64,000 bases of DNA from a virus. The notes under the pieces are model-generated. The model searched no databases, had not been told where the DNA came from, and saw nothing but the letters and a program-made list of their open reading frames with translations. Location of the stretch: positions 1-64,000 of the IMG/VR virus record IMGVR_UViG_3300028581_002181; one strand, given 5' to 3'. A program made the translations under genes and the position numbers. This document shows positions 1 through 64,000 of the stretch, piece after piece; within the stretch, counting starts at the first letter, position 1, and each line of letters starts with the position of its first letter.

Positions 1-1
1 C

Positions 2-529
2 ACTGTGCCCAACACCACCATCAAACGAGATTTCAGCATGGACTTGCGTCTGGCTTTGGATGATCTCATGGCGGGTCAGTTTGCGGAGACCATGCAGATA
101 GGTGTCATGACAGTGACCTTAAGACCCATCAACTACAAAGAATTCACTGATGGTGCAATCAAAAGTTTTGAAGAACAAAGAATAGTCAACGTGGTCAACG
201 ACGACAAACTGGATGAGCAAACCAAAGTGGGAATGTTTCAACAGAGCTTTAGAAAACTCACAGACATCACCATAGCCATGGTGGCCAACAGTGTGGTCAG
301 CATAGCAGTGGATGGAGTGGTGGTCACAGATCCTGCACACATCACTGAATTCATTGCCAAGTCAGAAAAGAATTTTTATTCTGCTGTGATGGAGCATGTG
401 CAAAAACAAAGAGACTCTTTCAGCATCAAACCCATCAAGGTCACCAGCACACCTGAAGACATCAAAGCAGGCGCACCTGCCACTTTTGAAGTGCCTGTGA
501 CATTTGATCAGTCAAATTTTTTCGCATAA
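2..529 (+). CDS. Baseplate hub/tail assembly chaperone, T4 gp26-like (5'-truncated by window edge)
   Basis: Frame is open from the window edge to TAA 527-529. The C-terminus (..EVPVTFDQSNFFA) and its position before a gp51-like ORF resemble gp26-like genes of T4-like phages. Family call is from recollection. Confidence 0.6.
   Translation, partial: TVPNTTIKRDFSMDLRLALDDLMAGQFAETMQIGVMTVTLRPINYKEFTDGAIKSFEEQRIVNVVNDDKLDEQTKVGMFQQSFRKLTDITIAMVANSVVSIAVDGVVVTDPAHITEFIAKSEKNFYSAVMEHVQKQRDSFSIKPIKVTSTPEDIKAGAPATFEVPVTFDQSNFFA
514..523 (+). other. Tandem in-frame -1 slippery site (A AAT TTT / T TTT TTC)
   Basis: Sequence tca AAT TTT TTC gca TAA. Both heptamers fit X XXY YYZ in the reading frame, and the -1 frame is open from 508 to TAA 751-753. 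Confidence 0.7.
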
Positions 530-576
530 AAATACTTCCCAGCTCTCTGCCGACTATCTTAAAAGAAGTCAAGGAC

Positions 577-753
577 ATGGAGAATGAAACCAAAAATTTC
601 AAAATGGATCTGTTCAAAATGGCCTGGTACATGAGGGGCAGCATGAGTTTGGAAGATCTGTTCATGATCAGCTATGAAGATCGTGAAATCATCGGTCGTA
701 TCATCAAAGAAAACCTAGAAACTGCCAAAAAAACCGGCATGCCATTCTTTTAA
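577..753 (+). CDS. gp51-like baseplate hub assembly protein (58 aa from ATG 577; probably made as the -1 frameshift extension of the upstream ORF)
   Basis: Not in the ORF track. Translated by hand: MENETKNFKMDLFKMAWYMRGSMSLEDLFMISYEDREIIGRIIKENLETAKKTGMPFF. The only SD-like AAGGA is 1 nt from the ATG. Confidence 0.65.
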   Translation: MENETKNFKMDLFKMAWYMRGSMSLEDLFMISYEDREIIGRIIKENLETAKKTGMPFF

Positions 754-810
754 TCGCCCAGCACGGCATTAGAAACCAAATAATATATTTTAATCTCTTC
801 AGTCTGCACT

Positions 811-816
811 TAAATA
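811..816 (+). promoter_or_regulatory. Putative late promoter TAAATA
   Basis: TAAATA 8 nt upstream of ATG 825; same motif as before many other genes. Confidence 0.4.
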
Positions 817-824
817 TTCCTACG

Positions 825-1415
825 ATGAGAGTGTACACACAGTCAAACGTGAATCACACCATACCGGACGGGGACATTTGGTTGCCCTGTATCACCACTG
901 AGGCAGTGGCGCATGTGGCTGCTGTGACTCAACCTTTGCTGATCACACACATTGCGGCCATACAACACTACCAACATGCCATCACAGAATTATTGAATCT
1001 GCCCATACAGTGTGTGGGACGTCACACAGCAGAGCGATTGAGACACATGGGCTTCTCACACATACGCTGCAGACTGCGAGCAGAAGATGTGCAGATTGAT
1101 TCAGCCACCACGTGGCTGCGCGGCAACCAATTTGCCAGAAACTTTGCTGAGAATAATCTAGTGACTCAAATACAAACCTATCACAGTGTGTTGAATCATG
1201 CCAACATAGACAGATTGCTGAACATGCAGCCCGAGAGTGTGCATGTGTACAGTCATGCTGTGCTGCAGGCTCTGCAAGTGAGATCTTGGCCGCACACTGA
1301 CCTCTACAGGGTGCGATCAGCACCCGCGCAAGAAAATCTGTGGCAGTCAGTCACAGAATTCGATCCTAACCTGCCGCATGACGCTGCACAGGCACTCAAA
1401 CAACTCACCAACTAA
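825..1415 (+). CDS. Uroporphyrinogen-III synthase (HemD)-like protein
   Basis: Motif order CVGRHTAERLRHMGF, WLRGN, QIQTYHS, VHVYSHAVLQAL matches HemD-fold hallmarks (VGxxTAxxLxxxG, lrG, vY, S-x-S-like). Divergent and short (196 aa). Confidence 0.5.
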   Translation: MRVYTQSNVNHTIPDGDIWLPCITTEAVAHVAAVTQPLLITHIAAIQHYQHAITELLNLPIQCVGRHTAERLRHMGFSHIRCRLRAEDVQIDSATTWLRGNQFARNFAENNLVTQIQTYHSVLNHANIDRLLNMQPESVHVYSHAVLQALQVRSWPHTDLYRVRSAPAQENLWQSVTEFDPNLPHDAAQALKQLTN

Positions 1416-1434
1416 TCACAAAGGAGACAATCTC

Positions 1435-1563
1435 ATGATAACCACCATATTGAACATTGCCACACTGCTGTTGATCATAGGCATGGCCTGGCACATTTGG
1501 CACGGTGACGAACAAGATCAGATGAAAAAACAACGTAGACCTCGCGATCCCAAACACAAGTAG
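1435..1563 (+). CDS. Small single-TM protein (42 aa)
   Basis: SD AAGGAG at 1421-1426, ATG 1435, hydrophobic N-terminus ILNIATLLLIIGMAWHIW, basic tail. Confidence 0.6.
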   Translation: MITTILNIATLLLIIGMAWHIWHGDEQDQMKKQRRPRDPKHK

Positions 1564-1564
1564 T

Positions 1565-1920
1565 GGACGAACCAGTTCGTCCAAGTGATCGCTGCGCTCT
1601 CACTGTTTGAATCAATCAAGTTGCGAAGCAACTGCTCGCTCATACAGATAGCGGATCCATACTTCTCCCAGAACAGGGAGAAGTGGTGACGTCATACGAG
1701 ATGAGCACGCCATCTTGAACAGCCATCACTACACGGGGCGGTAGCCCTATACCCCCTCAGGCTGACTTCATTGCTACGGAACACGGGATCAGCGGTTCAA
1801 GCCACTGATCTGTGTGGGTGTTGTGTCTTTTTCACAGAGCACCATCCTTTTTGCCTACAGTGCAACTCAGGATTCACTTTCCCTTGCGGGTGCATTTCCT
1901 GGATCTCACGATCACCAGTG
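1565..1920 (-). ncRNA. Candidate ~350-nt structured non-coding RNA (unassigned family)
   Basis: No credible ORF; 186/360 G+C counted over 1561-1920. Closing helix GGUGAUCGU(1916-1908)/GCGAUCACU(1592-1584), CCC-GCAA-GGG GNRA hairpin, 9-bp hairpins at 1810-1787 and 1684-1661, and G-U pairs that work only on the minus strand. Confidence 0.55.
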
Positions 1921-1923
1921 TTG

Positions 1924-2358
1924 CTATGGTTTTGCCTTGAGCCTTTTTAATTCTTCTCGCAGCAGATTGCTGCCGCCTATTCTCACATTGATGATGCCAT
2001 TGTAGTATTCATCTGATTCCAACACTCTGCGTTCAAACTGTTCCAAAGCCTCCAAATAGCCCATCACGCCTCGGCTGCGACAGATGTACAATATTTCTCG
2101 AGTGAATTGATCCATTCCCAAACGCTGCACATCCTGCAACAACTGTTCATTGCTGCCCCAGTAGTCTTTCCAGTCACTCTCCACCCGGCTTCTGCGTCGG
2201 TTCACTCGGCCTTTGAGTGGTGGTCGTGATTTTTTGAACTGGGCCAATTTCTTGCCCACGTACTTGCGACCTGTTTGAAGATTGGTGATGAGATACACAA
2301 ATCCTTCAGTGCCCATCGGCAGAGAATCTATGGGTTGACCTTGATACATCCATGACAT
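1924..2358 (-). CDS. Stand-alone GIY-YIG endonuclease (Seg-like / endonuclease II-like)
   Basis: GFVYLITNLQTGRKYVGKK motif, downstream YWGS and conserved Glu, YYNGII tail. 144 aa with no appended DNA-binding domain. Confidence 0.85.
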   Translation of the reverse strand: MSWMYQGQPIDSLPMGTEGFVYLITNLQTGRKYVGKKLAQFKKSRPPLKGRVNRRRSRVESDWKDYWGSNEQLLQDVQRLGMDQFTREILYICRSRGVMGYLEALEQFERRVLESDEYYNGIINVRIGGSNLLREELKRLKAKP

Positions 2359-2363
2359 GCCAT

Positions 2364-2369
2364 TACTTA
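2364..2369 (-). promoter_or_regulatory. Putative late promoter variant TAAGTA, 5 nt before ATG
   Basis: Minus strand reads TAAGTA-atggc-ATG(2358). Confidence 0.45.
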
Positions 2370-2433
2370 CATCAGTGAGATTTCATCCAGCAGAGTCTTG
2401 GATCTTTGTGATATTTTGGCAGTGATTGAAAAG

Positions 2434-2517
2434 TTTTGGTAACCAAAAGGCACACAAAATTTTTGCGCCGCAGTTTTGTACTTCGTACAAACTATAGTGT
2501 CTACCGCAGCGGCTGCG
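2434..2517. repeat. Cluster of short inverted repeats
   Basis: TTTTGGT-A-ACCAAAA (2434-2448), AGTTTTGTAC-TTC-GTACAAACT (2472-2493), CGCAGC-G-GCTGCG (2505-2517). Confidence 0.6.
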
Positions 2518-2522
2518 CCGTG

Positions 2523-2723
2523 CTACTGGCTGCGATTCTTCTCTTTGTGCTGTTTGTATTCACGCACAATTTCTGCTCGGCGTGTGCGACCCAGTTTGCG
2601 TATTTCACTCAACCATTTTCGGGCCTGTATTTTGCTCTGTCGGCTGGGTCTTTTGGCAAACTTTTCATTGTATTTGAAGTAGTTCATGTAGGCCTTGGTC
2701 AATAAATCATGTGTGTCGTCCAT
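2523..2723 (-). CDS. Small basic protein, possibly histone H1-like Hc1-type
   Basis: SD AGGAG upstream. 66 aa, Lys/Arg rich, pattern Y..Y...NEKF......QARKWLSEIRKL...RRAEI. Confidence 0.5.
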   Translation of the reverse strand: MDDTHDLLTKAYMNYFKYNEKFAKRPSRQSKIQARKWLSEIRKLGRTRRAEIVREYKQHKEKNRSQ

Positions 2724-2731
2724 GTGTGCTC

Positions 2732-4510
2732 CTATATCTCGTGAAATTCAGTTGAATTGCTGTAGGAAGTGAATCCATTTTCTTTGATCACTTTGAGTGT
2801 GTTGTTGACCCTACCCATTAGTTCATCTCTGTGGCTGATCAGATATATGCTCTTGCCACGCTCTCTACTCATGCGTTTCAGTATGGCAATGGATGATTCC
2901 ACACCCGCTGTGTCCAATCCAGAATCAATCAATTCATCTATGAACAACAGATTGATCTCTTGATACAAACTTTCCCACACATCTCTGAATGCAAAGCTCA
3001 ATCCCAATATCAATCTATTGCGCTCACCTCTGCTGAGATTGTCAAAGTCAAGTTCTTGGCCCAACATGGTAATCTGCACACTCAAATCGTTTTTGAATGT
3101 CACTGTGTGCGGCAAGCCCAATGCTGTGAGATAGTGTGTGAGCCTGTTGTTTAAGAAAGCCAAATTCTGATCTATGATCTTCTTTCTGATAAAACTGTCC
3201 TTGTTGGTCAACAGTTTTAACAAAAATTCTTGATGATCTTTGAGCGTTTGCAAACGATTCACTTCACTCCAGTCCAGTTCTTGCAATGCTTCTGTGCTGA
3301 GTTCTGTGATTTGATCCACATAAGGATTTTGTTCTGCTTGTTTGTTTTTTAGTGTGGATTTATAAGTTTCCAGATGTTGTCTGTGCTCATATGCTTCTTT
3401 GACAGTGTCATAGTATGTGTCTGGACGTGTGTCTTGTGTGCCCATGAGTTTGATGGCTTCATCTATCACTGCTATTTCAGACTGTATGCTTTGATTGTAG
3501 TTGACTGCTTCACCATATTCTTCTTCCAACTTGCGTTGTATTTCACAAAATTTATCATTGTGTAATTCCTGACCACAGGCATAACAAGTGGCTTTGTCAT
3601 ACAGTTTATCCAGATCATTGCCCACTTTATTAACTGTTTTGTCTGCCTGCAGCAGCGTCATTTCCAAACTGCTCTTATCTTTTTGTAATTGTTTCAGTTC
3701 ATTGCTGAATTTGGTCCATTCTTCCAACTGTTGATGTGTGGCCAACTCTTGATCAATGTCCACAGACTCCAGTTCCTTGATGGATTTATTCAGTTTTTCA
3801 ATGTCCAAATTCTTTTGTGTGTTCCAAATTTTTTCTTTGTTGCTCAATGAGTTGATGGTTTCTTTGATCTTTTCATTGCTCATTTTGAGACCTTCCAAAC
3901 GTGCATTTTCCATGGCCATGTCTTCTTTGCTGACTCTGATGCGATCTTTCAACAGTTCTGCTTTTTCGCTCAGCAGTGTGATGCCCAACAACTGTTCTAT
4001 GATGTCTTTTTGATCATTGGCACTCATGCTCAAGAACGGTTCTGTGTATGTGTTCAATGCCAATATGTGTTTGAACATGGCATGTGATAATCCCAACATG
4101 TGATTGATAGCAGCCTGAGTCATTCTGCTGTCTCCTTGGCTCTCATCAGTGATCTCTTGTTCACTGTCATTGATAAAATATCTTAGAGTGTTGGGGCGTC
4201 TGCCTCTTTCAATGCGATATTTCACACCATCCTTTTCAAAAGTCAGTGTGACCAACATGTTTTTGTTGTTGGTCTTGTTGACCAAATTCTCTCTGCGTAT
4301 TTTTGTTAATGCTTCACCAAACAGTCCATAACTCAGTGCATTGATCAGTGTGGTTTTACCAGTGCCGTTTCTGCTGCCTGCATCATCTCCACCTTGATCC
4401 AAGTTTTCACCCAACACCAATGTGAGTCTTTGTTTGTCCAGCATCACTCCTTGGGTCTGATTGCCCACACTCATGAAATTTTTAACTGTTAGACTCTTAA
4501 TTTTTATCAT
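2732..4510 (-). CDS. gp46: Recombination exonuclease ATPase subunit, T4 gp46 (Rad50/SbcC-like)
   Basis: Walker A GTGKTT, coiled coil with zinc-hook CYAC, signature LSRGE, Walker B LLFIDE, ISH loop. Confidence 0.95.
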   Translation of the reverse strand: MIKIKSLTVKNFMSVGNQTQGVMLDKQRLTLVLGENLDQGGDDAGSRNGTGKTTLINALSYGLFGEALTKIRRENLVNKTNNKNMLVTLTFEKDGVKYRIERGRRPNTLRYFINDSEQEITDESQGDSRMTQAAINHMLGLSHAMFKHILALNTYTEPFLSMSANDQKDIIEQLLGITLLSEKAELLKDRIRVSKEDMAMENARLEGLKMSNEKIKETINSLSNKEKIWNTQKNLDIEKLNKSIKELESVDIDQELATHQQLEEWTKFSNELKQLQKDKSSLEMTLLQADKTVNKVGNDLDKLYDKATCYACGQELHNDKFCEIQRKLEEEYGEAVNYNQSIQSEIAVIDEAIKLMGTQDTRPDTYYDTVKEAYEHRQHLETYKSTLKNKQAEQNPYVDQITELSTEALQELDWSEVNRLQTLKDHQEFLLKLLTNKDSFIRKKIIDQNLAFLNNRLTHYLTALGLPHTVTFKNDLSVQITMLGQELDFDNLSRGERNRLILGLSFAFRDVWESLYQEINLLFIDELIDSGLDTAGVESSIAILKRMSRERGKSIYLISHRDELMGRVNNTLKVIKENGFTSYSNSTEFHEI

Positions 4511-5514
4511 TGTAGATCTCTGTAAATTTCCAGCAGTGTGTTTTTGTTGTAGCTGTCGGATTCTATGGCATTGATTTCTTTGCTGACAATTTCATCCACA
4601 GATTCAAAACGTGTGATATCCAGTGTGCTGGTCATTTCATCATCTTTTTTGCCAGGAATCAGCACAATTTCTCTGCAGTTGTAATCTTTTATAAAAGTTT
4701 CTTTGATAAAACTGGCTTCTTCATAGCTGATGTCTATGTCCAATGTGACTTGCAAGTGCATCTTGGGCAGTATGATATTCTTTGCATCATTTAATAATTG
4801 ACTCAGATTGACTTTCAAATATCTTGGACAATTGTACCAATTGATGTATCTGGGAGTGCCACCATGTTCCATGATCATCATACCACGCTGATCATCATTC
4901 ACATCTGCATAGTTGTGTGGCATAGGATTGCCAATGTAATGTATGTTTCTTGCTGTTTGTCTCTTGTGAAAATGTCCTGTGAACACATATTCTGGATGCA
5001 CAAAATCCACTGCTTGTATCAATCCAGTGTCTGGCATTTCTATCATGGCGTTCATTAAAAAGTGTGGCAATTCAAAATGACCAAACATGTATCTGCTTTT
5101 GATTTTTTTGATCTGTTTGTATTCATCTCCCACCAACCAAGGCACCAAAGTCACATCATCTATGGTGGTGGTTTCTGTGATCACAGTGATTCCTGGAATG
5201 AATCTTGCAAACTCCACTGAGTGAATATCACGCTTGTCCTTGTAGTACAGATCGTGATTGCCAGGAAAGAAATAAAATTTTTCAAATGCTTTGCCCAGTT
5301 TTTCCAAACATTTGATGGAAACATCCATGGTCATCAAATTTAATGAATTTCTATTGTGATGCCAGTCACCACAGAATATGCCTGTTTCGCAATTGTTTTG
5401 TTTGGCTTGTTCTATGAACCAATCCACGAATTCTTCACAATCTTGATTGTGAATCATGCTGTTGCTCTTCAAGCCAAAATGTATGTCAGTAAAGACTGCT
5501 GCTTTTTTAAACAT
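4507..5514 (-). CDS. gp47: Recombination endonuclease subunit, T4 gp47 (Mre11/SbcD-like)
   Basis: Metallophosphoesterase motifs DIH, GD, GNHD, GHF, GHFH; coupled to gp46. ATG at 5514. Confidence 0.95.
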   Translation of the reverse strand: MFKKAAVFTDIHFGLKSNSMIHNQDCEEFVDWFIEQAKQNNCETGIFCGDWHHNRNSLNLMTMDVSIKCLEKLGKAFEKFYFFPGNHDLYYKDKRDIHSVEFARFIPGITVITETTTIDDVTLVPWLVGDEYKQIKKIKSRYMFGHFELPHFLMNAMIEMPDTGLIQAVDFVHPEYVFTGHFHKRQTARNIHYIGNPMPHNYADVNDDQRGMMIMEHGGTPRYINWYNCPRYLKVNLSQLLNDAKNIILPKMHLQVTLDIDISYEEASFIKETFIKDYNCREIVLIPGKKDDEMTSTLDITRFESVDEIVSKEINAIESDSYNKNTLLEIYRDLQ

Positions 5515-5537
5515 CAAATATAAATTTCCAAGACTTC

Positions 5538-5566
5538 ATTGTAAACAAAAAATTGAATAAAGTCAA
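5538..5566 (-). promoter_or_regulatory. Sigma70-type early promoter for gp47-gp46
   Basis: Minus strand TTGACT-17 nt-TACAAT in the intergenic gap. Confidence 0.75.
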
Positions 5567-5570
5567 TAAG

Positions 5571-6395
5571 TTAAATTTTCTTTTTGAATTCCCGGTCCAC
5601 AGCATTTTGATATGCTTCTGCGTTTTGACGTGTGTGACTGGGCATCATGTCATTCATTTCCAGAATGTCATCTCTGATATTTTGATTTCTTTTTTCGATA
5701 TTGATGATTCTCACAAATGAATTGGTCACGGCTGCTGTGTAGTAAGCAAATGGATTGTTAGACTTTGATTCATCAAATTGCAAACCAATCTGAGTCAACT
5801 GCAGTATGGCTTGTCCTTGCATCTCATCATTATAAGTGTAACCTCTCACATTGCCTCGGGTGGCATAGCGCTCACACAGTTTCATCCACATCATGGCCAG
5901 TTTGTTTGTGGGCTTGCCGCCCTCTTTAGTAAACTTGCCATTGTGCATGCCACCTTCCCAGTGACTTTTGCCCACACATGAAAGATGGTCTTTCTCGTCA
6001 TACTTCCAATGTTGGAAAGCTGGAAAGTTCACTTTGATTTTGGAGTCTGCGGAACTCTTGGGATTTTTTTTACGACCTGGTTCATTGGGTATGTGATCAT
6101 AGGTCATGACTCTAAACACCAAGTCTTCTTTTTTAATTTTTTTGTAATCCACTTCGCACTCAGACAATTTAACTTTGGGATTCACTGCTTTGCGTTTTTC
6201 AAACTCTTCCTGCGCTAATCGTTTGGCTCTGGCACGTTTGGCTTCTGCTATGGTTCTCACATTGATGCGTTCCAAGGATGACACAATGGCATCGTATCTG
6301 TGATGCTCGTCTTTGGTGTAGCTGCAATAGCTGTTCTTGGATTTGTGTATCTCTTCCAACAGATCTTTGTTGTTTAGATAGTTGATTTTTTTCAT
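5571..6395 (-). CDS. gp55: Late-transcription sigma factor, T4 gp55-like
   Basis: NYLNNKDLL start, RGYTYNDEM, FDESKSNNPFAYYT, EKRNQNIRD; next to gp47/gp46 as in T4-like phages. Confidence 0.85.
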   Translation of the reverse strand: MKKINYLNNKDLLEEIHKSKNSYCSYTKDEHHRYDAIVSSLERINVRTIAEAKRARAKRLAQEEFEKRKAVNPKVKLSECEVDYKKIKKEDLVFRVMTYDHIPNEPGRKKNPKSSADSKIKVNFPAFQHWKYDEKDHLSCVGKSHWEGGMHNGKFTKEGGKPTNKLAMMWMKLCERYATRGNVRGYTYNDEMQGQAILQLTQIGLQFDESKSNNPFAYYTAAVTNSFVRIINIEKRNQNIRDDILEMNDMMPSHTRQNAEAYQNAVDREFKKKI

Positions 6396-6419
6396 TGAAT
6401 TCCTTTGTAATTAGCCTTC

Positions 6420-6448
6420 AGTATAAACTACGCAGTTAATTTTGTCAA
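6420..6448 (-). promoter_or_regulatory. Sigma70-type early promoter for gp55
   Basis: Minus strand TTGACA-17 nt-TATACT, followed by an AAGGA SD. Confidence 0.85.
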
Positions 6449-6454
6449 TAAATA
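6449..6454 (+). promoter_or_regulatory. Putative late promoter TAAATA for the baseplate operon
   Basis: ATAAATA directly abutting the divergent -35 box, 17 nt before ATG 6472. Confidence 0.6.
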
Positions 6455-6471
6455 CTTGATATATTTGACAT

Positions 6472-7278
6472 ATGGCGGAATTCATAAAAAAAACACTGGG
6501 TGCAGCCACAGCAGCGGTAATAGGCGCTGGAGCAGCCAAAGTCATCAGCAGCCAATTCAACATGAGTGATGTGAGGGGTAAATTTCTGCCCAAAGATGGC
6601 ATAGGTGCTACCAAAACTTTGACACAAGCCACAGCACTGACTAAACCAGGCGAAAAAGATTGGAGAGTCAAATTAAGCATTCCTACTTCATTCAAAGACA
6701 GTAGATTGATGCTGCCTGTGATGAAAACTGGAGGATTTACATTTCCTTTCACGCCAAGCATACTCATGTCGCACACAGCACAATACACTGATAATAATCC
6801 TGCACACACCAATTATACTTTTAGTTCATTCAATTACAGCACAGTGGATAATATTCAGATCAACGGTGATTTCTACGTGCAAAATTCAGTGGAAGCAGAA
6901 TATTGGGTTTCCTGTGTTCACTATCTTAGAAGTGCCACCAAAATGCGTTATGGCGAAGGCAGTTCTGATGCAGGATCACCACCACCAGTGGTACTGTTGA
7001 ATGGTTATGGAGATTTTGTTTTCAAAAATGTGCCGGTGATCATACAAAGTTTTAACATAGACTTGTCAGCGGAAGTAGACTACATTCAAACTGGATTATT
7101 TGCAGAGGCACAAGGAGATTTTGATGCTGGCACGTATCAAAGTTATGCTTGGGCTCCTTCACAAAGTTTGATCACTGTGCAGGTCAAACCTCAGTACAGC
7201 AGAACTGCTGTGTCTCAGTTCAATATGAATAATTTTGTCAATGGCAAATATGTGCAAGGCGAAGGAGGATTCATCTAA
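6472..7278 (+). CDS. Baseplate/tail-tube initiator-like protein (gp48/gp54-type)
   Basis: DWRVKLS..GGFTFPFTP..HTNY..PPPVVLLNGYGDFVFKNVPVII pattern typical of tube-initiator proteins; first gene of the baseplate module. Confidence 0.6.
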   Translation: MAEFIKKTLGAATAAVIGAGAAKVISSQFNMSDVRGKFLPKDGIGATKTLTQATALTKPGEKDWRVKLSIPTSFKDSRLMLPVMKTGGFTFPFTPSILMSHTAQYTDNNPAHTNYTFSSFNYSTVDNIQINGDFYVQNSVEAEYWVSCVHYLRSATKMRYGEGSSDAGSPPPVVLLNGYGDFVFKNVPVIIQSFNIDLSAEVDYIQTGLFAEAQGDFDAGTYQSYAWAPSQSLITVQVKPQYSRTAVSQFNMNNFVNGKYVQGEGGFI

Positions 7279-7580
7279 TGGCTCAATATCAATCATACAG
7301 TCCTTTTGCCCGCACACAAACAGTGAATGATCAATATTTAGATTTGCTCAGTATCAGACCCATTCCAGCCACTGCAGATGATGTGTTGTACACTGTGGAA
7401 CCACAATACACTCATAGACCAGATTTATTAGCATATGACTTGTACAACAACACAAAACTATGGTGGGTGTTTGCACAAAGAAATATGGATGTGATCAAAG
7501 ATCCTGTGTATGATTTGGTGGCAGGCATAAAAATTTATCTTCCACAAGGACCCAAATTACGACAAGCCTTAGGAATCTAA
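7278..7580 (+). CDS. LysM/tail-X-like baseplate wedge protein (gp53-like)
   Basis: RPDLLAYDLYNNTKLWWVFAQRN..DP..L.AG.KIYLP LysM-like motif; TAATG coupling. Confidence 0.75.
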   Translation: MAQYQSYSPFARTQTVNDQYLDLLSIRPIPATADDVLYTVEPQYTHRPDLLAYDLYNNTKLWWVFAQRNMDVIKDPVYDLVAGIKIYLPQGPKLRQALGI

Positions 7581-7583
7581 CCA

Positions 7584-9809
7584 ATGGCTCCTAACACATC
7601 TACTGACATCAGAGTGAATATTACCACAGACTCTCAAAGAGATGCTGCGGCTCGCGATCCCAATTTTTATCAAAGAGACACTTTTGAGTCAGACACAGCC
7701 ACAGTGGATGTGGGAGAATTGTTTCCCAACAAAGTGCCAAACCCTTTGCATCAATACAATTCATTCAACTGTATTTTTACTTTGGCATGTCTTACTTTGG
7801 AAGAGATTAATTTTCCTGCTAGACTGCGTCAAAAGCCACCAGAAGTGATCATACTGAGGAGCGGTGGGTCTGGGCAATCAAAATTTCTCACACCCTATGA
7901 TCTGGATTTTAATGGTGGCAATTCCAACACAAGAACTGCACGCGAATATTTCATGGGCAATGTGAATGTTAACACAATAATAGGACCTAACCAAAAAGGG
8001 CAAAGCAATATTACAAAATTAGAATTTACTGTGTATGAACCCTACAGCATGGGCACGTTTGTGGAAACATTAAGACAGTCTGGACTAAAAGCAGGTTTTA
8101 AAAACTGGATACAAGCTCCTTGGTGTTTGATCATTGAATTTGTGGGACACACGTTGCAAAACAAAACCGAATCAGTCAAGGATGTTTTGGGCAACACTAC
8201 CAAACGAATATTTCCTATTAAAATTTCAAATATAGATTTCACTGCTGATCAGGCCGGAGCACAGTATCAGATTCAGGCTGTACCCATCAGTGATCTTGCA
8301 ATGCAGACAAGTAATCAAAGCATACCCAAAGACATCAGGATTGAAGGCTACACGGTGCAAGAAATGTTGCAAATAGCTCTACAGCATGAATTGAACAAAA
8401 ATAGAAAAGCAAAAAATAAAGATAATAAAACTTTGGAAGAAATAAATGACATCATAATAAACTTTCCAATTCAAGAAGAACAAGAAAAACTCAGTCAAAG
8501 AACCGGATACCAAGAAGCGGAATCGGGAACCACATTCGATCCAGATGCTCAAAGAAGCGCTGTGATTGGCACCGGAGCACAAGTTATTAGCACGCCCAGT
8601 ATCACCAGTTATGTGCAATTCAAAAACACTCTTAACAGCATTGGAAGTTCAAAAATAAACCTTACCAAACAACAGAATAAAAATGTAGGCAGCGAAGACG
8701 ATCAAAAATTCTATGATAAATTCACAAAACTATCAAAATTTACAATCAAAGGCCAAGTTCCAAATCTCACTTTCAAACAGGGCACAAATGTGGAATCAAT
8801 CATCACAAACGTGATATTGCTGAGTGATTATGGTGACCGTCTGTTTCAGCCCAGTGACGCAAATGGCTTCAAAACGTGGTTCAAAATAGTGCCTAGATGT
8901 TTTTACATAAATGACGAGAAAATTGTGGAACAAAACGGCACATATCCATTGCTGATGGTGTTTGATGTGATAGAACACAAAGTGCATGAATCACTGTTTG
9001 CAAAAATAAACAGAAAAACTCAAACAGACAATTTTAATAAATTTGTGATTAAAGAATATGATTATCTTTTTACTGGAAAAAATTTAGATGTGTTGAAGTT
9101 TGACATCAAAATTCAAGCCAGTTACCAGCAACTGTTACCGAGTGATAAAGCCAATTCCAAACAAGATCCCAATAAAAAAACAAAAAACGAAGGAAACGAT
9201 ACTGCAGACGTAGACAACAGCGCAGGTGAGACTGCAGCACAGAACGTGGGTACAGGCAAAATCACTGCTAATTTTTTTGCCAGTCCTCGCAGAAAAAATT
9301 ATGAAGCATTGGGCGAACTAACCACAGAACAAAGACAGACTTTGGAATTTCACGACATGATTATGACTGGTAGCATCAGTTTGACCAATACCAATTTAGA
9401 ACTGTTGGGGGATCCATATTTTTTAGCCGACAGTGGATTGGGTAACTATTACGCCAGTGTGGGCAAAGATCCACGCACAGGAGAAAAAAAATTTATAAAC
9501 AATGATGGCAGTGCTGAACCCACTTTTGCCGGAATATATTGTGTGGTGAATTTCAAAACTCCCATAGATTATGTGTCCAGTGGCAACATGGTGTTCAAAG
9601 GCACAGCCAACTCTCTTAATAAAAATTTTGTTCAGTTGGATGAATTCAGCGGAGTGTACCGAGTAAATCAAGTGGACAATGCTTTCCAGAATGGAACCTT
9701 TGTGCAGACATTGCAACTGGTGAGAGTGCCAAATCAAGAAGTCACAGGCAAAGCCACCAGCACCACTGCTTTGGGCCAACCAATCTATGATGATGGGACA
9801 GGAGCATAA
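7584..9809 (+). CDS. Baseplate hub protein (gp27/gpD-like), 741 aa
   Basis: Lies between the LysM and gp5 genes. C-terminal LELLGDPYF..FSGVYRVNQVDNAFQNGTFVQTLQLVR is typical of hub proteins. Confidence 0.6.
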   Translation: MAPNTSTDIRVNITTDSQRDAAARDPNFYQRDTFESDTATVDVGELFPNKVPNPLHQYNSFNCIFTLACLTLEEINFPARLRQKPPEVIILRSGGSGQSKFLTPYDLDFNGGNSNTRTAREYFMGNVNVNTIIGPNQKGQSNITKLEFTVYEPYSMGTFVETLRQSGLKAGFKNWIQAPWCLIIEFVGHTLQNKTESVKDVLGNTTKRIFPIKISNIDFTADQAGAQYQIQAVPISDLAMQTSNQSIPKDIRIEGYTVQEMLQIALQHELNKNRKAKNKDNKTLEEINDIIINFPIQEEQEKLSQRTGYQEAESGTTFDPDAQRSAVIGTGAQVISTPSITSYVQFKNTLNSIGSSKINLTKQQNKNVGSEDDQKFYDKFTKLSKFTIKGQVPNLTFKQGTNVESIITNVILLSDYGDRLFQPSDANGFKTWFKIVPRCFYINDEKIVEQNGTYPLLMVFDVIEHKVHESLFAKINRKTQTDNFNKFVIKEYDYLFTGKNLDVLKFDIKIQASYQQLLPSDKANSKQDPNKKTKNEGNDTADVDNSAGETAAQNVGTGKITANFFASPRRKNYEALGELTTEQRQTLEFHDMIMTGSISLTNTNLELLGDPYFLADSGLGNYYASVGKDPRTGEKKFINNDGSAEPTFAGIYCVVNFKTPIDYVSSGNMVFKGTANSLNKNFVQLDEFSGVYRVNQVDNAFQNGTFVQTLQLVRVPNQEVTGKATSTTALGQPIYDDGTGA

Positions 9810-11272
9810 TGTTTTCAATTGATCGCAGAAGCAACCCCAATCAGCAAGGCTCAATCAAAGACTCGGGCCCTTACGAAGCCAGAATCACCAGTCACCTGGA
9901 TGGCAAATACATGGGCACACTGGAGGTGGAGTTGTTGAGATCTGTGGATCCTGGCATGGACTCATTGGAAGCCAATCAACGTGTGCAGGTGGAATATCTC
10001 AATCCTTTCTATGGTGTGACCAACTATGCCGGAGTGACCAAGAACAACGACTATGTCAGCAGTCAACAGAGTTACGGCATGTGGTTTATTCCGCCAGACA
10101 TCGGCAACATAGTGCTGGTGATATTTGTGGAAGGCAACATCAACAAAGGCTATTGGATTGGTTGTGTGCAGGCAGAAAATCAAAATTTTATGATTCCTGA
10201 TGGCCGACCTGCAACCACTTTCACTGACACCATAGGTAATATCACAAACATTGGTAAGAAATTGCCAGTGGGCGAATACAACAAAGAATTGTTGATCAAC
10301 AGTTTAAATTTATTAGATGCTACAAAAAATTTAAAACCTATTAACACTGATTTTAAAAATGTTTTGCAAAATCAAGGACTATTAACAGATGAAATCAGAG
10401 GATTAACCACCACCAGTGCCAGACGTGAAGCGCCCAGCAGTGTGTTTGGAGTCAGCACTCCAGGTCCATTGGATAAACGCGGCAATGCTAGAGGCAAAGG
10501 TGGCAGATATCATTCCAGATTGGGTGGCAGCAGTATTGTGATGGATGATGGTGATGATAAATTTTTACGCAAAACATCAGCAGCCACTGGACCTTCAGAA
10601 TATGTGAATAAAACCACAGACATAGTGACTCCAGCAGATGAAACCATACCTCACAATGAATTGGTGCGCATAAGAACACGCACAGGCCATCAAATATTGA
10701 TGCACAATTCAGAAGATTTAATCTACATTGGCAATGCCAAAGGCACCACATGGATAGAGATGACAGCCAACGGCAAATTGGACATATTTGCACAGGACAG
10801 TGTGAGCATACACACTCAAACAGATTTTAATTTCAAAGCGGATCGAGATGTCAACATCGAAGCAGGTCGCAGTATCAACATGAAGGCCATGAGCAGCATC
10901 ACGGAAGAAACATTGGGCAGTCATAGAATCACAGTGGGCAGCAATCAAACCATCACAGTGGCAGCCAATCAAACCATATCCGTGGGCAGCACCAATCACT
11001 ATGCAGATGGCAACATCAATCTAGACACAGGTGGTGTGATCAATCTCAACAACAACAAAGCAGTGAAGACAGAGCCAACTCCGCTGAGCACACACACCAA
11101 TCCTGGTGAAAGCAGCGGCAACATAATGAAACGTGTGCCTCAGCATGAACCATGGCCACACCATGAAAATTTAAACCCTGACAATGTGAAAACATCACGC
11201 ACTGATCGTACCACCATTGAGCAGATACCCAACTCAACCTTGTCAGGCATACCTGACACATTTAAAAAATAA
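9809..11272 (+). CDS. Baseplate central spike, gp5/VgrG-like
   Basis: OB-fold SYGMWFIPPDIGNIVLVIFVEG..GYWIGC, RIRTRTGHQI, beta-helix repeats (VGSNQTITVAANQTISVG), His-rich tip PQHEPWPHHEN. No lysozyme domain recognised. Confidence 0.85.
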   Translation: MFSIDRRSNPNQQGSIKDSGPYEARITSHLDGKYMGTLEVELLRSVDPGMDSLEANQRVQVEYLNPFYGVTNYAGVTKNNDYVSSQQSYGMWFIPPDIGNIVLVIFVEGNINKGYWIGCVQAENQNFMIPDGRPATTFTDTIGNITNIGKKLPVGEYNKELLINSLNLLDATKNLKPINTDFKNVLQNQGLLTDEIRGLTTTSARREAPSSVFGVSTPGPLDKRGNARGKGGRYHSRLGGSSIVMDDGDDKFLRKTSAATGPSEYVNKTTDIVTPADETIPHNELVRIRTRTGHQILMHNSEDLIYIGNAKGTTWIEMTANGKLDIFAQDSVSIHTQTDFNFKADRDVNIEAGRSINMKAMSSITEETLGSHRITVGSNQTITVAANQTISVGSTNHYADGNINLDTGGVINLNNNKAVKTEPTPLSTHTNPGESSGNIMKRVPQHEPWPHHENLNPDNVKTSRTDRTTIEQIPNSTLSGIPDTFKK

Positions 11273-11275
11273 ATA
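11270..11275 (+). promoter_or_regulatory. Putative late promoter TAAATA, 5 nt before ATG
   Basis: TAAATA-atttt-ATG(11281); no SD. Confidence 0.55.
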
Positions 11276-11280
11276 ATTTT

Positions 11281-12132
11281 ATGCCATATTTTACTATTCC
11301 AGCATCCATCACAGACAGCATAGAGGCAGCCACCACAGCAGCCACAGATCTGTTGAATGTGGGCAGTGATGCTTGCGATATTTGTGGCGCTCTTGGTGCC
11401 ACAGTGGGTGGTGATGCCATTGCATTGGCCAAAGAAGCTGAAAAAAAAATTCAAGAAACTATTCCTAAGATTGCTGGCAATGTTGCAGCACTTAAAAGTT
11501 CATTGGAGGCAGATATTACGCCACTGTTGGATCAAGCTGAAAAAATGTTCGAGGGGTATTTTGCAGGAGGTGGATTTCAAGGCGTGCCAGCGTTGCCTGG
11601 TGTGCCATCCATACCTAGTTTACAAAACCTTCCAGGAGGATTTCCTGCAGTGCCAGGTTTGCCTGGCATAGATGGGTTGATTCCGTCTTTGCCAAGCCTA
11701 CCACCTGCATTGGCTAATTTCCAATCCAGTCTCACTGCTTCAATGTCTAGTTTTGGTGCCACTGCTGCAGGCATCACATCGCAGATCACAGCAAAGGTAG
11801 GAGATCTTGAAGCGTCTGTGGAGGCATTGATACCTTCATTGAGCGCAGCAGTGCAAACTGTTTCTGCAGGCAGTTGCAAAGGCATACAAAATCAGTTGCA
11901 ATCTCTAGGAGACAACTTAGTACCTGCATTTGATGCAATCAAAACACAAATTGAAACTCAAACCATTCCCAGTCTTGAACCACAAGTGATGGGCCTGTTG
12001 GATGCTGCTAAAAATATGGCTGAATCTGCAGCTACCCAATTCACTGCTAATCAAGGTGCAATTGAGTCAGCAGCTACCGAAATGAAAAACAACATGCTGT
12101 CTCAATTTTCTGGATTAGGAATCAACATATAA
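11281..12132 (+). CDS. Ala/Pro/Gly-rich hypothetical protein between spike and PAAR genes
   Basis: 283-aa ORF filling the gap, with central P-x-(L/I/V)-P repeats flanked by amphipathic helices. Confidence 0.75.
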   Translation: MPYFTIPASITDSIEAATTAATDLLNVGSDACDICGALGATVGGDAIALAKEAEKKIQETIPKIAGNVAALKSSLEADITPLLDQAEKMFEGYFAGGGFQGVPALPGVPSIPSLQNLPGGFPAVPGLPGIDGLIPSLPSLPPALANFQSSLTASMSSFGATAAGITSQITAKVGDLEASVEALIPSLSAAVQTVSAGSCKGIQNQLQSLGDNLVPAFDAIKTQIETQTIPSLEPQVMGLLDAAKNMAESAATQFTANQGAIESAATEMKNNMLSQFSGLGINI

Positions 12133-12138
12133 TAATCT

Positions 12139-12462
12139 ATGGCCAGAGGCATTGCACGCATTGGAGACAGAACAGAAGGCACCTGCTCTCACCCCAGTCA
12201 TTTGGCTCCACTGGACACTGGAGGCACCATCATCACAGGATCCAGCAAAGTGGTGTGTGATGGCAACAGACTGGCAGCCACATTGGGTGATGAAATAGAA
12301 ACTGATTGCGGGCACACAGCCTACATAATCACTGCCACAGCCAAGGTATTCATAGGACACAAGGCACAGATGGTGGCCAGACTGGGTGATCTGATAGATG
12401 ATGGTGCACCCTACTCAGCAAAAATAATCACTGCTTCTAACAAAACCTTCCCGCAAGGTTAA
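12139..12462 (+). CDS. PAAR-like spike tip protein (gp5.4-like)
   Basis: Three repeats ARIGD / ATLGD / ARLGD with Cys/His (CSHPSH, CGH). Confidence 0.85.
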   Translation: MARGIARIGDRTEGTCSHPSHLAPLDTGGTIITGSSKVVCDGNRLAATLGDEIETDCGHTAYIITATAKVFIGHKAQMVARLGDLIDDGAPYSAKIITASNKTFPQG

Positions 12463-12482
12463 TAAATATTAATATGAGCACA
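12463..12482 (+). repeat. Left copy of an imperfect 20-bp direct repeat (right copy 13515-13534) containing the late promoter and start codon
   Basis: TAAATATTAATATGAGCACA vs TAAATATCTATATGAGCGCA, 17/20 identical. The left copy encodes only Met-Ser-Thr-stop. Confidence 0.55.
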
Positions 12483-12533
12483 TAAAAACATTATTCTTAA
12501 ATTAAAAAAATTTTTTTATACAATCAAAAATTT

Positions 12534-13517
12534 ATGCCAAAAATATTAGTGTGCGGCGCAGGTGGGTTTATAGGAACTCATTTAGTTACCAGTCTAAAAA
12601 AACAAGGACACTATGTGGTTGGTGTGGATCTAAAATATCCCGAATACAGCAATACAGATGCTGACGAATTTCACATCCTAGATCTAAGAAATCAATTCGC
12701 AGTGGAGCAATTGATATCTTCTGATTTGCAAGAGGTTTACCAACTGGCAGCTGATATGGGTGGGGCTGGTTATATTTTCACTGGTAAAAATGACGCTGAC
12801 ATCATGTATAACTCTGCAACAATAAATCTTAACATCATTCGTGCAATGCACAAGAAAGACGTGAAAAGAATTTTTTATAGCTCCAGTGCGTGCATCTATC
12901 CTGCACACAATCAAAAAGATGCAGACAATATTTTATTAAGTGAAGACAGTGCATATCCTGCTGATCCAGACAGTGAATACGGTTGGGAAAAACTATTCAG
13001 CGAAAGACTTTTACTTTCATTTGCTAAAAATTACAACATTCACGTGAGAATAGCAAGGTTTCATAATATTTTTGGACCATTGGGGTCTTGGAACAATGGA
13101 AAAGAAAAAGCTCCAGCTGCTTTGTGTAGAAAAATAGCACTGTGTGAAGAAGATGGCACGATTGAGGTTTGGGGATCTGGACAGCAAACACGCAGTTTTC
13201 TCTATATCGATGAATGCATACAAGGCATCCACAAAATCATGCACAGTGATTGTGAATTTCCACTCAACCTTGGCAGTGAAAGAATGATCAGCATAAACAA
13301 TCTAGCGCTCCTCATTGGCAACATAGTTGGCAAGAATGTCAATGTTAAAAACGTTCCAGGACCAACAGGAGTGATGGCCAGAACCAGCCATAATAAATTT
13401 ATAGCACAACACACTGGTTGGAAGCCAAATGAAGATTTAGAGACTGGGCTTAAACACACTTACGATTGGATCAAAAAACAAATTGCATCAATAAACCATG
13501 TAAGAAAACACACATAA
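12534..13517 (+). CDS. NAD-dependent epimerase, GDP-mannose 3',5'-epimerase-like extended SDR
   Basis: GAGGFIG, QLAADMGGAGYI, FYSSSACIYP, YGWEK (YxxxK), RFHNIFGP, EKAPAALCRK, WGSGQQTRSFLYIDEC. Confidence 0.9.
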   Translation: MPKILVCGAGGFIGTHLVTSLKKQGHYVVGVDLKYPEYSNTDADEFHILDLRNQFAVEQLISSDLQEVYQLAADMGGAGYIFTGKNDADIMYNSATINLNIIRAMHKKDVKRIFYSSSACIYPAHNQKDADNILLSEDSAYPADPDSEYGWEKLFSERLLLSFAKNYNIHVRIARFHNIFGPLGSWNNGKEKAPAALCRKIALCEEDGTIEVWGSGQQTRSFLYIDECIQGIHKIMHSDCEFPLNLGSERMISINNLALLIGNIVGKNVNVKNVPGPTGVMARTSHNKFIAQHTGWKPNEDLETGLKHTYDWIKKQIASINHVRKHT

Positions 13518-13520
13518 ATA
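13515..13520 (+). promoter_or_regulatory. Putative late promoter TAAATA, 5 nt before gp25 ATG
   Basis: TAAATA-tctat-ATG(13526); overlaps the epimerase stop codon. Confidence 0.55.
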
Positions 13521-13525
13521 TCTAT

Positions 13526-13972
13526 ATGAGCGCACAGGAAAAAAAATTATACAAAGACATAGTGATTAAATCTAAAAAAGCATTCACTCAAGCATCTGGA
13601 CCCAGAGCTTACAGAGGCATCAGCACAGTGGATCCCAATGCCAACAGCTTCAATCTGTATGATATTGCATTGATAAGACAGGATCTGCTCAATCATTTTC
13701 ACATACGTCAGGGTGAAAAATTAGAAAATCCTGAATTTGGCACCATTATTTGGGACAGTTTGTTTGAACCACTCACAGAAAGCATGAAACAACAGATCAT
13801 TGACAATGTCACAGCAATTGTGAATTATGACCCTAGAGTGCAGGTGGAAGGAGTCACTGTGGACACCTATGAAAGCGGCATACAAATACAATGCGATCTC
13901 ACCTATCTTACCTATAATATTTCCGAAAGTTTGCGTCTAAAATTTGATGAAAAGCTGGGGTTAATCAGTTAG
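13526..13972 (+). CDS. gp25: Baseplate wedge protein gp25-like
   Basis: LIRQDLLNHFHIRQGEKLENPEFGTIIWDSLFEP..YDPRV signature. Start moved from 13466 to ATG 13526. Confidence 0.9.
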   Translation: MSAQEKKLYKDIVIKSKKAFTQASGPRAYRGISTVDPNANSFNLYDIALIRQDLLNHFHIRQGEKLENPEFGTIIWDSLFEPLTESMKQQIIDNVTAIVNYDPRVQVEGVTVDTYESGIQIQCDLTYLTYNISESLRLKFDEKLGLIS

Positions 13973-14000
13973 AATTAACAGAGCATTTAATCAAACCTAA

Positions 14001-14006
14001 TAAATA
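14001..14006 (+). promoter_or_regulatory. Putative late promoter TAAATA (leadered, SD GGAG)
   Basis: 20 nt upstream of ATG 14027. Confidence 0.55.
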
Positions 14007-14026
14007 ACTTCATACAACGGAGATAT

Positions 14027-17000
14027 ATGTCATCCACAGATAGATTGAATAGATTATTGCTGGCAGAAGACTGGAGAAAGGTCTATCAGAGCTTTAGAAA
14101 CGCTGACTTTACCAGCTATGATTTTGATAATCTACGCAGATCCATGATCAACTATCTGCGTCAGAACTATCCAGAAGATTTCAACGATTATTTGGAAAGC
14201 AGTGAGTATCTGGCCTTGATTGATTTGATTGCTTTCTTGGGACAAAACATTGCTTTTAGAATTGATTTGAATGCCAGAGAGAATTTTATTGAGCTGGCCG
14301 AGCGCAGAGAATCTGTGCTGAGACTGGCTAGATTGTTGAGCTACAATGCCAAACGCAATCAATGCGCCAACGGTCTTTTAAAAATACAATCAATTTCTAC
14401 CACAGAAGGAATCATTGACAGCAACAATGTGAATCTCAGCAATCAAACCATCATATGGAACGACTCCAGCAATGCAGATTGGTACGAACAATTTGTTAAA
14501 GTAATGAATGCTGCACTGCCAGTCAACACCAAAATAGGTCGTCCCAATAAAAAAGACACAGTGGATGGAATTCCAGTGGAGCAGTATCAACTCAATTCTA
14601 ATTTGCAAGAAATACCAGTGTTTACTTTTTCCAAAAACATCGACGGTAGAAACACACAATTTGAAGTGGTATCCATAGATGTCAATACAGGCTCTGTTGA
14701 AGAATTAGCACCATTGCCCACAAACAGATTATCATGCCTATACAAAGATGATGGCAAAGGATATGCCAGCAGCAACACAGGTTTCTTTTTTCATTTTAGA
14801 CAGGGTGTATTACAACAAGGCGATTTTACAGTGCCATTGGCCACACCCAATCAAATAGTGTCCATTGACACTGACAACATTAATCAAACTGATGTGTGGT
14901 TATATTCTCTCAACAATAATCAAGTGGAGCAAGAATTATGGACCAAAGTGAGTGCCACTGAAGGCAACAATGTTATCTACAACAGCACTGCCAAGTCTAT
15001 CAGAAATATCTACAGTGTGATCACCAGAACCGAAGACAGAATAAATCTACAGTTTGCTGATGGCACATTCGGCAATTTACCCAAAGGTGCATTTAGAATA
15101 TATTACAGAGTGAGCGATAATAGACAGTTCAAAATTGTACCAGCTGACATGACCAACATAGAAATTCAAGTGCCTTATGTGAGTGCTTCAGGCAAAAATG
15201 AAATACTCACAATTACCATGTCATTGCAGTACACTATTGATAACGCAAGCAATTCAGAAACATCAGCGTCCATAAGATCCAATGCACCAGCCACATATTA
15301 CACACAGAATAGAATGATCACAGGCGAAGATTATAATGTTGCTCCATTGTCTGCCAATCAAGAAATAATCAAGGTGAAATCAATCAACAGAACCAGCAGT
15401 GGAATTTCAAGATATTTTGATTTGTTGGATGCTACCAGCAAATACAGCAGCACTAATATATACGGCAATGATGGAATACTCTACAAAGAACGAGCGGACA
15501 ACGGTATCACTTTCAATTATGTCAGTAGAACAGACGTAGAAGGGGTGATCAATAATGTGATTGAACCTCTCATATCTGAAAAAAAACTTTTTAATTTTTA
15601 TCAAGATAATTTTCCTTTGATACTAACCACAGATGTGGCCTACTATTGGTATCAAAGCAGTGCCAGCAGCAACATTTCCACAGGATGTTTGCAGGATGTG
15701 GACAATAATAAAATAGAAGTGGGCAGTTTTACACAAAGTGTATTAAAATATTTGGAAACACAGTCACAGTGTAAATTTGTAGCACCTTCTGGATTTTGCT
15801 TCAACAGCAAAGGTGAGTTGAAATTAGGCACACCTAATGCATTGGGCGACAGCACAACAAGATGGGCCACAGTGATCAGAGTGATCGATAATGGCACAGT
15901 GGTTCAACCAGACACCACAGGACCTATCATATTGAGTGAGATTATCCCCACAGGCGCTATTCTCACACAGATTATAGCAAAATTTTCAAAAGTTTTATCC
16001 AACGACATCAAATTGCAAATGTTGGACAAAATATTCTCCAACAGTGTGTTTGGTTTGAGATACAACACTGCTGTGAGAGATTGGGCAGTGATTGATGAAA
16101 CAAATTTAAATATATTTGGAAATTTCAGCACAGGTAAAACTGGTGACAACTCTAATCAACAGCAAGACGCCAGTTGGTTAATATTGTTCACCACAGACAC
16201 AGAACTGTACACAGTAACTTACAGAGGTTTAAGATATGTGTTTGAAAGCGATCAAGAAATTCGGTTTTTCTATGACAAAAACAATAAAGACTATGTGGCC
16301 AACAGCGGTAAGGTAGTGAAAGATAAAATTTCTGTGCTATCTATTAACACAGCTCCAGGCATTCTTACCCCCATGCAAAACAATGTTGATTGGCAAATTT
16401 TACAAGAATATAGAGATACGCAAGGTTATGTGGACAGTAAAAAAATTGAAGTTGCTCAATTTGATTCCAACGATGACGGATTAATGGATAATCCCGATGC
16501 TTTCAAAGATTTAGTGTTGTCCAATAATTATATATTTCAGAAAAAAATAACCACATCAGGAGTTGACGACTTTAATTATGTGTCAGCTGATTTGGAAAAC
16601 ATCACAGTAATAACCAATGACAATCAAATAGGTGCTTTCAGTGCATATGATGTTGACACAGTGTTTTATAATTCAGTGACTGGAGTATTTAAAAAGTTAT
16701 TCATTAGCAACCAAACTCTTGAAGTCACAGGAGATTACAAAGCTCATTTGGGCAGAGCAAGCCTTAAATTTCAATATCTACACAGTGCAGACAGTTCCAG
16801 CAGGATAGATCCCAGTGTAACCAATATCATTGATGTTTTTTTACTAACAAGATCATATGATGCTAATTTTAGATCATGGTTGGACGGCACTGTGGAAAAT
16901 CAACCCTTGCCTTTGAGTTCAGATTCTATGTACAAAAACTTTGGTCAACAAATTAATCTTATTAAATCCATCAGTGATGAGGTGATATATCATCCAGTGA

Positions 17001-17467
17001 GATATAAAGTTTTATTTGGTGACAAATCTGAATCTAAATTCCAAGCCACATTCAAAGTGGTTAAAAATATTAATGAAGTCACAAATAATGACGACATCAA
17101 GGTGCGTGTGATTCAAGCCATCAATCAATATTTCAATTTAGAAAATTGGGATTTTGGTGATACTTTTTATTTTTCAGAACTGAGCACCTATGTGATGACT
17201 CAACTGGCTCCGGACATTGTGACTTTTGTAATAGTGCCAGATCAAACAGTGCAAACATTTGGCAGCTTGTATGAAATTAAATCTGAAAGTGATGAAATTT
17301 TTATCAGTGGAGCAACTGTACAGGACGTTGAAATAATTGATGCTTTGACCGCTTCCAAATTGAGAGCTAGTGGTTCGGTGGTCACTGCTACCAACACAAT
17401 CAACACAGGTATCACCAGTGGCATTAGCAGTTCTTCCGGTGGCAGTTCTTCCAGCGGGAGTTATTAA
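14027..17467 (+). CDS. gp6: Baseplate wedge protein gp6-like (1146 aa)
   Basis: ADFTSYDFDNLR, LIDLIAFLGQ, ENFIELAERRESVLRLARLLSY, FADGTFGNLP, QNRMITGEDY. Confidence 0.85.
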   Translation: MSSTDRLNRLLLAEDWRKVYQSFRNADFTSYDFDNLRRSMINYLRQNYPEDFNDYLESSEYLALIDLIAFLGQNIAFRIDLNARENFIELAERRESVLRLARLLSYNAKRNQCANGLLKIQSISTTEGIIDSNNVNLSNQTIIWNDSSNADWYEQFVKVMNAALPVNTKIGRPNKKDTVDGIPVEQYQLNSNLQEIPVFTFSKNIDGRNTQFEVVSIDVNTGSVEELAPLPTNRLSCLYKDDGKGYASSNTGFFFHFRQGVLQQGDFTVPLATPNQIVSIDTDNINQTDVWLYSLNNNQVEQELWTKVSATEGNNVIYNSTAKSIRNIYSVITRTEDRINLQFADGTFGNLPKGAFRIYYRVSDNRQFKIVPADMTNIEIQVPYVSASGKNEILTITMSLQYTIDNASNSETSASIRSNAPATYYTQNRMITGEDYNVAPLSANQEIIKVKSINRTSSGISRYFDLLDATSKYSSTNIYGNDGILYKERADNGITFNYVSRTDVEGVINNVIEPLISEKKLFNFYQDNFPLILTTDVAYYWYQSSASSNISTGCLQDVDNNKIEVGSFTQSVLKYLETQSQCKFVAPSGFCFNSKGELKLGTPNALGDSTTRWATVIRVIDNGTVVQPDTTGPIILSEIIPTGAILTQIIAKFSKVLSNDIKLQMLDKIFSNSVFGLRYNTAVRDWAVIDETNLNIFGNFSTGKTGDNSNQQQDASWLILFTTDTELYTVTYRGLRYVFESDQEIRFFYDKNNKDYVANSGKVVKDKISVLSINTAPGILTPMQNNVDWQILQEYRDTQGYVDSKKIEVAQFDSNDDGLMDNPDAFKDLVLSNNYIFQKKITTSGVDDFNYVSADLENITVITNDNQIGAFSAYDVDTVFYNSVTGVFKKLFISNQTLEVTGDYKAHLGRASLKFQYLHSADSSSRIDPSVTNIIDVFLLTRSYDANFRSWLDGTVENQPLPLSSDSMYKNFGQQINLIKSISDEVIYHPVRYKVLFGDKSESKFQATFKVVKNINEVTNNDDIKVRVIQAINQYFNLENWDFGDTFYFSELSTYVMTQLAPDIVTFVIVPDQTVQTFGSLYEIKSESDEIFISGATVQDVEIIDALTASKLRASGSVVTATNTINTGITSGISSSSGGSSSSGSY

Positions 17468-20400
17468 TGGCTTACGATAACAATCAAGAAGAATCTACTC
17501 TACCAACAGCATCTGAAAATTCCAGCAAACGAAAATCCAGCAATTTGTTGCCAAGATTTTTTAGAACTCCTACCAACAATAAATTTCTATACAGCACACT
17601 GGATCAACTGTTGAATCCAGGCACAGTGGAAAAAATCAGTGCTTTCTATGGCAGAAAAACAGCCAAAGCATTTGTGCCCAATGACAGTTATGTGCAAGAA
17701 GTCAATGATGATCGACAAAATTATCAATTAGAACCAGTAGTGGTTCGCAGAGACAATCTCAACAACGTGACATTCTACAAAGACTATGTGGACTACATCA
17801 ATCAAATCAAAAGTTTGGGTGGTGTTGTGGACAACCACAGCGTGTTAAATGCACAGGAGTACTACAGTTGGAATCCCAACATTGACTGGGACAAATTTGT
17901 AAATTTTAGAGAGTACTATTGGCTGACCTATGGTCCCGATCCCATCACCATCACAGGATTGCAGCAGCAGGTACAGAGCACCTACACAGTCACGCTGAGT
18001 GATAATCAGGACAATGTGGCCTATCTTTTAACACCAGATGGTCAAACAGTTAATGCCACCATCACATTGTACAGAGGCATAACTTATCGTTTTGATATCA
18101 ACACTCCAGGCTTGCCATTCACTATTAAAACTGCAAGAACTTTGGATGAAGATTTTTTATTTGCTGAATCTCCCAACGGTGTAAGTGATCAAAACATAGA
18201 GCAGGGAGTGATAACTTTTGTGGTGGATCAAAACACACCCGACACTTTATATTATGTGGCTGCTAATGATATCAATGCACATGGATTGATAAAAGTGGCC
18301 AACATTGAAGAAAACAGTGAAATAGATGTGGAAAAAGAGATCATAGGCAAGAAAAATTTCACTCTAAACAATGGTATTGCACTTTCCAACGGTATGAAAG
18401 TAAATTTCAAAGGCAATGTTACTCCTGTAAAATATGCACAGCATGATTGGTATGTGGAAGGAGTTGGTACGGCTATTGAGTTGGTCAATGAGCAAGATCT
18501 AGCAGTGCCCAACGACATTGCAGATGAAAATTTAGAAACATTTGATGATGCAGAAGGATTTGACAGAGCCACTTATGATATTGACGACACTGCTGCTGAT
18601 GTGAAAGATTACATTGTTATTAAAAAAAATTCTTTGGATAAAAATCCATGGAGTAGAGCCAACAAATGGACACACAAATCAGTGCTGCAAGCGGTGGCCA
18701 ACTACAATGGAGTATCATTGGATGTGGATGAAACATTGAGAGCCAAACGACCCATCATAGAGTTTGATGCTGGTTTAAAATTGTATCAGTTTGGTACATT
18801 TGCCAAACAGAGTGTGGATGTGGTGGATACATTCACCACTGATGTGTTTTCCGACATAGAAGGAGCCACAGGCTACAATGTGGATGGCGTGGACCTAGTG
18901 GACGGCATGAGAATACTGGTGACTGCAGACACAGATGTACTGGTCAAAAACAAAATATTTCAAGTTAACATTATAAACTTTGGCGGAGACGGTGATCCCA
19001 CCAATAAACAAATTGCATTGACTGAACCCACTGATTGTCAACCTTTGGAAAATGAAGTGGTATTAATCCTTAATGGTGAAGTCAATCAAAGTAAAATGTT
19101 TTATTTTGATGGACAATCTTGGAAAACAGCACAATCAAAAATTTCAAATAATCAAGCACCATTGTTTGATCTATGTGATAGTACAGGATCGAGTTTTAGT
19201 GACACACAAAAATATTTCAGTACAAATTTTTTAGGCAATAAAGTTTTTAGCTATAGAATTGGCACAGGTGTTAATGACTCAGAACTAGGTTTTCCGCTAT
19301 CATATAGAAATGTCAATAATGTGGGTGACATAGTGTATGATTTTAATCTTTTAACGGATTCTTTCACCTATCAACAAGGTGACACATTGATACAAAAAAA
19401 CACAGATGTGGGATATTTAAAAAAATACAGCTCAAGAACATCAAAAAAATACACACATGGTTGGATCAAAGCTGCAAGTAACAGCAGGCAGATGGTGATA
19501 AGACAATACTTTGGTCAAGAACAAAGCAACGATTTTGCCATTGATCAGTATGCACACAGTGGGTTGATTCAAAATTTAATTCTTAAAGTCTATGTGGATG
19601 GTCAATTATTACAATCCAGTCAATTTACCACTTTTACAAACAATAATGTGCTGTATGTTCGATTGGTAAAAAAATTGCAAGAAAATCAATCAATAGTTTT
19701 CAAAACACACTGCAATGAACCAAAAACTTCTTTGGGTCATTATGAGATACCAATCAATTTACAAAACAATCCTCTCAATTCTAATATTACCAGTTTCACT
19801 TTTGGTGAAGTAAACAACCACACAAACAGCATAGTTGAAAATCTAGATACTTTTGTAGGAATTAATCCAGGATCTAACAATCTAAGAGATCTGGGAGATG
19901 TGACAATGTATGGCACTCAATTTGTGCAACACAGTGCACCAATCAATTTGGCTCTGTATCATGTTGCAGAAAAACAAGCCAATGTGGTCAAAGCAGTTGC
20001 CTACGCTGCTAAAGAATATGACAAATTTAAAAAATTATTTTTGCAAACTGCTGAAAATTCTGGCTTTGGCGGCACAGTGCGTGAACATGTGGATCTCATA
20101 ATGCAAAACATTAATGCTGATAAAAACGCTAATATGCCTTTTTATTTCAGTGATATGATTCCTTATGGAGCTGCAAAAAAATTATCTTACAAAGTGTACG
20201 ATGACAGCAATATATATTTTGCTTTGAGTCAAATATTCAGCATGAACACACTGAGCACCAAAGCAGTGCAGGTGTATTTGAATGGTGCACAATTGTTGCA
20301 TGGCATAGATTACAGTTTCAATAATGAAAATTTTTGTGTAATTTCAAAAGCATTAGTAGTTGATGATTTAGTTGAAATATTTGAATACGAAAGCACTATA

Positions 20401-23400
20401 GGTAATCATGTGCCACCTACACCAACCAAATTAGGTTTATATCCTAGATATCAACCAAAGATATATCAAGATGACACACTGATTGATCCAGTAGCTATGA
20501 TCCAAGGACATGATGGCAGTTTAATGGTAGCTTTTGGCGACTATCGAGATAACTTGTTACTGGAATTAGAAAAAAGAATTTACAATACTATTAAAGTTGA
20601 ATACAACAAAGATATTAGAAACATACATGATTTTATTCCAGGAGCATACAGAGATAAGGGATATAAAATTGAAAATATTAATCAATCAATTATAGATGAT
20701 TTTATCCGATGGAATAGTTTAGCAGGCGCATCAGATTACACAATTAATTTTTTCTATGATAGTTTGAATGATTTTACCTATAATCACTCCCACATGCTGT
20801 CTCCCGAAGGAAAACCATTGCCAGGATTTTGGAGAGCCGTTTACAAACAAGCCTATGACACAGATAGACCACACAGTCATCCTTGGGAGATGTTGGGCTT
20901 CAGCGAGCAGCCCACTTGGTGGAACCAAGTGTATGGTCCAGCACCCTACACCAGTGACAACTTGATTCTTTGGGAAGACCTTCAGGCTGGTGTGATCAGA
21001 CAACCAGGCAAAAAATTAGTGTATGACAGTAGATACAAACGCACTGATCTATTAACACATCTACCTGTGGACGAAGATGGTAATTTACTCAGTCCCATGG
21101 AAAGTAATTACGCAAAAAATTTTATTTTAACTTTGTCCACTGAAAATTTTAAATTTGGAGATCATGCACCAGTAGAGACTGCTTGGAGACGCAGTTCCAA
21201 CTATCCTTTTGCTGTGTTAAAAGCAATGATATTGAATAGACCTGCCTTCACTATGGGCGTAAATTTTGACGTATCAAGAATTTCTAAAAATATCACTGAT
21301 GAAATAATAAACAATGTGACTGAAAAAAGAATTACTTTAAAAGATTTAATTTTTCCTAACAGTCAAAAAGATGAAAATTTAGTTTTAACGTCAGGCATAA
21401 TCAACTACGTTGCAGATTACATTAAAACAGATGTGTTAACAAATTATCAAAATTATAAGCAATCATTGACAAGTCTCACACAACAATTGGGATTTAGAGT
21501 GAAAGGATTCACGGAAAAAGAAAAATTTAAATTATTGTTGGACAGTAGATCTCCATTGAACAAAAGCAATGTGTTTGTGCCAGACGAAAACTATGACATA
21601 CATTTGAATGTCAGCTCGCCGATTGAAGTGCTGTCATACAGTGGTGTAGTTATTGAAAAACTTCCTAAAGGATTTGTGATCAAAGGATATGATTCCAACT
21701 ATCCTAAATTTAATTATTTAGAACCAGTGAAAAAAACAGATGATCCAATTAAAAAAGTTGGTGCTGTCAGCAGTCAGTATGTTGTATGGACTGTGGGCAA
21801 ACGTTATTCAGCCACGCAAATAGTGCAGTTTCAAGATCAATATTATGCAGTGAAGATAGATCATTTCAGTGGCAATGCATTTGATAATGCAAAGTATCAG
21901 AGATTGCCAGCCTTGCCAACTGAAGGTGGAGTTGTTGCTACGTTTAGTAAAAATTTTTCCAAAACTATTTCTACAATTGATTACGGCACAGTATTGTCTA
22001 AAGAACAAGATGTGGTTGATTTTTTATTAGGATATTCTGCATATCTTGAATCCAAAGGTTTTATTTTTGATAGTTTTAATAAAGAAATTAACACTGTAGA
22101 AAATTGGAGTTTAAGCGCACAAGAGTTTTTATTCTGGACCACACAAAACTGGAGATCCGGAGCAGTGTTAGCCTTAAGTCCTGCAGCCAATGCGTTGAAA
22201 TTAAAAACGCAATACACCGTGGCAGATAATGTGTTTGATAATTTTTATGATTATGCAGTATTAAGAGCAGATGGTGTAAAAATATTAAAACAAAGACTAC
22301 AAGTGGTTCGTCAAGGCAATGACTTTACATTGAACACAAAAAATACCAATGAAGGAATTTATTTTGTAAAAATTCCGTTGATACAAAAGGAGCACGTGGT
22401 ATTAATAGACAATATCACTGTGTTCAACGATGTAATTTATGATTTAGCTCCAGGATACAGACAAGAACGTATCAAAGTCATAGGGTATGTGGTCAGTGAT
22501 TGGAATGGATCTTTAGACGTGCCAGGATTTGTGTATGATGAAGTAATTGTGAAAGAATGGCAGACTTACACAGATTATGCCATGAGCGATGTGGTCAAAC
22601 ACAAAGAATTTTTTTACAGCGCTAATGTGAATGTGAAAGGTAATGATATTTTTGAAGATGAATTTTGGACTAGGTTAGATCAACGACCTGTGAGCATTCT
22701 TAGACCAAATTTTGAATACAAAACCAATCAATTTGGTGACTTCTATGATTTGGACACAGATAATTTTGATGTGGGACAGCAAAAATTAGCACAACATTTG
22801 ATAGGTTATCAAAAGAGAGAATATTTACAGAACATTATCAATGATGATGTGGCGCAATATAAATTTTATCAAGGATTCATACAGGACAAAGGCACCAAGA
22901 ACGCACTGAGCAAATTGTTTGACTCATTGGCAAGTGCTGACAAAGACAGTATTGAATTCTATGAAGAATGGGCAATTAGAACTGGACAGTATGGTGCAGC
23001 ACAAGCATTTGATGAAGTGGAATATCTATTAGACGAAAAAAAATTTAGACTAAATCCGCAACCTGTGTTGTTGACTGATGATCCTACACCATCAGATCCT
23101 GATTTTGTGGTGCGAGTTAAATCTGATGAAACTTATTTACAATCATTGAATTACAATCACAGACCATTTCCTGTGAAAACTAGCACAGAAGAATATATTA
23201 AAACAGCTGGCTTTGTGGATCCAGAAGATGTGGATTTTACATTTAAATCTTATGATGACATACTTGCCATAGACACAACACAATTAAAATTTGGACAATA
23301 TGTGTGGATAGGATTTTTTCAACAAAGTTGGAACATTTATAAACATGTCAAAACAGAATTTAAAGTGCTCGTAGTAGAAGAACAAAATAATTTGGTTATT

Positions 23401-24414
23401 GTGACCACCGATTTGCCTGCAGCGTTGAATGTGAATGACATAATTTCTGTGACCATACCACAACTCGACTCCACACAGTTGTTTAAAGTGAAAAGTGTTG
23501 CGTTGGACAAAATCACTTGTGAAAAAAATGGCGTCACACAGAAGACAACCAACGATGGATCTTCATTTGGATTTCTAGGTAAATTTATCAGCAACAAGTT
23601 GAGCAATCTTCAAAGTATTAACAGCAAAGCCAGTGAACTTGCTGGATTCAAAGACAATGATTTATTTTGGATAGAAAACAACAATCTTAATGATTGGGTA
23701 GTGTTAAAAAATAAAAAAACTTTTCAAAAACATCAACATATTACAAATTGGAACACTGTCAGCAGCGGCTCTTATGGACAAAGCATAGCAGTGGATCACA
23801 GCAACAACGTGATGGTGGTGGCAGATAAAAATATTGGACTGTACGTGTATCAGCGTGGCAGCAATGGAGGTCAATTCACTCTGAGACAAGTGATAGACGT
23901 GCCACAGAACATATGGACAGGCACAGCAGACTTTGGAGCGGCAGTAGATATCAGCCCAGATGGCAAATACATAGTGGTAGGTGCTCCCAAAGCCTCCCAA
24001 GTTCGATCCTATTACAAAGGTGTGTACAATGTGAGCGCATCGTATGCTGTGGGTGACATAGTGCTGCACAAACAACAATTATGGAGTGTGGTGAATCCGG
24101 TATTGGGCCAAGACCCTTCAGTGGACTTTACCACATTCAGTGCCACCAGTTTTTGGAGTGAAGCTGAATATGATGCAGGCACAAACAGTTATCCTGAAAT
24201 CAAACAAATGATCACAGGCAATTACACATTCGCAGGCGTGGGTGCTGACCACATTTTGATCAGAGCCACCACAGATCAATACAGAGGCAGTGCAGTGGGC
24301 GACACTTTGGTATTGTACTGGAACAATTTGACCACAGAATATCCCGCAGGCAACACACCATTCAATGGCACAGCAGTGGGCATAAACAAAGCGTTTATTA
24401 TGGACCGCATTTGA
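17467..24414 (+). CDS. Giant baseplate wedge/virion protein, N-terminal part (gp7-like position)
   Basis: 2315-aa ORF coupled to gp6 (TAATG). It ends inside an FG-GAP-like propeller region and probably continues in the next ORF. Confidence 0.7.
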   Translation: MAYDNNQEESTLPTASENSSKRKSSNLLPRFFRTPTNNKFLYSTLDQLLNPGTVEKISAFYGRKTAKAFVPNDSYVQEVNDDRQNYQLEPVVVRRDNLNNVTFYKDYVDYINQIKSLGGVVDNHSVLNAQEYYSWNPNIDWDKFVNFREYYWLTYGPDPITITGLQQQVQSTYTVTLSDNQDNVAYLLTPDGQTVNATITLYRGITYRFDINTPGLPFTIKTARTLDEDFLFAESPNGVSDQNIEQGVITFVVDQNTPDTLYYVAANDINAHGLIKVANIEENSEIDVEKEIIGKKNFTLNNGIALSNGMKVNFKGNVTPVKYAQHDWYVEGVGTAIELVNEQDLAVPNDIADENLETFDDAEGFDRATYDIDDTAADVKDYIVIKKNSLDKNPWSRANKWTHKSVLQAVANYNGVSLDVDETLRAKRPIIEFDAGLKLYQFGTFAKQSVDVVDTFTTDVFSDIEGATGYNVDGVDLVDGMRILVTADTDVLVKNKIFQVNIINFGGDGDPTNKQIALTEPTDCQPLENEVVLILNGEVNQSKMFYFDGQSWKTAQSKISNNQAPLFDLCDSTGSSFSDTQKYFSTNFLGNKVFSYRIGTGVNDSELGFPLSYRNVNNVGDIVYDFNLLTDSFTYQQGDTLIQKNTDVGYLKKYSSRTSKKYTHGWIKAASNSRQMVIRQYFGQEQSNDFAIDQYAHSGLIQNLILKVYVDGQLLQSSQFTTFTNNNVLYVRLVKKLQENQSIVFKTHCNEPKTSLGHYEIPINLQNNPLNSNITSFTFGEVNNHTNSIVENLDTFVGINPGSNNLRDLGDVTMYGTQFVQHSAPINLALYHVAEKQANVVKAVAYAAKEYDKFKKLFLQTAENSGFGGTVREHVDLIMQNINADKNANMPFYFSDMIPYGAAKKLSYKVYDDSNIYFALSQIFSMNTLSTKAVQVYLNGAQLLHGIDYSFNNENFCVISKALVVDDLVEIFEYESTIGNHVPPTPTKLGLYPRYQPKIYQDDTLIDPVAMIQGHDGSLMVAFGDYRDNLLLELEKRIYNTIKVEYNKDIRNIHDFIPGAYRDKGYKIENINQSIIDDFIRWNSLAGASDYTINFFYDSLNDFTYNHSHMLSPEGKPLPGFWRAVYKQAYDTDRPHSHPWEMLGFSEQPTWWNQVYGPAPYTSDNLILWEDLQAGVIRQPGKKLVYDSRYKRTDLLTHLPVDEDGNLLSPMESNYAKNFILTLSTENFKFGDHAPVETAWRRSSNYPFAVLKAMILNRPAFTMGVNFDVSRISKNITDEIINNVTEKRITLKDLIFPNSQKDENLVLTSGIINYVADYIKTDVLTNYQNYKQSLTSLTQQLGFRVKGFTEKEKFKLLLDSRSPLNKSNVFVPDENYDIHLNVSSPIEVLSYSGVVIEKLPKGFVIKGYDSNYPKFNYLEPVKKTDDPIKKVGAVSSQYVVWTVGKRYSATQIVQFQDQYYAVKIDHFSGNAFDNAKYQRLPALPTEGGVVATFSKNFSKTISTIDYGTVLSKEQDVVDFLLGYSAYLESKGFIFDSFNKEINTVENWSLSAQEFLFWTTQNWRSGAVLALSPAANALKLKTQYTVADNVFDNFYDYAVLRADGVKILKQRLQVVRQGNDFTLNTKNTNEGIYFVKIPLIQKEHVVLIDNITVFNDVIYDLAPGYRQERIKVIGYVVSDWNGSLDVPGFVYDEVIVKEWQTYTDYAMSDVVKHKEFFYSANVNVKGNDIFEDEFWTRLDQRPVSILRPNFEYKTNQFGDFYDLDTDNFDVGQQKLAQHLIGYQKREYLQNIINDDVAQYKFYQGFIQDKGTKNALSKLFDSLASADKDSIEFYEEWAIRTGQYGAAQAFDEVEYLLDEKKFRLNPQPVLLTDDPTPSDPDFVVRVKSDETYLQSLNYNHRPFPVKTSTEEYIKTAGFVDPEDVDFTFKSYDDILAIDTTQLKFGQYVWIGFFQQSWNIYKHVKTEFKVLVVEEQNNLVIVTTDLPAALNVNDIISVTIPQLDSTQLFKVKSVALDKITCEKNGVTQKTTNDGSSFGFLGKFISNKLSNLQSINSKASELAGFKDNDLFWIENNNLNDWVVLKNKKTFQKHQHITNWNTVSSGSYGQSIAVDHSNNVMVVADKNIGLYVYQRGSNGGQFTLRQVIDVPQNIWTGTADFGAAVDISPDGKYIVVGAPKASQVRSYYKGVYNVSASYAVGDIVLHKQQLWSVVNPVLGQDPSVDFTTFSATSFWSEAEYDAGTNSYPEIKQMITGNYTFAGVGADHILIRATTDQYRGSAVGDTLVLYWNNLTTEYPAGNTPFNGTAVGINKAFIMDRI

Positions 24415-27400
24415 TTGATGAAAAAATTGATGAAATTATCAACATAGATTTGATCATTACTGCTCCCACAGTGGGTGATGTGTTGAACACTGATAGCGCC
24501 AACGGCACAGTGGCATATATTTTTACTCAAGGCACTCAATCTATCATATATTTAAAAGATGTCACAGGTAATTTAACAGATGCTGCTCAAATAAAATTAG
24601 GGCCAACTCCAGTGGGTGATTATACTCGCGTGTTATTGGAAGATTACGACAGTGTGGCTGGATGGTGGAAAATAGATGTGCCGTCACCAGGAACCACATC
24701 AGGACAGTCTGACAACAAAAAATCACTGGTGGTGAGAGACATTATCAAAGCAGGTGATCCACGCACAGCTTTCTTGTATTTCAACAGTTTGGATACACAA
24801 CAAGCACAATCAATATTGCCAACTGTGATCACACCTGCCAGTCAGTTGAGCATCTTGAGTTATTACAAGACAGAATCTATCCCTGGTTACAGCATCTACA
24901 CAGGAGATATATTTGACAATAGATTCTTAGTGAGGGCGCCTAAATCTATGAGTGATGTGCTGCCCACTGCTACCTATGATGAAGTGGGAATTTGGTTCAA
25001 TACCATACAGACAGGAATACCTCCTGTGGTGACTGAGCCCACTGCTTTGGATTTACCTTTTGAGGATCTCAATGGTGTGAAAGAAATAATTGATGTATGG
25101 AATGGATTTTTGAGAGTGCTGGCACAACCAGATGGTTTGGGAACATTCTATGTGCCCACAGTGGGTGACACAGTGCAGGATGATGCCACAGGCAGTCAAG
25201 CAGAAGTCACTTATGTTAAAGTGATTGGTTTTAATCTATTACAAATATACATCAAAAACAAAACTGGATCCTTCAGTGTGGGCACTGACTTTGGTCCGCC
25301 AGTCAATTTGACATTGATCGGCACGCCCAATAGAACTGTGGGAGTGATTCAACGCAGTGAATTGGAAGATGCAGTGGTGGGCTCATTGTTTGTGTTTAAT
25401 AATCCATCTGTGCTAACTCCAATCAGCAACAGCGCATATCATTTTATAAATGGTTTGGAATATTATCTGTATCAAGATATCACACAGGATGGAGTGAGCA
25501 GACAGGCCAGTGTGCCAGCACGCACCAACAGAGACTATAAACAAACTTTCAATATACCAGCTGGATTGGGCTACAATTCAGGATTGACTGAGCAAGGAAT
25601 ATTCATGGTGTACCAGCGTCAGCGCAACAATAGCTACACATTGTATCAATCTTTCATAGTGCCGCAAGCACAGCCTGCAGCATTATCAGCAGAAGGAAAT
25701 TTTCTTGGATTGGGCACATCTGTCAAAATGAGACAGAACAATAATGTGATAACTCTTTATGTGGGCACAGCTTCCACCAATGGTGGAGCCAGTGCTGGTA
25801 GATTGTACTTTGTTAAAAAGGCTGCAAGTATTCCAGACTGGCATTTGAATGTGAATCCATTATACACAGGATTGTTTGATGTCACAGAAACTTACTACAC
25901 CAATGATTTGGCAGCATACAACGATGTCATATACAAAAGTTTGACCATACAAGGTCCTGGAAGTTTCAATGCAATATTTTGGGAAGAACAACCCGAAGGC
26001 ATTGACTATTTGGGATTCGTGCCACCAGGACCAATACCAGGATCACCCTCATTTCCCACAATTGAAGGAGACAGCACACAGAACATACAATCAGTGACGT
26101 CTTTTGGTTCTGCTTTTGATGTGAACGATTCAGGATCAGTGCTTGCAGTGGCCATTGACGATCTAGTGGACTCTTCTGTGCAAAAAAAACTAGTGGTGTA
26201 TAGATTGAACAACAATAGATATCAATTTGCACAAACTCTTACATCACCAGACAGTGGAGAAGACAATTCGGAATTTGCAAGCAAAATAGCTGTGAGCAAC
26301 AATGGCATGTTCATAGCTGTGTCTAGTCCTAAAGCTGATCAAGTTGTCACAGATGGTGGAGTGGTATACTTGTACAAACAGATCAATGGTGTGTTTCAAA
26401 CAGTGCAAACGCTAACAAGTCCACAGCCCAAAGCCACAGAAAGATTTGGAAACAATTTAGATTTTGATGGTAACACATTGGTTGTGTCCAGTCTCAACGG
26501 TGACACAGAATTAAATTTCAGTCTGGATCAAGGACTAACGTATTTTGACAAAGGTGCCACCACATTTAACACCAAAATTTACAACACAGGGTCAATCTAT
26601 GTGTATGAAAATTACAATGACGTGCTGATATATGCTAATGAATTCAGTGTGAATAATACCAATCTATCTGAATTTGGAAAAAATTTAAAAATTATTGACA
26701 ACCATGTGTATGCATCTTTGCCTTATTATATGAATGATCTGTCATCTCCTAATACAGAAGGATTAATAATTGATTTTAGAAAATCTACAGATTCAAACAC
26801 ATGGGTCAATCATAAATCTCCAATGTACACAGTGGATCTACACAAAGTTAAATCCATCTTTTTATACAATGTTAAGACTAAAAAATTAATTTCAAAATTG
26901 GATTATTTAGATCCTATACAAGGAAAAATTGCTGGCACTGCCGAACAAGAATTATATTACAAAACCAATTATGATCCAGCAATCTACACCAATGGACAGG
27001 CAGGAGTCACAGTGGATGTACAAACCAGTTGGAGCAAAGAACAAGTGGGTAGATTGTGGTGGGATTTGAGCACTGTAAAATTTTATAATGCATATCAAAA
27101 TAATATTATTTTTGCTAATAATTATTGGAACAAGATATTTCCAGGATCATCCATAGATGTGTGTGAATGGGTTGAATCCACTTATACTCCACAAGAATGG
27201 AATGCATTGGCCAGCAGTAATTCTGCAGCATCTGTGCTGGCTGGCATAAGCGGCACTGCTCGTTACAACACAGCAACTTATGCTGAAAGACGTGTGTATG
27301 ACTATATTTCAAAAAGTTTTAGCGTTAGATATTATTTTTGGGTAAAAGATAAAAAAACTTTACCTAATATAGAAGGCAGAAAAATTACTGCATTTGATGT

Positions 27401-30400
27401 AGCACAATTAATAGAAGATCCAAGAAAACAATTTTATAGACATGTGACATTATTGAGCGATAATAAATTTTCATTATATCATGTTTCCAACTTATTAGAA
27501 AATCAAGATATTGCTATTAATTTTAATTTTTGGAATATTGAAGATAAAAATATTAATATTCACAATCAATATCAATTAATAAGTGATGGCGTCAGTTACA
27601 GTAGACCCAACAAAGAAATAGAGTCTGTGTGGTTTAATAGTTTAATTGGATATGATGAAAATTTCCGCACAGTGCCAGACGAAAAACTCAGTATCAAATA
27701 CAAATATGGCACATTGAGAAAACCAAGACAAAGCTGGTTTATAAATCGTATTGAAGCATTAAAGCAATTGATTGAAAGAATCAATGCAGTTTGCAGTAAA
27801 AATTTAATAGTTTATAACAATGATATCAGTAGGTTATCAGAATCTCAAATAAAACCCAGCAGTGTGAAAAGATTATATGACCTTAGCAAAGATTCATTTG
27901 CTGATTTAGCTTTTGTGGGCACAGCCAATGTAACTCCAGCAGTGCTGACGCCTGTGATTGTAGATGGAAAAATAATTACAGTGAACATTGCTACTCCTGG
28001 CAGTGGGTACAAAGTGGTACCAACTTACAAAATAGTAGATCCCAGCAACACTGGATCAGGAGCCGAATTAACACTGACAATTAACGTGTCTGGACAAATT
28101 ACCAGTGTCACTGTCAATCGCAGTGGCAGCAATTACAGCAGCAACACACGCATAGAAGTAAGAAAATTCAGTGTGCTGATTGAATCTGACGAAAACGTGA
28201 ACGGCAAATGGGCCATTTACAATTGGGATGAAGAAGAAAACATTTGGAACAGAAGCATATTGCAAGCCTATAATGTAAATTCATTCTGGAATTATGTGGA
28301 CTGGTACGCTGAAAATTATGGAAAATTTACAGAAATAGATTACAGTATTTCAGACAGTTACAAATTACAACTAATAAATGATGAAATTGGTGACATAGTA
28401 AAAATTGAAAATATAGGCACTGGTGGATGGATATTGTTGGAGAAAATAGACAATAAACCAGATGTAGATTACACTATCAATTACAAAACTGTGGGTAGAC
28501 AGAATGGCACCATACAGTTTTCTAATCAATTGTTTGATTTTACATCTTCTGTCACAGTAGGGTTCAACAATACCAGTTATGATTTAAACACATATGATTA
28601 TCAACCCATTACAGAAACCAGAATCATATTGGAGACCATAAGAGATTATATTTTTATTAATGAGTTAGAGATTGAATACAATCAACTATTTTTTGCTAGT
28701 CTTAGATATGTGTTTTCTGAGCAGTCGTCAGTGGACTGGGCATTCAAAACCAGTTTTGTAAAAGGCAAACATAATGTGGGAGAATTATCTCAAAAAGTAG
28801 TGTATAAAAATGATAATTTAGAAAATTATCAAGATTATATTGATGAAGTAAAACCTTACAAAACTAAAGTTAGAGAATACATCAGTGCTTATGAATTACT
28901 CGACAATGATCCTACTGGTGTAACTGATTTTGATTTGCCTGCCACTTATAATTCTCAAACAAATAAAATAGAAGTAAGTGTTGCAAAAATTGCCAATAAT
29001 CAAATAAATGGATACAATCTCACAAACACATATCCCAACAAGCATTGGTTGGATAATTTAGGTTTTAAAATAAAAGAAATTAAAATTTCTAATTCAGGCA
29101 GTGGATATTTGGGCGTGCCTGTGTTGCATATTTTAGGCGGTGGAGGCACAGGTGCTGCTGCTAAAGCATACGTGACCAATGGAAGAGTTATACGTATCGA
29201 AATCATCAGTCAAGGATCAGGATACACATCAGCTCCTACAATTAGCATCCAAGGCACACTGAGTGCAGGAGGCATTACTGCCACTGCTGTGGCCATATTG
29301 GGTGACTCTTTGATCAAATCCACACACATCAGAGTAAAATTTGATAGAACCACTGGCACATTATTAATCAATGATCTTGTGAGAACCGAAAATTTTGTAG
29401 GCACAGGTAATCAACCAAAATTTTTATTAAAATGGCCTATCAATTTAAAATCTAACAAGATCACAGTAACAGTGAATCAAAGAAGAGCTTTGTTTAGTGA
29501 ATACATTTATAACAATGCAGAAGATACCAGCAAATCCTATCTGCGTTCTAAAGGTTTTGTTGCGTTTAATCAGCCTCCAGCATTGGGTAGTTCAATCCAA
29601 ATACAATATGAAATTGATGCCAATGTGTTGCAAACTCAAGATAGAGTGAATTTGCTGTATAATCCTACCACAGGTCAGCTAGGCAAAGATCTAGCTCAAT
29701 TGATTGATGGTATAGACTATGGCGGAGTAGAGGTACGCAGTTTTTCATTTGGTGGAGGCACAGGTTGGGACGCTGACCCTTATTTTAGTTCCACTTGGGA
29801 TACCTATGATACCACATTTGAAGATGAAGTGTTTAGATTGGATGGCAGCACCAACACTTTTGTGCTGAGTCAGCCATTGGCAGCAGGAGTCAATTATAAC
29901 ATTTACAAAAACGGCGTAAGAATAGACGATCCTAACTATGGCACACTTCAACCAGTGAGTAATCCTAATGCACTGATGAAAACTATTGTGGGTGATGGCA
30001 GCACCACTGTGGTACAAATTGACGAGCAAATTATCCCCACAGTGAACAATGATTTAATTGTTATTCGTAAATCCACCAGCGATGGAAGTTTCTTACCAGA
30101 TCCTGATGCATACGATACATTATTACAAGGAGGTGATTTAACCTACAACACTGCCACAGGAATACTGGCACAAGACATCATTGTGGATGGTGATGGATTT
30201 GTAACACCTACCACCAGCAAAGGTCCAGAAGAACTAGTTCCAGGACAAGTGTTGGACACTGTGGACATACAAGTGTATGACAGATCAGGAGAAACCGGCA
30301 GCAGAATCAACAGTTACAACTACAGAGGCAATGGCACCACCACTACATTTGTCATAGACTCACTGCCACAGAGTCAAGAAGGTGTATTTGTGAAGGTCAA

Positions 30401-32195
30401 TAATGTGATTGTGAACAATTCTTTGTACACCACTGATTTTCCAACCAAGACTGTGATTTTTAACAGTGCTCCGACCAACAATGCACAGATCAATATAATC
30501 ACCATGAGTATCAATGGTGAAAATATTATAGATACTGATACTTTCTTAGGAGATGGCAGCACATTTATATTTGTGACCAGAGGCAAATACACCGTTAATC
30601 AATCATCTTATATCAAAGTTAATGGTCAAACAGTTTCGTATATTTTGGGAGAAACTGACAGTGGATATCAATACACTGGCATGACATTGATAAGATTTGC
30701 AGTGCCTCCAGCAGCAGGCAGTGTGATCACCTATGTGTTATACAACAGTGTCAGCAAAACTTTCAGCGAAGTCACTTATGATGATTTTTTAGGAGATGGC
30801 AGCACTGCTGTTTATACTCTAAGTCCTACACCTTTCAACCAAGAACCACTCACACACAATGTGATAGTGAAAGTGGGCAACAGCGTACTCAATGCAGGAT
30901 ACAACGAAAGATTCGATGTCACGTCAAATAGACAGTATGCACTCAACAATTGGCAACAAACTGTTGGATCTGTTTTGAATACTGATGTGAGAGTTTTTCT
31001 AAATGGTATAGAGTTGATTGCCACTCAATACAGATGGGAAAGTGCCACCAGCAGTGTATTTTTAGAATTAGGTGTGGGCACAGTGGGTGATAAATTAAAA
31101 GTTTATGTGATTTCAGATGGTGATTACACAGTGGTTGGCAATACTCTCACTTTAGATTCTGCACCCACAATAGCTCAGTCAATCAAAGTATGGCAGTTCA
31201 CTAATCATGACGTGGAACAAATAGAACGTATTAATTATGATGTGGTAGCTAGAAGTACTTTGATTGTTGCCAGCGAAGATTATTTTGAATATCAAAATTT
31301 AACCAACGGTATTGTGCGTTTGCGCGACCCTGCTTTGGATGCACAATATGTATGGGTGTCGGTGAATGGCACAACTCTATCTCCAAGTGTGGATTATAAA
31401 ATTTCAAATGATCAACAGTTGTTGAAAATTCGAACTCCTCTACAGCCAAACGACGTGTTGGATATTGTACACTTTACTGCGCCCAAATACAATGTAAAAT
31501 TTGGATTTAGACAGTTCAAAGACATGCTGAATAGAACACACTACAAACGTCTTGGTAATGATTACAAATATTATTTGACTCAAAATTTATATTGGTACAG
31601 TCAAGAAATATTTTTGACTGATACCACAGGATTATCTGTGCCAAATCCTATCACTGGAAGACCAGGAGTGTTGTTCATTGATGGCGAAAGAATTGAATAT
31701 TTCTTAAAATACGACAACAAAGTGGGTCAATTGAGACGAGGCACATTGGGCACTGGCATAAAATCAGTGTACACTGTGGGAGTTGAAGCATTTGATCAGT
31801 CTGCTTTCCAAAATGTTCCTTATGCTGATGAAACAGTTACAGAAGTATTCACCAGTGATGGATCTACCGAAAATATTACTTTGAGCTGGATACCACAGTC
31901 GGCCAATGAGTTTGAAGTATTTGTGGCAGGCAAAAGATTGAGAAAAAACAGTATTCGTCAATACAATGTCACACTGGGCATGGACAGTCCTGAAGCAGAT
32001 GTGATTTTACCAGCAGAATTCAGTGTGACTGGCACTTCCACTACCTTGACCTTGACTGTGGCACCCCCCATAAATACTCGCATTACAGTGGTGCGTAGAC
32101 TGGGTAAACTATGGAATCCAGACACAGCATTGAGTCAAACAGAGAATGACATAGCAAGATTCTTGCGTGCAAAAGAAGTGAGTTTGCCGCAATAA
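24411..32195 (+). CDS. Giant baseplate wedge/virion protein, C-terminal part
   Basis: 2594-aa ORF with a TTG start and no SD; its frame is open from 24249. Contains FG-GAP-like blades, GSGY repeats and GDGST repeats. Confidence 0.7.
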   Translation: MIDEKIDEIINIDLIITAPTVGDVLNTDSANGTVAYIFTQGTQSIIYLKDVTGNLTDAAQIKLGPTPVGDYTRVLLEDYDSVAGWWKIDVPSPGTTSGQSDNKKSLVVRDIIKAGDPRTAFLYFNSLDTQQAQSILPTVITPASQLSILSYYKTESIPGYSIYTGDIFDNRFLVRAPKSMSDVLPTATYDEVGIWFNTIQTGIPPVVTEPTALDLPFEDLNGVKEIIDVWNGFLRVLAQPDGLGTFYVPTVGDTVQDDATGSQAEVTYVKVIGFNLLQIYIKNKTGSFSVGTDFGPPVNLTLIGTPNRTVGVIQRSELEDAVVGSLFVFNNPSVLTPISNSAYHFINGLEYYLYQDITQDGVSRQASVPARTNRDYKQTFNIPAGLGYNSGLTEQGIFMVYQRQRNNSYTLYQSFIVPQAQPAALSAEGNFLGLGTSVKMRQNNNVITLYVGTASTNGGASAGRLYFVKKAASIPDWHLNVNPLYTGLFDVTETYYTNDLAAYNDVIYKSLTIQGPGSFNAIFWEEQPEGIDYLGFVPPGPIPGSPSFPTIEGDSTQNIQSVTSFGSAFDVNDSGSVLAVAIDDLVDSSVQKKLVVYRLNNNRYQFAQTLTSPDSGEDNSEFASKIAVSNNGMFIAVSSPKADQVVTDGGVVYLYKQINGVFQTVQTLTSPQPKATERFGNNLDFDGNTLVVSSLNGDTELNFSLDQGLTYFDKGATTFNTKIYNTGSIYVYENYNDVLIYANEFSVNNTNLSEFGKNLKIIDNHVYASLPYYMNDLSSPNTEGLIIDFRKSTDSNTWVNHKSPMYTVDLHKVKSIFLYNVKTKKLISKLDYLDPIQGKIAGTAEQELYYKTNYDPAIYTNGQAGVTVDVQTSWSKEQVGRLWWDLSTVKFYNAYQNNIIFANNYWNKIFPGSSIDVCEWVESTYTPQEWNALASSNSAASVLAGISGTARYNTATYAERRVYDYISKSFSVRYYFWVKDKKTLPNIEGRKITAFDVAQLIEDPRKQFYRHVTLLSDNKFSLYHVSNLLENQDIAINFNFWNIEDKNINIHNQYQLISDGVSYSRPNKEIESVWFNSLIGYDENFRTVPDEKLSIKYKYGTLRKPRQSWFINRIEALKQLIERINAVCSKNLIVYNNDISRLSESQIKPSSVKRLYDLSKDSFADLAFVGTANVTPAVLTPVIVDGKIITVNIATPGSGYKVVPTYKIVDPSNTGSGAELTLTINVSGQITSVTVNRSGSNYSSNTRIEVRKFSVLIESDENVNGKWAIYNWDEEENIWNRSILQAYNVNSFWNYVDWYAENYGKFTEIDYSISDSYKLQLINDEIGDIVKIENIGTGGWILLEKIDNKPDVDYTINYKTVGRQNGTIQFSNQLFDFTSSVTVGFNNTSYDLNTYDYQPITETRIILETIRDYIFINELEIEYNQLFFASLRYVFSEQSSVDWAFKTSFVKGKHNVGELSQKVVYKNDNLENYQDYIDEVKPYKTKVREYISAYELLDNDPTGVTDFDLPATYNSQTNKIEVSVAKIANNQINGYNLTNTYPNKHWLDNLGFKIKEIKISNSGSGYLGVPVLHILGGGGTGAAAKAYVTNGRVIRIEIISQGSGYTSAPTISIQGTLSAGGITATAVAILGDSLIKSTHIRVKFDRTTGTLLINDLVRTENFVGTGNQPKFLLKWPINLKSNKITVTVNQRRALFSEYIYNNAEDTSKSYLRSKGFVAFNQPPALGSSIQIQYEIDANVLQTQDRVNLLYNPTTGQLGKDLAQLIDGIDYGGVEVRSFSFGGGTGWDADPYFSSTWDTYDTTFEDEVFRLDGSTNTFVLSQPLAAGVNYNIYKNGVRIDDPNYGTLQPVSNPNALMKTIVGDGSTTVVQIDEQIIPTVNNDLIVIRKSTSDGSFLPDPDAYDTLLQGGDLTYNTATGILAQDIIVDGDGFVTPTTSKGPEELVPGQVLDTVDIQVYDRSGETGSRINSYNYRGNGTTTTFVIDSLPQSQEGVFVKVNNVIVNNSLYTTDFPTKTVIFNSAPTNNAQINIITMSINGENIIDTDTFLGDGSTFIFVTRGKYTVNQSSYIKVNGQTVSYILGETDSGYQYTGMTLIRFAVPPAAGSVITYVLYNSVSKTFSEVTYDDFLGDGSTAVYTLSPTPFNQEPLTHNVIVKVGNSVLNAGYNERFDVTSNRQYALNNWQQTVGSVLNTDVRVFLNGIELIATQYRWESATSSVFLELGVGTVGDKLKVYVISDGDYTVVGNTLTLDSAPTIAQSIKVWQFTNHDVEQIERINYDVVARSTLIVASEDYFEYQNLTNGIVRLRDPALDAQYVWVSVNGTTLSPSVDYKISNDQQLLKIRTPLQPNDVLDIVHFTAPKYNVKFGFRQFKDMLNRTHYKRLGNDYKYYLTQNLYWYSQEIFLTDTTGLSVPNPITGRPGVLFIDGERIEYFLKYDNKVGQLRRGTLGTGIKSVYTVGVEAFDQSAFQNVPYADETVTEVFTSDGSTENITLSWIPQSANEFEVFVAGKRLRKNSIRQYNVTLGMDSPEADVILPAEFSVTGTSTTLTLTVAPPINTRITVVRRLGKLWNPDTALSQTENDIARFLRAKEVSLPQ

Positions 32196-32198
32196 ATA
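32193..32198 (+). promoter_or_regulatory. Putative late promoter TAAATA (leadered, SD AAGGA)
   Basis: 20 nt upstream of ATG 32219; overlaps the stop codon of the giant ORF. Confidence 0.5.
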
Positions 32199-32218
32199 CA
32201 TGATAAAAGGATGATCTA

Positions 32219-32821
32219 ATGAATAATTTTAACGAACACAACGGCACGCTGATACAAGGACACATCAAAATACTGGATCCAAACACTGGTGAAATATTAG
32301 TGAACAAACGCAATGCCATACACTATGAAAACATGAGCATTGGATTGGCAGAAAGTTTGGCCAATGAAGGTCAAGGATTTATTAATTCCATGGTGTTCGG
32401 CACAGGTGGTACCTACATTGATCCCACAGGTATTGTGACCTATCTTACTCCCAACAGCACTGGTACCAACGCCACTTTATACAATCAAACTTTCAGCAAA
32501 GTGGTGGATGACAGATCAGTCAGCAACACAGATCCAGTGAGAAATAAAATTGAAACTAGACACGTGAGTGGTACCAATTATACAGACATACTGGTAACTT
32601 GTTTGTTGGACTATGGTGAGCCCAGTGGTCAAGACGCTGTGGATGCTGCTACAGGCACAGAAAGTTTATACGTATTTGATGAATTAGGATTACAAAGTTA
32701 CTCCAGTGCAGGCACAGGTAGATTATTGACGCATGTAATATTTCACCCTGTACAAAAAAGTTTAAACAGATTGATACAGATAGATTACACAGTAAGAATA
32801 CAAAGTTTATCAGGATTATAA
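32219..32821 (+). CDS. Conserved virion/baseplate protein (fibre-attachment type)
   Basis: GHIKILDP.TGEILVNKRNAIHYEN, FDELGL, LLTHVIFHPVQKSLNRLIQIDYTVRI; sits directly before the fibre genes. Confidence 0.6.
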   Translation: MNNFNEHNGTLIQGHIKILDPNTGEILVNKRNAIHYENMSIGLAESLANEGQGFINSMVFGTGGTYIDPTGIVTYLTPNSTGTNATLYNQTFSKVVDDRSVSNTDPVRNKIETRHVSGTNYTDILVTCLLDYGEPSGQDAVDAATGTESLYVFDELGLQSYSSAGTGRLLTHVIFHPVQKSLNRLIQIDYTVRIQSLSGL

Positions 32822-32833
32822 TTGACATAAAAT

Positions 32834-34861
32834 ATGGCATACACAGTAAATTTTACAGATGTGGTCAACAAAGGCAGTCTTACTGTGGACGACGGCACAG
32901 TGAATCAGCAGACCAGTTTGTCATTGCCAGGACGTAATACCACTTCATACGGTACCATCATAGCAGAAAATTTTTTACATTTGTTAGAAAATTTTGCCAA
33001 GAACACTGCTCCAGTAAATGCAGTGGAAGGCCAGTTGTGGTATGATACCACAGTGGGTGTGGATCAATTAAAAATTTATGACGGCACACAATGGGTGGCT
33101 GCAGGTGGTTTAAAAAAAGCACTTACTCAACCTTTAGCTGGTGAGAGTGTGGTAGGTGACCTTTGGGTAGACACAGACAATCAACAATTATATCTATTCA
33201 CAGGATCAGGTTGGGTATTGGTGGGTCCAGAGTTCAGTCAAGGACTCAGCACAGGCAGTAAACCATTTGAAATAATTGGCACAGATAATCTCACATACAC
33301 TGTGGTTTTATTAGAAGTACAAACAAAACCAGTGGCCATTATCAGTACCAAGGCCTTTACACCTAAAGCTGCAATCACAGGATTCAGCACTATTCAACCA
33401 GGAATTAATCTCAGTGCTGCCAACATTGAAGGCGCAGGAGTGGGTAAACTTTATGGCACAGCACAAAAAGCAGATGCATTAATTGCTGCCAATAACGAAG
33501 TGGTTTCAGGATCTTTATTTTTAAGAAAAGACAAATCAAATATCGCTGACTTTTCATTAAAAATTAACAATAATGATGGTTTGGATGTGGGCAACAGTGC
33601 CACTCTTAACATTGGCATTGAAGGACAAGCAGCTATTATCAGTCATAAAACTGCAGGAGCCAATATAGATTTTAGAGTGAATGATCAAGGTGTCACTCGC
33701 ACAGTGATGAGAATAGATTCCAATACCAACGTGGGAATCAATAATTTAGCACCTGCTGAAGCACTGGATGTCACGGGCAATATTAAAACTAGCGGAGAAC
33801 TATATGTGGATGCAGTGACCAACGCTAACAACGTGAACACTGGTGCACTAATAGTTAAAGGTGGAGTTGGCATAGCTAAAAAATTATATGTGGGAGAAAC
33901 AACAACTTTTCAAGACAGTATTACAAGCAGAGACATTGCACCCAATGCCAACAACACATACAATATTGGTTCAGTCAGCAACAGATATTTGAACATATAT
34001 GCCAACAACTTTGTGGGCAATCTCACAGGTAATATCACAGGCACAGTGAGCGGTGCTTCAGGAACCAGTAATAAATTGACCAGTTTGACCACATTTGCTA
34101 TGAGCGGTGATGTGAGTGCACCAAGTTTTGCATTTGATGGACAAACAGGAGGCACAACAAAAACATTTGTGACTTCGGTCAGCAACAGTTTTATTGCCAA
34201 CAAAACTGGACAAGCATCTTCATTGTCCAGCGATGAATTTATATTTAATAGGGTGTCAGGCACCACAGGAGTTTTCAAAATCAATAGAGACAATCTGTTC
34301 AATGCTATTGCTAAAATACCCACAGGCAGTGTTTTCCCTTATGCTGGATCCTCAACACCAGCATATTGGTTATTGTGTGATGGATCAGAAGTGTTAAGAA
34401 GCACTTATCCTGAACTATTTGCTGTGGTAGGACACAGTTTTGGCACACCACCCAGTGGTACTGGATCATATTTTTTATTGCCTGATTTTCGAGGCAGATT
34501 GCCTTTGGGTCGTGACAACATGGGCGGTACATCAGCCAACAGAGTCACAAGTGTGTCTGCAGACTCCTTGGGAGGATTTGGTGGCACAGAAAACAAAACT
34601 ATAGGCATCCAGAATTTACCTGAACACGAACATGATTTACAAGGTGCAGCAGGTGCACAATACTACGCCATTAGAGACGTGCCAGGCATAGGCGCAGGTG
34701 AAGTCACAGCAATCACTTATGATGCTCCCACAGGCGCAGGACAAGGTTCAGCTATTGCCAGCAGCGGTGGCGTGGCCAATCCCACAGTGGGTCAACCACA
34801 GGATGTGATGAATCCATTCTTGACCATTAATTACATAATTTACACAGGACAAACACCATAA
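32834..34861 (+). CDS. Tail fibre protein 1 with C-terminal tail-collar domain
   Basis: Shared fibre N-terminus (GRN..YG..IAENFLHLLENFA, GQLWYDT). Collar motif IPTGSVFPYAGSSTPAYWLLCDG..YPELFAVVG..FLLPDFRGR. Confidence 0.85.
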   Translation: MAYTVNFTDVVNKGSLTVDDGTVNQQTSLSLPGRNTTSYGTIIAENFLHLLENFAKNTAPVNAVEGQLWYDTTVGVDQLKIYDGTQWVAAGGLKKALTQPLAGESVVGDLWVDTDNQQLYLFTGSGWVLVGPEFSQGLSTGSKPFEIIGTDNLTYTVVLLEVQTKPVAIISTKAFTPKAAITGFSTIQPGINLSAANIEGAGVGKLYGTAQKADALIAANNEVVSGSLFLRKDKSNIADFSLKINNNDGLDVGNSATLNIGIEGQAAIISHKTAGANIDFRVNDQGVTRTVMRIDSNTNVGINNLAPAEALDVTGNIKTSGELYVDAVTNANNVNTGALIVKGGVGIAKKLYVGETTTFQDSITSRDIAPNANNTYNIGSVSNRYLNIYANNFVGNLTGNITGTVSGASGTSNKLTSLTTFAMSGDVSAPSFAFDGQTGGTTKTFVTSVSNSFIANKTGQASSLSSDEFIFNRVSGTTGVFKINRDNLFNAIAKIPTGSVFPYAGSSTPAYWLLCDGSEVLRSTYPELFAVVGHSFGTPPSGTGSYFLLPDFRGRLPLGRDNMGGTSANRVTSVSADSLGGFGGTENKTIGIQNLPEHEHDLQGAAGAQYYAIRDVPGIGAGEVTAITYDAPTGAGQGSAIASSGGVANPTVGQPQDVMNPFLTINYIIYTGQTP

Positions 34862-37053
34862 TGAGTTATAAAATTAACAAAACTGATGGCACACTGTTGA
34901 TAGATCTGCTGGATGGCAGCATAGATACATCAGTATCTGACATCACACTGATCGGAAGAAATTACAAAGGGTTTGGTGAGTTGATCAACGAAAACTTTGT
35001 GAAGATGCTGGAAAATTTTGCCAGTTCATCTGCTCCGGCCAATCCTTTGCGTGGTCAATTGTGGTATGACACCGCAGAAAACAGATTAAAAGTTTACAAC
35101 GGTACTGCATTTGCCACCAACGGAATTATTGTGGCCAGCACACAGCCCAATCTTGCCACTGGAGATATTTGGCTCAACAGTCTCACCAATCAGATGAGTT
35201 TTTTCGATGGCACTGATTTGGTGTTGGTGGGTCCAACACACACAGCAGCACAAGGAGTGTCAGGCTTTGTGGCTCAAAGCATATTAAACACACAAAATCA
35301 AACCAAGACTGTGCTGAAATTTTTTGTACAAAACACATTGATAGGTGTATGGAGTTCGGCTCAATTTACTCCCATAGCATCTCAAGTGATTTCAGAATTA
35401 ATTACTGGATCCAATCCATTGGGAACCATTTATCCAGGTTTTAATCTTGTCAATAATTCATACAAATACAGAGGCATTGCCACACTGGCAGAAGGATTGA
35501 TTGATGGATTAGGAACCACCATACTGGCTGATTCATTTTTGCGCAGTGATGCCAACGACATCACCACAGGCAGTTTAAAAATACAAAATAATTCAGGATT
35601 GACTTTGGGATTGAATGACAGTCTTCAATTAAAATTTGGCAGTGTGACTCTGCCCAACACTAATATTATTGTGAGCAATGTGAGCAATGCTGATATTGCT
35701 ATCAACGCTAAAAATCCTGCAGAATACACAGCCATATTTGTGGATGGCAGTGCTGCCAGAGTGGGCATATTCAACACCACTCCTGCATATTCATTGGACA
35801 TCACAGGAGATGTGAGAATACAAGGCAATCTAATCACCAGCGGCAACAGCACAGCAGTCACAGCAGAAGATTTAAGAGTGGAAGACAAAACTATTCAGTT
35901 GGCCACCATCACTGGATCAGCTTTGGGCGATGATGCCTACATAGATGGAGGTGGAATAATAATCAAGTCCACAGTGTCAGACAAATCATTGTTGTGGGAA
36001 GATTCCACAGATTCTTGGAAAAGTTCAGAACATTTTAATCTAGCCACTGGTAAAGGATACAAGATCAATGGTACCACAGTATTGAGTGCCACAGCATTGG
36101 GTGCCACAGTGATCAGTGCACCTGGCTTGACCAGCATAGGCACTTTGACCAGTTTGAATGTGGGCAATTTATCACTGTCAGGTATCACACTGAGTGCCAC
36201 AGGAAATTTACAACTGCAAGCCAGCACAAACATTATCAGCGTGCAAGGCTCTGCTCGGATCACAGGAATTGGTTTGCCCAGCGCAGCTTCAGATGCTGTA
36301 AGAAAAGATTATGTGGATGGATACTTGCCCATCAGTCTAGTGGCAGACATCACAGGATTTTCTGCATTGGCAGGCGGAGTAAATGGCAGCATCATAAGAT
36401 TATTAAATGATTTGTATCCAGTGGCAGGATATTCAGCAGCAGGATTGGGAATACCCTCAAGTGCCACAGGTAGAATAGCCAGAGTACACACGGTGGAGTC
36501 AGGCTCATTGAATGTGAATATTCCTGGAGCAAATTTAGAATCAGCTCTGGATGAATCAACCACAGCCGTGGATCAAACTTTGAATGCTGCTCCCAACACA
36601 GTGCAAACCATTCAGACCTATCTCAGCGGTGCAGCACTGTTGGATTCAGGACATATTAGAATTACCACTCCAACAGCACATTTTTATGAAGTGGGCAACA
36701 CAGTGACTATTTCAGGTTGTAATGGATCAGGAGTGTTTGCTCCCACAGGATTTGATGGCACATACACAGTGGCCAAAGTGATAGAAAATGTTATTCCCAG
36801 CACTCAGTTTGACATCAATATTTCAGCCACCATACCAGGCATAAATTCAGTGTCAGGTGCACTGTACAACAACAGTAGTGCTGCAGTGACCAGAACACCT
36901 CAACTGGGTAATTCCAACAAAACTGTGCTGCAGGATGTAGCTTTCAGCACTGTGACAGGCACTGTGACTGCTGTGGTCAACAGAGGTCTAAAACAATTCA
37001 TAGTTTCAGGGGGTGCTTGGACATTCCACAGTGATTTAACATCCACTGTGTAA
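34861..37053 (+). CDS. Tail fibre protein 2
   Basis: Same N-terminal module (GRNYKGFGELINENFVKMLENFA, GQLWYDT); Ser/Thr/Gly-rich beta repeats. Confidence 0.8.
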   Translation: MSYKINKTDGTLLIDLLDGSIDTSVSDITLIGRNYKGFGELINENFVKMLENFASSSAPANPLRGQLWYDTAENRLKVYNGTAFATNGIIVASTQPNLATGDIWLNSLTNQMSFFDGTDLVLVGPTHTAAQGVSGFVAQSILNTQNQTKTVLKFFVQNTLIGVWSSAQFTPIASQVISELITGSNPLGTIYPGFNLVNNSYKYRGIATLAEGLIDGLGTTILADSFLRSDANDITTGSLKIQNNSGLTLGLNDSLQLKFGSVTLPNTNIIVSNVSNADIAINAKNPAEYTAIFVDGSAARVGIFNTTPAYSLDITGDVRIQGNLITSGNSTAVTAEDLRVEDKTIQLATITGSALGDDAYIDGGGIIIKSTVSDKSLLWEDSTDSWKSSEHFNLATGKGYKINGTTVLSATALGATVISAPGLTSIGTLTSLNVGNLSLSGITLSATGNLQLQASTNIISVQGSARITGIGLPSAASDAVRKDYVDGYLPISLVADITGFSALAGGVNGSIIRLLNDLYPVAGYSAAGLGIPSSATGRIARVHTVESGSLNVNIPGANLESALDESTTAVDQTLNAAPNTVQTIQTYLSGAALLDSGHIRITTPTAHFYEVGNTVTISGCNGSGVFAPTGFDGTYTVAKVIENVIPSTQFDINISATIPGINSVSGALYNNSSAAVTRTPQLGNSNKTVLQDVAFSTVTGTVTAVVNRGLKQFIVSGGAWTFHSDLTSTV

Positions 37054-37055
37054 GA

Positions 37056-37061
37056 TAAATA
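37056..37061 (+). promoter_or_regulatory. Putative late promoter TAAATA (leadered, SD GAGG)
   Basis: 21 nt upstream of ATG 37083. Confidence 0.5.
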
Positions 37062-37082
37062 AACTTGTAAGAGGAAAAAAAT

Positions 37083-38519
37083 ATGCCATATCAAATAGAT
37101 CTAACTAACGGAACGCTGCTTACTACCATACAAGATGGTACCATAGACCAAACCACCAACCTAAAACTGGTGGGCAGAAACTATGCAGGCTACGGAGAAA
37201 TTCAAAACGAAAACTTTGTGCATCTATTGGAAAATTTTGCCAGCAACAATGCACCCAGCAGACCTTTGGATGGTCAGATATGGTTTGACACAGCAGCCAA
37301 CAAATTAAAATTTTATGACGGTGTAAAATTTAGAACCACAGGTGGTGCTGAAGTGGGCACTACTCAACCAGCTGGATTGACCACTGGAGATTTTTGGTGG
37401 GACACTGGCAATGACCAGCTGTATGCTTACAATGGCACATCATTTGTGTTGGTGGGACCACAAGGAGTTGGAGCCACAACCACCCAGTTGAAGAGTCGCA
37501 CAGTCAAAGACACACTGAATGTGAATCAACCCATCATAGAAGGCATCATAGATGATGTCACAGTATTTTTAATCAGCAACAGTCAATTCACCATCAACAC
37601 AGTGGATCCCACTCAATTTATCACAGGATTTGACAGTGTGAAAAAAGGTATCACCATGGTGAACACGCAGAACGCCACAGGTGGAGTCACCAGCACAGAT
37701 CATAGATTTTGGGGCACAGCAGCCAACGCATTGAAACTGGGTGGAGTGGATGCTGCAAACTTTTTACAGGTGGGTGGCAACACCAATTTTGATGATACTG
37801 GATTCACAGTGGGCAGCGGCAATGATCTTAGAGTGAGTATTATCAATGGCAACGAAGGTAGAATTATCAACGAAGTAGGCTCAATAATTAAAATGGGAGC
37901 CAGCAACACACACTCAGTGAGTGTGACTGCCACAGGTATTAATCCACAACTGACTAACACATTCACTTTGGGCACAGCAGGCAACGTGTTCAGCAATGTG
38001 TATGCTACCAACTTCACAGGACTGGCTTCAGAAGCCACAGCAATCAAAGTAAGTTCCACATTGTACAGTGGGTCAACTGCTGCAGGAGTAAACACAGTGG
38101 CATTGCGAGATGCTTCAGGCAATTTAACAGCCAACATTTTCAATGGAGTGGCCACTCAAGCAAGATATGCGGATTTGGCAGAAAAATATTTGGCAGACGG
38201 CAATTGGCCCATTGGCACAGTGATGAGCATAGGCGGTGCAAAAGAAATTCAAAAGGCCACTGAAGGCAGCATAGTGGTGGGCGTGGTGAGCGGTGCTCCA
38301 GCATATTTGATGAACGCTGAACTGCAAGGTGGCACTGCAGTGGCCATCAAAGGCAGAGTGCCAGTTTTGGTAACAGGTGCAGTGACCAAAGGTGACAAAA
38401 TCGGGGTGAGCAGCACAGCAGGAATTGGTATCAAAGTCACAGAAGGTGATTATTTTGCAGTGGCTTTGGAAGCTGACAGCAGATCAGGCGTCAAACTGGT
38501 TGAGTGCTATATCAAATAA
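37083..38519 (+). CDS. Tail fibre protein 3 with C-terminal intramolecular-chaperone-like domain
   Basis: Same N-terminal module. C-terminal YADLAEKY..PIGTVMSIGG..VGVVS..PAYLMN..KGRVPVLV..GDKI. Confidence 0.75.
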   Translation: MPYQIDLTNGTLLTTIQDGTIDQTTNLKLVGRNYAGYGEIQNENFVHLLENFASNNAPSRPLDGQIWFDTAANKLKFYDGVKFRTTGGAEVGTTQPAGLTTGDFWWDTGNDQLYAYNGTSFVLVGPQGVGATTTQLKSRTVKDTLNVNQPIIEGIIDDVTVFLISNSQFTINTVDPTQFITGFDSVKKGITMVNTQNATGGVTSTDHRFWGTAANALKLGGVDAANFLQVGGNTNFDDTGFTVGSGNDLRVSIINGNEGRIINEVGSIIKMGASNTHSVSVTATGINPQLTNTFTLGTAGNVFSNVYATNFTGLASEATAIKVSSTLYSGSTAAGVNTVALRDASGNLTANIFNGVATQARYADLAEKYLADGNWPIGTVMSIGGAKEIQKATEGSIVVGVVSGAPAYLMNAELQGGTAVAIKGRVPVLVTGAVTKGDKIGVSSTAGIGIKVTEGDYFAVALEADSRSGVKLVECYIK

Positions 38520-38565
38520 TAATCAATATGATGTCTAAAATATTCATGGGACAGTTCAACCCAAC

Positions 38566-38571
38566 TAAATA
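38566..38571 (+). promoter_or_regulatory. Putative late promoter TAAATA (leadered, SD AGGA)
   Basis: 19 nt upstream of ATG 38591. Confidence 0.5.
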
Positions 38572-38590
38572 CTCGTATAGGAAATAATTT

Positions 38591-39487
38591 ATGGCAGTAG
38601 GTGATCCAATAACAGCAGCAAGGTACAATATTATTCAGTCCACAGTGGCCAACGTGCTGAGCACAGGATCAGGAGATTCTGGATATGGACAAGCACTGCA
38701 AAGCAATCAAGTTGCACAGAATCAGTTGATCGAAGACGATCACATGAACACTTTGAGATTGGACATACGCAAAGCCTATCTGCATCAAAACAATTCATAT
38801 CCCACATTGACTGTGGTCAGCACTGCAGACACAGTGACTGATAACACACTAAACAATTCATATGCAACTTTTGAAACATTGGCCACCAACATCAATACCA
38901 ACCGCAACACCATCAGCGCCAGCAGATTGACCACAGGCAGCACAGCATCCAGTTATGTGAGAACCACCACTTGGAATGCCACACGTGTGGGCAACTTCAC
39001 AGTGACTTTTGCCAGCACCAATGCTGCTAGACATTTTTTCAACTCAGGCGGAGCAGTACAGATTGATATGAGTGTCACAGCCGGCACGGTCAAGAACAAT
39101 GATTGGAACACAATGTTCATCACCAATATGGGAACCTTAACTTTTGCTAACCTTGCTTCCAGCAGATCAGGTGCAGGTGGCACATTGACTTCATCTGTGG
39201 CTTATACCACACTGACTACCAGTTATCAAACAGTGTATTCCAGCGTTGGCAGTGGTGTGTACGCAGCCAGCAATTTCAACATTCAAGTGCGATTCACAAA
39301 CATTTCCAGCTTAGTGATAGAGTTTCAGATCACCTTGAATGATGCTGCCGCAGGCACTATAGATGAAGACGTGGCAGCTAATCTCAACATCAACGTGAAC
39401 AGACGCATAGCCAACGGTGCCTTGAGTGATCCCATCACCATCGCAGAACCTACTTTTGGTGTCATGAGCGGCACAGTCACAGCCTAA
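38591..39487 (+). CDS. Putative virion structural protein (fibre-associated)
   Basis: MAVGDPITAARYN..GYGQ..FTVTFAS..ARHFFNSGGAVQI; Thr/Ser/Asn rich; last gene of the tail module. Confidence 0.6.
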   Translation: MAVGDPITAARYNIIQSTVANVLSTGSGDSGYGQALQSNQVAQNQLIEDDHMNTLRLDIRKAYLHQNNSYPTLTVVSTADTVTDNTLNNSYATFETLATNINTNRNTISASRLTTGSTASSYVRTTTWNATRVGNFTVTFASTNAARHFFNSGGAVQIDMSVTAGTVKNNDWNTMFITNMGTLTFANLASSRSGAGGTLTSSVAYTTLTTSYQTVYSSVGSGVYAASNFNIQVRFTNISSLVIEFQITLNDAAAGTIDEDVAANLNINVNRRIANGALSDPITIAEPTFGVMSGTVTA

Positions 39488-39520
39488 ACCATTTAACACA
39501 TAGCCAAAATTCTACACATC

Positions 39521-39564
39521 TAAATAACATTGCAGTTGACTTTGCAAACAAAAAGTGATATACT
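39521..39564 (+). promoter_or_regulatory. Tandem late (TAAATA 39521-39526) and sigma70 (TTGACT-17-TATACT 39536-39564) promoters
   Basis: Read directly from the sequence; SD AGGAG at 39571-39575 before ATG 39580. Confidence 0.75.
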
Positions 39565-39579
39565 TTTAATAGGAGAATT

Positions 39580-39921
39580 ATGAATAAAAAAAACATAACA
39601 CAAGACAGCATAGCCATATCTATTGAAATGATAAACTTTAATAATCAGTTAAAATTACTGAAAGATCAATTTATTGACAGCAACATATTTTTTTGTCAAG
39701 GATCGCAGTTTACTGTGAATCATTATCTATTGCAGTTATGTCAAAATTATATTGAACGCAAAAGGGATAAAGATGTGGTTTTATTGGATGATTTTCAAAA
39801 TCCAGTTTTAGTGACTGATCTTATTTCATTCCATGATACTGCGTGGAATCTATATCAAACAAATCTTAATCAATACTATACAGAGTATCAACATCTTTTA
39901 TCAAATAAAGGAAAAGTGTAA
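39580..39921 (+). CDS. Hypothetical protein heading the glycosyltransferase operon
   Basis: 113 aa, strong SD and promoter; no motif recognised. Confidence 0.75.
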   Translation: MNKKNITQDSIAISIEMINFNNQLKLLKDQFIDSNIFFCQGSQFTVNHYLLQLCQNYIERKRDKDVVLLDDFQNPVLVTDLISFHDTAWNLYQTNLNQYYTEYQHLLSNKGKV

Positions 39922-39922
39922 A

Positions 39923-40774
39923 ATGACCTCGCAAGGAGTTCTAATGTTTGCACACAATAATCAGACAGTGGACTATATCAAACAGAGTATATTTGCAGCA
40001 ATGCAGGTAAAAAAATATTTACAAATGCCTGTAACTCTAATTACGTCTAATCAGGCACACTTGTACATGCATTATAAAAAACATATTAAAATATTTGACA
40101 AAGTTATTCCTGTGAAAGAATTCGACACAATTCAAACCAGAGACTTTTACAATGGAGCTGAAAATAAAATAAATGATCTATGGAAAAATCATCTTCGATC
40201 CACAGCATATGAATTGTCTCCATATGATGAAACCATAGTAATGGACACTGACTATATTGTGGGTAATGCCAATTTACTAAGATGTTTTCAAAGCAAAGAA
40301 GATTTTTTAATACACCAAAAATCCATTTATATTAATTATTTCAATCAATCTGAATGGAAAATCAAATACATCAGCGACACAGGCATGGAGATGTATTGGG
40401 CCACAGTATTTTACTTTAAAAAAACTCAAAGAGTGTGTAAACTATTTGAAATTATCAATCATATTAAAAATAATTGGAACTACTATAGATTTGTGTGGCA
40501 AATATCAGAAACAAATTTTAGGAATGACTTTGCATTTAGTATGGCCATACATATATTAAATGGACACGTTAAAAGTGTTTGGCCTTGTAAAATTCCAGAT
40601 TCATTGTATTACATCACAGACAGAGACAAAACAGAACATTTTGAAAATAATAGATGGCAATTGTCACTGTTTACAGGATCAACTTATGTGAAAACAGCTG
40701 CCAAAAATATTAATCTTCATGTAATGAATAAATTTAGTTTGGATAATGTTATTAACAAGGAATTACAAGCATGA
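39923..40774 (+). CDS. GT8-like nucleotide-diphospho-sugar transferase
   Basis: SPYDETIVMDTDY (DxD), MYWATVFYF, RNDFAFSMAIHIL. Start moved to ATG 39923. Confidence 0.7.
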   Translation: MTSQGVLMFAHNNQTVDYIKQSIFAAMQVKKYLQMPVTLITSNQAHLYMHYKKHIKIFDKVIPVKEFDTIQTRDFYNGAENKINDLWKNHLRSTAYELSPYDETIVMDTDYIVGNANLLRCFQSKEDFLIHQKSIYINYFNQSEWKIKYISDTGMEMYWATVFYFKKTQRVCKLFEIINHIKNNWNYYRFVWQISETNFRNDFAFSMAIHILNGHVKSVWPCKIPDSLYYITDRDKTEHFENNRWQLSLFTGSTYVKTAAKNINLHVMNKFSLDNVINKELQA

Positions 40775-41619
40775 CAACACAAGGATTTTGTATATTTGCA
40801 CAGCATAATAAGAATACAGACTATGCTAAACAAGCCTATGCACTGGCAATGAGTATAAAAATACAAATGCCCAACAGTAAAGTTTGCCTTATTACCAATG
40901 CAAACATCAATAAAAGTATTAGCAAAGTGTTTGACCATGTGTTGGATATTCCAGGCAATGATGAAGCTGTAGATCAAGATTGGAAAATTCAAAATAGATA
41001 TAAGATATATCAATGCACACCATTTGAACGCAGCATAATATTAGACGCTGATATGTTAGTTTTATCAGATATAAGTCACTGGTGGAAATTTTTACAGAAT
41101 TACAACATGTACTTTACTAGCACTGTAAAAAATTATAGAGATGAATATGTAAATAATGATTTTTATCGCAAGACTTTTACGGACAATGATTTACCTAATC
41201 TATATTGCGGAGTGCATTACTATAATCGATGTAGAGAAAATTTTAAATTTTTAGACCTTTTGGCAAATATTGTGCGCAACCATAATATTTTTTATTCAAA
41301 ATTTACTTCAAAAAATCAACAAACATGGTGCAGCATGGATGTTAGTGTGTCTTTGGCTAGTAAAATTTTGAACCTTACGTCAAAAATTACCAGCACAGAC
41401 TCATTTATCACTTTTACTCACATGAAACCTCATTTACAAAATTGGAGTACTGTGCCCAATCATTGGATGGAAAAAGTAAATGTTTATTTTGACTCTAACA
41501 TGAACATAAAAATTGATAATTTTCGTCAACAGGGAATATTGCACTATGTGGAAAATCAATTTTTAACTGATGATTTATTAAAAATTATTGAAAAAAAATA
41601 TTTTGAAAGGATTGAATAA
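40771..41619 (+). CDS. GT8-like nucleotide-diphospho-sugar transferase (paralog)
   Basis: TPFERSIILDADMLV (DxD), LPNLYCGVHYY, FTHMKP.LQNW, LHYVE. Confidence 0.7.
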   Translation: MTTQGFCIFAQHNKNTDYAKQAYALAMSIKIQMPNSKVCLITNANINKSISKVFDHVLDIPGNDEAVDQDWKIQNRYKIYQCTPFERSIILDADMLVLSDISHWWKFLQNYNMYFTSTVKNYRDEYVNNDFYRKTFTDNDLPNLYCGVHYYNRCRENFKFLDLLANIVRNHNIFYSKFTSKNQQTWCSMDVSVSLASKILNLTSKITSTDSFITFTHMKPHLQNWSTVPNHWMEKVNVYFDSNMNIKIDNFRQQGILHYVENQFLTDDLLKIIEKKYFERIE

Positions 41620-41620
41620 C

Positions 41621-42178
41621 ATGTTTGTAACCTTTGATACAGAATCAGGAAAGATTTTGAGCTGCTCTGTGAATGAATCTCTCAACAGTTTAGCCATAGA
41701 TAATCAATTAGGAGAAAAATTCATAATGGGAATTGAATCAATGTTTAGCTATAAGATAGAATATGTAGATGGCACTTATAAGTTATGCAAGAGAAATGTG
41801 GTACAGAAAGAAAATCTTATTGTGCAAAACAAAAAAAATACTATTATTAATCAAGGTGTATATAAAATTCCAAATAAAACAAATGATCACCAAGGTATTC
41901 TTATCAGAATATTAGAACAACAAAAAAAAATAGAATTTTTAATAGATGAGAATTTTAAAAATACACTTAAAATTACGGTCACAGATACAAATCAAAGAAT
42001 ACATAATTTTTATAGTTGCAAAAAACATGATGCTACTCAGTTGGATCGTATATTTGAAATTAATTTGTATGAATTAGCTATGAAAAAAATATTAAGTTTT
42101 GATTATACACCAAAAGATGAAGTGGATATTTACTGCAAAAAAGTTTTCGACTACTCTTTGGAAAGAATATATGAATAA
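41621..42178 (+). CDS. Hypothetical protein
   Basis: 185 aa from ATG 41621, tightly packed in the operon. Confidence 0.7.
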   Translation: MFVTFDTESGKILSCSVNESLNSLAIDNQLGEKFIMGIESMFSYKIEYVDGTYKLCKRNVVQKENLIVQNKKNTIINQGVYKIPNKTNDHQGILIRILEQQKKIEFLIDENFKNTLKITVTDTNQRIHNFYSCKKHDATQLDRIFEINLYELAMKKILSFDYTPKDEVDIYCKKVFDYSLERIYE

Positions 42179-43079
42179 AATTGCTATTAAAGATTGCGAT
42201 ATCGTATTTTTGAGCTATGATGAGCCCAATTGTGAAAAAAATTATGCAGCACTCAAACAAATAGTACCTTGGGCCAAACGAGTGCATGGTATACATGGAT
42301 CAGATGCTGCACACAAAGCCTGTGCTGCTGTGTCTGACACAGAATATTTTTTAACTGTGGACGGTGACACTCAAATTAATCCAAAAATATTAGATGTAAT
42401 ACTGGATTTGGATGCTATGGGCATGGACTCAAACTGGATATTCAGCTGGTGTGGACACATTAATGTGAACGGACTCAAATATGGCAATGGCAGTCTCAAA
42501 TTATGGACTAGAAAATTTGTGAATGAAATGAAAACACATGAAAATTACTCTGGTGCAGACAACAATGAAATAGAATTTTGTTATTTTAACAATTTATATC
42601 AGTTCAACGAAAATTACAGCACCAGTTACATTAACAACACACCCAAACAGGCATGGCGAGCTGGTTTTAGAGAAGGGGTAAAAATGAGTTTGAGTAAAAA
42701 TTATAGAATCAAACACATAAATGAACTGTGGTGGCAGAACTATCATAGATTGTTGATCTGGATGACTGTGGGTCAGGATCTGCAGAATGGTATTTGGGCT
42801 ATTGCAGGAGCTAGAGAAGGCTGTTATAGAGTACTTTGCACCATGTGGGACTATACACAGGTTAGAGATTTTAAAACATTAGAGCAATTATGGTTAAGTT
42901 TTAGTAATAATAATACTTGCAATGAAAAAGATGCCAAACAAAAAAGCATAATTTTAGGTAAAGAAATCAAAGATATTCATGCATTAGACTTTCCTATAGA
43001 ACCTTTCGACATTGATAACAGTAAATTTTTTAAAAAATTGTACCATAACCCACCCCGTACGATTAGAAAGACCATATAA
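42171..43079 (+). CDS. GT-A-fold glycosyltransferase-like protein
   Basis: DIVFLSYDEPN, RVHGIHGSDAAH, FLTVDGD (DxD), YGNGSLKLW, AWRAGFREGVKM. Start ATG 42171. Confidence 0.6.
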   Translation: MNKIAIKDCDIVFLSYDEPNCEKNYAALKQIVPWAKRVHGIHGSDAAHKACAAVSDTEYFLTVDGDTQINPKILDVILDLDAMGMDSNWIFSWCGHINVNGLKYGNGSLKLWTRKFVNEMKTHENYSGADNNEIEFCYFNNLYQFNENYSTSYINNTPKQAWRAGFREGVKMSLSKNYRIKHINELWWQNYHRLLIWMTVGQDLQNGIWAIAGAREGCYRVLCTMWDYTQVRDFKTLEQLWLSFSNNNTCNEKDAKQKSIILGKEIKDIHALDFPIEPFDIDNSKFFKKLYHNPPRTIRKTI

Positions 43080-43783
43080 TGTACGATATATTTTTTATCA
43101 GTTATAATGAAAGCCATGCTGACACAAATTATCTGCACTTAAAGAAAAGATTTCCACTAGCTCAGCGTGTGCATGGAATTAAAGGCATACATCAAGCACA
43201 TATAAAAGCAGCCACATTGAGTTTGACCAAAATGTTTTGGGTAGTAGATGCAGATGCAGTGATCAAAGATGATTTTCAGTTTGATTTTGTTGTGCCGGAC
43301 AAGTATCTTAATGCTGTGCATGTGTGGAGGAGTTCAAATCCCATCAATGAATTAGAATATGGCTATGGAGGTGTAAAATTATTGCCTAAAAGATTAACCA
43401 TGCAAATGGATACTAATAGAATAGACATGACCACCAGCATATCAGATGTTTTTTTTGCTAATGGACAAGTTTCTAATGTGACCATGTTTAACACAGATCC
43501 ATTCAACACATGGAAAAGTGCTTTTAGAGAGTGTGTCAAACTCAGCAGCAAAGTGATTGATCGTCAAGTGGACAAAGAAACTGAAAAAAGATTGTTGATT
43601 TGGTGCACAGTGGGTGCAGATCAGCCATACGGAGAGTATGCCATTGCTGGAGCCTTGGCAGGCAGAGTGTATGGCACAGACCACAGAAGTAATTCTGATG
43701 CTTTGAGAATGATCAACAATTTTGAATGGTTAAAATTAACATTTGTGGGACAGTTTCCACACATAGAAAAAGAAATATTATGA
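43079..43783 (+). CDS. GT-A-fold glycosyltransferase-like protein (paralog)
   Basis: YDIFFISYNE, RVHGIKGIHQAH, FWVVDADA (DxD), YGYGGVKLL, TWKSAFRECVKL. Confidence 0.6.
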   Translation: MYDIFFISYNESHADTNYLHLKKRFPLAQRVHGIKGIHQAHIKAATLSLTKMFWVVDADAVIKDDFQFDFVVPDKYLNAVHVWRSSNPINELEYGYGGVKLLPKRLTMQMDTNRIDMTTSISDVFFANGQVSNVTMFNTDPFNTWKSAFRECVKLSSKVIDRQVDKETEKRLLIWCTVGADQPYGEYAIAGALAGRVYGTDHRSNSDALRMINNFEWLKLTFVGQFPHIEKEIL

Positions 43784-44781
43784 TAGACAGCAATATTCCA
43801 TTTGATAAAATCATAAACTTTGGTCAACGCACCATGCTGGACAGCAAATTATTTTCTGTGAGCTGGATCTTGGCTCGTTTTTGCAACTATGATTGTTCTT
43901 ACTGCTGGCCTTATGCCAAAAGCAAACAGAAAGATCACAGACCATTGTCAGTTTACACAGCAGTGGTGGATGAAATCAAACGTCAGGCCAGGTTGAATGG
44001 ATTCACTGACTATCATTTCAGTTTTTCAGGTGGAGAACCCACTGCCTACAAAGATTTTTTACAATTGGTACAGCACTACAGTGCTGATACTGCTCCTGAA
44101 TATCAGAGTATTCACATGACCACCAACCTTAGTCCTTCGGAAAAATGGTGGGAGCGATGGTTGGAAGCCACAAAAACATTGAACCGTCGCAGCATCACTG
44201 CCAGTTTTCATGCAGAATTTTCAGATGAACAAAAATTTGGAGATAAAATATTGTTATTGATGAAACACAATGTGTTTGTCACCATCAATCAAGTGATGGT
44301 GCCTGATAGATTCACAGAATACTATGACAGATGCGCAAGATTTAATTCCAGAGGCATCAATGTCACACTCAAACCACAGAGTGATCCCACTGCCAGTCAT
44401 GTGGTGGAGGGGTATACTTCGGATCAATTGAACACTTTGCAAACAGGTTTCCCTCAACGCATACAGGAAGGTGAAAATTACAAAGACTTGTTTCAAATTG
44501 AAATGCAGGATGCTCAAGGCAACAAGTATTACATGGATCAAGCAGAGCGATTTAATGCTTTTGGCTTCAACAAGTTTAAAGGATGGCACTGTAATGCCGG
44601 ATATCAAAGTTGTATCATCAGAGAACCAGGCGGAGAAGTCAAACGCAGTTACAGTTGTCATGATGAACCACTGGGCAGCATAGAACAAGGGTTCAAACTG
44701 TTTGACAAACCAAGAATTTGCATCACTCCCACTTGTGTGAGTTCAGCAGACTCAAAAATACCCAAGGCTAGACATGTATAG
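43780..44781 (+). CDS. Radical SAM protein with C-terminal SPASM/twitch-like domain
   Basis: CNYDCSYC, SGGEPT, TTN; C-terminal WHCNAG..SC..ICITPTC. Start ATG 43780. Confidence 0.9.
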   Translation: MIDSNIPFDKIINFGQRTMLDSKLFSVSWILARFCNYDCSYCWPYAKSKQKDHRPLSVYTAVVDEIKRQARLNGFTDYHFSFSGGEPTAYKDFLQLVQHYSADTAPEYQSIHMTTNLSPSEKWWERWLEATKTLNRRSITASFHAEFSDEQKFGDKILLLMKHNVFVTINQVMVPDRFTEYYDRCARFNSRGINVTLKPQSDPTASHVVEGYTSDQLNTLQTGFPQRIQEGENYKDLFQIEMQDAQGNKYYMDQAERFNAFGFNKFKGWHCNAGYQSCIIREPGGEVKRSYSCHDEPLGSIEQGFKLFDKPRICITPTCVSSADSKIPKARHV

Positions 44782-45763
44782 ATACGAAGATATTAGAGAT
44801 ATTCATTTGGAAATCACCAGTAAGTGTCAAGCCAAGTGTCCCATGTGTCCTAGAAGAATCAGTGGAGGTCCTTTGAATCCGTTTATCAAGCTGGAAGAAA
44901 TAACTGTGGCACAATTCAAACAATGGTTTCCAGAAAAATTTGTTCAACAATTACACAGTTTGTTCATGTGTGGTAATTTGGGGGATCCAATCATATCCAA
45001 AGACACATTGGAAATATATCAGTATCTGCGTGAAGTGAATACTAATATTAGACTGGCCATGCACACCAACGGCAGTGCTAGAGATCCAGAATGGTGGAAG
45101 AGACTGGCACAGTTGAAGGTCAAAGTAACATTTGGTCTGGATGGTTTGAAAGATACCAATCATTTGTACAGGATCAGCACAGATTTTGACAAGATCATGC
45201 AGAACGCACAGGCATTCATCACAGCAGGTGGAGTGGCCAAATGGCACATGCTGGTGTTTGCTCACAATGAACATCAAATTGAACAAGCAAGAGCTATGAG
45301 CAAACAAATGGGCTTCGTGGATTTCTCAATCAAACACACTAGTAGATTCAAACAAGATTATTTACAAGTGATTGATGATGCGGGCAGACCCACACACAGA
45401 ATAAAGCCCACTCAAAACAGTTTGGACATGATACCACTAATTGAACAATCACAGAAAGAAGAAAAACCACATATTGTGTGCAAAGCACAAAAAGGTAAAC
45501 AAATCTATGTGAGTGCGTGTGGCAATGTATCACCTTGTTGCTGGTTGGATATGGAATGGATTCCTCCCATGCAAGAATCTAGAATTGATTACATGGAAAA
45601 AATTTCAGAATTTCCCAATCTGCATCGTCAAACGCTGGAGGAAATATTTGATAGCGGTTACTTTACCAAGATAGAAGCACAATGGGGTACAGTGGGATTG
45701 AAAGAATGCACCAAACAATGTGGTTCATTTGATAAACTAGGAGCACAATTTGTTGAAAATTAA
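44774..45763 (+). CDS. Radical SAM/SPASM protein
   Basis: CQAKCPMC, CGNLGDP, HTNGS, GLDG; C-terminal C..VSPCCW..CTKQC. Confidence 0.9.
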   Translation: MYRYEDIRDIHLEITSKCQAKCPMCPRRISGGPLNPFIKLEEITVAQFKQWFPEKFVQQLHSLFMCGNLGDPIISKDTLEIYQYLREVNTNIRLAMHTNGSARDPEWWKRLAQLKVKVTFGLDGLKDTNHLYRISTDFDKIMQNAQAFITAGGVAKWHMLVFAHNEHQIEQARAMSKQMGFVDFSIKHTSRFKQDYLQVIDDAGRPTHRIKPTQNSLDMIPLIEQSQKEEKPHIVCKAQKGKQIYVSACGNVSPCCWLDMEWIPPMQESRIDYMEKISEFPNLHRQTLEEIFDSGYFTKIEAQWGTVGLKECTKQCGSFDKLGAQFVEN

Positions 45764-46358
45764 TATACAAGACGTTTTATTTTGGATGGATGCTATCAGA
45801 CAATCTGATGATAGATATCGCACACTGGAAAGTTTCTGGAAAGGTCAAATCAACAGCAAAGTATGGTTGATTGAACAATTAAAAAAATTACCTAGAGCAC
45901 ACAGTATGGATATTTTGATCTGTGGCGGATGGTATGGAGTGATGGCCACACTTTTATTCAACAGTGATCTGTATGTGAACCGAATAACCAGTATAGACAT
46001 AGACAGCAAGTGTGAACTCACAGCAAATACCATGAACAAACAGTATGAAATTGCTGGAAGATTCCGTGCTGTCACTCAAGACATGATGACTTATAAAGAT
46101 TATGATCGTTATGATATGATTATTAACACAGTGTGTGAGCATTTAACAACAGAACAATACAATGAATGGTTGAATTTAATACCCAAAGACAAAATTATTG
46201 TGTTGCAAAGCAATGACTACGTGATTCCTGAACATGTGAATCCCATGAAAGATTTAAATCAGTTTGTTTCACAAAGTAAACTGTATCCTATTGTAGAACC
46301 CAGTGAATTACAAACAGAGAAATACAAAAGATTTATGATTGTAGGAAAAAAACAATGA
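45750..46358 (+). CDS. Class I SAM-dependent methyltransferase-like protein
   Basis: ILICGGWYG motif I, ITSIDID acidic motif II, DMIINTVCEH. Confidence 0.65.
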   Translation: MLKINIQDVLFWMDAIRQSDDRYRTLESFWKGQINSKVWLIEQLKKLPRAHSMDILICGGWYGVMATLLFNSDLYVNRITSIDIDSKCELTANTMNKQYEIAGRFRAVTQDMMTYKDYDRYDMIINTVCEHLTTEQYNEWLNLIPKDKIIVLQSNDYVIPEHVNPMKDLNQFVSQSKLYPIVEPSELQTEKYKRFMIVGKKQ

Positions 46359-47023
46359 ACAATGAACAAATAACCAAACAAATATTAGAAAAATTTAAAA
46401 AAAAACAAATAGGTTGGTTACAACTGGATACTTCATTTGAAAATTACATTGATCATCAAGAATTATCTGCTGTGAATGCCTTTTACGTGGATCACAGAGA
46501 AGGAGAAAATCATAAAGGATGGCAAAGTTGTTGTGTGCATGGTTTGGGCATTACTAAAACTCAAGTGTCACAACAATATGGACATGTGGATGAGTTAAAT
46601 GCTCCTTATTATTGGACTGCTCTAACAAAATTAGCTCCAAAAGCTACTGAATTTTGGAAAAATTTTCCTGCAGAAAAATTTACTAGAGTTAGATTTATGA
46701 AATTAGCACCTAATGGATATGTAGGATTACACAATGATTCTCCAACCAACATGTTAGATAACATAGATTTGTTAAACTATCTATTACCTATTAATTTAAG
46801 CATTACTCATCCCAAAGATTGCATTATGGAAATAGAAAATCATGGAATAGTACCTTGGAAACCAGGCAGTGTATTTTTAATCAACATACTGAATAATCAC
46901 ACTGTAAAAAACAATAGTGCAGAAGATAGAATACACATGATTGCTCAAGCACACGTGGGTAATCAGCGTGAAAAATTTTGTGAATTAATTGCTAGGAGTG
47001 TAATAAAAAATGGTATACTTTGA
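46355..47023 (+). CDS. 2OG-Fe(II) oxygenase, Asp/Asn beta-hydroxylase-like
   Basis: VRFMKLAPNGYVGLHND (HxD), HTVKN..EDRIHMI (distal His and Arg). Confidence 0.75.
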   Translation: MNNEQITKQILEKFKKKQIGWLQLDTSFENYIDHQELSAVNAFYVDHREGENHKGWQSCCVHGLGITKTQVSQQYGHVDELNAPYYWTALTKLAPKATEFWKNFPAEKFTRVRFMKLAPNGYVGLHNDSPTNMLDNIDLLNYLLPINLSITHPKDCIMEIENHGIVPWKPGSVFLINILNNHTVKNNSAEDRIHMIAQAHVGNQREKFCELIARSVIKNGIL

Positions 47024-48395
47024 TTCAGTTAACAAAAAATCAGATATAATTTTTATATGTGTGGACAACACACAGTTGATCCAAAATGATGAACATAGAA
47101 CAATTATAAAAAATATTGCTGATTACAGTATCAGCAACATCTGCAGCAAAGGTTATGATCTTATTAATACATTGGATGTGAACCAAGTCTTGCCAACAAT
47201 TACAAAAAAATATAGTCATGCCGTGGTGTTTGATGCAGATACAGAATTTTTAGGCTCTATTTTTTTTAATCAATTGACAGAATTGTGCTCAAAAGATTTT
47301 TTTTTAGCAGGTCATGTGTTGGATAGACATGAAGGGTATTTTGAATTACATTCACAATGTTATGTGATCAATTTAAAAAAATATGCCCAATACAATATGC
47401 CAAACATAACGCAAATTCAGATGAATGCCACACATGAACACTTGGAACCTATAAGAAGTGTGGAAAATTATCATGATGAGTATACTCCTTTATGGATTAA
47501 ATCAGGCACTGTAAAAAAACAATATCAGCACAAATGGCATGGCAATGAGATATTGAGTATGGCATTGGAAAATCAAGAGAATGTGTTGATATTTGATCCG
47601 ATCATACGCAATAGTAAACGTTGTTATTACGCTCAATATGAAGAAGATTTTATAAAAAACAGTGAATTTATACATGACCGATATAAATTTGCAAAAAATA
47701 AATTGTTCTATCCTATCAATACTGAAGAACCACAACAATTACAGATTGCAGGACCTATCATGCAGTTAATCACACCTGCCAGTGGATTGAACTGGCTGTT
47801 TTATTTGCACAAATATGGTTACACTGACAATACTTTGATATCTTTTTATGATCATAATGAAAATGCTTTGCGTTATATAAAAAATATTGTAGAAAAATTC
47901 AAAGGCAAAGATTATTATTCTTTTCTTAAATCAGTGATGCCCACAAATACAAACGATTGGATAAATTCTAAAGAAGAAATTGATTTACATTTTGATAAAA
48001 TCAAACATTTATGGCATATAGTAGAGCACTTACATTTCAGTTTTCATCACTGCGATATACTAAAAAATTTTAGTGTTCCTGTAATAAATGATCATAATAC
48101 AATAGTTAATCTAAGCAATGTCTTTTGCTATGAACCCAATGCGGCATTTGTCAGTCTTACACAAAGAATAAATGCAGAAAACAATTTAATAAATTATCTT
48201 AAAAAACACAAAGAAAAAATTAGTTTAATTTTATCAGACCATGCATGGTCTGGATTAGTGCATTACAACAAACTTACGGGGCGTGTGACTGATTTTATGG
48301 AACAAAAAGTAAATTCTTGTCTTAAAGCCACATGGTACATAAAAGATTTTGCACAAAATACACAACACTTAAATACAACAGGATTATATAAATGA
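47010..48395 (+). CDS. Hypothetical 461-aa protein, possibly GT-like N-terminus plus MTase-like C-terminus
   Basis: VVFDADTEF (DxD), LAGHVLD, YFELHSQCYVIN; later ITPASGLNW, ISFYDHN. Confidence 0.45.
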   Translation: MVYFDSVNKKSDIIFICVDNTQLIQNDEHRTIIKNIADYSISNICSKGYDLINTLDVNQVLPTITKKYSHAVVFDADTEFLGSIFFNQLTELCSKDFFLAGHVLDRHEGYFELHSQCYVINLKKYAQYNMPNITQIQMNATHEHLEPIRSVENYHDEYTPLWIKSGTVKKQYQHKWHGNEILSMALENQENVLIFDPIIRNSKRCYYAQYEEDFIKNSEFIHDRYKFAKNKLFYPINTEEPQQLQIAGPIMQLITPASGLNWLFYLHKYGYTDNTLISFYDHNENALRYIKNIVEKFKGKDYYSFLKSVMPTNTNDWINSKEEIDLHFDKIKHLWHIVEHLHFSFHHCDILKNFSVPVINDHNTIVNLSNVFCYEPNAAFVSLTQRINAENNLINYLKKHKEKISLILSDHAWSGLVHYNKLTGRVTDFMEQKVNSCLKATWYIKDFAQNTQHLNTTGLYK

Positions 48396-49243
48396 CTCAA
48401 ACTGCTTACTATTCTGAAAAAAATTTAGAAACACATCGCCCAAGTCCATTAAGTGATCAAAAAATTAAGAATGAAATCACCAATGTACTCACTGGGGGAA
48501 TAGACAAAAATATAGACAAAGAGTTATGTGTTCAATTTATTCAAAAGTTTGAACAATATATTTTTTCTTCAACCATTAACAGATTCAAAGGCCATCTCAG
48601 TTTCCAAAGAAAAGACGTAATTTTAGGTTGCACGCAGTATATTGATAATCTCTACATGCAAGGCAATGTACAAGTGTTTGAAAATGATTACAGATATCAT
48701 GAAAGATTGGGTCGAGCACACATAATAAAAAAAATAGAAAATTTAAAAGAAACTGTACCATTGATAATCGCAATGCCATTTCCCAGCACAGGAGACATGA
48801 GAAAAGACATGCAATCTATTTTAAATCAAGCACTTATAAAAAATATTCCTGTACACATCGACGGAGCATGGATGTCATGTTGCAAAGATATTGAATTTGA
48901 TTTTGATCATCCAGCCATAGTGAGTTTTGCCAGCAGTTTAAGCAAAGGATTAGGACTAGGATGGAATAGAATTGGCGTAAGATGGCACAAAGATCAACAA
49001 GTTAATGATTCAATCAGTCTTATGAATGACTACAACATGGTGATCAAAGCTGCTGTTAAAATAGGCATGCATTTTATGCAAAAATTTCCAATGGATTATC
49101 TTTGGACAGAACATCAAGATCACTATAAAAAAATATGTAAAGATTTTAATCTATTAGAAACCAAATGTATACACCTAGCCATGAGTGGTAAAGGACCTTT
49201 GGGAGTATCTAAACTTATAAATTATTTGGAGACGCATGTCTAA
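48392..49243 (+). CDS. PLP-dependent transferase (fold type I)-like
   Basis: VHIDGAW and SSLSKGLGL..NRIG (Asp and Lys PLP motifs). Confidence 0.7.
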   Translation: MTQTAYYSEKNLETHRPSPLSDQKIKNEITNVLTGGIDKNIDKELCVQFIQKFEQYIFSSTINRFKGHLSFQRKDVILGCTQYIDNLYMQGNVQVFENDYRYHERLGRAHIIKKIENLKETVPLIIAMPFPSTGDMRKDMQSILNQALIKNIPVHIDGAWMSCCKDIEFDFDHPAIVSFASSLSKGLGLGWNRIGVRWHKDQQVNDSISLMNDYNMVIKAAVKIGMHFMQKFPMDYLWTEHQDHYKKICKDFNLLETKCIHLAMSGKGPLGVSKLINYLETHV

Positions 49244-49982
49244 TCTCAGTTTTTACAATATAGATAAGGTAGATATTCCATTTTCATATGATTGGAAAAA
49301 AATTTGTATCAGTATATCTGGAGGAGCTGACAGCGCACTGCTGGGGTATCTACTGGCAGATATTTTTCAAAAAAACAAATTAGATATTGAAATGCATGTG
49401 ATAAGTCACATAAGATGTTGGAAAACCAAACCTTGGCAGCGTGACAACAGCATGGCAGTGTACAAATGGCTGTGTGATAGATTTCCTAATATTACATTTA
49501 AAAGATATGAAAATTTCATTGCACCAGATCTAGAATATGCTCACACTGGTCCTAATCTCACTGATGAATACGGCAAGAAAGTTAGTGGTGATAACATAGA
49601 GATAAGAGCTTTTGCCGAATATGTGTGTGATCAAAATCAATGTGAAGCATATTACAATGGAGTTACTCGTAATCCTAGAAACATATCATTGGGCGGCATG
49701 CGTGAACGAGATATAGAGATTAATGAAGATAATAAACATTTACAGATTATGAGACACATGAACAAATGGGCATTGCATCCTTTAAGATTTGTAGAAAAAG
49801 ATTGGGTAGTACAACAGTATATGACACAAAACATACAGGATTTATTTGATATCACTAGAAGTTGTGAAGGAGAAATTCAAGGTATAAATCATACCAATTA
49901 CGTGAGTAATCAATATGTGCCAGAATGTGGTGAATGTTTTTGGTGTAAAGAAAGGAAGTGGGCCATTGAAAAAATTAAGTAA
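49236..49982 (+). CDS. QueC-like PP-loop ATPase
   Basis: ISISGGADSALL PP-loop; C-terminal TRSC..CGECFWCKER Zn motif. Confidence 0.75.
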   Translation: MSNLSFYNIDKVDIPFSYDWKKICISISGGADSALLGYLLADIFQKNKLDIEMHVISHIRCWKTKPWQRDNSMAVYKWLCDRFPNITFKRYENFIAPDLEYAHTGPNLTDEYGKKVSGDNIEIRAFAEYVCDQNQCEAYYNGVTRNPRNISLGGMRERDIEINEDNKHLQIMRHMNKWALHPLRFVEKDWVVQQYMTQNIQDLFDITRSCEGEIQGINHTNYVSNQYVPECGECFWCKERKWAIEKIK

Positions 49983-51228
49983 AACATTTTGTATGCACCC
50001 ATTCACAGGACTAGCTACCAGAGAAGATGGTGCAGTAACGGCTTGTTGTCGCAGTCAACCGGTAGGTTATGTGGGCGAACAGACTTTAGAAGAAATATGG
50101 AATAATGACGCAATGAAACGTATACGAAAACAGGTACTAAATGGTGAACGCCCCAAAGAATGTGATGCATGTTTTAGACTGGAAGATCAAGGTGTAGAAA
50201 GTCTCAGACAAAGACATATCAGAGGCAATATACCTGAAGCACGTGTGAATCTTTATCCAGATGCGATGGAAAAACTAAAAGATGATTTTTCTATGCCTTT
50301 TGAAATTCCTACTATAGAATTAAAATTAAACAACCTTTGTAATCTTAAATGTCGCATGTGTCATCCTATGGATAGTACCAGCTGGAATGATTGGAGTGTG
50401 GTAAAAGAATTTTATAAAAAAGAAGGTAACATTATGTATGATATTGTGGAAAAACACAATTTAGAAACTAAACCTTTCTTAGACAAGTTTCAAGATGATC
50501 CAAAATGGTGGGCTAGTTTAGAAAAATTATTGCCTTACTTTCGCAGGGTAGAGTTTGCTGGAGGAGAACCACTAATGGATCCACAACACTATAGAATACT
50601 GGACATGTTGGCACCATATGGCCATCAAATAGAAATCAAATATGCCACCAATCTTAGCATGTTAGGCAAAGGTGATAGAACTATTTGGCAATACTGGCCT
50701 AAATTTAAAAGTGTGGCGGTGAATGTCAGCATAGACGGCATTGATTCTAACTACGAATATATTAGAGGCAATGCATCTTGGTCGGAATTAATAAACAATA
50801 TAAAACAAATACAAACTATACCAAACATCAGTAGGATAGTGGGTGCAGTGACAGTACAAGTCAGTAATGTGCTGGTTTTGGATAAAATTATAGAATATTT
50901 TCTCGATGATATAGGCATTGTGTTTCACAGTCATAGAGTTGAATATCCTAAAGTCTTGTCAGTACAAGTGTTGCCTCGCAAATTAAAAGATACAGTAATA
51001 GATAGATTAAAAACAGTGAGCCATAAAATAAAAGATTTTAAAATGATCAAACAAAATCCTAAATTATTAGCATACACATTGGGTCAAATTCAAGACAATA
51101 TAAATTATATCAATGCTGTGGATCAAAGTAAACTTTGGCCAGATTGCGTAGAGTTCAATCGTAGATTAGACCAGACACGTAATCAATCTTTTGAAACAGT
51201 GACTCCAGAATTTAAAGATTATGTATAA
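49966..51228 (+). CDS. Radical SAM protein with N-terminal twitch/SPASM-like domain
   Basis: FCMHPF..DG..ACC..CDAC precedes CNLKCRMC; AGGEPL. Likely TTG start at 49966 with AAGGA SD. Confidence 0.9.
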   Translation: MKKLSKTFCMHPFTGLATREDGAVTACCRSQPVGYVGEQTLEEIWNNDAMKRIRKQVLNGERPKECDACFRLEDQGVESLRQRHIRGNIPEARVNLYPDAMEKLKDDFSMPFEIPTIELKLNNLCNLKCRMCHPMDSTSWNDWSVVKEFYKKEGNIMYDIVEKHNLETKPFLDKFQDDPKWWASLEKLLPYFRRVEFAGGEPLMDPQHYRILDMLAPYGHQIEIKYATNLSMLGKGDRTIWQYWPKFKSVAVNVSIDGIDSNYEYIRGNASWSELINNIKQIQTIPNISRIVGAVTVQVSNVLVLDKIIEYFLDDIGIVFHSHRVEYPKVLSVQVLPRKLKDTVIDRLKTVSHKIKDFKMIKQNPKLLAYTLGQIQDNINYINAVDQSKLWPDCVEFNRRLDQTRNQSFETVTPEFKDYV

Positions 51229-52120
51229 AATAACCAGCAGTTGGCCTCATCAGGATCAAATCAAAGTGGAATGGAATCTTGGCAAGCGTTGCAATCTTGA
51301 TTGTACCTATTGTCCTGCAGAGATTCATGACAATCACAGCAAACATACTGATATAGCAATGCTCAAATCCACTGTGGATGTATTGTCGCAATTGGGTAAA
51401 ATACGCATCAGTCTCACAGGAGGGGAGCCTTGTGTGCATCCTCACATTGAAGAATTACTAGTTCATATGAAACAAATGAAAATAGGTTGGATCAATGTCA
51501 CCACCAATGGTACCAGAACTGTGGAATTCTATCAAAATATTTTGGAAAATTATATCAATCACATTGTGTTCAGTGTGCATTTCGAATCTGATTGGTGGAA
51601 GGTCATAAACACGATTATAAAGGTTTATAAGCAGTCCACCAACAAAAATGTTCTAGTACACATGATGATGCTGCCAGGACGTTTAAAAGACGTTAAAGAC
51701 GCTTGCAAGGCTCTTTTAGAACACAACATATCCTATGCATTAAGACCCATACGTTGGACCAAAACACATGATGATTTTGAAGACATGATACATTACAGTG
51801 AAGAAGAAAAAGAATTTTTGGCAGTAAGCAATCATACTCCACCAAAAAATATTTTGGTAGACGACACAGTGAGTTGCAACGTGAATGATTTGCTGATCAA
51901 TAAAACCAATCAATTTAAAGGATGGAGTTGCATGGCTGGAGTGGAAAGTCTCATGATCAATTGGGATGGTGCCGTGCATCGAGCCACCTGTAGAGTGGGT
52001 GGCAATTTGGGCAACATCTATCATGGTAAGTTTGAAATGCCCAAAGATCCCATTATCTGCACTAGAAATTGGTGTACCTGCGCAGCAGATATAGCAATAA
52101 CTAAAAATAAAAATTATTAA
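51221..52120 (+). CDS. Radical SAM protein with C-terminal SPASM/twitch-like domain
   Basis: CNLDCTYC, TGGEPC, TTNG; WSCMAG..ATC..ICTRNWCTC. Confidence 0.9.
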   Translation: MYKITSSWPHQDQIKVEWNLGKRCNLDCTYCPAEIHDNHSKHTDIAMLKSTVDVLSQLGKIRISLTGGEPCVHPHIEELLVHMKQMKIGWINVTTNGTRTVEFYQNILENYINHIVFSVHFESDWWKVINTIIKVYKQSTNKNVLVHMMMLPGRLKDVKDACKALLEHNISYALRPIRWTKTHDDFEDMIHYSEEEKEFLAVSNHTPPKNILVDDTVSCNVNDLLINKTNQFKGWSCMAGVESLMINWDGAVHRATCRVGGNLGNIYHGKFEMPKDPIICTRNWCTCAADIAITKNKNY

Positions 52121-53106
52121 CTTAAAAGTTTTTTATTGCAATTAATTTCAGGCTGACAAGTACAATTTTTTCTTTCACATATTGTAGGTACAATATCTGG
52201 ATAAAATTTATCTGTAAAATCTTGATCTAATAGATTAAAATAATAATTTTTCATAAAAAGTCTATTGCCACAAGCTCCTTTAATACGTCCATCTTTGTCT
52301 ATTTGAATGGTATCTACACCCACGTGACACAACCATCCTTGAAAGTGATTTTGACCGTTTAAAGAAATATAGTTTTCTGAAACTTTTTTTTTGCTGTGAT
52401 TACTGAATAACACTGTGGGTGATCGATTAAATTTTTCAAATCTTCTTCTTTTTTTACTAAAAAAATACTGCATTAAAGAAGGTTCTCTTTTGTTACAGTG
52501 ACTGATATATTTTTTTTGTTCAGAATTGTATTCAACCGTGGCGTGATATATTTCTAACACGTTAATAGCCCATTTGTGATGACTATTTTTAAGTTGTTCT
52601 ACTATGTTCACACATTTATCCCAAACATGTGGATCCATCAGCACATTGGCATCCACAACTACTTTTTTACTGTGCAAAAGATCTGCCACAGCAATGATAT
52701 GTGGCACATCCACTCTTTCGTGATGACAGCTCAGCATCACAATGTCATTGTAATGACCATATTCTTCCCACCATCTCAGTGTGCGTGATCCATTGGTGCT
52801 GATGCTGATCAAACAGTTGAATTTTTCTTTAAAGTATTTGGTGAATTCTCCAAAATCTTTCCATATAGTGGGTTCTCCTCCTATGATATGCAGATAGAAA
52901 TCATTTTTGCCAATATTTTTTCTGTAATGTTCAATGAGATGAGAAAGATTTTTTTTAATCAATTCAAGATCGGGCCAACCATGTGTGCCTTCGTTGGATC
53001 CGGGAAAACAATACCAGCACTTGTAGTTGCATCTGTTGCTGAGAAATAATTCAATCCTCAAACTATCTTTGTGCTGATTACTGTGTATGGCTACTATATT
53101 TTCCAT
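52117..53106 (-). CDS. Radical SAM protein with C-terminal SPASM/twitch-like domain
   Basis: CNYKCWYC, GGEPT, STNGSRT; WLCHVG..GAC..ICERKNCTC. Confidence 0.9.
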   Translation of the reverse strand: MENIVAIHSNQHKDSLRIELFLSNRCNYKCWYCFPGSNEGTHGWPDLELIKKNLSHLIEHYRKNIGKNDFYLHIIGGEPTIWKDFGEFTKYFKEKFNCLISISTNGSRTLRWWEEYGHYNDIVMLSCHHERVDVPHIIAVADLLHSKKVVVDANVLMDPHVWDKCVNIVEQLKNSHHKWAINVLEIYHATVEYNSEQKKYISHCNKREPSLMQYFFSKKRRRFEKFNRSPTVLFSNHSKKKVSENYISLNGQNHFQGWLCHVGVDTIQIDKDGRIKGACGNRLFMKNYYFNLLDQDFTDKFYPDIVPTICERKNCTCQPEINCNKKLLS

Positions 53107-54113
53107 TTTGTGATCTGTGTTTCAGGCATGCAAAAACAAGCAGCAAAAGGACAAGTTACTGGTTTAATTTCTGGATCAAATGTGTCGATAAAATTTGTTT
53201 TTAAAATATTATGATAATAATTCAAACCATATAATTTTGCATTGCAGGCACCTTTAAGATCACCGTTCCAATCCACATATATGCTTTCTAACCCTATATT
53301 GCATTTCCAATCTTTAAATTCATTCCATCCTTCATTGATATAGGTACCAGGTCTAGCATATTTTGTAGAGCCTTCTGACATGGTGTATTTGCTTTCATAC
53401 AGTCTTATTTCGTCTTTGAGCAATTTTCGATTTTTCCAAAACCACCATAGACTAGGCCATCTCTTCAAATCTTTTTTTAAATATTGTAATTGTTTGTTGT
53501 CATATCGTTTGACTCCAGGAGCAATTTTGTTACTGATGTGATGTGGTTCAATTACCTCTGCCACCATGATAAACCAAGGATACTTACTGTGTTTTTTCAT
53601 TTTAGCAATGGCCTCTATACCTTGTGACCAGCGATCAGGATCCATAAGCACTTTGACTGTGACTTTGGATCCAGCTGCATACAATATATCTGACACTTCA
53701 ATCATGTGATCAACATCACCTTGTGCTAAATGCAAGGTAAGATGTGCATTATCTATCTCATTGGCATGTTCTTTCCACCATCTCACTGTGCGTGACCCGT
53801 TGGATATAAGGCTAATATAGGCATTATGTTTTTTTTTTATTTCGGCCATAAAAGTTCCTAAATCTTTCCACAATGTTGGTTCTCCACCTGCAATAAAAAA
53901 TTGAAATTTACTTTTGTTAAGTTTAACTTTATAAAAATTTAATAAATGATCCCAGTTCTTTATGACCAAATCTAAATCTTCAGGAGATCTATGCGTGCCT
54001 GTGTTGGCATCAGGAAAACAATAACGACACTGAAAATTGCAGACATTATTAGGATTCCAACGCACATTTAAAATATGTTTCTTTTGAGTGGAATCTATTC
54101 TTACAGGTTTCAT
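53094..54113 (-). CDS. Radical SAM protein with C-terminal SPASM/twitch-like domain (tandem paralog)
   Basis: CNFQCRYC, AGGEPT, SNGSRT; WKCNIG..GAC..TCPFAACFC. Confidence 0.9.
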   Translation of the reverse strand: MKPVRIDSTQKKHILNVRWNPNNVCNFQCRYCFPDANTGTHRSPEDLDLVIKNWDHLLNFYKVKLNKSKFQFFIAGGEPTLWKDLGTFMAEIKKKHNAYISLISNGSRTVRWWKEHANEIDNAHLTLHLAQGDVDHMIEVSDILYAAGSKVTVKVLMDPDRWSQGIEAIAKMKKHSKYPWFIMVAEVIEPHHISNKIAPGVKRYDNKQLQYLKKDLKRWPSLWWFWKNRKLLKDEIRLYESKYTMSEGSTKYARPGTYINEGWNEFKDWKCNIGLESIYVDWNGDLKGACNAKLYGLNYYHNILKTNFIDTFDPEIKPVTCPFAACFCMPETQITKWKI

Positions 54114-55579
54114 TTGATCAAGTGAGAAATTTCAGGAAAGGTCAATTGAAAATCAGTTTTTCTATGTTGATCCATCTTTTCTATATATTGTTTAAAATCC
54201 GGCAGTAAATTGGTGTGATCTGTAGCATCCATCCAGTCCAGTATGCCTTCCCAACGTTTCCAACCATATGGATTTTTTTCCCAAAACTCCGAGTCCTGAG
54301 TATAATGATTCCATAACCATTCTTTTAATTCAGCAAACAGTTGTCGTACATGAGCTTTGTCTTCTTTAGGTAACACACGTATGGATAACCATGTGGGTAT
54401 CCACAAAAGATGCACCCCTACTAGACCACCTCCAGTAATTTGTCCTGCAGCGTTCGTGTCAAAATTTAATTTTTTAAATCCACAGCTGATTTTCCATTTG
54501 ATAAAATCTGGCACATGTTTAATGTTTAATATCTGCACAGCCAATGCAATGTTAGTCTGTATTTTTTCACTGGTGCGTTCAAGACGCCATAGATTTTTTT
54601 CTACCTGAGATGAATCGGTAGGAAAGCGTATGTAATGCAAACGATCACCTATGGCATCCATGCTTATGCCCACCTTAACTTTTTTAAATTGCTCCCAAAT
54701 TTCTATTATTTCTTCATTGATCAATGTGCCATTGGTGTTGTAACGTAAACCTATCTTGTGAGCATGTCCTCTTTTAATAATTTCTTGTAGGAAAGCCTTG
54801 TGTTCTTTTATTAATAATGGTTCACCGCCTGCAAAATATAATTGTTTTATGTGGGGTATTTGTTCATAGATCTGCTCCCAAAAAGCAGGATTTTCATGCC
54901 AGCGGTTATCAAAATCATCCTGCTGCCAACTCATTTGTTTTTTTATTAATTCGCTAGTGAACAGAGGATATACTGTTTTGTGATCATTTACCCATTGACT
55001 GGAATCATGAGGCGAACACATGATGCATTTTAAGTTGCAGGTGTGACCTAATCTCAAATCAAGATATTGTAATTTATGCGGCACTGTTCCATCTTCTTGG
55101 GTTTCTCTTATGAGTTCTTTGATGTCTGTTTGCTCCTGCAGATACCAAGTGCCTGTTTCCCAAACTCGTTTACTAACTATACCTTTGTCTTCTTCATCAA
55201 AACATTTTGTGCAGCTGGCAGGTATTTGTCCAGACAACATTAATTTTCTTACAGATTTCATGTAGTCGTTGTTGAATGCTGCCGTGGGCAAATCTTTGCC
55301 AAAGTTTGCAGGCTCACCATCTTCTTTTTTGACCAGTCCTACTTTGTAGTCTCCACTGTCTGCTCCGCTAGCGTTAGCCACACAACATATTCTCATGTCA
55401 CCATTGGGTCTAGTGGCTAGGTGTATCCATGGCAAAATACAAAAACTAGCACTGCCAGATATCTGTTTAATTTTTTCTTTCCACTCTAAAAGTTGTGAAT
55501 TTTTTTGGTCTTTATGGGTCGGCAGCAATTTTTCCGCAGCAACTTCATCGACAGATTCTGATTGTTCTATATAAGACAT
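54110..55579 (-). CDS. Radical SAM protein with N-terminal twitch/SPASM-like domain
   Basis: FCILPW..NG..ICC..CTKC precedes CNLKCIMC; AGGEPL, NTNG. Confidence 0.9.
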   Translation of the reverse strand: MSYIEQSESVDEVAAEKLLPTHKDQKNSQLLEWKEKIKQISGSASFCILPWIHLATRPNGDMRICCVANASGADSGDYKVGLVKKEDGEPANFGKDLPTAAFNNDYMKSVRKLMLSGQIPASCTKCFDEEDKGIVSKRVWETGTWYLQEQTDIKELIRETQEDGTVPHKLQYLDLRLGHTCNLKCIMCSPHDSSQWVNDHKTVYPLFTSELIKKQMSWQQDDFDNRWHENPAFWEQIYEQIPHIKQLYFAGGEPLLIKEHKAFLQEIIKRGHAHKIGLRYNTNGTLINEEIIEIWEQFKKVKVGISMDAIGDRLHYIRFPTDSSQVEKNLWRLERTSEKIQTNIALAVQILNIKHVPDFIKWKISCGFKKLNFDTNAAGQITGGGLVGVHLLWIPTWLSIRVLPKEDKAHVRQLFAELKEWLWNHYTQDSEFWEKNPYGWKRWEGILDWMDATDHTNLLPDFKQYIEKMDQHRKTDFQLTFPEISHLIK

Positions 55580-55591
55580 GTTATCAAAGTA

Positions 55592-55635
55592 TATTTACCT
55601 TAATTAAATGCCCACATAATATTTTGCGATAAATA
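55592..55635. promoter_or_regulatory. Divergent pair of putative late promoters (TAAATA on - at 55597-55592; on + at 55630-55635)
   Basis: The plus copy is 5 nt before ATG 55641; the minus copy is 12 nt before ATG 55579. Confidence 0.55.
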
Positions 55636-55640
55636 TCAAT

Positions 55641-56339
55641 ATGCTCCAAAAATTAGATGTAATACTATCAGCTCAAGATATTTTGAAAAATTTACCAAAA
55701 TTCAACACTGAACACAAAGACGAAGAAGTATTCATGTGTAAGACTTGGATGAATGATCCAACAGGAGATTTCTTCTATGACCCTTGGAAGTTAAAATCAG
55801 AGTGGCAAACCAAAGAACTAGTGCAACTTTTTAATACTTTAGGACCAGTGGGTGAAGCAAGAATAATTGTAATGAAACCAGGATTCACTTATCTTGCACA
55901 TTCCGATATTGATGACAGATATCATGTGACATTGCAGGGAGAACACAGCTATTTGATTGATTTGGTGAACACAAAAATGTATCCTACTTTGACCGATAAT
56001 TGTTGTTATCTTATGGATACTGCACACATACACACTGCTGTGAATTTTGGATATCTAGATAGAATTCAATTGGTAATAAGAAAATTACTTGAACGTGGTC
56101 AAATTAGAAATCGTGCTCATGTAAAAATTAAAGCAGAAAATCCTCCATACAACAGTAGATATCTTTTTGATAATTCTTTTTCAGTATGGCTCAACAAAGC
56201 AAATAAGAAAAAAATACTTGATAACTTTGTGACAATTTCACAAGAAGAAGTTTCATTGGATTTAGAAAGAGAATACTTGGAAGAATTAAAAAATATTTCA
56301 AATCATTGCGGATTTGCAGTGCAAATTACACATGATTAA
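55641..56339 (+). CDS. 2OG-Fe(II) oxygenase, Asp/Asn beta-hydroxylase-like
   Basis: IIVMKPG..LAHSD (HxD), HTAVNFG.LDRIQLVI. Confidence 0.7.
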   Translation: MLQKLDVILSAQDILKNLPKFNTEHKDEEVFMCKTWMNDPTGDFFYDPWKLKSEWQTKELVQLFNTLGPVGEARIIVMKPGFTYLAHSDIDDRYHVTLQGEHSYLIDLVNTKMYPTLTDNCCYLMDTAHIHTAVNFGYLDRIQLVIRKLLERGQIRNRAHVKIKAENPPYNSRYLFDNSFSVWLNKANKKKILDNFVTISQEEVSLDLEREYLEELKNISNHCGFAVQITHD

Positions 56340-56377
56340 CAATTAAACTGATCAAGTACATTCAAATACACATTTAG

Positions 56378-57559
56378 ATGAATATTTCAAAAAAAATATT
56401 ACCAAACATAGGAGTAATAGGTGTTGGTCGCATTGGTCTTTGTTATGCATTACTTTTAGACCAAACTGGATATCAAGTGTATGCTTACGATATCAACACA
56501 GCTCATATAGAAAATTTAAAACAAGGTGTGGTGGATATTAACGAGCCAGATGTTTATAATTTGCTTGAAAATAATCACATAGTTTTTACCAACAATGCTC
56601 AAAAAATATTTCAAAATTGTGAAATAATTTATATTATGGTGCCTACTCCAAGTAACGCTGATGGAAGTTATGATATTTCTAAAGTTCAAAGTATTATCAA
56701 ACAAATATGTGAATGTAATTTAGATATAAAAGAAAAAATAATAGTTGTGGGCAGCACAGTAAATCCTGGAGATTGTAAAATATTAGAAAAACAATTGCAA
56801 GCATATCATGCGGGTTTGTTGTACAATCCAGTATTCACAGCTCAAGGTTCTATAATAAAAGACCTACAACAAGCAGAGATGGTATTAATAGGTGGAGAAT
56901 CTAATAAGGTTATAAAAAAATATCAACAGATTTATTTTGACATACAAACCATAAAACCAAACATACATGTATTGAGTTTGACCGCAGCAGAGATAGCAAA
57001 AATAGCTGTAAATTGTTACTTAACTACTAAAATATCTTTTGCAAATATTTTAGGAGAAATTTTAATCATGTCTAAACTGGATAATGAAGTTGATCTCACA
57101 TTAGATATGATAGGTTCAGATACAAGAATAGGAAAAAAATTTTTTAAATATGGACTAGGATATGGGGGACCATGTCTACCTAGAGATAATAGAGCACTGT
57201 CTCATTATGCGTCTAAAGTTGGAATAAAATTTGCTTTGGGTGATACTGTTGATCAATTTAACCAACAACATACCTTATTCTTAGCAGATTTTTTTGCAAA
57301 AAAAAATGTAGAAAATTTGCCATTTTATTTTAAAACCGTATCTTACAAATCAAACGTTACGGATATTGAACAAAGCCAATTATATTTGCTGTGTTGTAAA
57401 TTGTTAGAAAAAGGATTTATGGTATATATTGAGCCTATTCCTGCTTTACCCAACGAAATTCAAACATCATTGCAACAAAAATTTCAAGATTTAATTGCAT
57501 TTGTTACTATTACTGACCTACACAGCAGTAATAAAAAAATATTTGAAATTTTTATTTGA
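56378..57559 (+). CDS. UDP-glucose/GDP-mannose dehydrogenase family protein
   Basis: GVIGVGRIG, VPTP, GSTVNPG, AEIAKIAVN, DTRIG..GLGYGGPCLPRD (catalytic Cys). Confidence 0.9.
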   Translation: MNISKKILPNIGVIGVGRIGLCYALLLDQTGYQVYAYDINTAHIENLKQGVVDINEPDVYNLLENNHIVFTNNAQKIFQNCEIIYIMVPTPSNADGSYDISKVQSIIKQICECNLDIKEKIIVVGSTVNPGDCKILEKQLQAYHAGLLYNPVFTAQGSIIKDLQQAEMVLIGGESNKVIKKYQQIYFDIQTIKPNIHVLSLTAAEIAKIAVNCYLTTKISFANILGEILIMSKLDNEVDLTLDMIGSDTRIGKKFFKYGLGYGGPCLPRDNRALSHYASKVGIKFALGDTVDQFNQQHTLFLADFFAKKNVENLPFYFKTVSYKSNVTDIEQSQLYLLCCKLLEKGFMVYIEPIPALPNEIQTSLQQKFQDLIAFVTITDLHSSNKKIFEIFI

Positions 57560-57635
57560 TTATCATAAACCTGTGGTAATCTATAATAGCCTACATGGAC
57601 CAATGGTACAAATAAGTATTGAATAAACATTAATT

Positions 57636-58271
57636 ATGATAGAATACTGGAATAACTTTTACAAGCACGAACTAGGCACATTAGCCATTGCTAATTTGGT
57701 ATACGAGCCTTTGATCAGTCCTAACAAAAACATATTCAAAATGAATTTTAATAAAAATGAATATTTTGTCAATTCCAATATGACTGATGATCTTAGACAA
57801 AATTGGTTTTCAAGGGAAATTAATTATATGGAAAAATTAAAAAATAAACCATATGCTCCTGAAATTTTAAACATTGATCACAGAAATAGAACCATTGAAT
57901 TTAAATGGTATGATCGCAGTGTGAGTAAACTTATACACACTGGTGAAATATCCACAGTGCCCAACTGGCAACAACAGATCAAAGACATCGTTGCTGATTT
58001 AATGTCAGAAAACATACGCAAATCTAATCTTTATCCTCACACTTTTTATTTGGATCATCATAATCATATTCGCATTATGGATTTGTATGGTTGCAGCAGC
58101 ACTGAAGATAGATATGTGTCCAAAGAATTGTTGACTTCAATACTTTTTGATTCTACTCATCCTAGATTTGCTCAAAGTCTTACAGGAGCAATGTATGATA
58201 CTTTTAAACTGTATGAATTAACTATAAAAATGAATTATGGTGAATGGCCGGGAGATTTTTTAAATGCTTGA
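57636..58271 (+). CDS. Protein-kinase-like fold protein (degenerate)
   Basis: REINYMEKL (alphaC), APEIL, NLYPHTF, IMDLYG (DFG-like); preceded by TAAGTA at 57613-57618. Confidence 0.45.
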   Translation: MIEYWNNFYKHELGTLAIANLVYEPLISPNKNIFKMNFNKNEYFVNSNMTDDLRQNWFSREINYMEKLKNKPYAPEILNIDHRNRTIEFKWYDRSVSKLIHTGEISTVPNWQQQIKDIVADLMSENIRKSNLYPHTFYLDHHNHIRIMDLYGCSSTEDRYVSKELLTSILFDSTHPRFAQSLTGAMYDTFKLYELTIKMNYGEWPGDFLNA

Positions 58272-58800
58272 ATACATGGGTAATAGTATGCACGTGATTG
58301 ATTGGGATTCTGTAATTAAAGAAGTTCAAGACCAAGAAGGAAAATGTGCCTGCAAGTATCTTCCTGTAAAAGAAGTTGCAGAACTTAAAGAGATCGACGA
58401 TGCACTGGGTAATTATTGTAGAGATTCCATTGAGTGGATCAATTATTATCCAGGCAAAGAATTTTCTATGGACATAGCTCATAAGTTTGGAGACTTTGTA
58501 AAAATGCCCAGAATGATTAAATGTTGGATATCCAAAGTGTTGCCTGGTAAAACTGCACCGTGGCATTGGGACTGGGACGTAGATTGGAAAAAATATTTAG
58601 AAAATGGTCAACCAATAAGATTCACAGCAATGATTAATCCTCCTGCTGTGGGTCATGTGTTTATTGTAGGAGACCAAGCATTATACAATGAAAAACAAGG
58701 TGATGTTCACAAATGGTCTGATTTTAGATCTTATCACGCAGGCACCAATTGTGGATTGGTTCCTAAATTTAATTTTAATTATTTGGCATACGCAGAATGA
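58264..58800 (+). CDS. 2OG-Fe(II)/cupin oxygenase-like
   Basis: CWISKVLPGKTAPWHWD (HxD), GHVFIV, YHAGTNCG..KFNFN. Confidence 0.7.
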   Translation: MLEYMGNSMHVIDWDSVIKEVQDQEGKCACKYLPVKEVAELKEIDDALGNYCRDSIEWINYYPGKEFSMDIAHKFGDFVKMPRMIKCWISKVLPGKTAPWHWDWDVDWKKYLENGQPIRFTAMINPPAVGHVFIVGDQALYNEKQGDVHKWSDFRSYHAGTNCGLVPKFNFNYLAYAE

Positions 58801-59354
58801 AAAATTATATTGGTAATTGTTCTCAAATAATAGATTGGCCCAGTGTGTTGTACTCTGTGCAAAATTCTAAACCTGCTTATCAAGGACCTAGACATAAAAA
58901 AGGACAAGATTTGCCTGGCATAGCTGAAATAAGTTCTTCTTGGGAAAAGGCTGGATACAAATTATTATCAGAAGGTGGAACCATTGGATGGGATATGTGT
59001 GTGCCTGAAGATAACTTTGATCGAAAAATTGTTGATCAATTTGCAGATTACGTGAATGTTGACCCTTTAAGCTGTTGGGTAAGTGTGATTCACCAAGGCT
59101 GTCATGCGCCGTGGCATTGGGACACTCAAGACAATGAGCAAGAGCTAAGAAAAATGGGAAATATAGAAAGATTTCATTGTCATATGGAAGATACTTTTCC
59201 AGGTCATGTGTTGATAGTAGAAAATGATTTATTTTATAATGCAAAGCAAGGAGATGTGTATAAATGGCCTGACAGAAATGCCTGGCACGCAGGTTCCAAC
59301 TGTGGTCAAAGACCTAAATATATTTTTAATTTTTTTGGAAAAAGTCGTACATGA
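58797..59354 (+). CDS. 2OG-Fe(II)/cupin oxygenase-like (tandem paralog)
   Basis: CWVSVIHQGCHAPWHWD, GHVLIV, WHAGSNCG..KYIFN. Confidence 0.7.
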   Translation: MKNYIGNCSQIIDWPSVLYSVQNSKPAYQGPRHKKGQDLPGIAEISSSWEKAGYKLLSEGGTIGWDMCVPEDNFDRKIVDQFADYVNVDPLSCWVSVIHQGCHAPWHWDTQDNEQELRKMGNIERFHCHMEDTFPGHVLIVENDLFYNAKQGDVYKWPDRNAWHAGSNCGQRPKYIFNFFGKSRT

Positions 59355-59905
59355 AAATTTTAATGACTGGCCATACTTCCCCTATAGGAAGTGTTTTGTT
59401 TGAACATCTATCTTTCACACACCAAGTCACTGGCATATCTAGGCAAAGTGGGTATGATTTAAATAAATTTGAAGATATTCAAAAAATTATAAACGACAGC
59501 ACAAATTATGATCATTTTATAAATTTAGCACACGTGGGAGATGCACAATGTCAATTGTTATCTTTAATTTATAAAAAATGGAGTGAAGTAAATCATTTGG
59601 GAAAGATAATTTCTTTTGGTACACTGGGTACTGAATTGCCAGAAGACATTTTAAAAAAAACTGGCACAGATTTAGATTATTTTAAAAAAAAAATACATTT
59701 AGAAAATATACACAAATGTTTGTCTATTCAAAAAATATTTGGCATTCAACCACAAAGTGTGTTGATTAGAATTTTAAATTTTGGAAAAAAAACTGGTTCA
59801 AGGCAGGGTGAACCTAGCTGCAATAAAGAAGAAATAATTAGAACTGTTGATTACGTATTAAATGAAACTTTATATATAAGCAAGATTGATTTAAGAAAAA
59901 TTTAA
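59351..59905 (+). CDS. Short SDR/Rossmann-fold oxidoreductase-like
   Basis: KILMTGHTSPIG, FINLAH, IISFGT, Y...K (YFKKK). Confidence 0.6.
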   Translation: MKILMTGHTSPIGSVLFEHLSFTHQVTGISRQSGYDLNKFEDIQKIINDSTNYDHFINLAHVGDAQCQLLSLIYKKWSEVNHLGKIISFGTLGTELPEDILKKTGTDLDYFKKKIHLENIHKCLSIQKIFGIQPQSVLIRILNFGKKTGSRQGEPSCNKEEIIRTVDYVLNETLYISKIDLRKI

Positions 59906-60708
59906 TAATTACTTAGATGATCTATGCCTAATTTTTTTCTAAATTCATCAGTGAACACACAATCAATACGTAATCCATACTCTTGTTCTTTATTAATTTC
60001 TCCTCCATGCCAATCTTGATCGTTCCAAAAAGCAGCATTAGAATTAATATACACTTTGTTCTTTGATTCAGGATTCCAGATATAGAATCCTCGTTTAGTA
60101 TTATGTCTTATGTGTATGAATTCATTTCGGTGATCACTGTAACCTTGCTGATTGCCATGTTTTCCGTCTAGATCTCTGTGTTCAAAAGGCTGACCGTCAT
60201 GTTCACAATGAAAAAATATCACTCTACCTATACGACTAATAATTTGTTGTGTAAGTAAATTTTTTATCCAAATGACCAATCCTGGAAAATATTTACTTTC
60301 TTCAGTAATCTGTCTTTCTGAATTTCTATGGTCCCAATCTCCTTCGTTCCATAGAAAGTAATATATGTAAGGATCTTTGGCACCCAGCACTGCTTTGAGA
60401 TAGCGTGTGAACTGATTTCTTGTGCGATAATCTTTGATATTGGCATAAAGATCATCACCATTTTTTCTAATAGGATGATCTGCGGAAAGAGCAAGATATT
60501 CTTTTACAGCCATATAAATTGGTTTCCAATTCAATTGATAACTCATGTCCTGCAGATTGAATCCTGGCGACATCCAAGTGCCTTCTTTGGCATATTCTCT
60601 AGCCAGAGCAAAACCTCTACATATTTCCGGATGTAATTTTCTAAAACCTTCTATGTCAAGATGTTGATCTAGAGCAATGTATGGTTTTCCACCAATTCCT
60701 CTTATCAT
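59902..60708 (-). CDS. 2OG-Fe(II) oxygenase-like protein
   Basis: GRVIFF..EHRD (HxD), FWNDQDWHGG, YGLRID. Start moved to ATG 60708. Confidence 0.55.
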   Translation of the reverse strand: MIRGIGGKPYIALDQHLDIEGFRKLHPEICRGFALAREYAKEGTWMSPGFNLQDMSYQLNWKPIYMAVKEYLALSADHPIRKNGDDLYANIKDYRTRNQFTRYLKAVLGAKDPYIYYFLWNEGDWDHRNSERQITEESKYFPGLVIWIKNLLTQQIISRIGRVIFFHCEHDGQPFEHRDLDGKHGNQQGYSDHRNEFIHIRHNTKRGFYIWNPESKNKVYINSNAAFWNDQDWHGGEINKEQEYGLRIDCVFTDEFRKKLGIDHLSNY

Positions 60709-60713
60709 ACAGA

Positions 60714-60729
60714 TATTTATTTGTAAATA
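60714..60729. promoter_or_regulatory. Back-to-back putative late promoters (TAAATA on - at 60719-60714; on + at 60724-60729)
   Basis: The minus copy is 5 nt before ATG 60708; the plus copy is 18 nt before ATG 60748. Confidence 0.55.
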
Positions 60730-60747
60730 CATCAGCAATTAATTATT

Positions 60748-61320
60748 ATGGCTTTCAAACTTATACCATATTCCGACAATTTAGATCTCAGTGAATTTTA
60801 CAGCATAGCCAAAAACAAAGGCTTTGTGAATAATTCAACCAAAAAGATGTTGGTGGATTCTTTATCTAACGAAGAAAAATTTCAAGTTTGGATGCTGATG
60901 TGGGATGACAGAGTAATTGGATCCAGTGCAGCACACACTTTTCCTGAAATGGGTGCTGATAGTTTCCGCATAGCTTGTCGTATTTGTACCTTTACAGACT
61001 GTTTGCCTAAAGAATACCAAATGGTGCGAACAAGAGACACCATTAGATATCATCAAACCACAACTCAACAATTTTTTCAACCAGCAGGTATTAATTGGGC
61101 TGGCATAGGAAAAAATTATTATGTTACCACTAATAAAAATACTGACGGCACACAGAGACTGGTGCATTCTATTGTGGCTCCTACTTTGGAAAGTGTTGGT
61201 GTTTACACAAGAATCACCGACATGATGTACCGAGGAACCATACAGACTGTGTGGCGTGTGAATGCAGATGTGTATTTTGATCAATTAAAAAAAGTTAAAT
61301 CATGGCCCACATATGAATAG
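60748..61320 (+). CDS. Hypothetical protein, possibly GNAT-like
   Basis: WMLMWDDRVIGSSAAH..FRIACRIC beta-strand pattern; weak. Confidence 0.4.
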   Translation: MAFKLIPYSDNLDLSEFYSIAKNKGFVNNSTKKMLVDSLSNEEKFQVWMLMWDDRVIGSSAAHTFPEMGADSFRIACRICTFTDCLPKEYQMVRTRDTIRYHQTTTQQFFQPAGINWAGIGKNYYVTTNKNTDGTQRLVHSIVAPTLESVGVYTRITDMMYRGTIQTVWRVNADVYFDQLKKVKSWPTYE

Positions 61321-61999
61321 ATACAATTACTACTACAATAATGTACCAGGTCAAGGATTGTGCAGGAACAATCTTGTGTACACCAGTCTTATAAATCAAA
61401 ACAAAACAGAATTTGTGCAATGGTTTCACAATGACACAGAATATCATCGTGGACAAAATGAAGTGATGGATCCCATTCTGATGGAACAAAAATGGCAGAG
61501 AGAAGTGGACATGCTGCTGATGATGCATCACAATTTTCCAAAACACATTCCTGACATATTAGAACTGGACTATGACAATAAAAAAATTATCTATGGCATT
61601 GATGGTGTGGATTTTTGGGAACAGAGTCACACAGTGGGCATGGATGCAGTGCTGCCCAACTGGCGTGAACAGATGCTGGAAATTATGCAAGCACACAAAA
61701 CACTGGGATTATACAAGTATAGTCTACACCCCAGCAGTTACTTTGTGGTGGAAGGCAAATTAAAAAGTGTGAATTATTTCTTCTGCTATCATAAAAGTGA
61801 ACCATTTATCACAGTGCAGGATCATCTCAGTCATATATCACATGAAAGAAGACAATATTTACTGCCCAAAATGAAAGAAATGCACATTGACATGAACATT
61901 CCCACAGATTTTGCCAGCTTGCAGGTATTGTGTTTGGAAAGTTTTAGAAACAATTACCCCAAGGACTTTATAGATGCTGCCATAGCACTGTACAAATAA
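61313..61999 (+). CDS. Protein-kinase-like fold protein (paralog of 57636 ORF)
   Basis: NLVYTSLI vs NLVYEPLI, REVDMLL, IPDIL, SLHPSSYF, SVNYFF. Confidence 0.45.
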   Translation: MNRYNYYYNNVPGQGLCRNNLVYTSLINQNKTEFVQWFHNDTEYHRGQNEVMDPILMEQKWQREVDMLLMMHHNFPKHIPDILELDYDNKKIIYGIDGVDFWEQSHTVGMDAVLPNWREQMLEIMQAHKTLGLYKYSLHPSSYFVVEGKLKSVNYFFCYHKSEPFITVQDHLSHISHERRQYLLPKMKEMHIDMNIPTDFASLQVLCLESFRNNYPKDFIDAAIALYK

Positions 62000-62001
62000 T
62001 C

Positions 62002-63159
62002 ATGGAAGATACAAAAACTATAAGTTTGTGCGATCATTGTTATCGTCATTGTGCAGCAGAACGTGTCACACGTGCGGATGGAGTATATCTTGTAAAAACC
62101 TGTGAAGAGCATGGAGAAATGCAGCATATGGTAGAAAGAAATATCGAATTTTATCAGCAACTGCATTATGATGTTTCTGGTTACAGTATACCTCACGGCA
62201 CCATGGTTGAAGTCACTGACAGATGCAACTTGAATTGCCCCCATTGTTATCATAAACCTGATAATAAATTACAGGACCGATCTATAGAAAGTATATGTAA
62301 ACAAATTGCAGAAAAATTTGATGCTGAATCAGGTGCTGTGATATTGGCAGGTGCTGAACCCACAGTGCGTAAAGATTTACCAAAATTAATTATTCAAATT
62401 AAATCATTATTAAAAAAATTAAACAGGCCTGAAGATGTGTGCATATTAACCAATGGAGTAAAGTTGTCTGACAGAGCATGGGTGAAAGAAATCGCTGCTG
62501 CTGGAGCCACCATGGTGATGATTGGCATGAACCATCACACATATCAAGGTCACACGGTGCATCAAAAACAATTGCAAGGCATAGACAACTGTATTGCTGA
62601 AGGAATTTTTGTGTACTATGTGGGCTATACATTGGAAAGTTTGGATCATATGGAAGAAGTGTTGGAAGAAATTCAATCTTTGGGTAATAAGAGTTGGCAG
62701 TATAGGATCAGAGCAGGTTCCGACATAGGTAGATCACCCAATGAACCTAGATTCTTTCTCAGTGATCATGTGGCATTAATAAAATCTATCTGTGATCGCA
62801 AAGGATGGACTTGGGAAAAACACACAGCCGATGACAATCTTTATCACTACATGGTGAACATCAACGGTATCACTCATAGGATAATACAGTGGAGTGATCA
62901 TAAGACCATTGACTTGGAACAATTGCAGTGTGGACCTTGGTGTGACTTTGTGCCGGGAAAACCTGTAACAAATTTTTTACATCAAATTATGTTGCGAGAT
63001 GCTGTGGTGAATAAAAAAATGTTATTGCACGACACTGTGCCTGATCGTTATGTGATTCAATCAAAAAATATAGATTATAAAGAGTCTCAATGGACTTATC
63101 TCAGTTGGGCTGATTATAAAAAATTACAACAAAAAAGTATTAGTATGCTACGAAGTTAG
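62002..63159 (+). CDS. Radical SAM protein with Tes/MJ0619-like N-terminal CxxC..CxxH metal site
   Basis: C10-x2-C13..C34-x2-H37, EVTDRCNLNCPHC, AGAEPTVRKDLP, TNG. Confidence 0.8.
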   Translation: MEDTKTISLCDHCYRHCAAERVTRADGVYLVKTCEEHGEMQHMVERNIEFYQQLHYDVSGYSIPHGTMVEVTDRCNLNCPHCYHKPDNKLQDRSIESICKQIAEKFDAESGAVILAGAEPTVRKDLPKLIIQIKSLLKKLNRPEDVCILTNGVKLSDRAWVKEIAAAGATMVMIGMNHHTYQGHTVHQKQLQGIDNCIAEGIFVYYVGYTLESLDHMEEVLEEIQSLGNKSWQYRIRAGSDIGRSPNEPRFFLSDHVALIKSICDRKGWTWEKHTADDNLYHYMVNINGITHRIIQWSDHKTIDLEQLQCGPWCDFVPGKPVTNFLHQIMLRDAVVNKKMLLHDTVPDRYVIQSKNIDYKESQWTYLSWADYKKLQQKSISMLRS

Positions 63160-64000
63160 AGAAGTGTACTTCGTATTTGAAAATCGTACCAGATAAAAAT
63201 GTGTTAGGTGTCTGCACTCTTAATCTCACGTTTGCTCCACTGATATCAGCTGTGACTGCATTCACTGGGTTAGAGCCGGTGAATGTGGATGCAATAGATT
63301 GTATGCTGGCTAATCCAGTACCGTTTGCAATCAAAAATTCTCCGATATAACTGTCATTGGCACTATAATGCACGTGAATGGTCACTTTGGCTGCTCTGTA
63401 AATTGCGTGAGCATAAGTCAATGCTGTGTAGGTTTCCAGAGTGCTGCTGGTCACTTGTGTGTATGTGCCTGAATTCATTCCGGTTAAAACTTTTTCCACA
63501 CCAGCTGTGGTGTTGAAAGATGCATTGCCTGCCACTGATAATGTGGCAGTGGGATTGATCATGTTCACTCCCAGTTCACCAAAAGAATTGAAAACTAAAA
63601 ATTTTAAAGATGCTCCACCATCATCTGAAGTGGCAAAACCTATTGCGCCTGGTACTGCACCTGGTGCTACTGGATTGTTTGAGTCTGTTTCTACACTGGC
63701 AAATAAAGCACTGGAAAATCTATAAGCAGTGCCGTCATGTCCACTAACATTCAGTGTGAACAATGGATCGCCTTGTTGCAAAATTGTAGGCACACTGAGA
63801 GTGCCTCTAGACACATTTATTTCAAAACTGTCATTGCTGGTGCCATCAGTTAACGAATTAATTCTTAAACTTTTATTAGAGATTACAGGAGCTTTAATAT
63901 TTAAAGCTGTGCCCAAAGCTGAATTGTTTGCGCCTATTTGTAAGGTGTCCAAACCGTTCAATAGAGTCACTATATTGTCAGTGATCACCACATCGCCGTT
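63140..64000 (-). CDS. Virion structural/fibre-like protein, C-terminal part (5'-truncated by window edge)
   Basis: Frame is open to 64000. C-terminal YRAAKVTI..YIGEFLIANG..ADISGANVRLRV module typical of T4-like virion proteins. Confidence 0.65.
   Translation of the reverse strand, partial: NGDVVITDNIVTLLNGLDTLQIGANNSALGTALNIKAPVISNKSLRINSLTDGTSNDSFEINVSRGTLSVPTILQQGDPLFTLNVSGHDGTAYRFSSALFASVETDSNNPVAPGAVPGAIGFATSDDGGASLKFLVFNSFGELGVNMINPTATLSVAGNASFNTTAGVEKVLTGMNSGTYTQVTSSTLETYTALTYAHAIYRAAKVTIHVHYSANDSYIGEFLIANGTGLASIQSIASTFTGSNPVNAVTADISGANVRLRVQTPNTFLSGTIFKYEVHFSNFVAY

What the first reader, a model, noticed from the sequence alone, without database searches (positions are those of the whole stretch)
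1565..1920. Unassigned ~350-nt highly structured RNA directly downstream of a stand-alone GIY-YIG nuclease
Seen: the longest non-coding stretch in an otherwise packed window, about 52% G+C by count (186/360). On the minus strand it folds as a closed multi-helix domain starting about 7 nt after the nuclease stop. Elements: closing helix 1916-1908/1592-1584; CAGGA..CCC-GCAA-GGG..UCCUG arm (1901-1868); GGUG/CACC+UGUG/CACA arm; ACAC-GAUCAGUGG/CCGCUGAUC-GUGU arm; UGAA-CAGCC/GGCUG-UUCA arm enclosing a GGGG/CCCC hairpin; UGCUCAU/AUGAGCG enclosing ACUUCUCCC/GGGAGAAGU; AGUUGC/GCAACU; terminal GGACGAA/UUCGUCC hairpin. Several pairs are G-U on the minus strand but A-C on the plus strand, giving the nuclease's own orientation. 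Established: OMEGA RNAs (TnpB/IscB) and group I introns are structured RNAs co-transcribed with nucleases. Inference: a new phage ncRNA, possibly a partner or regulator of the compact GIY-YIG protein that has no DNA-binding domain of its own. This is the best candidate for an undescribed system here.
Basis: partly seen in the sequence, partly recalled or inferred. Interest (0 to 1): 0.8.

Follow-up and report, generated by a model that had tools for sequence, protein, structure and literature searches.

The report
Large phage RNA beside GIY-YIG nuclease
A real, intricately folded non-coding RNA of about 360 nt follows a small nuclease gene in this uncultured T4-like freshwater phage. It belongs to a large family of which only one 141-nt piece (Rfam Polynucleobacter-1) was known, and it carries two always-identical sequence tags whose role, possibly docking the dimeric nuclease, is untested.

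Summary
Window 1565-1926 (minus strand) encodes a structured RNA of about 360 nt. It starts at the stop codon of a 144-aa SegE-type GIY-YIG gene (1924-2358). G-U pairs and UUCG/GNRA loops place the RNA on the nuclease strand.

It is not wholly new. The window gives no Rfam hit. However, sister loci carry Rfam Polynucleobacter-1 (RF01718, function unknown, Weinberg 2010) in the same position, followed by a core and 3' domain homologous to the window RNA. The full RNAs (360-560 nt) are undescribed.

All 225 RNA copies lie downstream of the nuclease gene on the same strand. RNA-less homologues of the nuclease exist (Melnitz, cyanophages). A partial 3' module (L222) is the only RNA match found without the gene nearby.

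Each RNA holds two repeat elements whose hexamers are identical in 225 of 225 loci, across 11 variants. The protein is predicted to be a symmetric homodimer.

Best reading (about 0.4): an RNA partner or regulator of the nuclease dimer. Guide function is not shown.

The parts
1924..2358 (-). SegE-type GIY-YIG nuclease gene, 144 aa, catalytic domain only
   Evidence: Pfam PF19835 E 2.3e-32 covering profile 1-123. phrog_447. 239 homologues are all about 139-146 aa, with 82% mean column identity in A5. AF2 pLDDT 85; the best PDB match is the I-TevI catalytic domain, but weakly.
1565..1926 (-). Whole structured RNA (about 360 nt), from the UAG stop codon to the end of the terminal hairpin
   Evidence: CM R1 hit at 1565-1923, 350 bits. 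Covariation. No Rfam hit.
1862..1924 (-). Clade-specific 5' domain: P1 (G of the stop codon + CAAC with GUUGC), P2 tetraloop hairpin (1913-1902), P3/P3b arm (1901-1868). It takes the place of the Polynucleobacter-1 domain of sister clades
   Evidence: Alignments A1/A2. The P2 and P3b stems covary; P1 and P3 are invariant. Divergent relatives have other 5' domains.
1817..1843 (-). P4/P4a hairpin GGUG-CUC-UGUG-AAAAAGA-CACA-A-CACC with the conserved CUCUGNGAAAAAG motif
   Evidence: helices 1-2: GC/AU exchange in 13 sequences, 100% paired inner stem.
1781..1815 (-). P5 variable hairpin
   Evidence: helix 3: 11 of 13 pairs change on both sides.
1721..1777 (-). Pseudoknotted core: PK strand GUAGC 1777-1773 with GCUAC 1745-1741 (in the loop of P8); P7 AGCC 1763-1760 with GGCU 1724-1721; P8 GGGG 1756-1753 with CCCC 1738-1735
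   Evidence: helices 4-6: the PK is 100% paired with 4 of 5 pairs covarying. Independent detection.
1691..1719 (-). Twin element R1 (..GAUGGCGUGCUCAUCUC-GUAUGA); hexamer at 1697-1692
1661..1684 (-). P10 hairpin ACUUCUCCC/GGGAGAAGU between the twin elements
   Evidence: helix 7 (96.8% paired). helix 1.
1639..1660 (-). Twin element R2 (..AUGGAUCCGCUAUCU-GUAUGA); hexamer at 1645-1640, identical to that of R1
   Evidence: hexamers identical in 225 of 225 loci, 11 variants.
1619..1633 (-). P11 hairpin with UUCG loop
   Evidence: helix 8: 5 of 6 pairs covary.
1584..1604 (-). P12 hairpin with the conserved interior GAGCG-NN-AGCGA (readable as G-C pairs, tandem G.A and a GNNA tetraloop). This is the family-wide signature
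   Evidence: The pattern TTGAGCGNNAGCGAAAA found more than 120 contigs. Searches (helix 9; helix 3).
1565..1582 (-). P13 terminal hairpin GGACGAA-CUGG-UUCGUCC. It has no U tract and abuts the stop of the convergent 42-aa ORF (1435-1563)
   Evidence: helix 4: 7 of 7 pairs covary. No terminator call.

Best explanation
Window 1565-1926 (minus strand) encodes a structured RNA of about 360 nt. It is made in the sense of the SegE-type GIY-YIG gene, most likely as the 3' extension of that gene's transcript. It belongs to a large family of 360-560-nt RNAs that follow this nuclease gene in uncultured aquatic T4-like phages. Some sister clades use the Rfam Polynucleobacter-1 motif as their 5' domain; the window has its own 62-nt 5' domain. 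The pseudoknotted core is shared with those Polynucleobacter-1 clades, and the 3' domain is shared across the whole family. The following are shown: conservation, covariation, strand, homology to the Polynucleobacter-1-bearing RNAs, strict gene linkage, and two repeat elements (CUC-N6 and UCU-N6, about 50 nt apart, flanking hairpin P10) whose hexamers are always identical. The following is inferred: the RNA works through the nuclease. The protein is predicted to be a two-fold symmetric homodimer. I propose that the scaffold presents the two identical, apparently unpaired tags to the two protomers, or that both tags read one nucleic-acid sequence. This would form an RNP in which the RNA either directs or restrains the nuclease. 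Which of the two applies is open.
For: (1) It is a real RNA on this strand. 86.4% of cells are paired, against 72% in shuffles and 44% when slid; 37 of 61 pairs covary, including the pseudoknot. The 3' domain holds across 64 diverse sequences: 79% against 62% paired, covariation 0.346 against 0.12. G-U 171 against A-C 80.
(2) Linkage. Of 239 loci with a full-length homologue (47-97% aa identity), 225 have the RNA signature downstream on the same strand. Six are too short to tell. The rest are Melnitz, three MAG contigs, two cultured phages, and L180/L197, which carry an insertion between gene and RNA. Linkage survives swaps of the RNA's 5' domain.
(3) The dependence runs one way. No complete RNA was found without the gene, whereas the gene occurs without the RNA.
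(4) The RNA begins at the stop codon, whose G lies in helix P1. No separate promoter-like site was found. Contigs from four lake RNA libraries of four studies span the ORF-RNA junction (records 2, 5, 7, 9); DNA carry-over is not excluded.
(5) The twin hexamers are identical in 225 of 225 loci through 11 variants, and the protein tree needs at least 9 switches (19 by parsimony). They have no internal complement and are unpaired in the consensus fold.
(6) Homodimer model: score 0.70, best of 3 controls 0.00. That mark was reached by 20 of 30 proteins solved as pairs of one chain and by 1 of 23 solved as single chains. The runs agree in at least 96% of contacts, and partner pLDDT is at least 88. 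The symmetric interface uses residues 101-137, including the invariant YYNGIINVR strand. My own alignment was used, so those counts hold only roughly.
Against: Equally short homologues in Melnitz (63% identity), P-SSM2, P-TIM68, S-SRM01 and phiN3 have no such RNA, so the protein family works without it. No protein column tracks the hexamer variants beyond what phylogeny explains, so protein read-out of the variable letters has no support. No long variable guide-like segment was found. No complement of the tags was found in the loci or in the 116-kb genome record. Conserved synteny plus co-transcription could produce the linkage without any physical interaction. No binding, processing or expression data exist, and the RNA-library contigs show no discrete ends.
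Confidence: 0.4

Rival explanations
1. An independent phage ncRNA that acts on the host or on phage processes (a decoy, sponge or scaffold for a host factor or nucleic acid). It shares a transcription unit with the GIY-YIG gene, and the twin tags bind the same host RNA, DNA or protein twice.
For: The RNA is far larger and more elaborate than a simple protein-binding site needs to be. The tag variants do not track protein residues, which fits a partner outside the phage that differs between hosts. The nuclease family does not need the RNA. Other large phage-borne ncRNAs of unknown function exist (GOLLD, ROOL; own knowledge).
Against: No complete RNA copy was found away from the gene in 225 loci, despite exchange of the RNA's 5' domain and divergence down to 47% aa identity. 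The RNA starts at the stop codon. No trans target has been identified.
Confidence: 0.25
2. A cis-acting 3' element of the nuclease mRNA. It would be a stability or processing module, or an autoregulatory site, that sets the dose of a potentially toxic nuclease. One version is a substrate-mimic decoy carrying two copies of the enzyme's preferred site.
For: Its position as a 3' extension, with the stop codon inside helix P1, means a terminating ribosome must open P1. The terminal hairpin has no U tract. Regulation of homing-endonuclease expression by RNA structure is known in T4 (own knowledge). The dependence is one way: the RNA needs the gene, not the reverse.
Against: 360-560 nt with a pseudoknot, several conserved junctions and swappable domains is far more than known 3' stabilisers carry. 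RNA-less homologues manage without it. In some clades the RNA starts 90-145 nt after the stop codon.
Confidence: 0.2
3. A DNA-level element, such as iterons or palindromes of a replication origin or another protein-binding site, rather than an RNA.
For: It contains two direct repeats with identical hexamers and many inverted repeats. The single-sequence folding z-score is the same on both strands.
Against: Compensatory changes keep the pairing, G-U pairs outnumber A-C by about 2 to 1, and UUCG/GNRA loops occur on one strand only. The pseudoknot covaries. The region is present in RNA libraries.
Confidence: 0.03
4. A decayed coding region, for example the lost C-terminal DNA-binding domain of a Seg-type endonuclease, or a known RNA class such as a two-piece tmRNA or a group I intron.
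For: Seg and I-TevI relatives carry a C-terminal DNA-binding domain (own knowledge). The Melnitz paper reports a two-piece tmRNA (own knowledge; this prompted the check).
Against: All 239 homologues stop at 139-146 aa. All frames carry stops. The conservation pattern is one of base pairs, not codons. ARAGORN finds nothing. There is no Rfam tmRNA, group I or other hit even at E up to 10. There is no downstream exon, because the next genes are convergent.
Confidence: 0.01

Closest known systems
Polynucleobacter-1 RNA motif (Rfam RF01718; Weinberg et al. 2010, PMC2864571)
   Same: Same genomic niche: directly downstream of, and co-oriented with, the same GIY-YIG gene family (GOS11034 / PSSM2_218). 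In L177, L179, L190, L233, L264 and L303 the motif is followed by a core and 3' domain that the window-derived models R1 and R2 recognise. Found only in uncultured aquatic sequences. Function unknown.
   Different: The window RNA gives no RF01718 hit even at E up to 10. Its 62-nt 5' domain is unrelated in sequence. The Rfam model covers 141 nt. The pseudoknotted core, the twin elements and the 3' domain (another 300-400 nt) are not part of any described family.
OMEGA RNAs (TnpB and IscB omegaRNA; HEARO)
   Same: A large structured RNA encoded next to, and touching the end of, a small nuclease gene, and conserved together with it.
   Different: The nuclease is GIY-YIG, not RuvC or HNH. There are no transposon ends. 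There is no variable guide of 16 nt or more at an RNA end. The only co-varying single-stranded letters are two identical hexamers. RNA-less homologues are common. RNA-guided cleavage is untested.
Group I introns carrying GIY-YIG homing endonucleases (I-TevI in T4 td)
   Same: A T4-like phage, an I-TevI-like catalytic domain, and a structured RNA on the same transcript.
   Different: No exons (the next genes are convergent). No Rfam group I hit. A different helix order. The ORF precedes the RNA rather than sitting in one of its loops. The protein lacks the DNA-binding domain.
Type III toxin-antitoxin systems (ToxIN): an RNA that binds and inhibits the adjacent nuclease
   Same: A repeat-bearing RNA encoded beside a nuclease, with a possible inhibitory RNP.
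   Different: Type III antitoxins are short tandem repeats located upstream of an endoribonuclease toxin. Here there is one large pseudoknotted RNA located downstream of a GIY-YIG protein, with only two imperfect repeat elements.
Large phage-associated ncRNAs of unknown function (GOLLD, ROOL)
   Same: Hundreds of nucleotides, multi-domain, phage-borne, discovered by comparative genomics.
   Different: No sequence or model similarity. Those RNAs are not tied to one protein gene.

Membership tests
Rfam RF01718 Polynucleobacter-1 | Match to the covariance model at or above the gathering score (37 bits) | tested here: not met
   No hit in the window at gathering threshold or at E up to 10. Sister loci score 87-118 bits.
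Rfam RF01718 Polynucleobacter-1 | Location downstream of a GOS11034 / PSSM2_218-family gene | tested here: met
   The window gene is 39% identical to PSSM2_218, E 4e-24. The RNA starts at its stop codon.
Extended GIY-YIG-downstream RNA family (defined here: core + 3' domain) | Match to the 3'-domain model R2 built from 64 diverse loci, and to the core model R1 | tested here: met
   Window 1552-1722 scores 74.8 bits, E 6e-18 with R2 (the window was in the training set). R1, built from the window clade, hits Polynucleobacter-1-bearing loci at 33-54 bits.
Extended GIY-YIG-downstream RNA family (defined here) | Twin elements CUC-N6 / UCU-N6 with identical hexamers flanking a hairpin | tested here: met
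   GUAUGA at 1697-1692 and 1645-1640. 225 of 225 loci.
OMEGA / RNA-guided nuclease systems | A variable guide segment (about 16 nt or more) at an RNA end, complementary to a target or flanking DNA | tested here: not met
   Variable positions are short loops and the two hexamers. No complement was found in the loci or in the 116-kb record.
OMEGA / RNA-guided nuclease systems | RuvC or HNH nuclease of the TnpB/IscB lineage within a transposon | tested here: not met
   The protein is a SegE-type GIY-YIG. The flanks are ordinary T4-like genes.
OMEGA / RNA-guided nuclease systems | RNA-dependent target cleavage | not testable with these tools
   Needs biochemistry.
Group I intron | Rfam Intron_gpI match and flanking exons of a host gene | tested here: not met
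   No hit at E up to 10. The downstream genes are convergent.
tmRNA (including two-piece forms) | tRNA-like domain plus tag reading frame, detectable by ARAGORN or the Rfam tmRNA models | tested here: not met
   ARAGORN finds no genes. No Rfam hit.
SegE-type GIY-YIG nuclease (Pfam PF19835) | Profile match above the cut-off, with the GIY and YIG motifs and conserved Arg/Glu/Asn | tested here: met
   112 bits against a cut-off of 25. GFVY, KYVG, E103 and YYNG are invariant in A5.
Seg / I-TevI homing endonucleases | A C-terminal DNA-binding domain joined to the catalytic domain | tested here: not met
   The protein is 144 aa, and all homologues are 139-146 aa. The model shows only the catalytic domain plus C-terminal helices.

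The most novel reading that the evidence does not exclude
The RNA is the specificity subunit of a new kind of ribonucleoprotein nuclease. A GIY-YIG homodimer would be held on a pseudoknotted scaffold, and the scaffold's two identical tags would base-pair with a repeated or two-fold target sequence in host or competitor nucleic acid. This would be an RNA-directed GIY-YIG enzyme unrelated to CRISPR or OMEGA systems.
Probability: 0.1. Interest if true: 0.95.

Novelty: new variant of a known kind. Interest (0 to 1): 0.72.

Why it matters
Very few nuclease families are known to work with a dedicated structured RNA. Here a highly conserved, domain-minimal GIY-YIG enzyme is tied to a large pseudoknotted RNA across hundreds of uncultured freshwater and marine T4-like phages. 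This work makes three points. First, a 2010 orphan Rfam motif is one interchangeable domain of a much larger RNA. Second, the RNA depends on the gene, not the reverse. Third, the RNA carries a rare signal: two distant hexamers that stay identical, not complementary, through 11 variants. That signal demands a common reader, which could be a protein dimer or one nucleic-acid sequence. If the RNA directs or gates the nuclease, it would be a new RNP nuclease architecture. If it does not, it is still one of the larger unexplained phage ncRNA classes, now with a testable structure.

Tried and rejected
- Rfam at gathering threshold and at E up to 10 on the window gave only a spurious frameshift-element match. 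ARAGORN found nothing.
- Decayed C-terminal domain: rejected.
- Two-piece tmRNA and group I intron: rejected.
- T4 EndoII (DenA) identity: suggested because the homologue in P-TIM68 sits in the position after nrdAB. There is no sequence hit to any PDB chain, and Foldseek ranks the I-TevI and PD-T4-3 GIY-YIG domains first, but weakly. Left open.
- blastn of three RNA types against 50,697 phage records: no match.
- Pattern hits inside gp32 genes (L088, L089, L146, L156) and in GC-rich contigs (for example L173, L174, L181, L193, L196) are chance matches.
- Internal complement of the twin hexamers: none at a consistent place. Complement elsewhere in the loci: none. In the 116-kb genome, only one exact 11-mer complement of R2 (at 86008) and none for R1; treated as chance.
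- Antiparallel pairing of the two hexamers with each other, and k-turn or C/D-box readings, do not fit all variants (reasoned).
- Protein residues tracking the hexamer letters: none beyond what phylogeny explains.
- Promoter and terminator scan of 1300-2800: nothing relevant.
- RNA-library contigs have low depth (3-17), are fragmented and show no discrete ends.
- A search for sites lacking the cassette, using the 196-aa convergent neighbour as query, returned only close relatives, and the three checked (L290-L292) carry both gene and RNA.
- mafft-qinsi was unavailable.
Full report
**Setting**

The window is part of a 116-kb viral record with T4-like gene content. A gp46-like ORF lies at 2732-4510, a gp47-like ORF at 4507-5517 and a gp55-like ORF at 5571-6395, all on the minus strand. 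The finding lies between two convergent genes. One is a 42-aa ORF (1435-1563, plus strand). The other is a 144-aa ORF (1924-2358, minus strand) that matches Pfam PF19835, the SegE-type GIY-YIG domain, over the whole profile (E 2.3e-32) and phrog_447.

The 360 nt are non-coding. All minus-strand frames carry stops. G+C is 0.52. On a crude gene map this is the longest gap in the window. Folding energy alone is uninformative, because z is about -3 on both strands. The decisive evidence is comparative.

- A scan for relatives of the nuclease returned 80 viral loci, and the DNA downstream of the gene is conserved in them.
- Alignments A1/A2 and RNAalifold showed many compensatory changes.
- I drew a structure by hand and counted it on A4, a structure-blind MAFFT alignment of 28 core sequences. 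86.4% of cells are paired, against 72% in shuffles (0 of 500 as high) and about 44% with slid partners. 37 of 61 pairs change on both sides. The covariation score is 0.407, against 0.17 in shuffles and about 0.1 when slid.
- G-U/U-G cells (171) outnumber A-C/C-A cells (80). The UUCG and GNRA loops exist only on the minus strand. So the RNA is in the sense of the nuclease gene.

The long-range closing helix and the UGCUCAU/AUGAGCG pairing are not conserved. A pseudoknot was missed: GUAGC at 1777-1773 pairs with GCUAC at 1745-1741. It is 100% paired, and 4 of 5 pairs covary.

**Anatomy**

RNA position p corresponds to window coordinate 1924 - p.

- 5' domain: P1 is formed by the G of the UAG stop codon plus CAAC, paired with GUUGC. 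It encloses a tetraloop hairpin P2 and the arm P3/P3b.
- A conserved A-rich joiner (AGGCAAAAAGGAU).
- P4, with the motif CUCUGNGAAAAAG.
- A variable hairpin P5.
- The pseudoknotted P6-P7-P8 core.
- Repeat element R1, hairpin P10, repeat element R2.
- A UUCG hairpin P11.
- P12, whose conserved interior GAGCG-NN-AGCGA(AAA) can be read as G-C pairs, tandem G.A and a GNNA tetraloop.
- A terminal hairpin P13 without a U tract. No terminator or promoter is called nearby.

**A much larger family, partly known**

Scanning viral contigs for the P12 signature (TTGAGCGNNAGCGAAAA) gave more than 120 further contigs. Wherever enough upstream DNA is present and the context is phage-like, a GIY-YIG homologue (47-75% identity) lies 320-630 nt upstream on the same strand.

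Rfam then matched Polynucleobacter-1 (RF01718, 87-118 bits) in several of these loci, right after the nuclease stop codon. The window-derived model R1 hits the sequence after that motif in the same loci, for example L264 at 44.8 bits and L245 at 53.9 bits. By eye the same joiner, P4, P5, pseudoknot, R1-P10-R2, P11, P12 and P13 are present. So the window RNA is homologous to the core and 3' domain of RNAs whose 5' domain is the Rfam motif. The window itself has a different 62-nt 5' domain and gives no RF01718 hit. A third architecture (the L205 type) shares only the 3' domain and has no Rfam match.

Weinberg et al. 2010 (PMC2864571, supplement) described Polynucleobacter-1 as a 141-nt motif. 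They placed it downstream of genes of family GOS11034 with possible homology to PSSM2_218, and found it in no purified phage. PSSM2_218 is 39% identical to the window's nuclease (E 4e-24). The gene-RNA association was therefore glimpsed in 2010. The full RNA, its core, its 3' domain and its variants were not described. A full-text search found no other paper naming the motif.

The 3' domain structure holds family-wide on 64 diverse sequences: 79% paired against 62% in shuffles, covariation 0.346 against 0.12, 0 of 500 shuffles as high.

**Linkage and its direction**

With the 3'-domain model R2, every one of the first 80 nuclease loci that has enough downstream DNA carries the RNA, including all those that R1 had missed. 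Of 239 loci with a full-length homologue:

- 225 show the RNA's twin-element signature downstream (224, plus L209).
- 6 are too short to tell.
- 8 lack the signature within 800 nt: Melnitz, the MAG contigs L304-L306, S-SRM01, phiN3, and L180/L197. L180 and L197 do carry the RNA, but with about 0.9 kb inserted between gene and RNA.

Whole-genome scans of Melnitz, S-SRM01, P-TIM68 and phiN3 with R2 found nothing significant. In P-SSM2 the next gene abuts the homologue. blastn found no cultured phage carrying any RNA type.

So the nuclease exists without the RNA, but no complete RNA was found without the nuclease. The one partial 3' module in a different context is L222. Melnitz keeps a CAUAGCAAC...GUUG remnant after its gene, followed by a late-promoter-like TATAAATA. 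This suggests the RNA was lost there.

**The twin elements**

R1 and R2 are imperfect copies of an element of about 25 nt. In the window R1 reads ..GAUGGCGUGCUCAUCUC-GUAUGA and R2 reads ..UAUGGAUCCGCUAUCU-GUAUGA. Each is followed by a hairpin.

The six letters after CUC (R1) and UCU (R2) are identical in both copies in all 225 loci, although they differ between lineages. The variants are GCAUGA (94 loci), ACAUGA (67), GUAUGA (26, including the window), AGAUAA (15), AGAUGA (7), GGAUAA (6), GCAUAA (6), GGAUGA (2), ACAGGA (1) and ACGUGA (1, L209). Five of the six positions vary somewhere, always in parallel, and the seventh letter usually follows too.

In a mutual-information scan these identity pairs rank among the strongest signals in the 3' domain. 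The fraction of sequences with the same letter in both columns is 0.91-1.00. The protein tree needs at least 9 switches, and 19 by parsimony, though the tree is poorly resolved.

This is not base pairing between the two copies. There is no complementary segment at a consistent place in the RNA, in the loci or, convincingly, in the 116-kb genome. The consensus fold leaves both copies unpaired. Two distant sites kept identical imply a common reader.

**The protein**

The protein is much more conserved than the RNA (82% mean column identity). The GIY and YIG motifs and the Glu and Asn residues are invariant. There is also an invariant basic insert (KK.RPPLKG..N.RR). The AF2 model is confident (pLDDT 85). 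The nearest solved folds are the I-TevI catalytic domain and the PD-T4-3 GIY-YIG enzyme, though only weakly.

A two-copy prediction passes its controls. The score is 0.70 and the best control is 0.00. That mark was reached by 20 of 30 proteins solved as homodimers and by 1 of 23 solved as monomers. The runs agree in at least 96% of contacts, and pLDDT is at least 88. My own alignment was used, so these counts hold only roughly. The symmetric interface is built from residues 101-137, including the invariant YYNGIINVR strand. This supports a symmetric dimer but does not show it. A dimer would match the two identical RNA tags. However, no protein column tracks the hexamer variants.

**Expression**

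Parts of the stretch occur in many lake metatranscriptome assemblies. In four libraries from four studies, contigs cover the nuclease ORF and parts of the RNA and span their junction (records 2, 5, 7, 9). Depth is low (3-17). These are contigs, so neither strand, ends nor true transcription are shown.

**Interpretation**

Established:
- It is a genuine structured RNA on the nuclease strand.
- It is homologous to the core and 3' domain of the Polynucleobacter-1-bearing RNAs.
- It is strictly and asymmetrically linked to a conserved, domain-minimal GIY-YIG gene.
- It carries twin identical tags.

Inferred (about 0.4): the RNA acts through the nuclease as an RNP, with the tags presented to the two protomers of a dimer, and it either directs or restrains the enzyme.

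Rivals:
- An independent host-directed ncRNA that merely shares the transcript (0.25).
- A cis-acting 3' element or decoy that controls nuclease dose (0.2).
- A DNA-level element (0.03).
- Decayed coding sequence or a known RNA class (0.01).

A true RNA-guided GIY-YIG nuclease remains possible (about 0.1) but has no direct support.

**Verdict**

It is a new variant, and a large extension, of a known but uncharacterised RNA motif family. Interest is high because of the nuclease linkage, the size and pseudoknotted architecture, and the unexplained parallel covariation of the twin tags.

Noticed in passing
L003, L004, L006-L010, L013, L028, L049, L053, L055, L062, L063 (contig ends 160-470 nt after the nuclease stop codon): Many IMG/VR contigs end inside or just after the RNA. 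RNA-library contigs also break near 1773-1777 and 1705-1730. This may reflect strain microdiversity in the hypervariable loops breaking the assemblies. It was not tested.
   Followed up: no
L082:4438-4490 (Melnitz, MZ577098): The RNA-less homologue in Methylophilales phage Melnitz is followed by CATAGCAAC...CATAGTTG and then TATAAATA (late-promoter-like). This looks like a remnant of helix P1 left after loss of the RNA.
   Followed up: partly
L222:1705-1856: A partial copy of the 3' module (UUCG-type hairpin, GAGCG..AGCGAAAA hairpin, terminal hairpin; R2 39.9 bits). It lacks the twin elements and has no GIY-YIG gene within 1.5 kb upstream, and its gene context is different.
   Followed up: partly
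L180 and L197: The GIY-YIG match covers only residues 68-131 and lies about 1.3 kb upstream of the 3' motif. About 0.9 kb appears to be inserted between gene and RNA, or the gene is disrupted. The RNA itself is intact (R2 104.9 bits).
   Followed up: no
L226, L229, L246 and similar marine loci, just 3' of the terminal hairpin: A T4 late-promoter-like TATAAATA / ATAAATA follows the RNA's terminal hairpin on the same strand in several clades.
   Followed up: no
window 39488-39832: This is the second-longest stretch without an ORF of 70 aa or more (345 nt) on a crude gene map. It has no Rfam hit at gathering threshold and was not examined further.
   Followed up: no
window 2359-2522: A gap of about 165 nt upstream of the nuclease gene (minus strand) that should hold its promoter. 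The sigma-70 scan found nothing there. Conservation was not examined.
   Followed up: no
L088, L089, L146, L156: The 18-mer GGTGAATCCTGAGTTGCA of the RNA's 5' domain also occurs by chance on the antisense strand of the C-terminal region of gp32-like genes.
   Followed up: yes
L300-L303 (genome contigs): MAG contigs binned as Neomarinimicrobiota, Crocinitomicaceae and Polynucleobacter carry the nuclease plus the RNA. They are probably mis-binned phage contigs. The Polynucleobacter MAG contig (L303) has RF01718 plus the 3' domain.
   Followed up: partly
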